Part shown: positions 1 to 64,000 of the stretch, piece after piece
Position numbering within the stretch: the first letter of the stretch is position 1
Layout of the letters: the number at the start of each line of letters is the position of its first letter
Assembly: GCA_951406725.2 (NCBI GenBank)
Contig: OX597833.1
Location: 51,832,001-51,896,000, forward strand
Direction: 5' to 3'
Length of the DNA stretch: 64,000 bases
DNA from: Octopus vulgaris
Lineage: Eukaryota
Notes under the pieces: generated by a model
Told to the model about the DNA's origin: nothing
What the model saw: the letters and a program-made list of their open reading frames with translations, nothing else
Database searches by the model: none
Program-made: the position numbers and the translations under genes

Positions 1-91
1 TTAGTCACTCCATCGAATAGACATTACCTGTACAGCTGAACGGTGTACCACACCTTAGATGTTGAAGTGATGTTGAAGTGATTTCCCCCAA

Positions 92-137
92 GACACCTGA
101 TGAAGGCTGGAGGGTATATCAACCGAAATGTTGTGTT
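92..137 (+). ncRNA. Minimal type I hammerhead ribozyme motif (Penelope-type), slightly degenerate
   Basis: GACAC-CTGATGA-A-GGCTG..CAACC-GAAA-TG-TT-GTGTT. Stem I GACAC/GTGTT, canonical CUGAUGA and GAAA boxes, stem II with one mismatch, very short stem III (TG where CG would give a palindrome). Confidence 0.7.
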
Positions 138-368
138 AACAACAAACACGAAGAGGACAAATATCCAACTCCTCATCTCTTAAATATATAGTGATGTAAC
201 ATATATATATATTACATCCTATTTTTCTATAGGCTATATTTCTATAGGCTATTTCTGACATTATATCATATAATGTTTTTTTCAAACAATATTAATAGCG
301 TTCAGTAAATCACTATACACATCCATCATTTTCTATTAAAATGTCTTATTGACGAATTTCGTTTTTTC

Positions 369-455
369 ACTTCCGTAAAGAGAAGATTGCATTGTTTTAT
401 ACCATTTATTCTTTTGAATAGTATCAGTGAAATCTTCGAAACATGTGTCGAAAGT
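369..455 (+). ncRNA. Degenerate type I hammerhead motif with long stem II
   Basis: ACTTCC-GTAAAGA (for CUGAAGA)-GAAGATT...AATCTTC-GAAA-CATGTG-TC-GAAAGT. Stem II 7-bp perfect, GTC cleavage triplet, core has two substitutions. Confidence 0.5.
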
Positions 456-511
456 AAAAGTATTTAATTTATACCTGCGTTAAACACCATTTATTTATTC
501 ATATCTATACA

Positions 512-582
<71 letters not shown>

Positions 583-619
583 TATATATATACATACACA
601 CACAAACACACACACGCAT

Positions 620-650
<31 letters not shown>

Positions 651-1101
651 CATACACATACGCACACGCAGACACACACACACATATATATATACATATA
701 TATGTACGATATCCTCATAAGTGAAACATATATACATACACACACTTGTATATATGTATTTATATATATGTGTATGTATGTATATGTATGTGTGTATACG
801 TGTATGTTATGTATGTATGTATGCATGTACTCTGTGTGCATGCGCATGTGCGTGTGTGGCTGTATACGTGTGTGTATAAATTATGTGGTGTATAGATATG
901 CGTATGGATGCATGAATGTATGTGTATAGATTTCTGTGTACGTGTATGTGTTTCTGTAAGCATACAATATCCCTTATATATGGACACGCACACAGATATC
1001 TTCTAGTGTGACTGTGTGCGTGTACGTGTTTATGAGTGTAAGTGTGCAAGTTTGTATATGTGTGTGCGTGTGGCAATGTGTATGTGCGCTTGCATGTGTG
1101 T

Positions 1102-1132
<31 letters not shown>

Positions 1133-1922
1133 CGGGATACATGATGGTGATGCTCCAGAAACAGGTGTTAAAGAGAATGGTCTAATCATGCAGAGGGCAA
1201 GATAAAGGGGGCAAGCAGCAATAGGAGGCTGGAAGGGGGTGAAGCAGGAAACGGGGGACAGAAAAGGGTGTAGGGATGACTGTAGGGGTGACTGCCCCCC
1301 CCCCTGTTTGCTTGATCGGTCAATACGAGATTTAATTAAGTTCTTGAATAGCTTAGGTTTGTACATGAATTATTTCACCTCTCCTACACATGGCTAGCAA
1401 GGGGAGGCAAGGAAGAGGAGGAGGAGGAGGGTCGGAGAGGAGGGGGAGAAGGACAGGGAATGTAAGGAGGAGGAGGAGGAGGGATTGCTGAGTTTGTATT
1501 GTAGGATAGGAAGGGGTAAGGGTACTGGACCCGTTGGTTGTTGTCCACTCGTTGCCTCTGGATCCACTGCCCCCACCACCATCACCACCGCCACCACCAC
1601 TTGTACCAACATTATCAATTCCACCAACACGTCTGAAACGGTTATTATTTACCCGGACCCTAAACACATTTTGGCCCCTCTTCTGTAGCGTCACCGTTTG
1701 GCCTTGCTAATAACAGCTACCAGGTTTGCATCAAATTACTGCCTGCGAATTTGAAAAAGGACGGATGTAACTGTGCGGTCAAGAAGCTCCTTTTTCCAAC
1801 TGCGTGTTCTCGGGTTCAGTCCCACTGCGTGACAATTTGGGGAGGTGCCTTTAACTATAGCCCAAGGCCAACTATTTCCTTGTGAGTGAATTTAGTTCAC
1901 GGAAACTATGTTGAATCGCGCC

Positions 1923-2036
<114 letters not shown>

Positions 2037-2734
2037 ATCTATGTACGTATGTATATATATATATATATACATGCGTATAAGAAGGGATGACCACTAAAGA
2101 ACGTTCTCTAGAGAACATTCTTTTCTTTGTGGTTAGATCGTAGGTGATCTTCTTCTAGCATATTGGAAGTCCACTTAGTGGTCATCCTTTCTTATACGCA
2201 TGAAATACAATTTTTCTGAATTTTCAGATTTTTCTATATGCTAGGCCACTGGTTTTATATTAAGGTTAATTAAATTAATATTCAATTTATCACCCTCATT
2301 ATTTAAATTATATATATATATATATATACATTTGTGTTTGGGGAGAGTCATTCTGTTTAATGCCTTATTAATTAACACACACACCGGTTCAATTTCCGTT
2401 CATTTATTTTTCCCTTCTTAAAATTTTCGTTGCTTCTTGCAGCCTCTTCGATAGTGTCCGTTATCGGAGCTGCGTTCTTTTTGCTTGTTTGTTTTTGCAC
2501 ATGTGTAGGCGTCGGTGTGCATGTGTATGTATGTATGTATGTATGTATGTATGTATGTATGTATGTATGTATGTATGTATGTATGTATGTATGTATGTAT
2601 GCATGTATGTTTGTATGTATGAATGCGTGTATGTGTGTATGTCTATACATATATATATATATATGTGTGTGTATGCGTATGTGTACGTTTGTATGTATCT
2701 ATTCTGCATATTCATATGTATCTCTCTTTACTCT

Positions 2735-3210
<476 letters not shown>

Positions 3211-3432
3211 TGTATATGTAATTGAAAACGAAGAGAAGAATGGAGATTTATTCACATCTAAAACTTCTTTATTAAAGAGTTATCAACAGTATAAAACATT
3301 GCCGAGTTCAATTGTTGGCAGGATACGGTATATATGCAAGCACAAAATCCAATTTGTAACCATAGATCGAACTCACACCTTGATCGTAGGTGAGGCGTAG
3401 ATGTAAAAAGTAAACACAAAAGGCGTTAAACA

Positions 3433-3518
3433 TTTGCCGCAGATGTTTCCGCAGAATAATATTTAATGTAATCGAAAAAGGTTATGTTATAATTTACAAC
3501 CCACCATCATCAGGCAAA
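3433..3518 (-). ncRNA. Degenerate hammerhead motif
   Basis: Minus strand TTTGC-CTGATGA-...-GAAA-CATCTG-CG-GCAAA. Stem I is a perfect 5 bp; cleavage site mutated; stem II poorly paired. Confidence 0.45.
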
Positions 3519-3827
3519 ATTTGAAAGAGGTAAAAATCTACAGACAATTGACGTGAAATTTAAACCACTGTCGTTTAAAAAGAGATGAGAAAGACGGACA
3601 GACAGACAGTCAAACAGTGGCAGAGAGAAAGGCAGATAAATATATAAACAGACATGCTCCTACATACATACATCTAAACAAAATACCCTGTTGTTGATGT
3701 TAAAATTCCAATGAAGGAATCTTAGATCTAGGTAAGAAACCGGTTCTTTCTCTATTGGGAAGAAATCTTGAAATAAACTGAATAATGACATACATATATC
3801 TATACATATATGTGTGTGTGTGAGTGC

Positions 3828-3878
<51 letters not shown>

Positions 3879-4128
3879 AATGTATACTTACATAGAAGAG
3901 AACAAAGTGTACGTACGTCGCTATATATATAATACAAAATACAAAATGGGACAAGAACACAAAACATCTGGACAACTAGATGGTACAAAAAGGGACAACA
4001 AAACATCCAGATAGACGATACAAAAAAACACGGACGGGTCATTCGAAGCCTTTTATCTTCAGTCAAGAACCTGATCATCCTCGCTATTTCGGCTGATGAA
4101 TCTTGAGGTTGCTCCAATCTGGCCAGCC

Positions 4129-4251
<123 letters not shown>

Positions 4252-4252
4252 C

Positions 4253-4303
4253 AGCTTCCTGATGATTTCTCTTGAATGAAACAGTTCTAGTCCTGTAGAA
4301 GCT
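4253..4303 (+). ncRNA. Near-intact type I hammerhead ribozyme
   Basis: AGCTTC-CTGATGA-TTTC-tctt-GAAT-GAAA-CAG-ttctagtc-CTG-TA-GAAGCT. Perfect 6-bp stem I, canonical core, paired stem III, GUA cleavage triplet; only the first stem II pair is mismatched. Confidence 0.8.
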
Positions 4304-5340
4304 CCTTCTATATAATAAATTAATTTTACTCTGCTATGTATTGAGTACCTTATTTACTGTGGTTAACCCCGAATCAACCCGGGACCTACATATATATATA
4401 TATATCTATATATTACATCAGTAGAAGAAGGATAGTTCTATGTACCCAAGAAAAAATGCTTCACGCCCTTTTTGGCAAACCTTTGATCATGGCTCTCGCT
4501 AATCACAATTTTCTGATGAGACCTAATACAGCAAAAACTTGTAGAGAGTTGCCACAGTATATTCCAAAGAGCAGACTCACTTTTCAACGAAAATCGGCAT
4601 ATTTTTTTTATTCAATTTAAATATCGAATTTAGATTTAATAGCAAAATCTGTCACTGAATCTAAGGTGTAATAAGGTGTAATTTTTTGCGTTACAGGTGT
4701 AACTTTAATTGGTTAAAAATTATATTGCTTTCACTTATAGCATGTTGGTCCACACTTAACTGCTTGATCGTGATTGACCTCAACTAATTAACAATAGCTA
4801 CAACAACACAAATATATTAAAGACATCACAGATCCACACCTGCAGTATACTATGTTCTGTGTGAGTTGATACATGTTTGGTCGACCTTAAGTGTATTCTT
4901 GTTTACCCCTTGTTGCAATTATAAAGGACTTGGTTCTGCCCCGCACCCCTCTGTCTCTCACTTTCTTTCTCTTACTCTGTCGTCATCTATTTATTTGTCT
5001 GTCTGTGTGTCTGCCTATCTGTGCATATATGCGTGTGTATATGTACACGTACGTATGACGGTTAAATTCAACAGAAGGTTTCACTGATGTTTATGCCAAA
5101 TGTTTCATTTCTTATACGTGAATACGTGCTTACACACATACACAAACATATATTTATGTACCTGTATTTATGCGTATATGAATACATGTATGTATGTATG
5201 TATGTATGCATGTATGTATGTATGCATGTATATACGTGTGTATGTATGTATGTATGTATGTATGTATGTATACATATATTATATGTGTATACATGCATAC
5301 CTATACATATTTATTACAGATAGATAGAAGATAGACAGGT

Positions 5341-5424
<84 letters not shown>

Positions 5425-5610
5425 GGATGGATAGATGGATGCAGAGAGACAGACACACAGAAACAAAGAGAATGAGGAACTTAGAATATCTAGTAATGAG
5501 GTTTTCAGTTTCCATCGGTTTCAACTCGATATTTCGTATGGAGTACTGCTTTTCCTTCAGGTCTGTGTATGTGGTTTCGTGTGAGTTTTCTTATATCTGT
5601 ACGTCTCTGC

Positions 5611-5671
<61 letters not shown>

Positions 5672-5805
5672 CGTGCGCGTGTGTGTGTGTGGGTGGGTGT
5701 TTTACCCATATGATATAGATTTTTGCCATGTAGTCGCGCGAAGTTTGATTCCCGGCGGCGTGTCATGTCCTCAAGTAAGACACTTCCTCTTTCGTTGCTC
5801 TAGTC

Positions 5806-5954
5806 CAGTGCACCACAACCTTTTTTTGCACTTGCGGTGCACTCACATTCTTTTCAAAATTCGGCGGCACACCTGAACTGAAAACATAACTAAAAGTATA
5901 GGGGAAAAAAATTATATTCAGGTTACACTGCGGCACACCGGTTGCGGAGCACTG
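5806..5954. mobile_element. hAT-like MITE inserted in an old tRNA-SINE (SINE pieces ~5725-5805 and 5955-6160)
   Basis: TIRs CAGTGCACCACAACC / GGTTGCGGAGCACTG; SINE sequence resumes after it; TSD not preserved. Confidence 0.6.
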
Positions 5955-6306
5955 CATCCCACTCGGCTGTCGAAAATGAATAGTACCTGTATTTCAAAGG
6001 ACCAACCTCATCACATTTTTTGTCACGTTCAATCTCCCTGAGAACTACGTTAAGGGTATGCGTCTTTGTACTCTCAGCCACAAGCCTGTTAATTTCACGA
6101 GCAGACTCTTCCGTCGATCGACCCAACTGGAACCCCCGTCGTCGCAACCGACGGAGTGCCATGTAATTTTAAATTTTTCGTATTTTTTATTAACTTTTAC
6201 AGTTTGTTTGGTACATTATATTTCGTAAGCCCATAGCCAACGATAATGAGACTGAAAAGTTCTAGAAACGTCAAATATCCATTTAGAAACGCTATTATTC
6301 CAAATA

Positions 6307-6550
6307 GGCGCATGGCTTAGTGGTTAGGGTGTCAGCATCATGATCGTAAGATTGTGGTTTCGATTCCTGGACCGGTCGACGCGTTATATTCTTGAGCAAA
6401 ACACTCCATCTCACGTTGCTCCAGTCCACTCAGCTGGCAAGAATGAGTAACGCTGCGATGAACTGGCGTCCCGTCCAGCTGGGGAACACATACGCCATTG
6501 AAACCGGGAAACCGGGCTCTTGATCCTGGCTAGGCTTTAAAAGGGCACAT
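6307..6550 (+). mobile_element. tRNA-derived SINE (family C-related head, GATGGACTGGCG-type tail)
   Basis: GGCGCATGGCTTAGTGGTTAGGG A-box, GGTTTCGATTCC B-box; tail shared with 12562-12845 and 49614-49934. Confidence 0.8.
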
Positions 6551-6579
6551 TTATTTGTTATTCCAAATATTCAAATTTT

Positions 6580-7165
6580 GCAACAAGGCCGGCAATTTTC
6601 GCGGGTCTGGATAACTCAATTACATCCACTGCAGTGCTCAACTGGTACTTATTTTATCAACCCTGGAAGAATGGAAGGCAAAGTCGACCTCGGCGGAATT
6701 TGAGCTCAGCACGTAAAGATGAACAAAATGCCTCCACCCAATAACATTGCGTACTAACGATACTTATTTCTTTATTGCCCACAAGGGGCTAAACATAGAG
6801 GGGACAGACAATGACAGACAAAGGGATTAAGTCAATTACATCGACCCCAGTGCGTAACAGGTACTTATTTAATCGACCCCGAAAGGATGAAAGGCAAAGT
6901 CGACCTCGGTGGAATTTGAACTCAGAGCCTATTTCTTTACTACCCACAAGGGGCTAAACACAGAGAGGACAAACAAGGACAGACAAACGGATTAAGTCGA
7001 TTAAATCGACCCCAGTGCGTAACTGGTGCTTATTTAATCGACCCCGAAAGGATGAAGAGCAAAGTGGACCTCGGAGGGAATTTGAACTCAGAACGTAGCG
7101 GCAGACAAAATACCGCAATGAATTTCGCCCGGCGTGCTATCGATTCTGCCAGGTTGCCTCCTTAG
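6580..7165 (-). mobile_element. Nested array of three SINE family B copies
   Basis: Repeated GAGTTCAAATTCC(G/A)CCGAGGTCGACTTTGCC body; tail-to-head junctions at ~6764 and 6929/6930. Confidence 0.85.
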
Positions 7166-7552
7166 ATGTATCTTTCCTTCTTATATGAAATTATATATTT
7201 TATTCCGTGTGAATAGATGCACAGGAAACACTTTGTGCGTGTGTGTTTGTGCGTGTGTGCGCGCATATTTCAATTATTAACTCACACACACACACGCACA
7301 CACTCACACACACACGCACACGTAAACGTGCGTATACAGTACACATGTGGTGTATATGCCTGCACGTCTGCACGTTTGCGTTTGAGTGTGTTTGTGTGTA
7401 AATGTGTATACGTATACTTACCTAAATGTAGAGTGATTATATTATTAAGAAGCTCGTTTGAGAAACGCTTTTTTCCCTAAATAAACGCATGCACGCATGT
7501 ACACATACAAACATATATAAACACGCACATATACACATACACACATACATAC

Positions 7553-7619
<67 letters not shown>

Positions 7620-7921
7620 ATATGTATCTATGTATGCATGTAGATATATGTATATATATATCATACATAACATATGTGTATGTATGAGTGTGTGAATTTG
7701 TATATACAATCGTGTTTGCCTGCATCTGTATTTGTAGATCCGGGTGTTAGCGCGTGTACATACATAGTTATACGCGCAACTAATCTATGAATGACCCGTT
7801 CGCGTACGGCCCCGGGGTAAGGTTTTAAGTGTGCAAACATGTTTAACGACATCTGTATTTGTAAATGTTTGTGCGTGTGTTTGCATGAGTGAATGAGCGA
7901 GTGTGTGTGTGTGTGTGTGTG

Positions 7922-7962
<41 letters not shown>

Positions 7963-8069
7963 CTGTGTTCCAGCACGGTCAAATATGACAGACACTAATC
8001 TCTTAATAAGCACACCTATCTATTATTACGGATACATGCACACATTGACACACATACGCACACACATAC

Positions 8070-8354
<285 letters not shown>

Positions 8355-9066
8355 CATATACATATATATATGTATACCAGCCTACCCGTGTGTGTATTTG
8401 GCTTGCTCTGAGAATGTCTTAAAGTGTGTTTTGTAAACTAATAATGAACGTATATGTAGATAAACGTCCACCCCAGCGAAGACTATAGATAAACATCCAC
8501 CCCGTAATGTCTAAAGCAGCGTCTCCCAACCAGCCCGTACTGAAACCTAAGAGGTTCGTGAGAGATCGCTCGGGATTCAGCGAGAAATAGTGATATAAAT
8601 AAGCTAATTATATACGAATGAAATTTTTATGGGGTATTTTTTGCAGTTGTTTAATTACGTTTTTTTTTTCCTTCTTATCTTTATTTTCTACGTCAGCGGT
8701 CCCCAAGCATTCTCGTACCACAGACCGGTTTCATTCGAGAATTTCTTTTTTCTACGGACAAGGAGATCACGCGCATTACAAAACACAATAGAGCGATATA
8801 TAATTTGATTATTGATTTAAAATTTTGGCACAAGGCCAGCAATTTCAGGGAAGTAGGTAAGTTGATTGCATTGCCCCAGAGTTCAACTGGTTCTCTGTTT
8901 TTCTTGACCCCGAAAGGGATGAAAAGCAAAGTCAACCTCCGTGGGTTTTGAACTCAGAACATAATGACGGACGAAATGCCGCTAAGAATTTTGTCCGGCG
9001 TGCTAAAGATTTTTCCAGCTCGCCACCTTAATATATGAATTATTTATTATAAATACATATATAATG

Positions 9067-9465
9067 GCGCAGGAGTGGCTGTGTGGTAAGTAGCTTGCTA
9101 ACCAACCACATGGTTCCGGGTTCAGTCCCACTGTGTGGTACGTTGGGCAAGTGTCTTCTACTATAGCTCCGGGCCGACCAATGCCTTGTGAGTGGATTTG
9201 GTAGACGGAAACTGAAAGAAGCCTGTCGTATATATGTATATATATATATGTATGTGTGTCTGTGTTTGTCTCCCTAGCATTGCTTGACAACCGATGCTGG
9301 TGTGTTTATGTCCCCGTTACTTAGCGGTTTGGCAAAAGAGACCGATAGAATAAGTACTGGGCTTACAAAAGAATAAGTCCCGGGGTCGAGTTGCTCGATT
9401 AAAAGGCGGTGCTCCAGCATGGCCGCAGTCAAATGACTGAAAGAGGTAAAAGAGTAAAGAGTAAG
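9067..9465 (+). mobile_element. tRNA-derived SINE family A, full length (further copies ~16951-17435, 38905-39272, 40727-41142, 62320-62785, 62935-63205 and many fragments)
   Basis: GGCGCAGGAGTGGCTGTGTGGTAAG A-box, GGTTCAGTCCC B-box, central microsatellite, tail ending GACTGAAA..GTAAAAGAGTAAAGAG; many copies in the window. Confidence 0.9.
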
Positions 9466-9908
9466 AGTATATAAGGCAAAGACAACATTCAGTCTCCGAT
9501 GGCCAATAAAATTGAAATTAAATTTTAAAATATATTCTTTCTGTGCGACCTTGCGTTAAATGTCTTGACTCACTTCGTTACATGCTTAGCTCAGGAGACG
9601 ATGCTATCAACTAACCCCTCCTCAAATATTCTTTTCTACTCTAGGCACAAGGCCCGAGGTTTTTGGGGAGGGGGTCGGTCGATTAGATCGACCCCAGTAC
9701 GCGAAAGGATAGAAGACAAAGTCGATCTCGGCAGAACTTGAACTCAGAACATAAAGATAGGTGACTAAGCATTTTACCCGGCGTGCTAAGGTTTCGGATC
9801 TTTTCGGTTTGAGCGGCAGTTTTTAACATAATTTCTAGGTAACTAAAGAATTTTAGTCACAGAATGTTGTCAAGCGATGTTGGTGGGACAAACACAGACA
9901 CGCAAGCG

Positions 9909-9946
<38 letters not shown>

Positions 9947-9960
9947 CATATACATATATA

Positions 9961-10158
<198 letters not shown>

Positions 10159-10181
10159 ATATATATAGAAAGATATAGATA

Positions 10182-10227
<46 letters not shown>

Positions 10228-10366
10228 TATATACGACGGGGTTCTTTCAGTTTCCTCTACCAAATCCACTCACGAGGGTTTGTTCGGCCGGAGGCTATAG
10301 CAGAAGACACTTACCCAAGGTGCCACGCAGTGGAACTGAACCCGGAACCATGTGGTTCGTAAGCAC

Positions 10367-10398
<32 letters not shown>

Positions 10399-10399
10399 A

Positions 10400-10986
10400 C
10401 AGGGTGGTCCAAAAGTCTTTGTCACCCTGCTACCGAAAAGTAATAAAAACGATAGACGAACGATATCGTAATATCAAACGCATGCGCTGGTTTTAGTATA
10501 TCCAGTTTTCTTGACATTGACACTGTCACACAACGAGAAGGTTTGTATGAACGTCATCATTTTCGTGACGCAAAATGATGCCGCGGCATATCTCGTTTGA
10601 TTCTTTACGAAGCTGTGCTTTGGCGATTGTTGCAATGGCTGCCGAAACAGCGTCCTTCGACTGTTGGGTATTCTGGTATTGCTCTTGTGAAACTCTCTCC
10701 TTAATAATAGAAAATTAAAACAATATTAACCCTTTTGTTACTGTATTTATTTTGAGATGCTCTGTGTTTCTTTGAATTACTTTAAATATAACAAAGAATT
10801 TAGTAAAATAACTTAGTTATCATTCAACTAGTGTTAGAAACATAAATTGTTACTAAGGTTTGGTGGAAGATTTTAAAATTCAAAACTTATAAAAACAAGA
10901 CATTTGTACTCAGAGCCAGAGCCGGTTTCAGCCGTTTTGGTAACAAAAGGGTTAAGAGATAGTGACAAGACATTCGGACCACCCTG
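10400..10986. mobile_element. Tc1/mariner-type MITE with TA TSD
   Basis: TA-CAGGGTGGTCCAAAAGTCTTTGTCAC ... GTGACAAGACATTCGGACCACCCTG-TA; ~25-bp TIRs. Confidence 0.8.
10730..10951. mobile_element. piggyBac-type MITE nested in the mariner MITE
   Basis: TTAA-CCCTTTTGTTAC ... GTAACAAAAGGG-TTAA: 12-bp perfect TIR with TTAA TSD; a similar terminus lies at ~22727-22751. Confidence 0.85.
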
Positions 10987-11602
10987 TATATATCTATGTG
11001 TGTGTGCATCTTTGTGTCTGTGTTTGTCCCCCCCACACACATATACACAACACCACCACCACCAATGCTTGACACCCAGTGTTGGTGTTTATGTCCCCGT
11101 AACTTAGCGGTTCGACAAAAAAATTCAATAGAATAAGTCTCAGGCTTTAAGAAAAAAGTACTGGGGTCGATACATTTGATTATAAATTCTTCAAGGCGGT
11201 GCCCCAGCATGGCGGCAGTCTAGTGTCTGAAATAAGAAAAAAATAAAAGATTGGGGAATAAACAACCTCTCAAAAATTCCGTCTCTAGCCTGAGAAAAAA
11301 AAAAGGTTAAAAATACTCGAAGAAAGAAGTAGAAATGGAAAGGAAATCATAATGGTTATAAATCAATGGTTATATTTTCTAAACGGTTGGCTGAACGGGA
11401 TTTGAACCTAGGTCGTAGAGAGCAAGAAAGTAAATTACTACGCCTTTTTTTTTTTCTGAAGTGCTAAACACTCTTCCAGCTTGACAGCAGATGGTCGCGT
11501 AATGTGAACGTATAGGTGTATTTATTGTATGTATGTGTGCATTTATTATATATATATGTATGTATGTATGATTGTATACATGTATGCATGAATCTATGTA
11601 TG

Positions 11603-11670
<68 letters not shown>

Positions 11671-11776
11671 GATTGACAGAAAGACAGACAGGCAGACAAA
11701 CTGAGACACAATAGAAAGACAGAGACAGACAAACAGACAGACAGGCATACAGACAGATAGATAGTAAGATAGATAA

Positions 11777-11851
<75 letters not shown>

Positions 11852-12476
11852 TAGATTGACAGACAGACAGACAGATTGAACTGAAACGTCGCCACTCTGA
11901 CATTTAAAAAATTCTACTTCAGAAAATACAATAAAATACAATAAATCTCTTAATCTCTGGGAAACAAATAGAAAACCAGAAAGAATTCGTTTACCTGATG
12001 ACACCTTTAGATAAAAGCATCAGGTGAACGAACTGCTAAGAATGGAGGATGAACACAGAGCGATATTAATATTGTACAGAACGACACGGAGGACATAATT
12101 GTCTATTACGACTCCATTGATGGTATTCCACTGACATCAATGAATGATGTATAGTCCGGAGAAGAACAAGTTTTATCTACACAGTTATAAGTCATATGGT
12201 GATTAGCTGTTTGAACGCAGCCACCTCAACCTTTTTTTCTGGTGGAAAGAAATGGTTGTTTTCTGGGTATAGAGTTTTAGCGTGGAGTACTATGTGTTTA
12301 ATAATGTCGAGAGGGTTTGTGTATTGTGTTAGACAGATTAGCTTTTGTTAAGTACAACGGGGAAAAATGAATATTTTTATGCATATATGTGTATGGCGGG
12401 AAAGAGAGGAAGGCTTGTATGAAAGAATGTATGTTAGAGTTTAACGAGTATACATGGATTAAAGTTTAATACACAA

Positions 12477-12555
<79 letters not shown>

Positions 12556-12561
12556 ATATAT

Positions 12562-12845
12562 GGAGGCGCAATGGCCCAGTGGTTAGGGCAGATGATTCGC
12601 AGTCAGAGGATCGCGGTTTCGATTCCCAGATCGGGCGTTGTGTGTGTTTTTTGAGCGAAAACACCTAAAAGCTCCAAGAAGCTCCGGCAGGCAGGGGATG
12701 GTAGCGATGATCCCTGCTGTACTCTTTCGCCCCAACTTTCTCTTACTCATTCTTCCAGTTTCTTGAGTAACGCTGCGATGGACTGGCGTCCTGTTCAGCT
12801 GTGTGGAACACATACGCCAGAGAAACCGGGAAACCGAGCCCATCA
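12562..12845 (+). mobile_element. tRNA-derived SINE family C (tRNA-Arg-like head), tail type 2
   Basis: GGAGGCGCAATGGCCCAGTGGTTAGGGCAG...GGTTTCGATTCCC; head nearly identical to 27103-27489 but with a different 3' module. Confidence 0.85.
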
Positions 12846-13150
12846 GCCTATGCACACATTCTGATGAAAGACAAAGCCGATCTCGGCGGAATTTGGACTC
12901 AGAATGCAAAGTCGGACGAAATAAAGCTAAGCAATTTGTCCGGCGCGCTAACGATTCCTCCGGCTAAACACCTTAATAAATTTGATAATAATTATTTCTA
13001 CTATAATCACAAGGCCCGAAATTTGGGGAGAGGCTCGAAATTTGGGGAGAGGCCCGAAATTTGGGGAGAGGCGCTATTAGATTACATCGAACCCAGTGCT
13101 CAACATCTACTTATTTGATCGATCCCGAAAGGATAAAAGGCAAAGTTTAT

Positions 13151-13193
<43 letters not shown>

Positions 13194-13274
13194 TGCGTGC
13201 GTGTCTGTGTGTAAGTACGATCCAGGGATCCCAATGTAGAACTTTAGTAAGCTTAGAGGCATTTAAGCGGCTAG

Positions 13275-13322
<48 letters not shown>

Positions 13323-13441
13323 CATGCGTGCATGTCTCTATCTATGTATGTATTCAATTATGTAGGTATGTATTATTAAGCATGAGAACATATTTATAAA
13401 TATATGCATATGGATATGTACACGCGCGCGTGTATGTGAGA

Positions 13442-13514
<73 letters not shown>

Positions 13515-13820
13515 GTGTGTGAAAATTTTGTAAGGCATTGTTTCCAGCCTGTGTGTGCTTGCATTCATGTTAATATTTGCATGTAGATATCTGTATGCTT
13601 ATGTAAAACTGTTCTTTTGTCTGAGCTGTTAGCGGTCGTTCGCGTGTGTGTTTGCTAAATTCTATGTATCCGGCTGTTTAGATGTGTACACGATTAATTG
13701 CTTATTTGTATACACCTTTCTCTTTCTCTTTCTCACTCTCTCTCCCCCTTTCTCCCTTCCCCTTCTCTCTGCTGATATATATATACATATATATATTCAC
13801 ATATGTATATATGTATATAT

Positions 13821-13880
<60 letters not shown>

Positions 13881-13964
13881 ATACATATAAGGACATATAT
13901 ATATACATATATATATAAGTATATACATATATATGTATATATATACATATATATATATATATGT

Positions 13965-14018
<54 letters not shown>

Positions 14019-14135
14019 ATATATAGAAATGTACGCACACTGCCATGTATGTGCAATTTTCAATATATGTGTGTGTGTGCACATAAATATACATACATAT
14101 CTATATGCATTATATATTTACACACACACACACAT

Positions 14136-14171
<36 letters not shown>

Positions 14172-14247
14172 GGTATATATCTCTAAATGTATATATGTAT
14201 GTATGTACATATATATATATATATATATATACATATGTACATGTGTG

Positions 14248-14285
<38 letters not shown>

Positions 14286-14915
14286 TCTTGTATTTGTATC
14301 TGTGTACATGTAATTAATTTGACAGATATACAGAACCCCATTACCGTCTACAACCACCACCACTTCCACCACTACTACCACCGACCGACCTACAACAATA
14401 ACAACAACAATAACAGCAACATAAACAACAACAACAACAACAACAGTCTGACCTGTAGGTTACACAAGAACAAATATCTACTCGCTAACCTATCCAACCC
14501 ATCTGTTTTAATAATCGAACAGTGACGGACGCTGAAGCAATGGAACTTCACACAATAGATGACCCCTTGTTTACAATGCAGTGGCCCTTTCAGAGTTGGG
14601 TAAACATTGGCGATGTGTTCCAGCTCTATCTGCCTTTTAATTTTTCTCCTGACTTTCAATTCAGTCTCAAATCCTTTTCTAACCCCACAGATATTTTCCC
14701 CGCTTTGTTTTCAATGTTTACCAGTCTAACAATGTTTATTCAGGTTTATCTCCCCCTTTTATGACCCCCTAAATCTCAGAAATATCCTATTGTGTACATC
14801 TGCATGTGTATTAGTGTGCTGCATGTGTGTATGCAAAGACAACTTTCTTTCTCCGACCTTCTTTTGTTGTATGTATGTATGTATGTATGTATGTATGGAT
14901 GGATGGATGGATGGA

Positions 14916-14955
<40 letters not shown>

Positions 14956-15263
14956 ATATATATATACATATGCCTATGTATGTGTGTGTACGCATATACA
15001 AACATATACACAAAGGTAGCTAGATAAATAGATTGGGTGACCAAAGCATGGTAAGTAGAAGGAGATATTGTTAGACGGAAACTAAAAGAAGCCCCTCGTC
15101 TATAATAAAGGTTTATGTGAGTGTGAGAGAGAGAGAGCGAGAAAGAAAGAGATAGATAGAGAGATAAATAGATAGAGAGAGAGAGAGAAAGAGATAGATA
15201 GAGAGGGAGAGAGAGATAGGTAGATAGAGAGACAGAGAGAGAGAAAGAAAGAGATAGATAGAG

Positions 15264-15317
<54 letters not shown>

Positions 15318-15971
15318 TGCGTGTGTGTGTGTTAACTTTTTGTCTAAGTTTGTCCCTTGCCACCACTTATCAACAGGTGTTGTTGGGCTTAAGTGCTTGA
15401 AACTTAGCGGTTCGACTAGACAGAACGATAGAATAAGTACCCGTCTTAAGAAATAAAAAGTACCGGCGGCGATTCGTTCGACGAAAATTCTTCGAGGTGG
15501 TGCTCCAGCATGGCCGCACTCTGTTGACTGAAAGAAGGAAAAACACAAAAGAATGAAAGGATAATGTGTGTGTGTATGTGCGTGTGTGTGTATGCGTGTG
15601 TGTGTATGTGCGTGCGTGTGTTTGTGTGTGTACGTGGCACAGCGGTTAGAGCGTCGTGCTCACAATCATAAGTTAGTGAGTTCGATTCCCGGTCGGAGCT
15701 GTGTGTTGTGTTCTTGGGCAAGACACTTTATTTCGCGTTGCTCCAGTTCATTCAGTTGTAGGAACTGTATTGGCTTTTGCCTTTCCGTTGGACAACATCG
15801 GTCGCGAGAAGAGGAGAGGCTGGTATCCATGGACGACTGCTGTACTTCCATAAACAAATTTGCCTGGACTTGTACCTTGGAGCGGGGAGGACCTTCTAGG
15901 TGCAATCCCATGGTCGTTCATGACCGATAGGGTTCATTATGTCTCGCTTATCAAAGAAGAATGGCACTACC

Positions 15972-16206
15972 TATTTCTTTATTACCCACAAGGGGCTAAA
16001 CACAGAGGGGACAAACAAGGACAGACATAGGTATTAAGTCGATTACATCGACCCCAGTGCGTAACTGGTACTTAATTTATCGACCCCGAAAGGATAAAAG
16101 TCAAAGTCGATCTCGGCAGAATTTGAACTCACAACGTAACGGCAGACGAAATACCGCAAAGCATTTCGCCCGGCGTGCTAACGTTTCTGCCAGCTCGCCG
16201 CCTTTC
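15972..16206 (-). mobile_element. SINE family B with TSD
   Basis: Full head-body-tail; TSD GGCACTACC at 15963-15971 and 16207-16215. Confidence 0.9.
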
Positions 16207-16472
16207 GGCACTACCACTGAGTGAGGTGATTGTGTTAAATCGGGCCAAGTCTACCAACCAAGTAGGCCGCGACAAGATTTGAACTCAAAACGCAAAAATT
16301 GAAACAGTGCTGTATATTTTTTTAATTATTTTTATAATTAGTATTTATTTATATTATTATAAATGCAAAACAACACCACGATGAAATGGAGGTAAGCTTA
16401 AATAATAAACCGCGATAGGTGAACCGCGATAAGTGAACCGCAATATGTCGACGGATTACTGTATGTATATAT

Positions 16473-16870
16473 ATTCTTTTCTATTCTAGAAACAAGGCCC
16501 GAAATTTTTGGGAAGGGGGCCAGTCAATTAGATAGACCCCAGTACGCAACCGGTACTTAATTTATCGAACCCGAAAGGATGAAAGGCAAAGTCAAGCTCG
16601 GTGGAATTTGAACTCAGAACGTAAAGACAGACGAAATACCTATTTCTTTACTACCCACAGGAGGCTAAACACAGAGGGGACAAACAAGGACAGACAAACG
16701 GATTAAGTAGATTACATCGACCCCAGTGAGTAACTGGTACTTATTTAATCGAGCCCGAAAGGATGAAAGGCAAAGTCGACCTCGGCGGAATTTGAACTCA
16801 GAACGTAACGGCAGACGAAATACAGCTATGCATTTCGCCCGGCGTGCTATTGATTCTGGCAGTCGCTCGA
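16473..16870 (-). mobile_element. SINE B dimer (tail-1 copy joined to a headless tail-2 copy)
   Basis: Junction GAAATA|GGTATTTCG at 16641/16640. Confidence 0.85.
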
Positions 16871-17112
16871 CTGAAATTCTTCTAGTCGGTGCCCCAGCAT
16901 GGTCTCAGTCTAATGAGTGAAACAAGTAACATACAAAATATATATGAGTAGGCGTAGGAGTAGCTGTGTGGTAAGTAGCTTGCTTACCAACCACATAGTT
17001 CTGGGTCCAGTCACACTGCGTGGCACCTTGGGCAAGTGTTTTCTACTATAGCCTCGGGTCGATCAAAGCCTTGTGAGTGGATTTGGTAGGCGGAAACTGA
17101 AAGAAGCCCATC

Positions 17113-17178
<66 letters not shown>

Positions 17179-17181
17179 ATG

Positions 17182-17219
<38 letters not shown>

Positions 17220-17953
17220 TGTTTGTGTGTCTGTGTTTGTCCCGCCAACATCGCTTGACAACCGATGCTGGTGTGTTTATGTCCCCCGTAACTTAGCGGT
17301 TCAGCAAAAGAGACCGATAGAATAAGTACTAGGCTTACAAAGAATAAGTCCTGTGGGGGGGGCGATTTGCTCGACTAAAGGCGGTGCTCCAGCATGGCCG
17401 CAGTCAAATGACTGAAACAGGTAAAAGAGTAAACGAGTCATAAACTTATTTATAAGCAGGTTGGGTAACTACATTGAGATTCTTTGGTTGGCATCGAGAA
17501 ACAAACACCAAACCACAACCTTCCCAGAAAACTAAAAAATCTAAAACACAAGCACATTGCAACTATATCGAGATAAAATACGGAAGTGTTGATATTTTAT
17601 AAAACGAACCCAGAACTTCACAATAGATTTAGGATAACCCTGCTGACATGTTAATAGAGTACTAAGACTATATACGGTACAAAAGACCATATAAATGACA
17701 AGAGAGTCTCAGCAATTACCGTATCAATTGATTTATTAATGTCCGAGTAGAGTGGAAGCACACGGCTATAGAATAAGTGTTAGAAATGAGATGTTTCTAT
17801 CGACATAGTCTCTTGGTGGCTGATCACTTAAGCCAGCCGTGACGTTATGCAGATGTGAGATGTGACAGACGACCAATAGAAGAGGAGAGGGGAATGTGAT
17901 CCGCTTGTGCATATTTTATGGCTGCTAAATGATTGTTGATATTGATAAGAATT

Positions 17954-18571
17954 CAAGGCGGCGAGCAGGCAGAAACGTCGAGCTGGCAGAAACGTAGCCG
18001 GCATCTCTGGTCACAATTTACGATCTTTTTTTTTCTTTTCATTTGAAAAGGAAACTGTGACTGGAGAAGAGGTGTCTGTCGGAGTGTATGTTCCAAAAGA
18101 GATGGAAGCATGTTGCACGAGTGTTGTGCATGCAAGGAACCGTGTGAATAGACGGGAAAAAAAGGAAAAATAAAAAGGTATCAGCGGTAGATCGGGGCTT
18201 GTGGGATCGGAGCGTAACTTGATCATCGCTTCATTTGTATTGTTTCTGTACTGTGTATTCCATTCGATTTTTTATGTATTGTATTTTATTTTAAAGTCAC
18301 ATTTATGTAAAATCATATCGATTCACTGATCCCATCAGTTGTACTGTCCATATCTATGTTTGGCCCCTTGTGGGCAATAAAGAAATTCGTATTTCGTCTG
18401 CCGGTACGTTCTGAGTTCAAATTCCGTCGAGGTCGACTTTGCCTTTCATCCATTTGGGGTCGATTAAATAAGTACCAGTTACGCACTGAGGTCGATGTAA
18501 TCGACTTAATCCGTTTGTCTGTCCTTGTTTGTCCCCTCTGTGTTTAGCCCCTTGTGGGTAGTTAAGAAATA
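17954..18571 (+). mobile_element. SINE B (16-bp TSD) interrupted by a probable Tx1/L1-clade LINE 3' end (~18000-18387)
   Basis: TSD GATATTGATAAGAATT at 17938-17953 and 18572-18587. The insert translates (frameshift in a T-run, one stop) as GISGHNLRSFF..FHLKRKL*LEKRCLSECMFQKRWKHVARVLCMQGTV*, resembling Tx1 ORF2 C-termini from recall, followed by a 3'UTR ending like the SINE tail. Confidence 0.6.
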
Positions 18572-18889
18572 GATATTGATAAGAATTGTGTGTATGTTTG
18601 TAGACATGTGTATGTGTGTGAGTGTGTGTGCGTTTGGGTGGGTCTTTGGGAGTATCATCATCAGGGACAAGCTAGCAGAATCGTTATGGCGTGGGAGAAA
18701 ATAAATTGAGGTCCTTGTGGGAGCTTTGAGACTCTGAGTTAAATTCCCGTTGGAATCGATTTATTTTTATTTTAATCCTTCAGTGATAAACAAAATATAG
18801 CAGCAGATCAGGTACTAGGTTCGATGGCATCGACTAATCCCTATCCATTAAAATGGCTGCTCTTCTGCCTTCGTAATCAGACGCGACAT

Positions 18890-19260
18890 TTCCTGCGATA
18901 CCTTAACGGTGAGCAGGTGTGTGGTCGTCGATTGTTGAACTCGCTTTTCTACAGATGGTCTCTTTACTGGAGCTACAGCCCTGGATCTGGCGTAGACCCA
19001 GAGACGGCACTTGGCACATAGAGTGTCTTCAAGCGCTGACAGCCCTCGGCCTGTTGAGCAATGCGATTGGTGGAAGTTGTACCTTGGAGTTCTATAGGGA
19101 ATTAGTGGAGAGCAAGAGCGGTATTCGTCTTGGTCGTGGTCGTGGTGATCAGTCTTGCACTTGTTCTCATCTGACAGAATTGTGGGAAGGTAAATTATTT
19201 AGCGTTCAGACACTCATTGGGTGTCTCCATCCTCTCTCTGCATAGTTAGGTACGCCGTGG
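18890..19260 (-). pseudogene. Highly degraded RTE-like LINE C-terminal fragment
   Basis: Minus-strand remnants resembling the W..PN.EVL..LPS, RIP, EL.G and R.KDTL motif order, with many frameshifts. Confidence 0.3.
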
Positions 19261-20719
19261 CTGCTGCCGTTGTGGAGACATGCGCTGAGGTTTACAAACT
19301 CTACAAGAGATTCCAGGAAAATAACAGACGTATTTGCCCCTTCAGAAACGTCTTTCCACAGCTTGTGTCATTAATGGAAATGGAAATATTGTGAGTGCGT
19401 GTGTGTGGTGGGGTGCATTCGTATTATGTTTGTCTACCGCTTCCACTTCACAACTGATGTCGGTTTACTTATGTAACCGTAACTTAGCATTTCGGCAAAA
19501 AACACCAATAGAATAAGTGCTAAGCATAAAAAATAAGTATTGGGGTCGATTTATTTGACTGGACCCTTCAAGGCAGTGCTCCAACATGGCCGCGGTACAA
19601 CTGAAACAAGTAAAAAGAAAAAGATACTAATTAGTAGTAATTAGATCCTTATTTTTCTGATATTTATATAGAATTTTATATAGCCTTGTGAGAGGATTTG
19701 GTAGGCGGAAACTGAAAGAAGCCCGTCGTATATACTTACATCCATTTGTGTGTGTGTTTTGTCTTTGTGCATATGTTTGTCTCCCTCCACGGCTTGTCAA
19801 CCTGTATTGGTGTGTTTACATCCACGTAACTTAGCGGTTCGGGAAAAGAGATCGATAAAATAGGCAGCAGCCTCAAAGAAAAAAAAAACAAGCACACGGG
19901 TCACTTCATTCGATTAAAAATTCTTCAAGGATGTGCCCCAACATGGCCGCTGTCTAATGGACTGAAACAAGTAAAAGATAAAATAGATTAAATTTTTTTT
20001 TAATTAATAAGCAAAGATTAGTTTAATCTCCTTATTCAAAGACACAACCAGCTTAATGACAACGAGTACAAGCTTACTTCCTTACGGAAAGTACAAATAT
20101 TTGTACTTTATGTAAGAATGTTCACTCGCTGGTTTCATTGAAGTTCAATACCTCTCTCTATATCATCCATTCCGTTATTCCCATATTCCTTTATTCTGTT
20201 CTTTCCTCTCTTTCCTTCTTGTCTGTTTTGTTTTATCATTCATTACGTATAGTTTGTCGTCTTTACCGTTCATTATTCATATAACAGCTGTTTAAGTAGC
20301 GGGTAGGGAGTGTGTGTGTGTGTGTGTATGATTTAAGTGTTATTTTCTATACTGAGTGTTAAAATACATAAGACCCATGCTTGATGAGAGATGGCTAGAG
20401 TGCTAACGAATGTTTTCTTTCAAGAAAAGGTGGAGGGTGGGGCTTGTTATCATAGTTTTTCTTTTCTGCTCATTGTTACTGGGGGCCTTAATCAGTTTGG
20501 GGGATTTTCACATATTTGTTTTATGAATACTATCTCGATCTTTATCTATACATACACATACACAAAATCACAAACACATACACAAGCACACACACACACA
20601 CTCGCTTACACATAACATATGTATTGTCTATAGATTTACATACATCTATAAATATACGTTTATGCATGTATATGTATGTACTTTGATTTGTGCATACACA
20701 TATATATACACGTATATAC

Positions 20720-22015
20720 CACCTCACCACTATTCCCACCACCCTTGCCAGAGCACTACCGTGCATTTTCTCTCTCTCCCCACACCTGCCCCGCCGCCAC
20801 CCGTCTCTCGTTTCCCCTCATCTACCACCCCACCACTCTACCTCTCCAACGCACCACTCTCCGAGCTTTCCCGCGACTCCTGTCCGACCCCTCCACTTCG
20901 CACATCTTCCCTAACCGACCCCTCCCCTCCTTCAAACGAGCCCACAACCTACGAGATCTCTTGGTCCACAGCTACTTCCCTAACCCAACCTCCCAACCCG
21001 GCTCGTTCCCCTGCTCCCGCCTACACTGCCGTACTTGCCTTTACATCTCCAACACCACCCTCATCACAGGCACTCATCATCGACCCTATCATATCACTGA
21101 CCCCTTCACTTGCACTTCTAGCAACGTCATCTACAGCATCTCCTGCTCTTTCTGTCCTTCTTTATATATCGGTCAAATGGCACGCCGTTGGCTGACAGGT
21201 TCGTGGAACACCTCCGAGACATCAGACTCAGCAACAACACTCCGATCTCACGCCATTTCCCCTCTACCGGTCATTCTTTACAACACCTGTCTATGTTCGG
21301 ATTGTCCTTGCACAGGGGCCATCCAGACTCCCATCTTCGCCGTGAGCAGGGATTAATCTTCTCTCTTCGCTCCTTTCCGCCACATGGGCTCAACTCTTTT
21401 CCCCACTTCGCTTCCACTCTCTTCCTTCAACGTCACCCCCTCCCTCATTACACCACCCCTACACATTCCAAACCCACTATTCCTATACATCACATCCCAC
21501 CCGCACCCCCATCCTTTAGACCCCACCCTTGCTTCCCCCATTCTCCTTTCCCCCCACACCAACACCACCACCCCACACAAGACCACACCATCACCACACC
21601 ACCACCACCACATACACCACTCCGCACACACTAGCACTGACCACTTCCCAGCACCTACACAATCATCGACACACGTACACATGCACACACGCACACGTCA
21701 AGATCACCAGCCCCCTTCCACACGCACATACCCGCTCTTACATACGCACCTTCGTTTTTATTATCTACTTATTATCTCCCTTTCTTCCTAGCTCTCCTGT
21801 GTGACCCCTCTGTCCCGCATTCAACATGATGGATCGCTAGCCACTAAACCTTTTCTATTTTCTCTCCCTGTTTATTTCTGTGTTCCTTTCTGTCAAAGAG
21901 CGTAGGCTCGAAACGTAAAAGACTTTCTCAATTCACGAGCTTTCAACTAATACATCTGTTTGTTGTTTACACACCTGTCTTCATCTTTTGTTTTATTGTT
22001 TTGTAAATTCTCACC
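20720..22015 (+). mobile_element. Penelope-like retroelement 3' part: GIY-YIG endonuclease pseudogene plus 3' pseudo-LTR
   Basis: NLRDLLV..PC...C.TC..FTCTSSNVIYSISCSFCPSLYIGQ, frameshift at ~21185, then LADRFVEHL..ISRHF..GHS..REQGLIFSL..PHGLN; hammerhead-like motif downstream at 21886-21921. Confidence 0.9.
21886..21921 (+). ncRNA. Minimal hammerhead-like motif in the Penelope 3' region (core mutated)
   Basis: CTTT-CTGTCAA-A-GAGC-gtag-GCTC-GAAA-CG-TA-AAAG; same family at 40022-40057 (-) and 58807-58842 (+). Confidence 0.6.
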
Positions 22016-22026
22016 GTATATATATA

Positions 22027-22422
22027 CTAGCAGTATCGCCCGGCGATGCTCGGGTTTGTAAGGGAAATAACTATATAAGCATTTTTAGAGAGTTATAGCC
22101 AAAAAATAGGAAAAAAATGCATTAAAAATTGAAAAAAAAATTAAGGTAAATTTTTTTTTAAATCGTTGACATATCGTAGATATTTTTAGAGAGTTACTTC
22201 CCTTATATAAAAGCGAAAAAATGCATTAAAATGGAAAAATATGATGGTAAATTTTTTTAAAATCGTAGACTCATCGTAGATGCGCGCTAATACCCAGAAG
22301 GGCTCGATATGAATCACGACTATAAGATACCCGCTTTTGGTTAAACTGCACCGCAAAATGTGGGAGTAGTTAGGAATCTAAATCGTAGGAGACAGACACA
22401 CAACTTCACTCTTATATAAAGA
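22027..22422 (-). mobile_element. Non-autonomous Helitron
   Basis: Minus strand begins A^TCTTTATATAAG, ends in hairpin CCCGAGCATCGCCGGG followed by CGATACTGCTAG^T; no TSD. Confidence 0.85.
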
Positions 22423-22851
22423 TGCTTTTTTTTTCAGTCATAGAGTTAGATTTATGAAGGTCTTCAGTAGAAAATCCTTCGAATTCTGACTCGCTGCTTG
22501 ATATAATGAAATTCGTATCCATTTTTTGTCAGAATTACAAATTTTGAAAACACAATAGGAACAAATTTCGGAAACAAATCTCCCATAATTCACGGAATTA
22601 AAATTACACTTCGATTTTTGTACAAAACTGTAGTTGAAGTGTTTACGAAGTATAATACGTGTTTTCACGAATGTACTAAAGAGATTTGCTCTGATATTCT
22701 CATTTAAATATGAATAGGTAAATTCGGGCGGTTTGGTAACGAAAGGGTTAAACGGATGCATACATTTATTAATCTCTTATTATAATAACTATATATAAGT
22801 GTCGTCTGTTTATACATAAACACTGTTTCATACTGCAATTATATATACATA

Positions 22852-23210
22852 CTAGCAGTATCGCCCGGCGTTGCTCAGGTTTGTAAGGGAAATAACTATA
22901 AAGCATTTTTAGAGAGTTATAGCCAAAAAATAGCAAAAGAATGGGAAAAAAATGCTGGTAAATTTTTTTTTTGAGAGTTAAAAAAGGTAGAGTTGCGTCC
23001 CCTAGACGGTCTGTGGTTTTGGTTTCTAATTCTCGACCCCATGTCGAATTTATCGATTTTTTCAGAACTGGGGGAACTTTTCAATTTTCGCTGCGTTAGT
23101 TTTGAATTATGACATTGGGCTACATCAGAATCGGTTGAAAGCCGTGGTCAGAGTAAAAAAACAGACACACAGAAAACGCACAGACAAACTGCCGTTTATA
23201 TAGAGAGAGA
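22852..23210 (-). mobile_element. Non-autonomous Helitron (same 3' ~100 bp as 22027-22422, different 5' part)
   Basis: 5' A^TC terminus, GTCTGT-type internal microsatellite, 3' hairpin plus CTAG^T. Confidence 0.8.
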
Positions 23211-24018
23211 TATCTATATATAATATTATATAATAAAATATATACAGAGTAAATAAAACCAATTTACCTTTTCTGTATTGTTATAGCAATTCCACTGTCC
23301 GTGTGTCTTTGCAAATGTTTTGGAATGATAAGTGAGTTGTGTTTTGGCGCCTTTTTTACTAATAACAAACACACACGTGTTTGTATGTAGTTGTTTGAAA
23401 CGTTTGTGTTTGCCACTCTCATATATGTATGTGTATGCGTGTGTGTGAGGAATGACACACACACACTCACGCACGCACACATGTACATCAATGCTTTCGG
23501 AGTGATATGTTAAAATATTGAGTTTTCTCGAATTTTGTCTTAATTGGTGGTAAAATTGAAAGAAATTTTTTATGGCATCACCCACTGAAGTACTCTGAAA
23601 AATCATGGGTACACTCTAATTGAAGAAATTGTGTGAGGAGTAAATCGTTATGTATTTATTTGTTTCTGTTTGCTGTGTTTTTTTATTTTTTGAGTAGTGG
23701 TTTAAATACTTTCAGTTTAGTCTTCCTCAAATCACTCTGTCGCTATTTACTTTCATTTTATTCGTTGCACACTGTTTGTGTGCGTGTGCGTGTGGTGTAA
23801 ACCACATTAAGAAAAGCATTTGACATACACACCAGAATGTGAGTTTTCTGTAACTTTTGCTTAATTGGAGTTTAAATTTTAAAAACTGGACCTGGCATGA
23901 CCCGATGCATTCTACTCTTAAAAATGGTAGGTAAATTGTAATTGAAGAAATCCTATATTGTAGATTTCTATAAGTTACAAAGGGAGGCAGATAAAATCTG
24001 CCTTTTATAATAAGAGAT

Positions 24019-24089
<71 letters not shown>

Positions 24090-24389
24090 TGTATTTGTGT
24101 GTCTCTGTTTGCCCCCACCATCGCGTGGCAACCGATGTTGGTGTGTTTATGTCCCGTAACATAGAGATTCGGCAAAAATGGACGGATAAAATAATTACTT
24201 GGCCTACAAAGTACTTGATTCAAATTGTACAACTAAAGGCAGTGCTCAAGCATAGCTGCAGTAAAATGATTGAAATGATTAAAAGAATAAAAGAATGTAT
24301 ATATTTACACATATATATTTACACATATACATATATAATTATATATGTGTGTATGTGTGTGTGTGTCTGTGTGTGTAATAATATAAATA

Positions 24390-24428
<39 letters not shown>

Positions 24429-24627
24429 ATACAAAAAAGGGGCAACAAAACACCCAGACAGACGATACAAAGAAAACCAGGATGGGTCATTCGGAGTTTT
24501 CTATCCTTAGTCGAGTTCCAGATCATCTTTGCAATTTCTGCTTGTTATACTCGAGATTGCTCCAATCTGACCAGCCCCAAGGAAAAACTAAGCTAAGAGC
24601 ATTAGATTCCTGGGAAGAAAGCAGCGA

Positions 24628-24693
<66 letters not shown>

Positions 24694-24986
24694 ATATATA
24701 TTAGAAAGAACCACCTTTTATCAATTCAAAATGAACAATTAAAGTACACCATCTAGAAAATTACATATTAATTACTATTAAATTTTTTATTATAATCATT
24801 TCTTAAATATAACCACGAAACATGTGTCATTATTCTACCAAATATATACGTTTTTACTATTATTTTACAATTTACTTAATCATCGGTATATTATTGTTAT
24901 TTTAATTTTAATATTTCTATTATAATTAATTTTCTAGATGGTGTAATTTAATTGTTCATTTTGAATTGATAAAAGGTGGTTTTTTC

Positions 24987-25041
<55 letters not shown>

Positions 25042-26442
25042 TTTGGGAAATTTGATTTAGTATTTCTAATTTGAATTTTTCCCTGTAAGTTAGGAATAAT
25101 ATTCTCTCAAATAATTATCATACATATATATATATATATATTACTTGGAATTCCTCTCCAGACTTCTGCTATGTGTGAGTGTCTGTGTTCTGGCGTATAT
25201 TTATGAAACACAATTGTATGTCATTCTATGATTACATGATATGTTATATATGTGTAATGAAAAATTGCTGCACCAAATGCAGCGATAATAAGCCTATTCC
25301 AGGCCCAGCCACCATTTCAAAATAAATATTTACCAAAGTTTACCAATTTCTATGCGTTACTTGCAATAAACAGTAATATCTTTCGGTACGAGTTTATCTT
25401 CATGGCCTACTGCAGTTGTAAATTATCATAAGTTTAACCTTGCCGTTACCGCCATTGTTACATACAGACATGTGTGTGCGTACACATACACACATATATG
25501 TATATATGAATATGTGTGTGGAGATAGAGGGAGAGAGGAGGAGAGAATGTGTCAGACAGACAGACAGACATACAAACTGTCAGACAGAGACAGATAGGGA
25601 TATCACCAACTTTTCTAAGATATCGGTTCAGAGGAGAAAACGGCAGCGTTGATACGGTATTCAACTAGTCGCTCATATATTTAATTTACTTATCAGTCGT
25701 CTGTGATTCAAGAAATATTTGGCTGCCTTTTCTTGCAGCCTTAATGGAAACAGTTTCTTTCCCTTCTCACACTCTCTGCACTATACAGGCGATGTATTAA
25801 ATCTACGAGCTTCAGTTTGCTTGCTCGCTTGTTGCCAAAATTTACGCGATCTTCTGTGGTTGAAATTACCGAAACACGACTACTTTAACACGAAATAATT
25901 TTGGAAATATAAACTTTTCTCAACAACACAAAGAGTAAAAGATGTTTTATAAGACACATTCTACCAGTGTCCGAAGTTTGAAAGTGTTTGGTTACAAAAC
26001 ATTAATTTCTCGATCTGCCGTTCAAAGGAAAAAGATCCGAATTTTGAAATAAATCTCTATAAAACTAGTCTTTAAACATCGAATGGCTATGGAGGTCCAC
26101 CAGAATAAAATAGTGATCAAAAGGGTCCATAGATAAAAAATGGTTGAGAACCCGTGTATCTCCCTTTAAGACGGTTGAGTAGTGTATGAAAGAGACTCGG
26201 CTGCTGTTTCTAGTAGATCGATTAAATCTGTTCAGGCTCTTTCGTTGGCTCGTTACATACCACAGATTATTAAGGCCGTTGTATTGTTAATTTAAAGAAG
26301 AATTATTTCTCTCATTGGTCATTAATATTGATTTCAAATTTTAGCACAAGGCCAACAATTTCGGAGGAGGGTGTACGATTACCAATGAATATCATTAAAG
26401 AAGAGCTTTCCTTCCACTGTCTATCACACATTTCTTGATACA

Positions 26443-26532
26443 TTTCTCCGATGACGGAATACCCGGTTTGTAATGTCTTCAATCGATACAATCATCCAAT
26501 GGCCCGGATACACCAGAAATAGCTGTCAGAGA
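26443..26532 (+). ncRNA. Degenerate hammerhead motif with extended stem II
   Basis: TTTCT-CCGATGA-...CCGG...CCGG...-GAAA-TAGCTG-TC-AGAGA; U4>C change in the core, near-palindromic stem III. Confidence 0.55.
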
Positions 26533-26645
26533 CTATCTCTACTATCTTTACCAGTTTTGTATTATTTTGCTATGAATTGAATGAATCTAAATACCAATTG
26601 TTTGACTAATTGCTTTCCTCATTACTTTAACTGATTATATACATA

Positions 26646-26916
26646 CATGGTGTCCACAAAGTCTGGGTACATGGAGTAAATAAAATGATAACATAAACAT
26701 TTAAATATAAGAAATAATAATTTTCCTTTTTTACTTTTGTTTAAATTAAATAAAAAAAATACTTTACTTTTCTAAATGCTGGTTGAGGAAAAGTTTCATC
26801 CATACGAGCTACAGATATTGCATCACATAAATGAAGACGACCCTGATAGACGAATGCAGATGTGTGATTGGTTTTCAGATAAATTGGATGAAAATATCAA
26901 TTTTACTAAAATGTAG
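26646..26916 (+). mobile_element. Internally deleted mariner-like transposon remnant
   Basis: TA-CATGGTGTCCACAAAGTC TIR-like start; 26776-26916 encodes MLVEEKFHPYELQILHHINEDDPDRRMQMCDWF, matching the FHPYK...L.EDD..RR..FC.W segment of mariner-type transposases. Confidence 0.7.
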
Positions 26917-27019
26917 ACTTATTTAATCGAGTTCACTTGAATTTTGCAACGCGCATCAAGTTATACATTGAAAATTATGAAAATCATGTTGAAAATATTA
27001 TCTATTAACATTATAATTA

Positions 27020-27102
<83 letters not shown>

Positions 27103-27104
<2 letters not shown>

Positions 27105-27489
27105 GGATGGATGGAAGCACTCCGTCGGTTACGACGATGAGGTTGATCCGAATCAACGGAACAGCCTGCTCGTGAAATTAACGTGTAAGTGGCTGAGCAC
27201 TCCACAGACACGTGCACCCTTAACGTAGTTCTCGGGGATATTCAGCGTGACACAGAGAGTGACAAGGCCGACCCTTTGAAATACAGGTACAACAGAAACA
27301 GGAAGTAAGAGTGAGAGAAAGTTGTGGTGAAAGAGTACAGCAGGGATCACCACCATCCCCTGCCGGAGCCTCGTGGAGCTTTTAGGTGTTTTCGCTCAAT
27401 AAACACTCACAACGCCCGGTCTGGGAATCGAAACCGCGATCCTATGACCGCGAGTCCGCTGCCCTAATCACTGGGTCATTGCGCCTCCA
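27103..27489 (-). mobile_element. tRNA-Arg-like SINE family C, tail type 1 (near-identical copy at 55386-55767 with TSD TTGAGTAGT)
   Basis: Pol III A/B boxes, GGACTCGCGGTC anticodon arm, tail ending GTAACCGACGGAGTGCTTCCATCC. Confidence 0.9.
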
Positions 27490-27787
27490 CATATACACAT
27501 ATAAAACATATGTGTGTATGTATAGGTTGTGATAGAGCCAAGAACTTCCCAATTTAACCGGGCAACTATTTTGTGTTCAACGTACTGTAATAGACATTCT
27601 CTAAAACATTTCAACGTTATCGATGTAAAATAGTTCGCAAGTGGGAATCGAAACCGAACCGAAGAATTTGTATTTTTTTAATATTTCTACTTTATTAAAC
27701 TCATCTCTATGTGGGGTACATACATTTTTGGCATATATATATTGCTAGTAGTAGCCCTGTTAAGATTTTTACCTCACTGAACTCATC

Positions 27788-27814
27788 ACGCATGCGTAAT
27801 CCTCGTCCATTTTG
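27788..27814 (+). promoter_or_regulatory. Candidate promoter: NRF1-like palindrome plus YY1-like motif
   Basis: ACGCATGCGT (27788-27797) and CGTCCATTTTG (27804-27814) in unique sequence ~400 bp upstream of the 862-aa ORF. Confidence 0.4.
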
Positions 27815-27898
27815 ATATACTCTCCTTTTTCACTCTCTCGCGTTTTACAGTTTCTACCTGTATATGTACGATATATACGCAGCATTTCATTTACAGAG

Positions 27899-28187
27899 GT
27901 AAGAATGCATTACCTATCGAAATCTTCACGTATTTCATCCAATTTAAACCATCATTCAACGGTTGAATTATTAATGCATTTAGCAACATAGCGTGTCGTC
28001 CGTGTATTTTTCGATAAACGTCTCTACAACGTTTTTGTCGCGATAAAACCTTACCTGTGTCCAAAGCGAGAACACCAGAAATTATTTATTACCATTTATT
28101 TTTAAACAAGCTTAGCTTACTTAACTCGGTTACTGGAATATTAGAAGACCAATCCGTCACCAAAATCATTTGTGAGAATCTTTTCAG
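27899..28187 (+). other. Predicted intron upstream of the 862-aa ORF
   Basis: Donor AG|GTAAGA at 27899; acceptor TCTTTTCAG| at 28187, immediately before AAA-ATG. Confidence 0.65.
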
Positions 28188-28190
28188 AAA

Positions 28191-30779
28191 ATGAGTTCTT
28201 CAGAAGATGAAAATCATACTGAATTCCATTCGAAGGATAATGAAGACATTTCTAGACCTTCTACATCTAAAATCGGGGACACTTGCCCACTTGGCTTAAC
28301 TGCAGATCCTAATCCAGTGGCTGTCTCATCTCAGGACTCAAAAGTTAACGAAAAGCATCACTCACCATGTAGACGTTCCACAGTTAGTCCCAAAAAGGAA
28401 AAATGCGTCGAGCCAACCGATCTTTCACACAGTACAAACAGGCATGGAGCTGATGACGATACCCTTAATACTCCAGAGAAGCTTATCAAAACTGAATCGG
28501 TGCATGAACCAAGTACATCAAGACTACTACCTGAAGCTAATATACCAGGGAGCAGCATTCCACGTTCCAGTATGTCTAAAAGCCTACAACCCTACGGAGT
28601 TCATAATTTCTCAAAAAGCGAAGATTTTCGTCTCCAGCTCGGGCCAGAAATTGAAGAGACACTAAGATCAGGAAAAATAAGGCTGCCATCTCTAACAGAG
28701 TGCGGAACTTCACCTTCCAAAATGGTCATGATAGAAACACGCCACAAAGTGCCAGAGAGCAACCAGGCTTCTAGCACACGAGAAAGTGAGAAAAGAGAAG
28801 GCGAAAGCGCGCCGGTACCCAGGAAACGTTTAAATGCTCCTGTACGCAGAATGCGTGGAAGACGGTCAGTACACGGAACGCAGGGAAGACGGCCTGTGCG
28901 CGGCATACGTAGAAGACGACCTGTGCGCGGAATGCGTGGAAGCGCGCCAGTGCGCGGAATGCGTGGAAGCGCGCCAGTGCGCGGAATGCGAGGAAGCGCT
29001 CCAGCGCGCGGAATGCGTGGAAGCGCGCCAGTGCGCGGAATGCGTGGAAGCGCGCCAGTGCGGGGAATGCGTGGAAGCGCGCCAGTGCGCGGAATGCGTG
29101 GAAGCGCGCCGGTGCGCGGAATGCGTGGAAGCGCGCCGGTGCGCGGAATGCGTGGGAGCGCTCCAGTGCGCGGAATGCGTGGGAGCGCTCCAGTGCGCGG
29201 AATGCGTGGAAGCGCTCCAGCGCGCGGATTGCGTGGAAATTCGCCAGTGCGCGGGAAAAGTAAAATCTCACGAGTGAAGAAAAATGTTAGAATCGTGGAA
29301 ATGAATGTAGGTACTGGATGCACGCGAGCTAGAGGGAGACGTTGCAGCCCACCACAGAATAGAAGTGGGTGCTCGCCAGAGAGTAGGAGAAGGGATAGCT
29401 CCCCTGTGAACCTTCAGTTCGATGACATGTTATATTTATCTCAGACTTCCAGCACATTGGCGAGGCGATATCATCCAAGAATACCTTTGAATGCACGATC
29501 TTACGGCTCAACATTGAACGAACAAAATTATGATGCATCAATGAGCAGCCACACACGAAGTGCGTCGATGAACAGATTGAACGATACAATGCTAATGGAC
29601 AGTCAATACTTAAGAGATTTAAACAGATATCACGATAGGGTGATAGAAGAACTATATTTTTTCATCGAGTTACTTGAAAGGTATTCTATATCGGCAGAAA
29701 TAGAACGGATCCAAAGGAGATCTGAAGGTACACAAACTCAGATGAGATCTGTTGGTGTTCAAACCGAGACCACGTCTGTAAGTGCATCGAATCAGACCAG
29801 AGATACATGTATACAGGTACAACCCAGACCTACAACTGGACAGGCATTCGATGTGTCGATAAATAGGTTTCATCACATGCAGCCAAGAAACAGATTACAC
29901 TGTCTCAGTCCAACAAGTTCTGTTCGTGGAGCACCACATACCTGTTCTGCAGCAAGCGAAAATAATCAGTCCAGATCCTGTTGGGCATGCGGCGAGTCGT
30001 ACATGATAGGAAGTATGCATTCTCAAAAATCACCAACAAGTGGACAGTCGGCCTGTTTGTCAATAAACAGGCCGTCTTGCAGTACGTCGACAAGCGAGTT
30101 GCATCATGACGACCCGATGTTAAGCACATACGACTACCGCCCGTTAGCAAGCGCATGGCACGGTGACTCGCTGGCAAATGATCATGTGCCCAGCACGTCG
30201 GTGAGGGAGGAGCTTCACAATACAAATAGAGAACAGGATTTACATCAGGCTGAACATGGAGAAACCTCTTACAGTGTACAACCTCAGGAACCTTCTAGTG
30301 ACAAAAGAGAATCAGCAGACGCGGAAGTTCCGGACTTGGAGTTGCCGGTCGTGGATTTGCCGGACTTGGAATTTCCAGCATTGGAAGTGCCGGTCGGGGA
30401 ATTGCCGGTCGTACAATTGCCGACCGTGCAATTGCCGTTCGTGGAATTGCCGGACTTGGAATTGCCGGACGAAGAATCGCCGAACTTGGAATTGTCGGAC
30501 GAGGAATCGTCGGACGTGGAATCGTCGGATGAGGACATGCCGGACTTGATATTGCCGAACGATGAATTGCCGGACTTGATATTGCCGAACGATGAATTGC
30601 CGGACTTGGAATCGTCGGACGAGGAAATACCGGACTTGGTATTGGTGGACGAAGAATCGTCGAACGAGGAAATGCCGGACTTGATATTGCCGGACGAGGA
30701 ATTGCCGGTCGTGGAATTGCTGGTCGAGGAATCGCCAGACGAGAGATCGTCGAGCGTAGAGTCGACAACTGGAAGATGA
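28191..30779 (+). CDS. Uncharacterized 862-aa intrinsically disordered protein with RG-rich repeat, TQT motifs and acidic repeat tail
   Basis: 2.6-kb uninterrupted ORF in repeat-free, higher-GC sequence; AAAATG start context; frame-preserving 27-bp and 15-bp tandem repeats; ATTAAA signals downstream; no transposon motifs recognised. Confidence 0.85.
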   Translation: MSSSEDENHTEFHSKDNEDISRPSTSKIGDTCPLGLTADPNPVAVSSQDSKVNEKHHSPCRRSTVSPKKEKCVEPTDLSHSTNRHGADDDTLNTPEKLIKTESVHEPSTSRLLPEANIPGSSIPRSSMSKSLQPYGVHNFSKSEDFRLQLGPEIEETLRSGKIRLPSLTECGTSPSKMVMIETRHKVPESNQASSTRESEKREGESAPVPRKRLNAPVRRMRGRRSVHGTQGRRPVRGIRRRRPVRGMRGSAPVRGMRGSAPVRGMRGSAPARGMRGSAPVRGMRGSAPVRGMRGSAPVRGMRGSAPVRGMRGSAPVRGMRGSAPVRGMRGSAPVRGMRGSAPARGLRGNSPVRGKSKISRVKKNVRIVEMNVGTGCTRARGRRCSPPQNRSGCSPESRRRDSSPVNLQFDDMLYLSQTSSTLARRYHPRIPLNARSYGSTLNEQNYDASMSSHTRSASMNRLNDTMLMDSQYLRDLNRYHDRVIEELYFFIELLERYSISAEIERIQRRSEGTQTQMRSVGVQTETTSVSASNQTRDTCIQVQPRPTTGQAFDVSINRFHHMQPRNRLHCLSPTSSVRGAPHTCSAASENNQSRSCWACGESYMIGSMHSQKSPTSGQSACLSINRPSCSTSTSELHHDDPMLSTYDYRPLASAWHGDSLANDHVPSTSVREELHNTNREQDLHQAEHGETSYSVQPQEPSSDKRESADAEVPDLELPVVDLPDLEFPALEVPVGELPVVQLPTVQLPFVELPDLELPDEESPNLELSDEESSDVESSDEDMPDLILPNDELPDLILPNDELPDLESSDEEIPDLVLVDEESSNEEMPDLILPDEELPVVELLVEESPDERSSSVESTTGR
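28812..29258 (+). repeat. Coding 27-bp minisatellite (PVRGMRGSA)n, ~16.5 units
   Basis: 4 degenerate units from 28812, 11 near-perfect units at 28920-29216, then a variant and a partial unit. Confidence 0.95.
30324..30770 (+). repeat. Coding 15-bp minisatellite (ELPDL / ESSDE)n, ~30 units
   Basis: Consensus GAATTGCCGGACTTG, alternating with GAATCGTCGGACGAG variants. Confidence 0.9.
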
Positions 30780-30839
30780 CCACCGAGGTTTCGACAGACG
30801 ACAGCTGAGAATCTTCCACTACTCATCAAAGCTGAGCAT

Positions 30840-30871
30840 ATTAAATGTGTTTATTTATAATTTTTATTAAA
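30840..30871 (+). terminator. Candidate polyadenylation signals (ATTAAA x2)
   Basis: ATTAAA at 30840-30845 and 30866-30871 with GT/T-rich sequence downstream. Confidence 0.45.
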
Positions 30872-31244
30872 ACCCGCAAACTATTTACGCCATATTGACG
30901 AGTTGTTTTTATAAATAGCTCGTTGACACAAACTCAATTCTGAATATAGGAATCAAACAAGCATTCAAAAGTGACTGACAATATTAAAAGTTGTAAAATA
31001 GAGGCTGATAATTCTATTTCATCTCATAAATATACTTTTCCAACACAGTATTACAAATATATTCGAAAACAGATTTCACGATAACTATGGCAATACGTAT
31101 CGTTTTTACTCAAATGTTGTAAAGAACTGCAATAATAATCCTATTATTTCAGAGATAGTAAAAAAAAAAAAACAAAAATTAACCAATTTGAATGGTGTTT
31201 GATGCGACGAATATTTATTCATTACCTTTTAAGTTTATTATGTG

Positions 31245-31560
31245 AAGGTGCATGACTCAGTGGTTAGAGCGTAGAGCTTACGATCGTGAGGTTGTGAGTT
31301 CGATTCCAGGACCGGGCTGTGTGTAGTGTTCTTGAGCAAGACACTTTATTTCGAGTTGCTCCAGTTAACTCAGCTGTAAAAATGAGTTGCGACATCACTG
31401 GTGCCAAGCCGTATCAACCTTTGCTTTTCCCTTGGATAACATCAGTGATATGGAGAGGGGATGCCGGTATGCATCGGCTACAGCTGGTCTTCCATAAATA
31501 ACCTTGCCCGGACTTGTGCCACGGAGGGTAACTTTCTAGGTGCAATTATGACCGAAGGGG
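31245..31560 (+). mobile_element. tRNA-derived SINE family D (related copies ~15635-15930 and 53490-53600)
   Basis: TGACTCAGTGGTTAGAGC A-box, GAGTTCGATTCC B-box; body shared with the 15635 copy. Confidence 0.75.
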
Positions 31561-33159
31561 ATCTCCTACCGAAAGGGGGGGGGTCTCCTATTCCTATGTT
31601 TATTATGGCCAACTGATCGCTTCGCTCCAGATATTTCAAAGAAACTTGTATAAACGATCCTGAATTATTGCTAAATATTGTCTCCCATCCTATTGTAAAA
31701 TAACGTAAGCGGAATACTCCAGTTAACAATCACATCAAGTGAATACTGTTTTTATTGTCGAATCAACTGATATATATATGTATGTATATAAGGCGGCAAG
31801 TTGGCAGAAACGTTAGCACGCCGGGTGAAATGCGTAGCCATATTTCGTCTGCCGTTACGTACTGAGTTCAAATTTCGCCAAGGTCGACTTTGCCTTTCAT
31901 CCTTTCGGGGTCGATAAATTAAGTACCAGTTACGCACGGGGTCGATCTAATCGACTTAATCCGTTTGTCTGTCCTTGCTTGTCCCCTCTGTATTTAGCCC
32001 TTTGTGGGTAGTAAAGAAATATATATGTATGTATATATGTATGCATATCAGTTCGCTCATAAACGATTAATCGTACGCCTTATAAAATTTTTTGTTTGAT
32101 TTCAGTATAATGCAGTGTACAGAAATTTCTGTTGCAAGCTACAAACGTTCCCTAGAAAAATTTAGGTTTTTATAGAAAATTCTTCGAAGTTAGGTGTCAT
32201 TTCATATTTTAATTTTGCTGACAGCCATTTGTTTTTTGTATAAATAAACATTCAATCTTTTATACCGTGTTATTCATTTTGCTTATGTAGCTTATAACGT
32301 CTGATACGGAAGAACAAGTCATTTCTGGCTGTAGTTTTTCTGTTTATACACAGAAAAGATTTAATTCTACACAACCTTTAGCCTCTTTAAATCTGAAATA
32401 GATTTGCGTTGTAAATTGATCTTTGTTTTAAACGTCACCATCTTGTCTTTCACGTATGTTGTCTCTAATGCAACATTATCAAATGTGTCCTTCCTTTCTT
32501 TTACGATTTGAGTTTGCTGCAATTTCTAGCTTCTTTGAGCTACTTTATTTCTTCGCTCGTTCTTCGTTAGCCACTGCTGGTTTTTGCTTACTTTGCTTGT
32601 ACAAAACCGCAGAGATCGACAGCTAACCCAGTCTATAATTATATTGGGACTTTCAGCTACAGCACAATTTTACAGTTGACCATTTCTCTGCAGCGCTGTT
32701 TCCCTCCAAAGCCATTACATTTTATTAATTCTTGACACCTCAGTTTATCTCACTCTATATAGGTATTATATATACACATCAGAACTGAGTTAACTTCGAA
32801 TCCTTACACATCGATCTTGACAGGAAGGACACAAACCTAAAAAGTTAATATTTATAAGACTACTCAGTCAGAATTGACCTGCGACTAAACACTTCACTAC
32901 TATTAAATATCTTAAGTTCTGTGTACTGTTCTATCCTTTTACGTTTTATAAGATTGATCTGGTGAATTAATTGTCCTAATTTGTAGGAAATTACCGGAGT
33001 GTGTTCTTGTAATAAGCAGCCGATATAAGCACGATTAAATGGCGTTCATCTTGTCATATATGTATCTGGTTGTAGAAAAAATATAGAAGTCGTAACATTA
33101 ATTCTTTTCCCAATGTACGTTTTATGCTAATCAAGAAGCATTTCCGCCATATAAATAGA

Positions 33160-33876
33160 TTAGAACGTAAAGACAGACGAAATACCGCTAACGTTTCTGC
33201 CGGCTCTCCGCATTTGCGTCAAATTCATTTCTTTATTACCCACTGGGGAGGGGCTAAACATAGAGGGAACAAACAAAAGGATTAAGTCGATTACATCGAC
33301 CCCAGTGCGAAACTGGTACATCTGAAAGGATGAAAGGCAAGGTCGACCTCGGTGGAGTTTGAACTCAGAATGTAACGGCAGACAAAATATCGCTAAGCAT
33401 TTCGCCCGGCGTGCTAACGTTTCTTATTTCTTTACTACCCACAAGGGGCTAAACACAGGGGGACAAACGGATTAAGTCAATTACAGCGACCCAGTGCGTA
33501 ACTGGTACTTATTGAATCGACCCCGAAAGGATGAAAGGCAAAGTCGATCTTAGCAGAATTTGAACTCAGAACGTAACGGCAGACGAAATACGGCTACGCA
33601 TTTCGCCCGGCGTGCTAACGTTTCTGCCAGCTCGCCACCTTTACGTCAAATGCATTTCTTTATTGCCCACTGGGGAGGGGCTAAACATAGAGGGAACAAA
33701 CAAAAGGATTAAGTCGATTACATCGACCCAGTGCGCGACTGGTACTAAATTTATCAATCCCGAAAGTATGAAAGGCAAAGTCGACCTCAGCGGAAATTGA
33801 ACTCAGAACGTAACGGCCGACGAAATACGGCTACGCATTTCGCCCGGCGTGCTAACGTTTCTGCCAGCTCGCCGCC
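33160..33876 (-). mobile_element. Nested array of SINE B copies (similar arrays at 35090-35408, 37195-37590 and 50695-51070)
   Basis: Three near-full copies plus a head fragment; flank CGTCAAAT repeated; junction GAAATA|AGAAACGTTAG at 33425/33424. Confidence 0.85.
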
Positions 33877-35559
33877 CTTTACGTCAAATTGATATTGCCT
33901 GTACAGGCGTACGGTGTGCTACGGAGGGAGGGAGAGAGAGAGAGAGACATGGGGAAAACGGATTTCATCTTCGCAGTTGTTCATCAAATCTAATTCCAAA
34001 CGAAGGTGTCGAAATTTCATTCCCTTGATATTTTACTCTAACGATTGTAAACAGAAAGAAGGAAGCGGGTGGGTCGCTTCATTCTGCGACGAGGTCAGCT
34101 GCTGACAATTAAAAAACATCTCGGCCGAAGCACGTGATGTGTGTAAAAATCCTCTCCCCATGGGGGCTTTTCAGCGGTTCACGGTCTGGGGTAAGAGGAG
34201 TTTCTGGATCGCGACACTATAAACACATTCTTAGTAACCTCTTTATTTCTTGGTCGACAGAGTACAAAAAAAATAAACAAATGGAAACAAAGAGATCCAC
34301 CGCAAACCCTATAGTTTATGAAGAATACATGTATCCCTTTATATTTATCACTGAGTATATAATTTATTGGTTTCCAATTTTGGCACAAGGCCAGTAATTT
34401 CACAGGAGGGGGTTATAAGTCGATTACATCGACACCAGTATCCAACTGGTATCATTTCATTGCCCCCGCCCCCGAAAGGATGAAAAGCAAAGTCAACCTC
34501 GGCGGAGTCAGTAAGTACTTATTTTTTTTTTTTAAGCCCGGTACTTATTCTATCGATCATTTTTGCCTAACCGCTAAGTTACCGGGACGTAAACACACCA
34601 ACACCGGTTTTCGAATGGTGATGGGGGAAAAACACACACACACATAAATACGATGAGCTTCTTTCAGTTTCCTCTACTAAATCCACTCATAATGCTTTGG
34701 TTGGCCCGGGACTATAGTAGAAGACACTTGCCCAATGTGTCACGAAGTGGGACTGAACCTAGTACTATGTGATTGGGAAACAAGCTTCTTATCACACAAC
34801 CGAGGTTGACTTTACCTTTCATCATTTCGCGGTCGTTAAATTAAGTACCAGTTGCGTTCTGAGGTCGATCTAATCGATTGGGCCCCTTCCCCCGAAATTT
34901 CGGGCATTGTGCCTAGAGTAGAAAACAATAATTAATATTCGCCATGCTTAAAGTTCGTAAACGACAACTTCATCGTATCTTTTTTCCCTTTTTTTATGTC
35001 GGATCCCATTGATTTATTTTTATTTTCAAAAAGTTAACTTATTGACTGACTCATATACATATTCTATTCAACACATGCGCGCGCGCACACTTAATTTATC
35101 GACCCCGAAATGATGAAAGGCAAAGTCGACCTCGGCGGAATTTGAACTCAGAACGTAGCGACAGACGAAATACCTATTTCTTTACTACCCACATGGAGCT
35201 AAACACAGAAGGGACAAACAAGGACAGACAAACTGAATAAGTCGATTATATCGACCCCAGTGCGTAACTGGTACTTATTTAATTGACCCCGAAAGGATGA
35301 AAGGCAAATTCGACCTCGGCGGAGTTTGAACTCAGAACGTAACGGCAGACGAAATACCGCTAAGCATTTCGCCCGGTGCGCTAACGTTTCTGCCAGCTGG
35401 CCGCCTTAAGTGCTTGTACTTTATCCGTTACTTCGAAATTTTGAGGGGTTTATTGTTTTGCAATGAATTCATCCCACCATCCATTTCTGCCCTTCCCCCA
35501 CTATTCTTGTGAGAGTTTTGCGGGAGGGTAAGAGCCCTCGGACACAACCTCTATAGTAT

Positions 35560-35820
35560 CCTACTTAATGCAACAGTCATGAAAGCTCTCTTGCTGGATT
35601 CCCGAGCGTGATCAACGAAGAGAATGGATATTTTTCAACTACCTCGCTCGTAGTCTACCGATCTACCAGAAGGTTCATGCCGGTTGGTTCGGCTTGAATC
35701 TATCTTGCGATCCTCTCCTACGACACCCTAACCACTTGACCGTAGAACCTGAGCTGCGATCTATCAATGTGGAGATGTAGCGGCTTGACCAGGGGAGACA
35801 CCCTGATCTCCAAGCTAGGC
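35560..35820 (-). pseudogene. RTE-clade LINE C-terminal fragment
   Basis: Minus-strand PSLEIRVSPLVKPLHLHIDRSQLRFYGQVVKVS*ERIAR*IQAEPTG matches the RTE QLRW.GHV.RM motif region. Confidence 0.7.
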
Positions 35821-37140
35821 GCCTTTTCTGCGAATTGAGAATTAAGAGTTTTTACTTGGCAACAGACCAGCAATTAAGAATAAATTAATATAAATAACTA
35901 CAATATCATTAACTTAAACCAGCTCATCTATAGATATAATTTTCGTTGACTTGTTTTCTTTTTATCTTGTACTCAATGAGGAAAGCTGTGTCCAAGCCCT
36001 TATCTTACACTCAATAAGGAAAGCTGTGTCCGAGCTCCTTTATGGGTTTAATGGGAGGGAAAGAGGAAGGTATCTTCAAACCGTAACCTAGCCCAAATGT
36101 TTGCAATACAGAAGTCTTCGCTAAAGACACTCAAAGTGCTAAATGGTGATGCTGTTAAACGGGATGAGAGATTAAACCTACCACTCAAGTAGTGGCCATG
36201 GTAGGATTTGAACTAAAATAAAGAAACGAAAATGAGAAAAAAAAATCAAAACAAAAGCAAAATGGAAAAATTCCTAAAGACATCAGTTTCGTCATTCTCA
36301 TCTTTGAACGGCAGATCGAGAAATTAATTTTTTGTAAACAAACACTTTCAAACTTCGGACACTGGTAGAATGTGTCATATAAAACATTTTTTACTCTTAG
36401 TGTTGTTGAGAAAAGTTTGTATTTTCAAAGTAATTTCGTGTTAAAGTTGTCGTATTTCGGTAGTTTCAACCAATCAATGACGTGTATTCAGTTGAATAAA
36501 ATTACTGCCGTTGTTTGTCAACGGATCGATGAAATAAGTACTAGGGCTCCCCACTTTCCGAAATTTCAGGCCTTGTGTCTGATAATAAAAAGGATTATTA
36601 AGTCGGCATGCTCGCTGAATCGTTAGCATGCCGGACAAAATGTATTTCGTCTGGCTTTACGTTTTGAATACAAATTCCGCCAAAATTTGAAACCAATATC
36701 TGGTATGTGTAAGGTGGCAAGCTGGCAGAATTATTAAGGCGCTGGGCAAAATGCTTAGCAGGATATCGTCCGTTTGCCGTTCTGAGTTCAAGTTCCACCG
36801 AGGACGACTTTGCCTTTCATCCCTTCGGGGTCGATGAAATAAACGCCAGTGAAAGACTGGGATCGATGTAATCGACTCGCCCTTTCCCCCAAAATTCCAT
36901 GCCTTGTGCCTATAGTAGAAAGAATTATTATTATTATTATTATTATTATTATTGTTGTTGTTAATATCATTATAATCATTATTATTATTAATATCATTAT
37001 TATTATTATTAATATCTTTATTATTATTATTGATATCATTATTATTATTATTAATATCATTATTATTATTATTATTATTAATATCATTATTATTATCATT
37101 ATTATTATTATTATTATTGTTGTTGTTGTTGTTGTTAATA

Positions 37141-37193
<53 letters not shown>

Positions 37194-37615
37194 GCGGCGA
37201 GCTGACAGAAACGTTAGCACGCCGGGCGAAATGCGTAGCCGTATTTCGTCTGCCGTTACGTTCTGAGTTCAAATTCCGCCGAAGTCGACTTTGCCTTTCA
37301 ACCTTTCGGGGTCGATAAATTAAGTACCGGTTACGCACTGAGGTCGATATAATCGACTTAATCCTTTTGTCTGTTCTTGTTTGTCTCCTCTGTCTTTAGC
37401 CCCTTGTGGGTAGTAAAGAAATAGGTATTTCACCCGTTGCAACGTTCTGAGTTCTAATTCCGCCGAGGTCGACTTTGCCTTTCATCCTTTCGGGATCGAT
37501 AAATTCAGTACCAGTTACGAATTGGGGTCGATGTAATCGACTTATATCCCTTCTCCAAAATTTGAGGCCTTGCGTTTCCAGTAGAAATTATTATTATTAT
37601 TATTATTAAGTAATA

Positions 37616-37649
<34 letters not shown>

Positions 37650-38616
37650 ATAATCGGCATTTAAAGTACGGTGAATAATGTTTTGTATAAACATCTCAGA
37701 ATAGTAAGTTTAACGAAGCAATAGGAATGCTAATGTTAGTCGGTCAAGAAGATTATTGATTCAAAGTCAAAATAAAAACTCTGCTATCCGATGCGACAAA
37801 ACAGACAAAATTTAAAGAGTATACGAAGAGTGTCATCTTGGATTTACGAAACTTAAGACGCTGTAAGAGGAGTAGTTGAACAGGGAAGTGTTTGCCGAGT
37901 TGCGTTGCTTTATTTTTATGCTGTATCTGTTACAATATTGACCGAATTACATTTAGATTTTATCCTTCTTTCACACAAACTCCTCAAATTAATGTACTGA
38001 TTAGAAACGTTAGGACCGTACTGTGAATGGTTTATCTCATGAGTTTCGGGCATTAGATCGCGGCCATGCTGGAGCACGAACTTCCAAGGTTTTGTGTTAA
38101 ATGATTCGACTCCAGGACTTACTTTTTTTAAAGCTGGTTGTTTTGCCGAAGCGCTAGGATATGGGGACGTAAACACACCAGCATCGGTTGTCAGGCGGTG
38201 GTGGAACACAAACGCATGCACACACACGCACATATGTATGTGTGCGTGTGTGTGTGTGTGTGCGTAGTTGCTAATATTTAGCAGAAAACAACAGAGTGAC
38301 TCTAAGTCCGAGAGTTTCGTGTGTTGGCACGAAAGTCAAAATCGACTTCGATGATATTTGAACTCAGAACGTAATGATAGACGAAATGCAGCCGGGCATT
38401 TCGTCCAGCATGGAAACGATTCTCCCATCTCTCTGCCTTAAATTTATCTAATAATGAATACATATAATTTGCACTACATACTTTACATAGAGTATTTTTT
38501 CCTCCAGCTACTACTCATTTCTCCAATATATATGTGTAAATATGTATGTATGGGTAATTATATATGCAATGCGTGTTTGTATGTGTAAATATGTGTGCAT
38601 GTATGTATACATGCAG

Positions 38617-38657
<41 letters not shown>

Positions 38658-39474
38658 ATTAAGGGTTTAGCAACAAATTGCTTAATCACATACCGAAAAA
38701 TTTAGAAATAGCAGCCAAAAACCGTTATTTCTAAATTTTTCGGCATATGGCTAAGCAACTTGTTAAACCCTTAATTATTGCTATAATTGCATATAAAACT
38801 TCTTGTATAAGTTTTTTACCGAATATGGTTCCTTTCCATACCGAAACTACTTGGTGAAATTTATTAATTATAAATTAATAATTTTTTACCCTATCTTCTT
38901 ATCTTTTATCTTTTACTTGTTTCAGTCATTTGACTGCGGCCATGCTGGAGCACCGCCTTTAGTCGAGCAAATCGACCCCGGGACTTATTCTTTGTAAGCC
39001 CAGTACTTATTCTATCGGTCTCTTTTGCCGAACCGCTAAGTGACGGGGACGCAAACACACAAACACACACACATACACACACACACATATATATATATAT
39101 ACATATATACGACAGGCTTCTTTCAGTTTCCGTCTACCAAATCCACTCACAAGGCATTGGTCGGCCCGGGGCTATAGCAGAAGACACTTGCCCAAGATGC
39201 CACGCAGTGGGACTGAACCCGGAGCCATGTGGCTGGTTAGCAAGCTACTTACCACACAGCCACTCCTGCGCCTATATCTATAATATATATATATATATGA
39301 CCGCGTGTGTACCGTTGGCGATTTTTTCCTTTGTCTTCCCTTCTCTGGATCTTTCCTTCTCCTATGTTTCCGACGAAGAGCTCCTTCTTTTCTTCTTTCC
39401 TGAGCGTCCAATAATACTATATTTGTTCCACGTCCTCGCGTTGTTGTGTGGTTTTTGTGCTTTCTTGTTTGGAT

Positions 39475-39505
<31 letters not shown>

Positions 39506-39601
39506 TAATAAATATAAAGGTACCAAAAAATTCTACAAAAAATTCTCCGCTACCAGCGGTCCAGCGAGAAAGAAAATATAGTCAAAGACTATATAATATA
39601 C

Positions 39602-39919
39602 ATTCAAAAATATAAGGAATAGCCATAATAGGACATTCAACTCACTAGAAAGAGCAGCCAAACTCAAACCGCTAAAAGTTGTAATTCTGAAACCGAAAGA
39701 GAGATAAAAACGAGGCACGCCAGTCGTAAATAAATTTAATTTAATTTAATTAATTTGTTTACGAAAGTTTGCCGAAACTATGAATAGTCCAGAGATGAAA
39801 GGGGTAAACATTTTAATTTCCCTTTCGGTTTCAGAATTACAACTTTTAGCGGTTTGAGTTTGGCTGCTCTTTCTAGTGAGTCGAATGTCCTATTATGGCC
39901 ATTCATTATATTTTTGAAT
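39602..39919. repeat. 98-bp inverted repeat enclosing a 5'-truncated hammerhead (Penelope-like inverted pseudo-LTR)
   Basis: Arms 39602-39699 and 39822-39919; spacer has ACGA-GGCA..long hairpin..TGCC-GAAA-CTA-tgaa-TAG-TC-CAGAG (39710-39794). Confidence 0.75.
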
Positions 39920-40890
39920 ATATATATATAGGGAGAATTCACGAAAAATACAAAAGACGAAGACAGGTGGTGTAGAAAAACAAAGAGATGTATTAGTATA
40001 ACGCGTGGGAATTGAAAAAGTCTTTTACGTTTCGAGCCTACGCGCATCCACAGAAAGGAACACAGAAAGAAACAAGGAGAGAAAAAAGGAGAGAAAAAAG
40101 GAGAGAAAAAAAATATATATATACACACACACATGCATGCACGTATGTATGCATGTATGTTTATATCTATATTTGTATGCATGTGTGTATAATGTGTGTG
40201 AATATATAATGAGTATATGATTTTTTTTAATGTTTAATTTCATTGATCGAAGACCTATTGGTTATTTTTGTTCGTTTAACAAAAATATTAATAGCGATCG
40301 TGGGGTGCATGCACAACAGAATCCAAACAGTGATGCATCTATTCATTTTTAATATTTTCTGGCAGATCTGAACGTGTGTATCAGATCGCTCGTGGCGAAA
40401 TGCATCACCGAGCATATATTTCCATTTGCATTCGCTACAACGTATTAAAAATGAATAAAACCACAGATTCTTTTTCTTTCTATCTACTCTTGTAAATATT
40501 TCTTTCGCTTTATTTATTTATTTAACAAAAAATTGTAGAAACATGCCTGAATACACGTAGAAGATTTTTTTTAATAAATATTTCATCGTTTTCCTGTTAC
40601 ATATTCGTACACATTCGTATATATCTCAAGGTAATTTCTGTCAGAAATCTGTTCCTCAGATTTTCATATAGATAAAGGACAAAAAGATTACAATTTTGTC
40701 ATTTGTGCCCTTAATTATATTTTAAAGAGTGGCTGTGTGGTAAGTAGCTTGCTTACCAGCCACATGGTTCCGGGTTCAGTCCCACTGCGTGGCACCGTGA
40801 GCAAGTGTCTTCTACTATAGCCTCGGGCCGACCAAAGCCTTGTTAGTGGATTTGGTAGACGGAAACTGAAAGAAGCCTATCGTATATATG

Positions 40891-40922
<32 letters not shown>

Positions 40923-41424
40923 CACATGTATGTTTGTGTGTCTGTGTTTGTCCCCCCAACATCGCTAGACCGATGCTGGTGTGTTTATGTCCCCGTCACT
41001 TAGCGGTTAGGCAAAAGAGACCGATAGAATAAGTACTGGGCTTACAAAAGAATAAGTCCCGGGGTCGAGTTGCTCGATTAAAGGCGGTGCTCCAGCATGG
41101 CCGCAGTCAAATGACTGAAACAAGTAAAAGAGAAAAAAGAGTATATTCGTACACATTCGTATATATCTCAAGGTAATTTCTGTCAGAAATCTGTTCCTCA
41201 GATTTTCATATAGATAAGGGACAAAAAGATTACAATTTTGTCATTTGTGCCCTTAATTATATTTTAAAGAGTGGCTGTGTGGTAAGTAGCTTGCTTACCA
41301 GCCACTTGGTTCCGAGTTCAGTCTCACTACCTGGCATCATGGGCAAATGTCTTCTACTATAGCCTCGGGCCAACCAAAGCCTTCTGAGTGGATCTGCTTG
41401 ACGGAAACTGAAAGAAGCTCGTCG

Positions 41425-41455
<31 letters not shown>

Positions 41456-41659
41456 GTATATATATTTTTGGCATGCAAAGAGGGTCATTTGTGCTCATTA
41501 GGAAAATGTGAATTATCCAAAACGACAGCATCAGGGACTGGAGGGGGGCGCAGGAATGAAGAACGTTGAACAAGACGTGACGTGTTGTGACGTTTAGGTG
41601 ATGTCAGTTAATACAGGTAATGGTCACAGTATAACTGTTGTTATTGTTGTTGTGTTGCA

Positions 41660-41699
41660 GTGTAGTAGTAGTAGTAGTAGTAGTAGTGGCAGCAGCAGC

Positions 41700-41785
<86 letters not shown>

Positions 41786-42011
41786 CAGCAGTAGCAGGAG
41801 GAGGAGGGGGAGTGGTAGTGGTAGTAGTGGTAGTAGTAGCAGCAGAAGTAGTAGTAGTAGTAGTGGTAGTAGCAGTAGTAATAGTAGTAGTAATAGCAGC
41901 AGAAGAAGAAAAAGCAGCAAGAGGAGGAGGAGGAGGTGGAGGAGGAGGAGGAGGTGGAGGAGTGGTAGTAGTAGTGGTAGTAGTGGTAGTAGTGGTAGCA
42001 GCAGCAGTAGC

Positions 42012-42062
<51 letters not shown>

Positions 42063-42194
42063 GGTGGTGGTAGTAGTAGTAGTAGCAGCAGCAGCAGCAG
42101 AAGTAGTAGTAGCAGCAGCAGCAGCAGAAGTAGTAGTAGTAGCAGCAGCAGCAGAAGTAGTAGTAGTAGTAGTAGCAGCAGTAGTAGTGGCAGC

Positions 42195-42228
<34 letters not shown>

Positions 42229-42230
42229 TA
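41660..42230. repeat. Mosaic trinucleotide tract (AGT/AGC/AGG/GGT)n
   Basis: Directly visible; it produces the poly-S, poly-V and poly-L ORFs. Confidence 0.95.
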
Positions 42231-42620
42231 GTTAGTCTTGTCAATCGTCGTGCTACAGGTATGAAATTTATAGCAATGGAGAAGTTTCTAAAGAAGCGTA
42301 GTCGAAAATCAAAATCAGAAAAGAAAAAAAACAACAAAAAGAAAAAAAACACGAAAAGGGGTCAAGTAGAGAGCCTATATCAAAGTGAACCTGAATTTTA
42401 ACACCTACTTGTTTACTTCTGTGTATGGCTGCAGTGTGTACACATGATCACGGCGACCAAACATAAGATGTTGTGATGACACGCCATCTAAAAGACCGCA
42501 TTTACTTTATCACGACCTCGGTGTAACATTCCCAATCACACCCCTGTCCTTCTCAGTGAGTCATTTTGCTTATCATTATATGTGTGTGTACCCGCATGCG
42601 CGCGCTTATTTAACTCTACG

Positions 42621-42651
<31 letters not shown>

Positions 42652-42734
42652 GTCTATCTATCTATCTGTCTGACTATCTATCTTCCAGCTATCTATATAT
42701 GTGAGTGGATTTGATTGACGGAAACTGAAAGAAG

Positions 42735-42772
<38 letters not shown>

Positions 42773-42856
42773 CCTATATATATATACTGTCTGATAAACG
42801 GCAACGAGAAACTCAGAGTAATAGATTTTGTTGAATTTTCTGCTGCTTTAAATAAA

Positions 42857-42903
<47 letters not shown>

Positions 42904-42917
42904 TGCATGTATGTATG

Positions 42918-42957
<40 letters not shown>

Positions 42958-42967
42958 TGTATGTATG

Positions 42968-43008
<41 letters not shown>

Positions 43009-43814
43009 CATATATATATTTAAAATAATAAGGTTGAAAAATTGAATATTAATTTGATTAATATCAATTTAAAACCAGTGGTCTAGCATATTAAAATCTG
43101 AAGATTCAGAAAAATTATTATTGCATATAAGAGGGATGACACTACGTGGACATCCATTAAGCTAGAAGTAGATCCGCTATGGTCTTACGACTAAGAAAGG
43201 AATATTCTCAAGAAAATTCAGCAAACGCCAGAATGTGAGCGAGCAAGAGAAATGAAAAGATACAAAATATAGATTTGGCTGAGAATCTGTATTTTGTTCC
43301 TTTTCGACCTCGGCGGAAGATTCTTATTTCTTTATCACCCACACGGTGCCAAACATAGAGGGGACAAACAAGGACAGACAAAAGGATTAAGTCGATTACA
43401 TCGACCCCAGTGCGCAACTGGTACTTAATTTATCGACGCCGAAAGGATGAAAGGCAAAGTCGACCTCGGCGGAATTTGAACTCAGGACGTAACGGCAGAC
43501 GAAATACGGCTGCGCATTTCGCCCGGCGTGCTAATGGTTCTGCCAGCTCGCCGCCTCTTGTAAAACAAAATGATAAAATACTGAGAAATCCCAATTTACT
43601 GTTTTGCTTCCCTGGATCCCCAAAAGTCTTACATGGCCTTGCAAGGGCCATATGGATCCCGGATACGAACCATTGTTACATTAGATGACATTTTCCCAAG
43701 ATATCGCGCAATGTGGCCATCAATCAGCATTAAAATCTATGTTGGTTTCTTGCAGCGGATAAGGTGTTTTATGGTATACACATAGGCAGCCGTAGCTGTG
43801 AGGTAAGAACATTA

Positions 43815-44047
43815 AAGGCGGCGAGCTGGCAGAAGCGTTAGCACGCCGGGCGAAATGCGCAGCCGTATTTCGTCTGCCGTTACGTTCTGAGTTCAAATTC
43901 CGCCGAGGTCGACTTTACCTTTCATTCTTTCGGGGTCGATTCAATAAGTACCAGTGACGCACTGGGGTCGATATAATCGACTTAATCCGTTTGTCTGTCC
44001 TTGTTTGTCCACTCTGTATTTAGCCCCTTGTGGGTAGTAAAGAAATA
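43815..44047 (+). mobile_element. SINE B inserted in the A-box region of a SINE A (host ~43785-44408)
   Basis: 15-bp TSD GAGGTAAGAACATTA at 43800-43814 and 44048-44062. Confidence 0.9.
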
Positions 44048-44426
44048 GAGGTAAGAACATTACTTCACAACCACATGTCCCGGGTTCAATACCACTGCGT
44101 GGAGCTTTGGGCAAGTTACTTCTACTATAGCGTCGGGCAAACCAAAGCCTTGTAAGTGGATTTGGTTAGACCGAAACTGAAAGAAGCCTTTCGTATATGT
44201 GTTTGTTAGTTCCCTACCACTTCTTGACAACCGGTGTTGGCGTGTTTACATCCCCGTAACTTAGCGGTCCGGCAAAAAGACTCCGATAGAATAAGTACTA
44301 TTCTTTAAAAAAAAAACGTAAAGTCTTGAGGTCGATTTGTTCGACAAAGATCCTTCAAGATGGTGAGATGGTGTCCCAACATGGCGGCAATCGAATGACT
44401 GAAACAAAATAATAATAATAATAATG

Positions 44427-44459
<33 letters not shown>

Positions 44460-44492
44460 CTACTACTACTACTAATAATAATAATATTAATG

Positions 44493-44573
<81 letters not shown>

Positions 44574-44607
44574 TGATAATAATAATAATAATAATAATAA
44601 TGATAAT

Positions 44608-46350
44608 ACGAATCTCCAATTATACCACTCTAATGGAGTACTTGCCTCAGAAAATATAAACATCAACTGTGGAATTTTTCAAGGTGACTCACTTTCACCT
44701 TTAATATTATGCATAGCCCTAATACCCCTTACAAGTGAATTAAACAGAACAGGGTATGGGTATAAAATTGCCAATAAAAAAATAAGCCATCTATTTTATA
44801 TGGATGACTTAAAACTTTATGGTAAAGACAATAATGAACTTGAAGGCCTATTGCGCACCGTGAAAGCATTCAGCGATGACATCGGGATGGAGTTTGGACT
44901 TGAGAAGTGTGCCAAGGCCACTTTCCAGAAAGGGAAAGTGAAGACCACAAATTCAGTCGTGTTAGATGTTGACACAGTCATAAGAGAGCTTGAGCAAGAA
45001 CAGACATACAAATATTTAGGGATAAATGAAGGCTCTGGTATTCAGCATGCAAGCATGAAAGAGAAAATCAGGAAGGAATGTTATAGGAGAGTTCGTGCAG
45101 TCCTGAAATCTGAACTAAATGCACGTAACAAGGTGTTAGCTATAAATTCCTTAGCAGTTCCAGTTGTTACTTATAGCTACAATGTGTTGAACTGGAATAT
45201 GAGTGAAGTAAAGAATATAGATAGAAAAATACGCAAGCTGCTGAGTTGTAATAGGATGCACCACCCAAAGGCAGACGTAGATCGCCTTTACCTTCCCAGA
45301 GCCCAAGGAGGTCGAGGCCTGATCCAATTTGAACTAGCTTACAAAACAACCACAATTGGACTGGCCAAATATCTCGAAATATCGAATGACTGGATGCTAA
45401 AGCTCGTGGAAAATCACGAGAGACGAAAGAAGCTTCATTCTATCATAAAGGAAAGCAAAAAATTTGCTATTGATCTCGTGCAGGATACCCAAACTGAACA
45501 ACCCGAGGGAAGTACGGCAACTATTGTTGCAAAGAAGGTGAAAATGATGGCAATGAAAAAAGCGCACGAGCAATTGGCTGATAGGTGGGAGGAGAAATCT
45601 CTGCACGGCAAATATGTGACCCGCAGCAAACAAGCTGATGTTGACCAGAAGCAAACCCATCAGTGGCTGCGGAGCTCAGGGCTAAAAGCAGAGAGCGAAG
45701 GTTTCATCCTGGCTGCTCAAGACCAAAGCCTATTAACCCGGAACTACCAGGCCAATGTGATGAAAAATGGAGCAGACCCAAAATGCCGATTCTGCAACGA
45801 CATGATTGAAACAGTGGACCACCTAATCTCTGGATGTAAAGTCTTAGCACCAGTGGAGTATAAATTAAGACATGACAGAGTTGGCCAATATCTCCACTGG
45901 CTAATAAGTCGGCATTACAATATCAAAACTGCCGACAAGTGGTATAATCACCACCCTGAGGCTGTAACTGAAGGAGAAAATGTAACCATTCTGTGGGACT
46001 TTCCAGTACATACAGACCGAACCATCAAGGCCAATAAACCAGATATTGTTGTGAAAGACCAAAACAATAAAGTTTGCTTATTGATCGACATGAGCATCCC
46101 CTGTGATCATAATATCTCAGCGAAAGAGTTTGACAAGCTCAGAAAATATAAAGACCTACTCATTGAAATTGAGAAAATGTGGCATCTCAAGGCGGTTACA
46201 ATACCAGTGATCGTAGGAGCACTAGGAATGATCAAGAAGGGAACCGAAAATTATATGAGAATGATCCCTGGCTTACCATCCCTGCAAGAAGTGCAAAAGA
46301 TTGTCTTAACTGGTACATCACACGTATTGAGAAGAGCGTTGTCGATGTGA
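44608..46350 (+). CDS. Partial reverse transcriptase / CCHC zinc knuckle / restriction-like endonuclease (N-terminus missing)
   Basis: Frame is open from 44608: GIFQGDSLSP, FYMDD (the track's Met at 44800 is the M of YMDD), YKYLG, GGRGL, CRFC..ETVDHLISGC, RHD, KPDIVV..LIDMSIP..K..KY; no stops or frameshifts. Confidence 0.92.
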   Translation, partial: TNLQLYHSNGVLASENININCGIFQGDSLSPLILCIALIPLTSELNRTGYGYKIANKKISHLFYMDDLKLYGKDNNELEGLLRTVKAFSDDIGMEFGLEKCAKATFQKGKVKTTNSVVLDVDTVIRELEQEQTYKYLGINEGSGIQHASMKEKIRKECYRRVRAVLKSELNARNKVLAINSLAVPVVTYSYNVLNWNMSEVKNIDRKIRKLLSCNRMHHPKADVDRLYLPRAQGGRGLIQFELAYKTTTIGLAKYLEISNDWMLKLVENHERRKKLHSIIKESKKFAIDLVQDTQTEQPEGSTATIVAKKVKMMAMKKAHEQLADRWEEKSLHGKYVTRSKQADVDQKQTHQWLRSSGLKAESEGFILAAQDQSLLTRNYQANVMKNGADPKCRFCNDMIETVDHLISGCKVLAPVEYKLRHDRVGQYLHWLISRHYNIKTADKWYNHHPEAVTEGENVTILWDFPVHTDRTIKANKPDIVVKDQNNKVCLLIDMSIPCDHNISAKEFDKLRKYKDLLIEIEKMWHLKAVTIPVIVGALGMIKKGTENYMRMIPGLPSLQEVQKIVLTGTSHVLRRALSM

Positions 46351-46525
46351 GAACTGTTGCTGCTCATGTATTTTAATTTAACTTAAAAAAAAAAAAAAAA
46401 AAAATGAACGAACTATTGAGTTTGGTTTAATGGCCTACCAATATACACTATGAGTTTCTTTGCCCTAGGAGTCGGGAAGACACTCGGCAAGAAATGGAAG
46501 AAAATTTGAAAGAAGAAAAAAAAAG
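44608..46525 (+). mobile_element. 5'-truncated R4/Dong-like site-specific non-LTR retrotransposon in (TAA)n
   Basis: Flanked by (AAT)n at 44408-44607 and TAATAATAATGATAATA at 46526-46542; RT plus CCHC plus restriction-like endonuclease; 175-bp 3'UTR. Confidence 0.9.
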
Positions 46526-47450
46526 TAATAATAATGATAATAGGAAAACACTCGGCGGAAGAAAATTTGAAGAAAGAAGGGAAAAAAAATTTGAAGAAAG
46601 AAGGAAAAAAAAATAATATTAATATTAAATAGAAAAAGAGATACCCACTTCTCTTTACGTTTTGAGTTCAAATCCTGCGTAAATTTACTTATTTTCTTTC
46701 ATCCTTTTACATGAATGAATTACCAATGAATTACAGGGCGACGAAAAACTCTCCCTCTATATTTCGAAATGTGTGGCTCATTGTTGCCAAATTTCTGGAA
46801 ACCATTCTTCAAAGATCACTTCCGGTTTTGTCAGAAATCGAAGAAAAAAAAAAAGAAGAAAAACAAAATTCTTCCAGAGACTGCCTCGGTGTGTGTGTGT
46901 GCCTGTGACTGTACCTGTAGGTATGCCTGCGTATGTCCGTTTAGACGTGTATGTATGTCTATGGCTGTATGTGTTAACTTAGATGTGTCTATTATTTCTT
47001 GTCTTCGGCTCTGCTTTTAATTGTTTATGTATATGCTTGCATGCGAGTGCAGCGCTTTTAATTTGTGTAAGACGGCAAATTTCAAACAAAAAACATGTGT
47101 GGTAAGTAGTTTTTCTGTAAAGAAAGCATTGTCTAAAGTAGGCTACCCCCGTCAGAAACATGTGTTTTTCTCATTTTTCCACAGATATTCATCACAAAAC
47201 CATCTGCTATTGGTCATTGGTCCACTGAAGTTTTGCCTCCCCACCACATACACACACACACATACACACACACACACACACATACATACATACATACATA
47301 CATACATACATACATACATACATACATGCATACATACGTATATAATGAATGGTATGCGTACAAGCGATAATCTCTGTTACTATCTTATCTAGCTCCTCTT
47401 CTAACTCTGTATATCCGTCTCTCGCCCTCCCTCCCTCTCACTCTCTCACC

Positions 47451-47484
<34 letters not shown>

Positions 47485-47767
47485 GTGAGAGAGAGACAGA
47501 GTGTGTATATATGCATGTGTTTGTGTATGTATGTATGTATGTATGTATGTATATGTGTGTGTATGCATATGTGTGTGTACTTGAGTGCTTACCCTATGTA
47601 TATATGTATGCATATATGTGTGTATGTATGTATGTATATATATATATGTGTGTATGTGTGAGAGAGAGAGAGACAGAGAGTATGTGTGTATATATATGCA
47701 TATGTTTGTGTATGTACGTATGAATATATATGTATGTGTATGCATATATGTATATATGTATATATAC

Positions 47768-47827
<60 letters not shown>

Positions 47828-48000
47828 AGAATTCACCCTATCCCTCTCCTCACATTTCAGTACCCTGTTCATTGTCCTTCTTCATGTGTTTCAAGACCGT
47901 TTTTCTCTTTTCCTCTCCCCTCCACTCTTTCTCTCTTTCTTCGACTCTGTCTTTGTTTCGTTTCGCTCTCTCCATTTCTTCAGAAACCATGCTTCTCTTA

Positions 48001-48032
<32 letters not shown>

Positions 48033-49072
48033 CTCTCTCTCTCCATTTCTCTCTTCCATCCATATTCCATTTCTTTCTTTAAATCCTCTCTCTGTTTCCC
48101 TCACTATAAATCTGACTCTCTCCAACCTTTTCTCTTCCCCGTCACTTTCTCTGTCTCTCACTCTCTCTCTGTCTCTCTCTCTTTCACTCCCTCTCTCTCT
48201 CTCACTCTCTCTCTCTCTCTCGGTCGCTCGCTCTCATTCCTCACTAGAGTTTTCTTTTCATTTTTATCTTCAACTCCATCACTTTTCTTCCTTTTCTTCA
48301 CTTACTCTCACAGCTCCCCCTTTCTCATCCTCTGTTTCTCTCTCTCCCTCTCTTTCACTCTTCTTCCTCCGCCCTCTCACCAACACAAACGTCTCCCTAT
48401 CTCTCAATCTCTCCCTTTCAGAAGCCCCTTCCTTTCCAACATCTATTCCACCTTAATACTTCCTCATCACCTCTCACAGTTTCCCTTCTTTCTTTCTTTC
48501 TTTCTTTTCTCTCTCTCTCTCTCCCTTTCTCGCCCCCCCATCTCTCTATCATACCACAAAAAACCCCACCCACCCCACCAAGCACCCCTGACATGATAAT
48601 ATGAAGCTGGAGAATCAGAAATGTTCTTGTCTTGTTGAGATTAAGTGAGCGGATAATTTCAGTTTATACGCTTTGTGTGTGTGTGAGTATGTGTAAGTGT
48701 GTGTGTGTCTGTTTGATTCATGTGTCTATGTGTGTGTGTGATTATAAACGCATATAACGCGCACAAATGCACATACACTCACACACATATACCCACATAT
48801 ATACGTAATTATATAAACGTAGATATGTGTACACGGATTACGAGCACAATGTATACGCATTTAGTGTGTGCATGAGCATGATATATATGTGTGTGTGTGT
48901 GAGAGAGAGAGAGGAGGGGGTTCGTCCACATATACGCACATATATAAACATCCGCATATACATTCTCTATGACTGTGTGTTTGCTGTGTATGCATTATCT
49001 TGAGGAACATCAGGTATAGATTTCTCGATTCTTTGATTCTTCTACATCTAACTTTACCGAAAGTTTCTTATC

Positions 49073-49109
<37 letters not shown>

Positions 49110-49613
49110 ACACATCTAATGTAAACACACATTTGCAATCACAGGCATGCACACATAGACAAGTAAACATACACACACATATGATGATGATTGTATGTCA
49201 CTCAATTACGTTGTTGTTGTTATTAAGATACTGTAGAAGGGAAACTATGATCATGAGCGTTCCATCTGAGGCCATCACGCCTGTTTTTTTGTTTTTTTTT
49301 AAATTTTCATCCTCTATTTTCAGACCTGCATTATCCTAAGTATCCTTTTATTGTCTTATTTTTGGGTGGTGCTTTTTTAATTGCAGAGTGAGAACGGAAT
49401 GGAATTTTGGCTGCTATTTCTACAATATCAAACGACAGTATAGACCAGTGGCCCTCAACTCTATTTTACCTATGGACCTCTTTCATTCCTCTTTTACTCT
49501 TTTTTCGATGTTTAAAAAACCCTGTTACGTTTTTATAACTAAACATTATTAGGAATTGTATTTTAAAAATTGCTAAAATATTTTGTGTATTATAGAAGTA
49601 TTTTTTAAAAATT

Positions 49614-49934
49614 TATGCGCCCTTTTCAAGCCCAGCCAGGCTCATGGGCCCGGTTTCTCGGTTTCTGTGGCGTGCGTGTCCCCCCACCCACACCCACCTG
49701 GACAGGACGCCAGTCCATCACAGCGTTACTCAAGAAACAGGAAGAAAGAGTAAGAGAAAGTTGGGGCGAAAGAGTACAACAGGGGGTCGCCACCCCCCAA
49801 CCCCTGCGGGAGACTTGTGGAGCTTTTAGGTGTTTTCGCTCAACAAACACACACAACGCCCGGTCTGGGAATCGAAACCGCGATCCTCCGACCGCGAGTC
49901 CGCTGCCCTAACCACTGGCCCATTGCGCCTCCAC
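49614..49934 (-). mobile_element. SINE family C (tail type 2) with 12-bp TSD, nested in a hAT-like MITE remnant (~49446-50023)
   Basis: TSD TTATAGAAGTAT at 49590-49601 and 49935-49946; host starts CAGTGGCCCTCAAC. Confidence 0.8.
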
Positions 49935-50126
49935 TTATAGAAGTATAACCAGTTTGTTTCACATAAATTTTTAACAACAAAATATTATACCCCATGGATC
50001 ATATGGACCCGATTTAGAACTACTTACAAAGAATGATTTCTGATTATCGCGGTCACAAAACCTTTAGTATCTAAGTCACTACATACAAGCACGCCCATAC
50101 GATGCACGTACCTATAACGATTACAT

Positions 50127-50324
50127 GTAAGTTCATCGCCATCAATTCACCGCAGAGAAAGTTCACCGTGAGGAAAGTTTACCGAGAAAATATATCGATA
50201 GTATCTCACCGTTAATAGTTATAAGCTATTTTATTGCAACAAAAAAAAATGGCGACCAAAATCAAAAACCGTAAAATGATGGCGATGAAATTTCCCTACG
50301 GTGAATTGATAACAGTGAACTTAC
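50127..50324. mobile_element. Small foldback/MULE-like MITE
   Basis: ~42-bp imperfect TIRs built from AGTTCACCG-type subrepeats. Confidence 0.55.
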
Positions 50325-51369
50325 GGGACATGATCTAAAACACATATTGCTTCGCGCCTTTCTCCCTTGGGTCCTCAACGTCTAGTGGAATAGTTAGGGT
50401 CACCGATGTTACATACAGCTTGCCTCTCGGGGAATTTTTAACGAACACTGCATGTTTCTTCCAGAGAGAAAAAGATATAGAATAAAAGGGAGAAGCAAGA
50501 AGAACCGATTTCTGTACTTGACTAGTAAGTTCGTTTATCTCCCTCGGAAAATAAGAACGGCAAAGTTCATCACGACTGATTAGAACTCAGAACGGACATA
50601 ACCAGAACATATACAGTAAGCTAATTTATGCGACACTCTTTCGACAACCCATGCAAAACTCTGCCTAAACATATATAAATATAAATATATATAAACATTC
50701 TGAGTTCTGAGTTCAAATTCTGCCGAGGTCGACTTTGCCTATCATCTTTTCGGGGTCGATAAATTAAGCACCAGTTTCTCACTGGGGTCGATGTAATCGA
50801 CTTAATCCCTTTGTCATTCCTTGTTTGTCCCCTCTATGTTTAGCCCCTTGTGGGTAGTAAAGAAATATATATAAATATAAATATATATAAACATTCTGAG
50901 TTCTGAGTTCAAATTCCGCCGAGGTCGACTTTGCCTTTCATCCTTTCGGGGTCGATAAATTAAGCACCAGTTTCTCACTGGGGACGATGTAATCGATTTA
51001 ATCCCTTTGTCTGTCCTTGTTTGTCCCCTCTATGTTTATCCCCTTCTGGGTAATAAAGAATAAAGAAATAAGACTTCTTTTAGCTTAGACAGCGATATAG
51101 GGACAGTTAGTCTCAATCTGGACAACCGGCCCGAATGCTTGCAAAAGAGTGTAGGAATCTGCTAAAAGTACCAGGGCACCTGTTGGTGGTGTTAAAAACC
51201 CGACGACCAATTAAATCTACCACCCAAAGTGGACTGACTGGTGTAACACGAAAAGAAATTTGGTTGCTATTTCTACAGATGGGGAAACCATACTGAAGAT
51301 CCTTTGTTGCTGCCTTTTGGATAGCTACACACGTAGATGATAGTGGTATGTGTGTGTGTGCGTGCGTGC

Positions 51370-51479
<110 letters not shown>

Positions 51480-51634
51480 AGTGACCTTAACTTTACGAAC
51501 GAAATATATCGCAATTTGCTTTTATCGTGTATCGCCTGTTCTGGACCCCCCATAACATTACGATATAACCAGCTTAATTTTACAGCATCTTTTTTCCTCC
51601 TCCTCCTCCACCTTCACAGTCTATCCCCCCTCTT

Positions 51635-51668
<34 letters not shown>

Positions 51669-51804
51669 TCTTTCTCTGTCTCTCTCTTCGGCTATAAACT
51701 ATTGCAGTAAGAGATAATTTCATGGGGAAATTAAATTCAAAAATATAAAAAGACACAGAACAAACCAAACCCTACACAACTCCTTCCTTTACTTCGCCAC
51801 CATT

Positions 51805-51845
<41 letters not shown>

Positions 51846-52166
51846 ACACACACAAAACACGAGTCCTCCGTACTATTTTTACTGTATCTTAACTACTATT
51901 ACCGCTTCCTGAAATCAGCTTGTCCTGTGGTGCATTAAATACGACAGCAAAAAGAAACAAAAATGAACGAGGAAAAGGCAGCTGTCATTTTGTGACACTC
52001 TTGGCGGTATGAAACCTGTTCAGGCATGCGCACAACGCGTGTTCATTCATCAAGAAAGATATGACGTGTGTCTCGATGGTCCACTTCGTCAGAAAAAAGC
52101 CCTTCATTAATTCCTGCTCCCGTTGTTGTTGTTGTTGTTGTTGTTGTTGCTGTTATCATTTTATTA

Positions 52167-52203
<37 letters not shown>

Positions 52204-52288
52204 CATCATCATTATTATTATTTATATTATTATTATTATTGTTATTATTATTACTACTGCTATTACTACTACTATTATTATTATTTAT

Positions 52289-52328
<40 letters not shown>

Positions 52329-52344
52329 CGTGGCGGTGGTGGTG

Positions 52345-52404
<60 letters not shown>

Positions 52405-52754
52405 TGTGGTGGTGGTGTCGATGGTGGTGGTTATGGCTGTGGTGGTAGTGTGATAACAGGGGTGTTATTTATCTGGTTTCAGGATTTTTTTCTTGTTTTT
52501 TTTTGATTTTTTGATCTTGATAAACTGAAATTAAACGATCAGATGCTAAGGCTTTAAGTGGTCTGAAAGAGAAGAGGATAATTTTTCAATCGTAAATGTG
52601 AACAATGTGGTTTCAAGTACTTCCTGGAGTTATATATTTAACAATCACTCTCACATTCACCCTTTTCCTGATGTGTGTGTGTGTGTGTGTGTCTGTGTGT
52701 GTGTGTGTCTGTGTGTGTGTGCATATATATAATATATATATGCATATGTTTGAG

Positions 52755-52795
<41 letters not shown>

Positions 52796-52887
52796 TTGTG
52801 TAGAAATATATGTATATATATGCACGCATATATATACACACACACACACATATATATATATACATATAAATATACGCATATATATAC

Positions 52888-52958
<71 letters not shown>

Positions 52959-52962
52959 TATA

Positions 52963-53003
<41 letters not shown>

Positions 53004-53144
53004 TATATTTATACACATATAAATATATTGCTCTCTATGCCTCTGTCTATCATATCCCTCTCGGTTTGTTTGTCTTCCTCTCTCTTTCTCTCTCTGTATC
53101 TGTCTGTTTGTCTCTCTCCCCCCACTCTCTCTCTCTCTTTATAT

Positions 53145-53200
<56 letters not shown>

Positions 53201-54286
53201 TGTAATTAGATACACCTGGCATATAAGAACAAATGTTTCTACGCTCATTCTGTAGTCAGGTATCTGTGAACCATATGCTATTTATGCAAATTGGATTTTC
53301 CAGTTTACTGAAATCTTTAATTGCAGAGACTATAAGTATACAGCAAGACAATGGCCAGATAACAGATGGATTCTCGTTTTCTGATGAATGCCTCAAATAA
53401 AACCGACAATCGTTGGACCAAGCTCTTTTTTCTTCCTGGAGAGGAGATTGTGCGGTCTTGTGTTTTCATTTATCTACTGACACATAAGTGAAGGCGCGTA
53501 GCTTAGTGGTTAGGAGTATTCGACTCATGAGCGTAAGGTCGTGAGTTCGATTCCCAGTGTTGCGTTGTATCCTTGAGCAAGAAATTTATTTCACGTTACC
53601 CCAGCAAAACTGAGTAGTAGTATGACACTGGGGTAAAATATACGAAGCCCAATATATCCATTATGACTACCCGTCCGATAACGGTACACTAGGCATCACA
53701 ACTATATGTGCGCGACATAGTGATCTCATACCAAGATAAACAGCACATGACCTTGCAGGTGGGGCCCAGTTAGAATTTTCTTCTGGTCGAGTAGCCCATC
53801 CCGCTCAAAAGGTCCCTGAATAAGGATTGTTTAAGGATCTTCAACGAACCTTGTCACATTGTGTGCCACTCCGAATTTCCCACATGGTTCCTGGTTCAGA
53901 ACTATGTTAAGGGTACGTGTGTCTGTGGAGTGCTCAGCCACTTGCACGTTAACTTCACGAGTAGGCTGTTCCGTGGATCATATGAACTAGAAACCTTGTC
54001 ATCGTAACCGACAGAGTACCAGTTATTACTGACGCCTCTGCAGTGTAGGATAAAATCTATAATATTGTTATTAAGGTGGCGAGCTGGCAGCGTCGTATAG
54101 AACGTCAGACAAAATGCTAAACGGTATTTCGCCCCGTCGCTACGTTCTGAGTTCAAATTCCGCTGGGGGTCGACTTTTCCTTTCATTTTTTTGGGGTCGA
54201 TAAATTAAGTACCTGTAAATCACTGAGGTTCGATGTAATCGACAAGTCGCCTCCTTGCTATAGGACTTGTGTCTGTAGTAGAACAG

Positions 54287-55012
<726 letters not shown>

Positions 55013-58000
55013 ACAAACGAGGTGGCAAGCCGGCATAATCGTTTGAGCACTGAAACAACATATTTGTAGTAATTGATATGGTTCTTTACATACTGAGTTC
55101 AAATCATGTCGAGGTCTAGTAGAGAACATGGTTCAATGTTAATCACCCCCACCTAAACTGCTACTTTTCTGCTTAAATTAGAAACAGGTATTTTACATAC
55201 AACTTTCACTGCTGCACACACACTTCATCAGCTACCGATTCGAAACCACTAAGGTCTTTGTATATGTGTGGACGCCCCCAGATGATGAAGTAGGCTAGCC
55301 CAATACGTTGATATAGAGGGAGAACGTCAGAAGAATGAAGTAAGAGTAGCAGTCGGAGTAGGAAACTAGAGTAGAGTTGAGTAGTGGATGGAAGCACTCC
55401 GTCGGTTACGACGATGAGGGTTCCGGTTGATCCGAATCAACGGAACAGCCTGCTCGTGAAATTAACGTGTAAGTGGCTGAGCACTCCACAGACACGTGTA
55501 CCCTTAACGTAGTTCTTGGAGATATTCAGCGTGACACAGAGAGTGACAAGGCCGGCCCCTTGAAATACAAGTACAACAGAAACAGGAAGTAGGAGTAAGT
55601 TGTGGTGAAAGAGTACAGCAGGGATCACCACCATCCCCTGCCGGAGCCTCGTGGAGCTTTTAGGTGTTTTCGCTCAATAAGCACTCACAACGCCCGGTCT
55701 GGGAATCGAAACCGCGATCCTATGACCGCGAGTCCGCTGCCCTAACCACTAGGCCATTGCGCCTCCACAGATTTGAGTAGTAGAGGTCATCCGAATGTGC
55801 GATATAACAGTGGTGACGAAGATTTCGTAGCTCACACAGCTACTGTGTAGTATTGCGATATAACAGTATAGGGTCACTCCTTCCAGCTATGCCAATGTAC
55901 AATAAAGCTACCAGCGAATATTTGGGTTGTTTCTACAAGACATTTTCTGTCCCTTTCTGGCTAGGTTCGAAGCAGTTCACGAGAGATTGAATGCAGGGAT
56001 TCCAAGTAGATTGAGCTCGAATTCGTTTCTAGATATCTTTGATATACTGGAACCTCTTTTGTTCAAACAAGATTTTAATGGATGTTAAAGTTTTGAGCTT
56101 AAAATTTACGAGATTTCCAACATTTTGTTTTTCTCTTGCGTACATTTTCTGCACTGTAAGTCAAAAATTACAACGGGCAGTACCTAAATGTTTACTATGT
56201 GCATTTATTTTCTTATATATTGTTTATCCATGAGTGAATATATATATATATATACGCACAGTGAATAAGTTGATTCCTTAAAGCGTCGTATCGGATAAAT
56301 TTCTTTCGGGTATTTACGTGACGAATCTGTTTCGAGTATATTAAATGAGTGACAGTTATTTCACAGGTACTTTCACGGATTACAACGGGATGAAAAATCA
56401 GCCTACAAGTGTGGAATGCTTTTTTAAAAAGAATAAATTCAAAACGAATGGAAACTTTGAACGGAAAATTCAAAACGAATGGACTAAACAGAACATGAAG
56501 AGAAGCGTAGAATGGAGGAGGGTCGCTAAATGGAAACTTGTCAGCCATATTAAACAAGCAGGTGGAAAAGAGACAGAAAAAGAAAGAGGAAAACTACTTG
56601 TATTTGAAGTAGACGAAGGTGGCGCCTTTCGACTTATAACATCGGAAATACTCTCTCTCTCTCTCTCTCTCTCCCCCCCTCTCTCTCTCTGCTTCAGACG
56701 AAAGTAATTTTGATGCATCAGGTTGACAATTACCGACATTAAACGGCGTAAACGGAGGCTGAAACAATCATTCGGTGTCGCCTTAAGAGATCGAGGATTT
56801 GATAAAGGGTAGAGGTGACAAGACGATCTAAGAGATACCTCGTACTGTGTTGTTTTCGGCTTGTTTAGAAGCTTATTTCACGCCATTTTGCATTCGATAT
56901 CGACCGTGGCTGCAATGCAACTAAGCAGAACCAACGAGCAGGCAAACAACAATGCCAAACGAGAATGATGAAACAAGAATTGCTGGGTGGTTAAGGCTTG
57001 TAGGCGAGAGAGAGAGAGAAAGAGAGGAGGGGTTAAGGGCGAAGTGTTATGAAAGAACGTGATAGAATGGTTGAGAGAGAGAGAGGGGGGAGAAAGAGTG
57101 GGGTGACAAACAGCAGTGTAAGAGAGAAAATGTACGAAGGGTCTCGTGTATGTGAGAGTAAGTTACGTAGTGTATGAAGGAAGCCGTTGTTCAATTTAGA
57201 TGAGGAGTTTCAAAAGAACATGAGGTTGGAGGATATGAGAAAGAATGAAAGAGAGACAGAGGGACGGAGAGATAAAAGAGGGCAAAAGGAAGTTGAGTAT
57301 GAAGACTTGTTGTTTGTATGTGTGAAAGAGAGAGAGAGAAACAGACAGAGGGACAGAGAGACAGAGGCGGGAGACAAAGAGAGGTGAATACTGGAAAATG
57401 CTCGGTAAGAGTGAAGAAGGAAATTGCTGTGATACAGAACAGCAGAAAGGTGGAGAGAAACTACGCGAGAATGAAGAAGGAAATGTATGAGGAAGGAGAG
57501 CGTGAGAAGGAGATATCTAGAAAGTATTGAGAAAGAGAGAGGGGGAGAGGAAGGAGAGGGGGGAGGGGAGGGGGAGAGAGATGATGGTAAAGGTATTTAG
57601 ATGCATTGAGAGGAAAGGATGAGGTGAAATGGTTGTGAGAGGAGTACTTGTAAAAGAAGGAAGAGAAGTACAGAAAATTGAAGGGAAAGAAGGAGAAACG
57701 TATGAAGGAGCTGTGTCAGAAGTGTTATGAGGGAGAGCAAGAGAGAAAGAGAGAGAGAGAAAGTGGGAGGGAAATAGAGAGAGAGAGAGAAAGGCAGGGA
57801 AAAAAGAACAGACAGGCATTCAATAACAGACAGGTTTTACTGACAAACAGATAGGCCCAGAAGAGCATGAGTACTGTGTATTTTCCATTGAAAAATTAAA
57901 GATAGGCCAGATTCCTACTGTCAACATGTGACTGTTCTGGGTTAGTTTACGGTGTCAGTGAGAGTACTTAGCTCTGCTGAGAAGAGGAAGCTTCAATGTG

Positions 58001-58423
58001 GTTGGTCGCTACGCAAGAAATACCAAAAAAACACCTACATAAAATCCCATGCTCTATAGGATAACGTAACCTTCGAGGCATTACGATGAAATGGTTTCAG
58101 CGCGAGCGATCTTTAAGAAAGTGTTTACTTGGAGTTAAATAACTTTACCAATGGTTTAGAAATCGCGAACTTATACACGCACATACATACATGTATGCTC
58201 ACACATACGCACACACACACACACACACACGCACACACACACACGCACACGCACACGCACACACGCACACACGCACACACACACGCACATACACGGAACA
58301 ACACACACAAACGCAAACGCAAATATTTATAAATATATTAGCGCAAAATTTAGGCTTGGTGGGATACCATGTTCGAGCTGAAGTGTCTTTGTTTGTCTGT
58401 TACCCTCTCTCTCTCTCTTCCTT

Positions 58424-58538
<115 letters not shown>

Positions 58539-58707
58539 CTGGCAAGTTTCTTACTAGTGCCTCCAGAGTGGAAGCGATATTATCGATAATGGCCGAAATT
58601 GCGCTTGGCCCTCTGACCGATAACTGAAGAAGAGTTGATGACCTTCTTTGGTTTCCGTCTGTCTGTGTATTTAGTACACGTTCATATGTTTGTTTTCCAC
58701 ACGTTTT

Positions 58708-58757
<50 letters not shown>

Positions 58758-58806
58758 CTAGCCACTATACATTCTTTATTTTCTCTCCTTGTTTCTTTCT
58801 GTGTTC

Positions 58807-58842
58807 CTTTCTGTGGAAGAGCGTAGGCTCGAAACGTTAAAG
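58807..58842 (+). ncRNA. Minimal hammerhead-like motif with CTGTGGA core in a (TA)n-flanked module (~58757-58932)
   Basis: CTTT-CTGTGGA-A-GAGC-gtag-GCTC-GAAA-CG-TT-AAAG; homologous to the Penelope 3' end at ~21835-22015. Confidence 0.65.
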
Positions 58843-59316
58843 ACTTTTTCACTTCCTGAGCGTTATGCTAATACATCTGTTTGTTGTTTACACCACCTGT
58901 CTTCGTCTTTCGTACTCTTTGCGAATTATCCCTATATATATATATATATATATATACATACAGGTATGTCATATTTTCCGCAGCCTTTTTATTTAATCCT
59001 GGAAATATTATTTACATAACGCACGCACTCGTTAATTTATTATCCATTTGTAGAAATATTCATGGAATATTTTTGCGCTAATCTGTTTATTTCTTTTACA
59101 TTGCTTCTCTTATTTCATTTCTCGCTCTCTACCCACTCTCTCACTCTCTCTTCTTCTCTCACCTTGTGTTTCTCTGTCATCCTCCTCCCACTATCACTTG
59201 ATCCGTCACGGCCTAAGGTTGTATTATTCCTTTTCGTGTTGCCTTCGAACGGACTGGACATAATTTTCTGAGCTCCTCACTTCTCTTAATTTTCTTTCTT
59301 TCTCGCTCTCCCCCAG

Positions 59317-59348
<32 letters not shown>

Positions 59349-60063
59349 TCTCACTCACTCTCACCGTTTGTCTTTCTCTGTTACACTCCTCCCATTATCA
59401 CGACATCCGCGATGGCCTAAGGCGGTGGCATTGTTTTTCGCGTTGCCTTCTACAGGACTGGTCACGATTTTCTGAGCTCCTTGCTCTACTCATCCCGTGT
59501 TTATAGTCCTAAGGATTTTTTTTGCTGTATATCTATTATTATCATTATAATTGTTCTCTTCGTGTGGCCTTAAGCCTTTATTCTGTTTATTGTTTTGTTA
59601 TGTCTTGGTCCCATTCCCGGCAAGGTTCTTATCGGTGCCGCAGGAGTGGAAGCAATATTATTGATATTGTACTTGACCCTCTGGCCGATAACTGAAGAAG
59701 AGTTGGAGACCTTCTGTGCTTTCCGTTTGTCTGTGTATTTAGTTTATGTTCGTATGTTCATTTTCTACACCATTTTTAAAATTTGTGTGTGTGTGTGTGT
59801 CTGTATAAATAATCAGGTATGTCATAATTTCCGTTGTCTTGTTGAATCTTGAAAATATATACATATATGTATATATATACATGTACATGGACATATGTAT
59901 ATATATATATGTGTGTGTGTGTGTATACATATATACATGTATATATATATTTACATGCATATATATATATTCATACGTACATTTATATATAAATATACAT
60001 GCATATATGTATATATATATACGTATATACATGTATGTATATATATATGTACATATATACATG

Positions 60064-60116
<53 letters not shown>

Positions 60117-61230
60117 GTGTATGTATGTATGTATGTATGTATGTATACATGTACACCTGTACGTACAAATATACATGTAGAGCGATGGGGGCATCTTTCC
60201 GTTTATGCATACGTGTGTCTGGGTGTATATAAAGTACACTTGTATATAAAGAAGAATTTCATTGTAGACGAAAAGTACAAAAATATATCAGAAAGAGAGT
60301 ATTTTATATTGAAATTAAGGTATCAAAATACATCTTCTAATTTGAAAGCTGAAATTTCGTAAATTTTAATTTCATGGATTTGATCGTCAAGCAAAATATA
60401 ACCATGAAAACTGGAAATTGTTGAAATGAAAAATGTAAATGTTGCCATACTTTTAAACTTAGCAAGCGAAATACTTGGAATTATTTTAGCTATGTTTTCC
60501 TGCGAAGAAAATTATCACGAGATGAAAGTGGGTTTCTATGGTCGTGGAGAATAGTTATCTTTCATCTGCATAATATTTCAAACGAGAGATAATTTCAGCG
60601 GAATTCTGAGTTTCGTGTGAGGACATACATGCATATACGCAATTACGCACTCACGAACTAGTACGGAGCGCACACGCACAGTACACACATGCACACTTTA
60701 TGTGTGTGAATGTGAACATATAAATAGGTGTGGCTATGTGGTAAGAAATTTGCTTCTCAACCACATGGTTCTAAGGTCAGTCCCACTGCGGGGCCAAGTT
60801 CAGTCCCACCGCGGGGCTACTCTAGCCTCGAGCCCACAAAAGCCTTGAGTTTATTTGGTAGATGGTAACTGAAAGGAGGATCAGTTAATTATGATTTTAT
60901 TCAACATATTCCCCTTCTCAGATTCACACTTAATGTAGCCGTCCTTCAGGTCTTCTAAACTCTGTCAGAGAACTAGGAAGATTGGGCCTCCAGCCAGGCC
61001 TTTTGCGAACACTTAAAGCCAGGAACTTTTCAGCATACTTGAATTATTAGTCGAATGAATCAACGCCAGTACTTATTATTCAGTTAGGCCTCTTACTTAC
61101 CCTATCGGTCCGTTTTACCCAACCGCTAAGTTAGAGGGAAGTGAACACACCAACACCGGCGGTGGGGGGCACAAGCATAGACACAGACATACACGTACGC
61201 GCACGCACACACACAGACATACACGTACGC

Positions 61231-61268
<38 letters not shown>

Positions 61269-61428
61269 ACACACACCCACACGATGGGCTCATTTCAGTT
61301 TCCGTTTACCAAATCCAATCACGAGGCTATGGTGGGCCTGAGGCTATAGTAGAAGACACTTGCCCAAGCTACCATTAAAACATGTGACTGGGAAGCAATC
61401 TTCTCACCACATAACCACACCTGCGCCT

Positions 61429-61480
<52 letters not shown>

Positions 61481-61481
61481 G

Positions 61482-61540
<59 letters not shown>

Positions 61541-61717
61541 TTATGTATGTATGTATGTATGTATAATATATAATATATATATATATGTATGTACTTATGT
61601 CTAATACATACCTACATGAAATCCCTTTGATATTATTATGGTGTATAAAACCACGTCCTTTGCGGTTGAAAATCACTGAGTAATGTATGCACACCTGTAC
61701 ACATACACACACACACA

Positions 61718-61768
<51 letters not shown>

Positions 61769-61945
61769 TCATGATGTTTGTCTCACATCCCGTTAGTTGT
61801 TTGACAGCTTATATATACAGACCAATGTAAAGGGCTATATTAACAGCAGGGTAAAATTTCATGGCGGAAGCAGAGACAATTGGAACAAAAAAAACAAAAA
61901 ACTTTGTGATGAGACAGAAGGAGAAAGGAAAGAAATGCGAGAGCC

Positions 61946-61992
<47 letters not shown>

Positions 61993-62164
61993 CGAAGACT
62001 TAACAACAAGTAATATGGAAGACAGCGTGAGACAGAAAGAAGGAAGGGAGATAATGTGTGAACGAAAGAGCAAAGGAGAGCGTGTGCGAGAACGAGAATG
62101 CGTGGGTGGAGGTGTTTTTCAATTCTGTCTGACTCCGGACCACCCCCGTAGTAATTATGAGACA

Positions 62165-62236
62165 CTGGAAATGAAGCGACTGAGGAGGTCGGTGAGATGG
62201 TACATAGACCGAGGCACGTTTTCGTCAGCTTCTTCA
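62165..62236 (+). ncRNA. Degenerate hammerhead with extended, bulged stem I
   Basis: CTGGA..GAAGC-GA-CTGAGGA-GGTC..GACC-GAGG (for GAAA)-CACGT-TT-TC-gtca-GCTTC-TTCAG. Confidence 0.45.
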
Positions 62237-62539
62237 GAACATATGCACGTACGTACGCGCGTATATATGATGTCTGCATGCAACACACTCGTACGTACAC
62301 ACACACCTGGATATTCTTTTAATTGTTTCAGTCACTCGACTGCGGCCATGCTGGAGCCCCGCCTTTAGTCGAGCAAAGTGACCCCAGGACTTATTCTTTG
62401 TAAGCCTAGTACTTATTCTATCGGTGCCTTTTGCCGAACCGCTAAGTGACGGGGACGTGAACAAACCAGTATAGGTTGTCAAGCGATGTTGGGGGGACAA
62501 AAATAGACACATATATATACACACACATATACACACACG

Positions 62540-62611
<72 letters not shown>

Positions 62612-63224
62612 CATATATATATATCGACGGGCTTTTTTCAGTTTCCGTCTACCATATCCACTCACAAGGCTTTGGTCGGCCCGAGGCTACAGTAGAACAG
62701 TAGAAGACACTTTCCCAAGGTGCCACGCAGTGGGACTGAACCCGGAACTATGTGGTTTGTAAGCAAGCTACTTACCACACAGCCAGGCATTGAATATGCA
62801 AATACATAGACACGCATACACACATAAGCACCCTGAATGCAGTCTATGTACATCTCAGTAACTGCACCTGTCTAAAGATGGATACATTATGATATTTGAA
62901 TAGAAACATATCTGAGTCTATAAAATTTCACAAGGCACAGGAGTGGCTGTGTGGTGAGTAGCTTGCTCACCAGTCACATGGTTCCGGGTTCAGTCCAATT
63001 GCGTGGCACCTTGGGCAAGTGTCTTCTACTATAGCCTCGGGCCGACCAAAACCTTTTGAGTGGATTTGGTAGACGGAAACTGAAAGAAGCCCATCGTATA
63101 TATGTATTACAAAGAATAAGTCTTGGGGTCGATTTGCTCGACTAAAAGCGGTGCTCCAGCATGGCCACAGTCAAATGACTGAAACAAGTTAAAGAGAAAA
63201 AGAGTAAGGAATGAAACTATAAAT

Positions 63225-63600
63225 AAACAAGAGCATTCAGAGAGCACAAACCTCAGCCAAGGCAACACCAACGTCCTCTCAACGATTAACCAGAGACGAT
63301 TTTTAAAATGAGAATATCTGAAACAAATTGGACTGCTCTCACAAACGAGAATGCTAAAAATGAACACGACTGTTCTTAAAAGTTAAGTCAAAAACAGGAA
63401 AAATAATCCAGAATCATCCTTGTCTGGTACTGGATTGATCCCAAAATCTAATCAGTTCGTGCCAGTCACGAGGTCAAACTTTCCTGAATGTTTCATCCGA
63501 ATCCATCCAGCGGTTCTTGAGATATCTTGCCCACGGACAAACAAACGAACAAATACGACTGAAAACAATACCTCCACCTTCGCTAAGGCTGAGATAATAA
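63225..63600 (-). mobile_element. Helentron-associated non-autonomous element (DINE-1/HINE architecture)
   Basis: Sub-terminal inverted repeats ACCTC(A/C)GCC, short IR at one end (ACCTCCACCTT..AAGGCTGAGAT), (GTTT)n microsatellite, terminal hairpin GAGCATTCAGAGAGCAC, T-run ends. Confidence 0.7.
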
Positions 63601-64000
63601 CAGCTCGTAAACTGTTAGGATATTTACTTGCTAGATCAAGGACTATCACTCAACCCTTTGATTATTATTTTATTCTGGTGGAGTTCCAAAGTTATTCGAA
63701 GTTTAAAAACTAGTTTTATAGAAACTTCTTTAAAAATTCCTATTTTGATTTTCATATATTAACTTGTGCAGGTTTGACTATGTAACATATTAGAAGTACC
63801 TAGCTCAAGGACACAATGCTTCGACCTGGTTGGGTGTGGATTAGTGATATCGTTTGGCCAGGTGGCTAGAGTTTTGATCAGACGATATACACACACATAC
63901 ATATATAGTTTTCGTCTACCAAATTCACTCACAAGGATTTGGTCGGCCCGAAGCTATAGTAGAAGACACTTGCCTAAGTTGCAACGCAGTGAGACTAAAC

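Follow-up and report, generated by a model that had tools for sequence, protein, structure and literature searches.

A truncated L1/Tx1-type LINE within a SINE of Octopus vulgaris and the insertion site of its family

The interrupted SINE B copy

The 64-kb stretch of Octopus vulgaris DNA analysed here (hereafter the window) contains a copy of a SINE, referred to as SINE B, which spans positions 17955-18571 and is split between head and body by a foreign segment at 18003-18387 (Table 1). The original prediction had described a foreign segment of ~390 bp inside a TSD-bounded SINE B, and indeed the segment measures 385 bp and the TSD 16 bp. Nor is the segment single-copy: a search of the octopus's own genome, in which the best 40 of 685 candidates were scored, yielded 39 other copies with 92-97% identity, all of which start at query position 4, and no second copy was found within the 64-kb window. 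The SINE body downstream of the segment shares 93% identity with an intact SINE B copy at 43815-44048.

The head of the interrupted SINE is rearranged, with approximately SINE positions 24-42 lost and a 17-bp unit tandemly repeated (17962-17995). At the 3' junction of the segment, AAAGAAATT is directly followed by CGTATTTCG; CG is the most that is duplicated around the insert, and a clean internal TSD is absent. The SINE B head yielded no tRNA with ARAGORN and no match in Rfam, and box-like stretches were recognised only by eye, namely what we take to be an A-box-like stretch inside the head and, presumably, a B-box-like stretch at 18413-18422 (both by comparison with the box consensus). tRNA-derived octopus SINEs, OR1 and OR2, were reportedly described by Ohshima and Okada in 1994, and SINE B may be one of them.

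The reading frame of the segment ends in FHLKRKL...FQKRW, which had been called typical of Tx1 ORF2 C-termini. It is the true C-terminus of the 1133-aa ORF2 of a LINE family, here called Fam1a, although in the window a frameshift at a T run near 18026-18035 and a TGA stop at 18058-18060 disrupt it. The segment is a dead, 5'-truncated 3' end of this family, which is presumably of Tx1 type; the feature is real and, taken alone, an ordinary single dead copy. It is very improbable that the locus arose instead by a single template-switching event or through an assembly error, as the rearranged head and the missing internal TSD might suggest: the same 3' junction recurs at 55 other independent loci, and a contig from one public DNA run, which may be the source sample, crosses the head-LINE join. 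Since this contig spans the join with 17 letters fewer, the join appears to be real and the 17-bp repeat possibly later or allelic; in three of four public DNA runs the contig of the locus ends inside the SINE head and leaves the LINE join uncovered.

Table 1. Parts of the interrupted SINE B copy in the window
Feature	Position	Strand	Remarks
SINE B TSD, left copy, 16 bp	17938..17953	+	identical to 18572-18587
SINE B head, about positions 1-50, damaged	17955..18000	+	aligned with other heads; 3' end is target half-site CGTAGCCG
5' junction, 2 letters	18001..18002	+	either untemplated or within a short stretch of microhomology to the LINE; based on alignment
Fam1a ORF2 end, about 48 last codons, broken	18003..18147	+	natural stop 18145-18147
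Fam1a 3' UTR, without poly(A)	18148..18387	+	final ~43 nt (18345-18387) are the tail common to SINE B and sister Tx1 families
Remainder of SINE B, positions 50-233	18388..18571	+	opens with target half-site CGTATTTCG; 3' end is a LINE-like tail
SINE B TSD, right copy, 16 bp	18572..18587	+	identical to 17938-17953

Other repeats lie elsewhere in the window. A degenerate remnant of an L1/Tx1-type ORF2 (40% over 72 aa, E about 1e-7) is located 350 bp downstream of the locus (18919-19134). A tandem duplication of 198 bp at 50667-51060 takes in a SINE B body, 53623-54600 contains a direct repeat of 228 bp (96%), and at 62613-63107 the other abundant SINE forms an inverted pair.

Structure and target site of Fam1a

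The 39 other loci were taken with 8 kb of upstream sequence, and 38 of them were examined, one tandem duplicate being left out. A common 5' end is reached by 33 of the 38 copies, and the element measures ~5.34 kb. Its ORF1 (508 aa) carries a zf-CCHC zinc knuckle (PF00098, above its cut-off), and ORF2 carries the domains Exo_endo_phos, RVT_1 and zf-RVT (Pfam PF03372, PF00078 and PF13966, on L046). Tx1-type elements possess a separate upstream ORF1 with a zinc knuckle. Full-length copies with an endonuclease and reverse transcriptase ORF were thus recovered with the segment as query, as the original prediction had anticipated. The best solved-structure match of ORF2 is human L1 ORF2p (221 bits, E 2e-64), a score of 298 bits is reached by a zebrafish protein to which the name Tx1 was assigned automatically, and the nearest named protein match, at 58%, comes from Argonauta. 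In an ORF2 tree of 34 rows (seven of our own and 27 of the 120 listed matches, with neither L1 nor a curated Tx1 reference among them), Fam1a and the zebrafish "Tx1" protein are joined in a 96/93 group. An L1/Tx1-type non-LTR retrotransposon is supported, and the zinc knuckle of ORF1, the endonuclease, reverse transcriptase and zf domains of ORF2 and the human L1 match all bear out the earlier assignment of the segment to the 3' end of such a LINE.

Fam1a comprises about 60 copies, with at least 51 exact 3' ends (an exact-pattern count and hence a lower bound). Fourteen copies, that of the window included, are 5'-truncated, and the 3' end is fixed. The apparent target duplication at Fam1a copies amounts to 13-16 nt; TSDs of 11-13 bp and 11 bp were read at L061 and L176, and they are short or absent in most truncated on-target copies, again including that of the window.

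The insertion site is narrowly defined. The flank begins at SINE position 50 in 56 of 57 other Fam1a loci (55/56 without one tandem duplicate), a set made up of the 39 similarity matches and 18 further loci obtained with the exact 3'-end pattern, and as the queries contained no SINE body, the SINE flank was not selected. The predicted targeting of the SINE head thus appears in the tabulated 3' flanks of the whole family; for comparison, the available text of a study of Tx1 elements (PMC4494074) takes more than 20% of flanks in one repeat as target preference. The sole off-target copy, L061, has its own TSD starting with CGTA, which fixes the LINE 3' end. Among the truncated copies (L034, which is 5'-deleted, was excluded from the count), 12 of 14, that of the window included, have a SINE head directly 5' of differing LINE breakpoints; the remaining two are an off-target copy and a copy interrupted by a different element.

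The host SINEs are far more diverged than the LINEs which they carry. In 236 young pairs the distance between host SINE bodies is 9.9% vs 1.0% between the LINEs, and in 30 full-length loci (three loci with rearranged bodies were dropped) the median distances are 9.1% and 1.3%, and the two do not correlate significantly (Mantel rho 0.22, p 0.09). Host SINEs that differ by ~10% where LINEs differ by ~1%, together with truncated copies that keep their SINE heads, indicate independent, targeted insertions into pre-existing, diverged SINEs. One might instead regard head, LINE and SINE body as a single composite jumping unit with an inherited constant flank, given that the 5' join is identical in 33/33 full-length copies and that 18/33 of them have T at base 14 of the 5' duplicate vs 5/33 on the 3' side, a difference that partly tracks the LINE tree. 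This reading is largely refuted, however, and we give it hardly any credence, for not only does the divergence of the host bodies exceed that of the LINEs roughly tenfold, but head positions 1-48 also diverge by 4.5-6%, well above the LINEs, the truncated copies show breakpoints at varied LINE positions behind a SINE head, and L176 carries a private transversion in both of its TSD copies. What the base-14 pattern suggests from the sequences is that a small number of bases at the junction are carried along with the LINE RNA. An RNA origin of the entire head upstream of full-length LINEs was rejected, as head positions 31-48 diverge there like those of free heads (4.5% vs 5.1%); positions 1-30 are 6.0% diverged beside LINEs vs 9.8% in free SINE heads, and an RNA origin fits only the last bases of the 5' SINE head. 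That Fam1a targets the SINE B site we regard as practically certain.

SINE B heads occur in two types, GCGTAGCC and GCTTAGCG, and the former is found at 31 of 32 informative full-length Fam1a copies, compared with 13 of the 23 heads read from SINE B copies in unbiased DNA (p 3e-4). Truncated Fam1a copies alone show a weak preference in the same direction, with nine of ten in the GCGTAGCC head (p 0.11 vs SINE B heads).

Two observations concern the head itself. A hairpin with the insertion site at its tip is predicted in the SINE head at 43851-43876 of the window (SINE positions 36-60); a nuclease that requires this hairpin is not favoured, as an older subfamily, Fam1b (see below), also occurs at SINE-SINE junctions lacking the left arm (L272, L279). 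In addition, a second SINE-head site at about position 16 is occupied, just 5' of a Fam1a copy, by an element (L181:3900-5071) with ORF1, only both ends of ORF2 and a Fam3-type tail, and some SINE ends likewise resume at about position 16 of a SINE head.

Shared tails, older copies and the mobilisation of SINE B

The final 34 nt of the window copy agree with the tail of its host SINE at 29 positions and the usual Fam1a tail at 27; a SINE-like TT in the tail occurs in a single one of the 51 exact 3' ends, namely that of the window copy. The tail had originally been called nearly identical to that of SINE B, which overstates the agreement, although the similarity is indeed well above chance (score 26 for the Fam1 tail vs a mean of 6.6 and a maximum of 13 in 2000 shuffles). 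The likeness between LINE and SINE B tails is beyond chance, yet common to several families. Two sister families, Fam2 and Fam3 (30 loci sampled of each), share 70-73% ORF2 identity with Fam1a and form one clade with it (100/100); both include intact copies, and Fam3 is dispersed and possesses intact ORF2s. Against 88 SINE tails, the mean scores of Fam2 (27.4) and Fam3 (27.2) exceed that of Fam1 (24.5), and when the best tail is counted for each SINE copy the modal Fam2 tail alone is best in 76/88 and the Fam1 tail in 4/88, so that the segment's own family, originally proposed as the donor of the tail, is one candidate among several. The modal tail of the SINE, like that of each of the three LINE families, is predicted to form a small CCC/GGG hairpin. 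Because a related SINE has head and body in common with SINE B while its tail is different, the tail most simply passed from a LINE to the SINE, and it presumably entered SINE B from some member of this Tx1 radiation, with several sister families as candidates.

A LINE with a near-identical SINE tail was sought with one pattern across the genome, which gave zero matches, and with a second pattern, which gave one locus (L218). There, on the reverse strand at about 1430-1546, a T/C-rich stretch that is not SINE sequence precedes ~56 nt of SINE B tail in a single-copy piece, which was rejected as the donor LINE, with no ORF2 upstream and no further copies found by pattern searches that may miss copies.

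SINE B is far more abundant than Fam1a. In 464 kb of unbiased DNA we counted 62 SINE B tail units, which corresponds crudely to 10^5-10^6 per genome, and 49 of these (~79%) are not at a SINE-SINE junction. At such junctions a nearly fixed AATAG is followed by GTATTTCG, as after the LINE. The claim that the window segment sits at the same site as the SINE-SINE junctions is accordingly right as to the point of resumption but not as to the preceding letter, which is G at the junctions where Fam1a has C. The reading of these junctions as a hotspot is overstated as well: rare variants are common to adjacent SINE units in 14 of 20 pairs, compared with 260 of 2893 pairs of unrelated units, and TAGGTAT is the last sequence before unique DNA in many single SINEs, which suggests that many junctions were inherited from multimeric sources or arose by local duplication or re-insertion in cis. 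As judged from these variants, SINE-SINE junctions do not appear to be a count of independent hits.

A looser 3'-end pattern (117 matches, 100 of them listed, from which 20 loci were taken and 15 had the diagnostic letters) revealed Fam1b. In 14 of the 15 copies its last letter before (G/A/C)TATT is G, as at SINE-SINE junctions. Nine are placed at the SINE site; of the others, three lie in unique DNA and three on the 5' end of a further Tx1 element, and all six of these flanks begin with RTATT. The three copies on another Tx1-like element (L279, L283, L285) lie directly on its 5' end, and that element starts with the target variant GTATTGCGTC. The 5' sides readable by eye at eight Fam1b-type loci, one of which (L289) lacks the diagnostic letters, comprise five GCTTAGCG heads, two SINE-SINE junctions and one ambiguous case. 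Pair identity of 3' ends is 98.4% in Fam1a and 93.0% in Fam1b, compared with 90.8% among SINE bodies, all in small and similarity-biased samples. Identity between Fam1a and Fam1b (L273, L278, L285 vs L046) is ~90% in ORF2 and the 3' UTR but near 65% in the ORF1 regions, and their 5' UTRs differ, a pattern suggesting a 5' replacement.

The sites at which SINE B itself has landed bear on the question of its driver. In 44 copies with a readable TSD (11-22 nt, mode 16), pooled from all loci and including some LINE hosts, 23 targets have RTA at their start (background 6.9%) and 16 have RTAT (background 3.8%). RTAT is the core of the Fam1 site and thus common to the landing sites of LINE and SINE. 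We consider it quite probable that Fam1a is a Tx1-type LINE which inserts at one base of SINE B, with an endonuclease likely nicking TAGCC^GTATTT, and that the same lineage likely moves SINE B by way of the common 3' tail. The role of autonomous driver, originally ascribed to the segment itself, would thus probably fall to the Fam1 lineage, but the older Fam1b suits it better than the young Fam1a of the window: Fam1b fits because its age is apparently similar to that of the SINE, its junction base is the same and its motif is the RTAT of dispersed SINE sites, and 10^5-10^6 SINE B copies per genome vs ~60 young Fam1a copies mean that Fam1a is not the main source. Most SINE B copies were presumably made by Fam1b or its ancestors.

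It is also conceivable, though rather unlikely, that Fam1 merely uses SINE B as a safe landing pad, while a sister family (Fam2, Fam3 or an unsampled one) moves it and the tail reflects common Tx1 ancestry. The higher tail scores of Fam2 and Fam3, the dispersed Fam3 copies with their intact ORF2s, the AAGAAA found after some GGGCAAT-tailed SINE ends as it often is after Fam3 ends, and the youth and rarity of Fam1a all accord with such a division of roles. RTA occurs in only 1/30 Fam3 flanks, however, and RTAT in 0/30 Fam2 flanks, so the motifs of the SINE sites are missing there, and junction base, motif and apparently age are common to Fam1b and the SINE. RTAT at SINE sites could, under any driver, also arise if read-through RNA of the SINE itself paired with the target. 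A point against Fam1 as the driver is that Fam1a is 98% on target, yet ~79% of SINE B units lie off SINE-SINE junctions; weaker specificity in trans has a precedent in SINEU-1 and SINEU-2, of which 23% and 13% are on target according to the available text of PMC4494074.

Insertion of the LINE would follow the known TPRT pathway, in which the endonuclease would nick the bottom strand at SINE position 49/50 and the reverse transcriptase would prime on the ~40-nt tail, perhaps aided by read-through RNA (...GTATTTCG) pairing with the target. For the window copy, reverse transcription would have ended early, after 385 nt, leaving a messy 5' join with target bases lost. The insert would come to lie between the putative A-like and B-like boxes, and the host SINE would thereby lose its promoter and be silenced. 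A closed, co-evolving loop can be envisaged, although we lean somewhat against it: the Tx1 lineage would make SINE B copies that serve as new landing sites, landing would split their promoters, and LINE subfamilies would switch with head variants, from Fam1b on GCTTAGCG heads and SINE-SINE junctions to the younger Fam1a on GCGTAGCC.

Relation to known target-specific LINEs

A Tx1 element that targets a repeat and has a SINE passenger is already known. The crocodilian Tx1-Mar LINEs and their SINEU passengers have a common target within another repeat, Mariner-N4 (Kojima 2015, PMC4494074). As far as the available text of that study goes, the systems are alike in pairing a LINE of the Tx1 clade, to which that of octopus may belong, with a SINE, the SINEU being less specific (13-90% on target), in the use of 5'-truncated copies as proof of independent insertion, and in tandem stacking. 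They differ in that the target there is a third element, whereas in octopus the SINE with the common tail is itself the target, at one base and in 98% of Fam1a, and in that the octopus subfamilies are tied to SINE head variants. The same text lists Tx1L of Xenopus in Tx1D, Keno in U2 snRNA, and Kibi and Koshi in microsatellites; like Fam1, these are AP-endonuclease LINEs with sequence-specific insertion into a multicopy target, but their targets are a DNA transposon, an RNA gene and microsatellites, while that of Fam1 is a SINE dependent on LINE enzymes.

Stringent LINE/SINE pairs have a common tail, and L1-clade tails are recorded in only three SINEs in the available part of Ohshima (2013, PMC3747384). 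The 3' end of SINE B resembles a LINE 3' UTR in the same manner, but the octopus tail is common to several sister families, so that a one-to-one pair cannot be named. OR1 and OR2 are cited as abundant octopus SINEs with a tRNA-type head (PMC4758252, PMC4824008); SINE B is likewise abundant and its head may be of this type, and the citing passages name neither a partner LINE nor targeting. For O. vulgaris, 13 recently active L1-Tx1 families are reported, in a text whose available part does not discuss targets (PMC13282606). A LINE that targets its own tail-sharing SINE was not found in the open literature; entries for these families may exist in Repbase, in Dfam, in subscription journals or in the Zenodo library of PMC13282606. 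Fam1 and SINE B represent a well-supported variant of Tx1 targeting, one whose target is probably also the passenger.

If the closed loop described above holds, the LINE tracks a target that it manufactures itself. The usual view of SINEs as pure parasites would be reversed, in that the SINE would offer its carrier ever more places to land without harm, while SINE copies that receive insertions would be inactivated by the carrier. The sister families, 20-30% apart in ORF2 and with different targets, moreover constitute a natural series for the study of specificity by AP-type endonucleases or by RNA-DNA pairing, a question that bears on site-specific gene insertion tools. Fam1a and its sister families differ in short endonuclease loops. 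Within Fam2 (L070-L099), sub-lineages of nearly identical ORF2 have different recurring 3' flanks, formed by two repeats, and at L257, L264, L268 and L269 Fam2 copies are stacked head to tail.

Follow-up and report, generated by a model that had tools for sequence, protein, structure and literature searches.

A long open frame of Octopus vulgaris likely encodes an apparently octopus-restricted, predicted disordered protein with conserved LC8-type motifs

What kind of protein, if any, is encoded by a long open frame in a stretch of octopus DNA where transposons abound? The window analysed here – 64 kb on contig C20 of the 2.8-Gb genome of Octopus vulgaris – has as its longest stop-to-stop ORF one of 867 codons, which holds an intronless coding sequence at 28191–30779 on the plus strand: one open frame of 862 residues (95 kDa). 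The runner-up is a 592-aa retrotransposon ORF. The original prediction had described a single large coding frame of this length, which translation bears out, and had taken it for the only host gene in the window, which nothing contradicts: 150 of the 252 non-repeat ORFs, compared with Pfam, gave one sub-threshold match. In flanks of 100 kb each, 60 of the 469 ORFs were compared with Pfam and gave five matches, all of them to transposons. The region looks gene-poor and transposon-rich, and small host-gene exons could escape such an ORF scan. The gene is single-copy – its N-terminal part, its middle part, an array of RG repeats and an acidic array are each found at one place in the genome – and no paralogue was found in the O. 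vulgaris genome or in 200 kb of flanking DNA.

Whether the frame is a working gene can be judged from its relatives, distant and close. Searched against proteins of 474–1509 aa, the 862-aa protein matched a single distant homologue, P0003 (508 aa, from a Logan contig and known as a protein only), and against those of 30–473 aa none; P0003 as a query matched only itself and P0004 (CAI9737817.1). In a length-independent search, 148 of the best 150 matches were repeat-only (by the coordinates of the best stretch, with four sequences inspected), and about 1,100 weaker matches lay beyond these. Starting at the same Met, P0003 stays collinear with the 862-aa protein for about 500 aa, with 57–58% identity. 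Identity is unbroken for longest in HHMQPRNRLHCL (561–572), RSVGVQTETTS (519–529) and ETLRSGKIRLP (156–166), runs of 12, 11 and 11 aa; three identical runs of at least 11 aa occur at a frequency of 0.007 in shuffles. Lineage restriction, as first proposed, fits these searches, P0003 being the sole distant homologue among the proteins searched, and the gene appears to be octopus-restricted.

Among close relatives, contigs of five runs under four organism labels carry 33 distinct coding substitutions, 13 of them synonymous, and no stop; these counts cover the sequence outside the RG array and include two substitutions in one codon and two in short repeat contigs that are possibly misplaced. Within aa 440–626, all three substitutions between relatives are synonymous. 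In the acidic tail, one extra in-frame 15-bp unit is present in all four runs compared there, and the frame is thus undisrupted in close relatives. The synonymous excess is weak (P = 0.017–0.14 depending on transition bias; omega ~0.4–0.65), and the CpG observed/expected ratio is uninformative. Given the collinearity of P0003, the stop-free relatives, the substitution pattern and the silent variation among RG units (see below), the 862-aa frame is likely a working protein gene.

The original prediction recognised no folded domain in the protein, and ours agrees. In an AlphaFold model built on a two-sequence alignment, 823 of the 862 residues have pLDDT <50, and helices appear only at 152–159 and 471–512. 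A Pfam scan of the protein returned three sub-threshold matches only, and searches of PDB sequences, PDB folds, viral folds (BFVD) and viral contigs returned none, the fold searches – run on a low-confidence fragment model – giving nothing at E ≤ 0.001. The protein is thus predicted to be disordered apart from one long helix, at aa 471–512 (29601–29726, plus strand), which reaches a pLDDT of about 92 in the fragment model and is a candidate weak dimerisation element, albeit with a non-significant heptad moment (P = 0.14). The helix had been anticipated as short and hydrophobic; it is there, but it is about 40–60 residues long and does not span a membrane. No transmembrane or signal segment was found in the 862-aa protein: its best 19-residue hydropathy is 1.13, outside the helix, and there is no N-terminal hydrophobic stretch.

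The segregation of charge that had drawn attention to the protein is real. The basic block (aa 196–405) has 57 K/R against 7 D/E and a pI of 12.0, the acidic tail (aa 706–862) 52 D/E against 3 K/R and a pI of 4.05, and the segregation measure is 0.034, about twelve times the 0.003 ± 0.001 of 200 shuffles. What does not hold is the view of these blocks as the functional core. P0003 has one or two degenerate RG units only and lacks both the RG expansion and the acidic tail, and the conserved function would therefore not rest on segregated charge. P0003 ends a few residues past CWxCG, where its VCILKN corresponds to the +1 frame of the window; an ancestral end, a truncation or an assembly error may each account for this, as all three fit the protein sequence. 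As far as the two homologues tell, the conserved core is made of short motifs – the LC8-type cluster, LRSGKI and HHMQPRNRLHCL – and not of the charge blocks.

Both blocks contain coding minisatellites, whose presence the original prediction had called correctly. The first, at 28845–29254 (plus strand), has a 27-bp unit repeated 15.2 times, encodes (RGMRGSAPV)n and is unique to the locus in a genome search; its degenerate first units (28815–28925, plus strand) form the basic clusters PRKR, RRMRGRR and RRRRP, which we take to be NLS-like. In the 11 core units, five of six distinct variant codons are synonymous (P about 0.008); counting the 12th unit as well makes it five of nine (P about 0.08). 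The second minisatellite, at 30318–30743 (plus strand), has a 15-bp unit repeated 28.4 times, encodes acidic pentads of the form P-x-(L/V/E)-E-L and is absent from P0003. It contains five PxVxL motifs and several SIM-like four-residue cores with acidic and CK2-type serine flanks, by motif definitions given in PMC12751080 and PMC7465937. These patterns stem from one repeat unit, vary freely and are likewise missing from P0003. Since the acidic array varies chiefly by amino-acid change, yet stays acidic, no single tail motif is being held; the composition of the tail may count more than any one motif, and the tail is the weakest part of the model proposed below. Overall, both charged blocks of repeats appear to have joined an older protein at a later stage. 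If this reading is true, the locus would illustrate clearly how entire modules of motifs can be appended to such a disordered protein by coding minisatellites.

The older part of the protein carries, directly after the long helix, a cluster of LC8/DYNLL-type motifs (29718–29822, plus strand), assigned by consensus match and conservation in P0003. The candidate sites are RSEGTQTQ (510–517, site 1), RSVGVQTE (519–526, site 2) and RDTCIQVQ (537–544, site 4), with a weak NQT at 534–536. P0003 keeps site 2, as an invariant RSVGVQTE, and site 4, as DxxIQV, whereas SQT stands in place of its site 1 and NQT is missing. The LC8 consensus is described as [D/S]-K-x-[T/V/I]-Q-[T/V]-[D/E], with Val allowed at −3 (PMC3078936, PMC6607443), and site 2 fits it except at −3, where it has the allowed Val. 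Under the position rules outlined in PMC6607443 – a [T/V/I]-Q-[T/V] anchor, a polar residue at −4, a large one at −3, D/E/P at +2 and no internal Pro – site 2 satisfies every position, sites 1 and 4 all but +2, and NQT fails at −1. Three strict anchors within 30 aa turn up in 0.0001 of 20,000 shuffles. Among 148 control proteins of low complexity, one has three [DS]xx-anchors within 30 aa and none has the full site-2 pattern. Such P values are optimistic in that the motifs were chosen after the sequence had been inspected.

The cluster lies in a predicted disordered segment and adjoins the long helix, and a dimerisation element beside the motif is described as typical of LC8 clients (PMC3078936). 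Such clients occupy many compartments, and LC8 sites do not indicate the nucleus. The O. vulgaris genome encodes a canonical intronless LC8, with a copy on contig C25. The TQT motifs listed in the original prediction are thus present, and the cluster that they form – which it had not named – provides a lead for the chromatin scaffold it envisaged. Taken together, the tandem QT/QV motifs likely let LC8 clamp the protein into a dimer.

Further along, a His/Cys segment extends from HHMQPRNRLHCL (561–572) to CWACGE (597–602), at 29871–29996 on the plus strand, and is a possible metal or partner site. All 12 residues of HHMQPRNRLHCL are identical in P0003, CWxCG is kept as well, and the fragment model predicts no fold for the segment. 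This C/H-containing segment is present as originally described, but it is not a CCHC knuckle, CWACGE lacking the His and the Cys that this pattern requires.

The third conserved element is ETLRSGKIRLP (aa 156–166; 28656–28688, plus strand), identical in P0003 at 11 of 11 positions and a candidate anchor for the nucleosome acidic patch, of the LANA or delta-KNL2 type. Its LRSGK (aa 158–162) is a matter of five letters, spotted after the fact; LRSG[KR] is absent from the 148 controls and arises in 0.002 of shuffles. As LRSGK ends the predicted short helix at 152–159, it could be an ordinary helix cap instead of an anchor. For LANA, whose motif is LRSGR, an LRS-to-AAA mutant is reported not to bind, and the anchor of RNF169 is given as LRS (PMC11445581, PMC5426901). 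In KSHV LANA 1–23 and RNF169, the LRSG(K/R) or LRS core sits in disorder, as here. Unlike that of LANA, however, the octopus LRSGK is internal rather than N-terminal, lacks MR before LRS and follows a predicted short helix, and its binding is putative. The truncated CENPC-k motif of grass delta-KNL2, a form of KNL2/M18BP1, is described as RRLRSGKV/I (PMC9210943), a core that LRSGKI equals; in contrast to CENPC-k, the octopus protein has Lys for the key Arg, no Trp in either homologue – a residue that, according to the same source, is needed for centromere targeting – and no SANTA domain. Membership of the KNL2/M18BP1 family was rejected on the last ground, Pfam detecting no SANTA domain in the 862-aa protein, and membership of the CENP-C family on the Lys for Arg, the lack of Trp in the 862-aa protein and P0003, and the lack of a cupin domain. 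Genome-wide searches for SANTA and cupin domains came back blank and are uninformative as evidence. LRSGK itself may hold the protein on chromatin.

These elements can be assembled into a mechanism that we favour tentatively, regarding it as quite possible though short of probable: the protein would be an LC8-dimerised nuclear adaptor on nucleosomes; an RG array for binding nucleic acids and an acidic, SIM/PxVxL-like tail would have come later. The basic clusters would carry the protein into the nucleus. There, LC8 dimers would bind sites 2 and 4, which lie at a distance of 18 residues, and possibly site 1 too – a step suggested by the motif match and its conservation – so that two chains would be paired and the adjoining helix stabilised. 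Paired LRSGK anchors might then grip the H2A–H2B acidic patch with avidity, a weaker step than the previous one. Finally, two minisatellite expansions in the O. vulgaris group would have added the RG array, which would bind RNA or DNA, and the acidic tail, whose SIM-like or PxVxL pentads would draw SUMOylated or HP1-type partners. What is observed here is the two arrays and that P0003 lacks them; which partners they have, and in what order events occurred, is what we infer. The chromatin scaffold of the original prediction hence gains two leads, the LC8-type cluster and the conserved LRSGK, and loses much of the force of its argument from charge blocks. If the mechanism is true, the protein would be a candidate lineage-specific chromatin adaptor in a transposon-rich genome. 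Its architecture would be an undescribed one within a familiar kind, that of lineage-restricted disordered proteins with LC8 sites; literature searches on its two accessions, its two peptide motifs, octopus orphans, cephalopod LC8 and RG/Tudor listed nothing on the gene.

The multivalent LC8 clients ASCIZ, 53BP1, KANK1 and GKAP have, in the accounts drawn on here, tandem QT/QV motifs in disorder beside a helix, as the octopus protein does. They are conserved families with folded domains, whereas the octopus protein lacks a folded domain and appears octopod-restricted. The same motif evidence would also fit a cytoplasmic LC8 client – an RNA-granule (e.g. germ-granule) scaffold, or a microtubule or centrosome protein, with the RG array on RNA or microtubules – a reading that we consider rather unlikely, albeit worth serious attention. 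In Caenorhabditis elegans, DLC-1/LC8 is described as binding core P-granule proteins (PMC9282019). Ciliary and centrosomal LC8 clients, as well as KANK1, are on record too, and the 862-aa protein has 29 RG dipeptides and, like its homologue, one SxIP. The SxIP is, however, differently placed in the two homologues, against a chance expectation of 1.3 per 862 aa in controls, and a nuclear location is suggested by the NLS-like clusters and by the invariance of LRSGK.

It is also doubtful, although by no means far-fetched, that the motifs are coincidental and the protein a fast-evolving octopod one (for instance reproductive or structural), or else a diverged member of an older family that can no longer be detected. 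The 57% identity to the sole homologue, the weak constraint between close relatives, the lack of any fold match and the looseness of short motifs would all suit such a protein; yet it is in the longest invariant runs that the motifs fall, and the clustering of the LC8 anchors goes well past chance. As for a reproductive role, the basic block is 27% Arg, far below the level of protamines.

Returning to the LC8-dimerised nuclear adaptor, its closest working analogue – by likeness of parts rather than family relation – would be Drosophila Panoramix (SFiNX/PICTS), described as a disordered protein with two TQT/V sites that is dimerised by LC8 (Cut up), the dimer forming nucleic-acid-stimulated condensates and acting in chromatin silencing (PMC7919418, PMC7861614). 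The octopus protein differs in having its own RG array and LRSGK anchor, and in having no Nxf2–Nxt1 or Piwi link; protein homology searches gave no match to Panoramix/SFiNX or to its Nxf2-binding region. A bolder proposal, which we regard as improbable, is that a Panoramix-like silencing adaptor has been built independently in one octopus polypeptide. An older LC8-dimerised, nucleosome-anchored core would then have acquired, through two coding minisatellites, an RNA-binding RG array of tunable length and a tail of tandem SIM/PxVxL motifs, the tail apparently gained by a frame change past CWxCG, and would link nascent RNA to the SUMO/HP1 heterochromatin machinery.

All these readings suppose that the long frame is what the gene produces. 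The public model of the locus, CAI9737817.1 (UniRef A0AA36BQ40), is a 392-aa O. vulgaris entry labelled ‘hypothetical predicted protein’, which has its start, stop and locus in common with the 862-aa frame and is 100% identical to it where present, but lacks aa 226–695, that is, the RG array, the helix, the LC8-type sites and the His/Cys segment. It assumes an in-frame GT–AG intron at 28865–30274 (plus strand), which probably reflects an annotation artefact or else a minor form. This intron is doubtful, since no stop interrupts the interval, whose protein sequence is conserved in P0003 – it encodes the best-conserved segment – and since contigs of runs X1, X5 and X8 cross its acceptor unspliced, without a joint. 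That the main product is nevertheless the annotated spliced form, with the N-terminus running straight into the acidic tail and the long frame being a retained intron, has in its favour the canonical GT–AG, the preserved frame and the public model itself; set against the unspliced crossings and the 70–80% identity to P0003 at aa 511–570, within the open ‘intron’, it strikes us as very unlikely. The public 392-aa model is thus probably wrong, its intron removing the best-conserved half of the protein, and should be corrected, whatever the function.

Still less credible is that the locus is not a working protein gene at all, the frame being kept open by stop-poor repeats or the transcript being non-coding. 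Both arrays are indeed open in further frames, and P0003 departs from the common frame past CWxCG; about 570 non-repeat codons are open as well, however, and P0003 is open over about 500 aa despite 42% amino-acid divergence. Ten of the 24 sequencing runs contain part of the stretch, eight of them half or more (five studies; none of the runs is recorded as RNA, and X1 and X2 are RNA by guess only); the share is 0.00 in 14 runs and 0.17 in two, figures that we do not take as tissue evidence. The locus is likely transcribed, judging from its presence in runs of only 16–88 million letters, small beside a genome of 2.8 Gb.

A domesticated retroelement or viral gene, which the intronless frame, the transposon-rich, gene-poor surroundings, the knuckle-like CWxCG and a TLRSGK that presumably also occurs in LTR gag-pol might recall, is the least plausible reading of all, given the single copy, the lack of any Pfam, viral-contig, PDB or BFVD match – in keeping with the host gene of the original prediction rather than a transposon or viral ORF – the lack of a predicted capsid fold, the incomplete knuckle and the 20 direct families and 25 inverted pairs listed, none of which flanks the gene as terminal repeats.

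Some minor features of the locus complete the picture. Z-linkage, considered at one point, was dropped: the Z chromosome of O. vulgaris is given as chr16 (10.1101/2024.12.09.627507), and chr20 as the Z chromosome applies to O. sinensis (PMC10925132). Upstream of the coding sequence, the interval 27787–28190 (plus strand), spanned by run contigs, is a probable 5′ leader and holds four short upstream ORFs. A TYA match in this leader (E 0.008, below the cut-off, one of 150 ORFs) was taken as chance. Inside it lies a possible GT–AG intron (27899–28187), which the contigs of runs X2 and X5 read through unspliced, without a joint. These contigs start at 27808 (X2) and 27787 (X5), beside CCATTTT and GCATGCG, respectively, which we take to be initiator/YY1-like and NRF1-like; neither start was counted as a transcription start, the end of X5 being loose and a DNA run lacking coverage there. 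The loose end was also rejected as an upstream exon and read as a chimera: it matches an exon 4.2 Mb away, ending one base before the donor, in a gene that is presumably glycoside-hydrolase-1-like. Downstream, two ATTAAA hexamers at 30840–30871 (plus strand), 60–90 nt 3′ of the stop codon, are candidate polyadenylation signals.

Within the probable leader of the intronless 862-aa gene, strong-looking splice signals – a GTAAGA donor and a TTTTCAG acceptor – mark a candidate intron (window 27899–28187, + strand), whose removal would eliminate two of the four upstream ATGs; the contigs assembled from sequencing runs X2 and X5 are unspliced here. The X5 contig on the gene has a loose 5′ end that matches the end of the second of two exons elsewhere on the same assembly contig (L005 1100–1535; G000:C20, ~56.106 Mb), which, judging from their sequence, we take to belong to a glycoside-hydrolase-family-1-like gene. 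This X5 contig, joining that exon end to the 862-aa gene, is probably a chimera.

Towards the 3′ end, all four runs compared carry one extra 15-bp unit relative to the window (at window 30345), so either the window haplotype or the assembly is one pentad short. An A-rich run ~380 nt 3′ of the stop codon (window 31160–31175) may represent what is left of a poly(A) tail from retroposition, although the G000 genome yielded no parent gene.

Matches in the same genome comprise an intronless canonical LC8 (L002 1489–1758), an intronless divergent dynein light chain (L003 1444–1758) and a partial third match (L004). Whole-genome searches of G000 for the CENP-C cupin (PF11699) and SANTA (PF09133) domains gave no match, and introns or divergence may lie behind these blanks.

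The window also contains a 592-codon non-LTR retrotransposon open frame (44572–46350, + strand), combining a partial RT (Pfam E 3.5e-12) with a zf-RVT-like segment and, at the C-terminus, a restriction-like endonuclease region, presumably of R2/NeSL type; the frame starts within an AAT microsatellite and is apparently 5′-truncated. About 70 kb beyond the window's end lies a 552-codon RT frame with a weak RVT_1 match (L109 923–2578, − strand), which we assume to be Penelope-like, and broken mariner/Mos1-type transposase copies occur on the flanks of the region (L101 5206–6033, + strand; L110 9027–9672, − strand).
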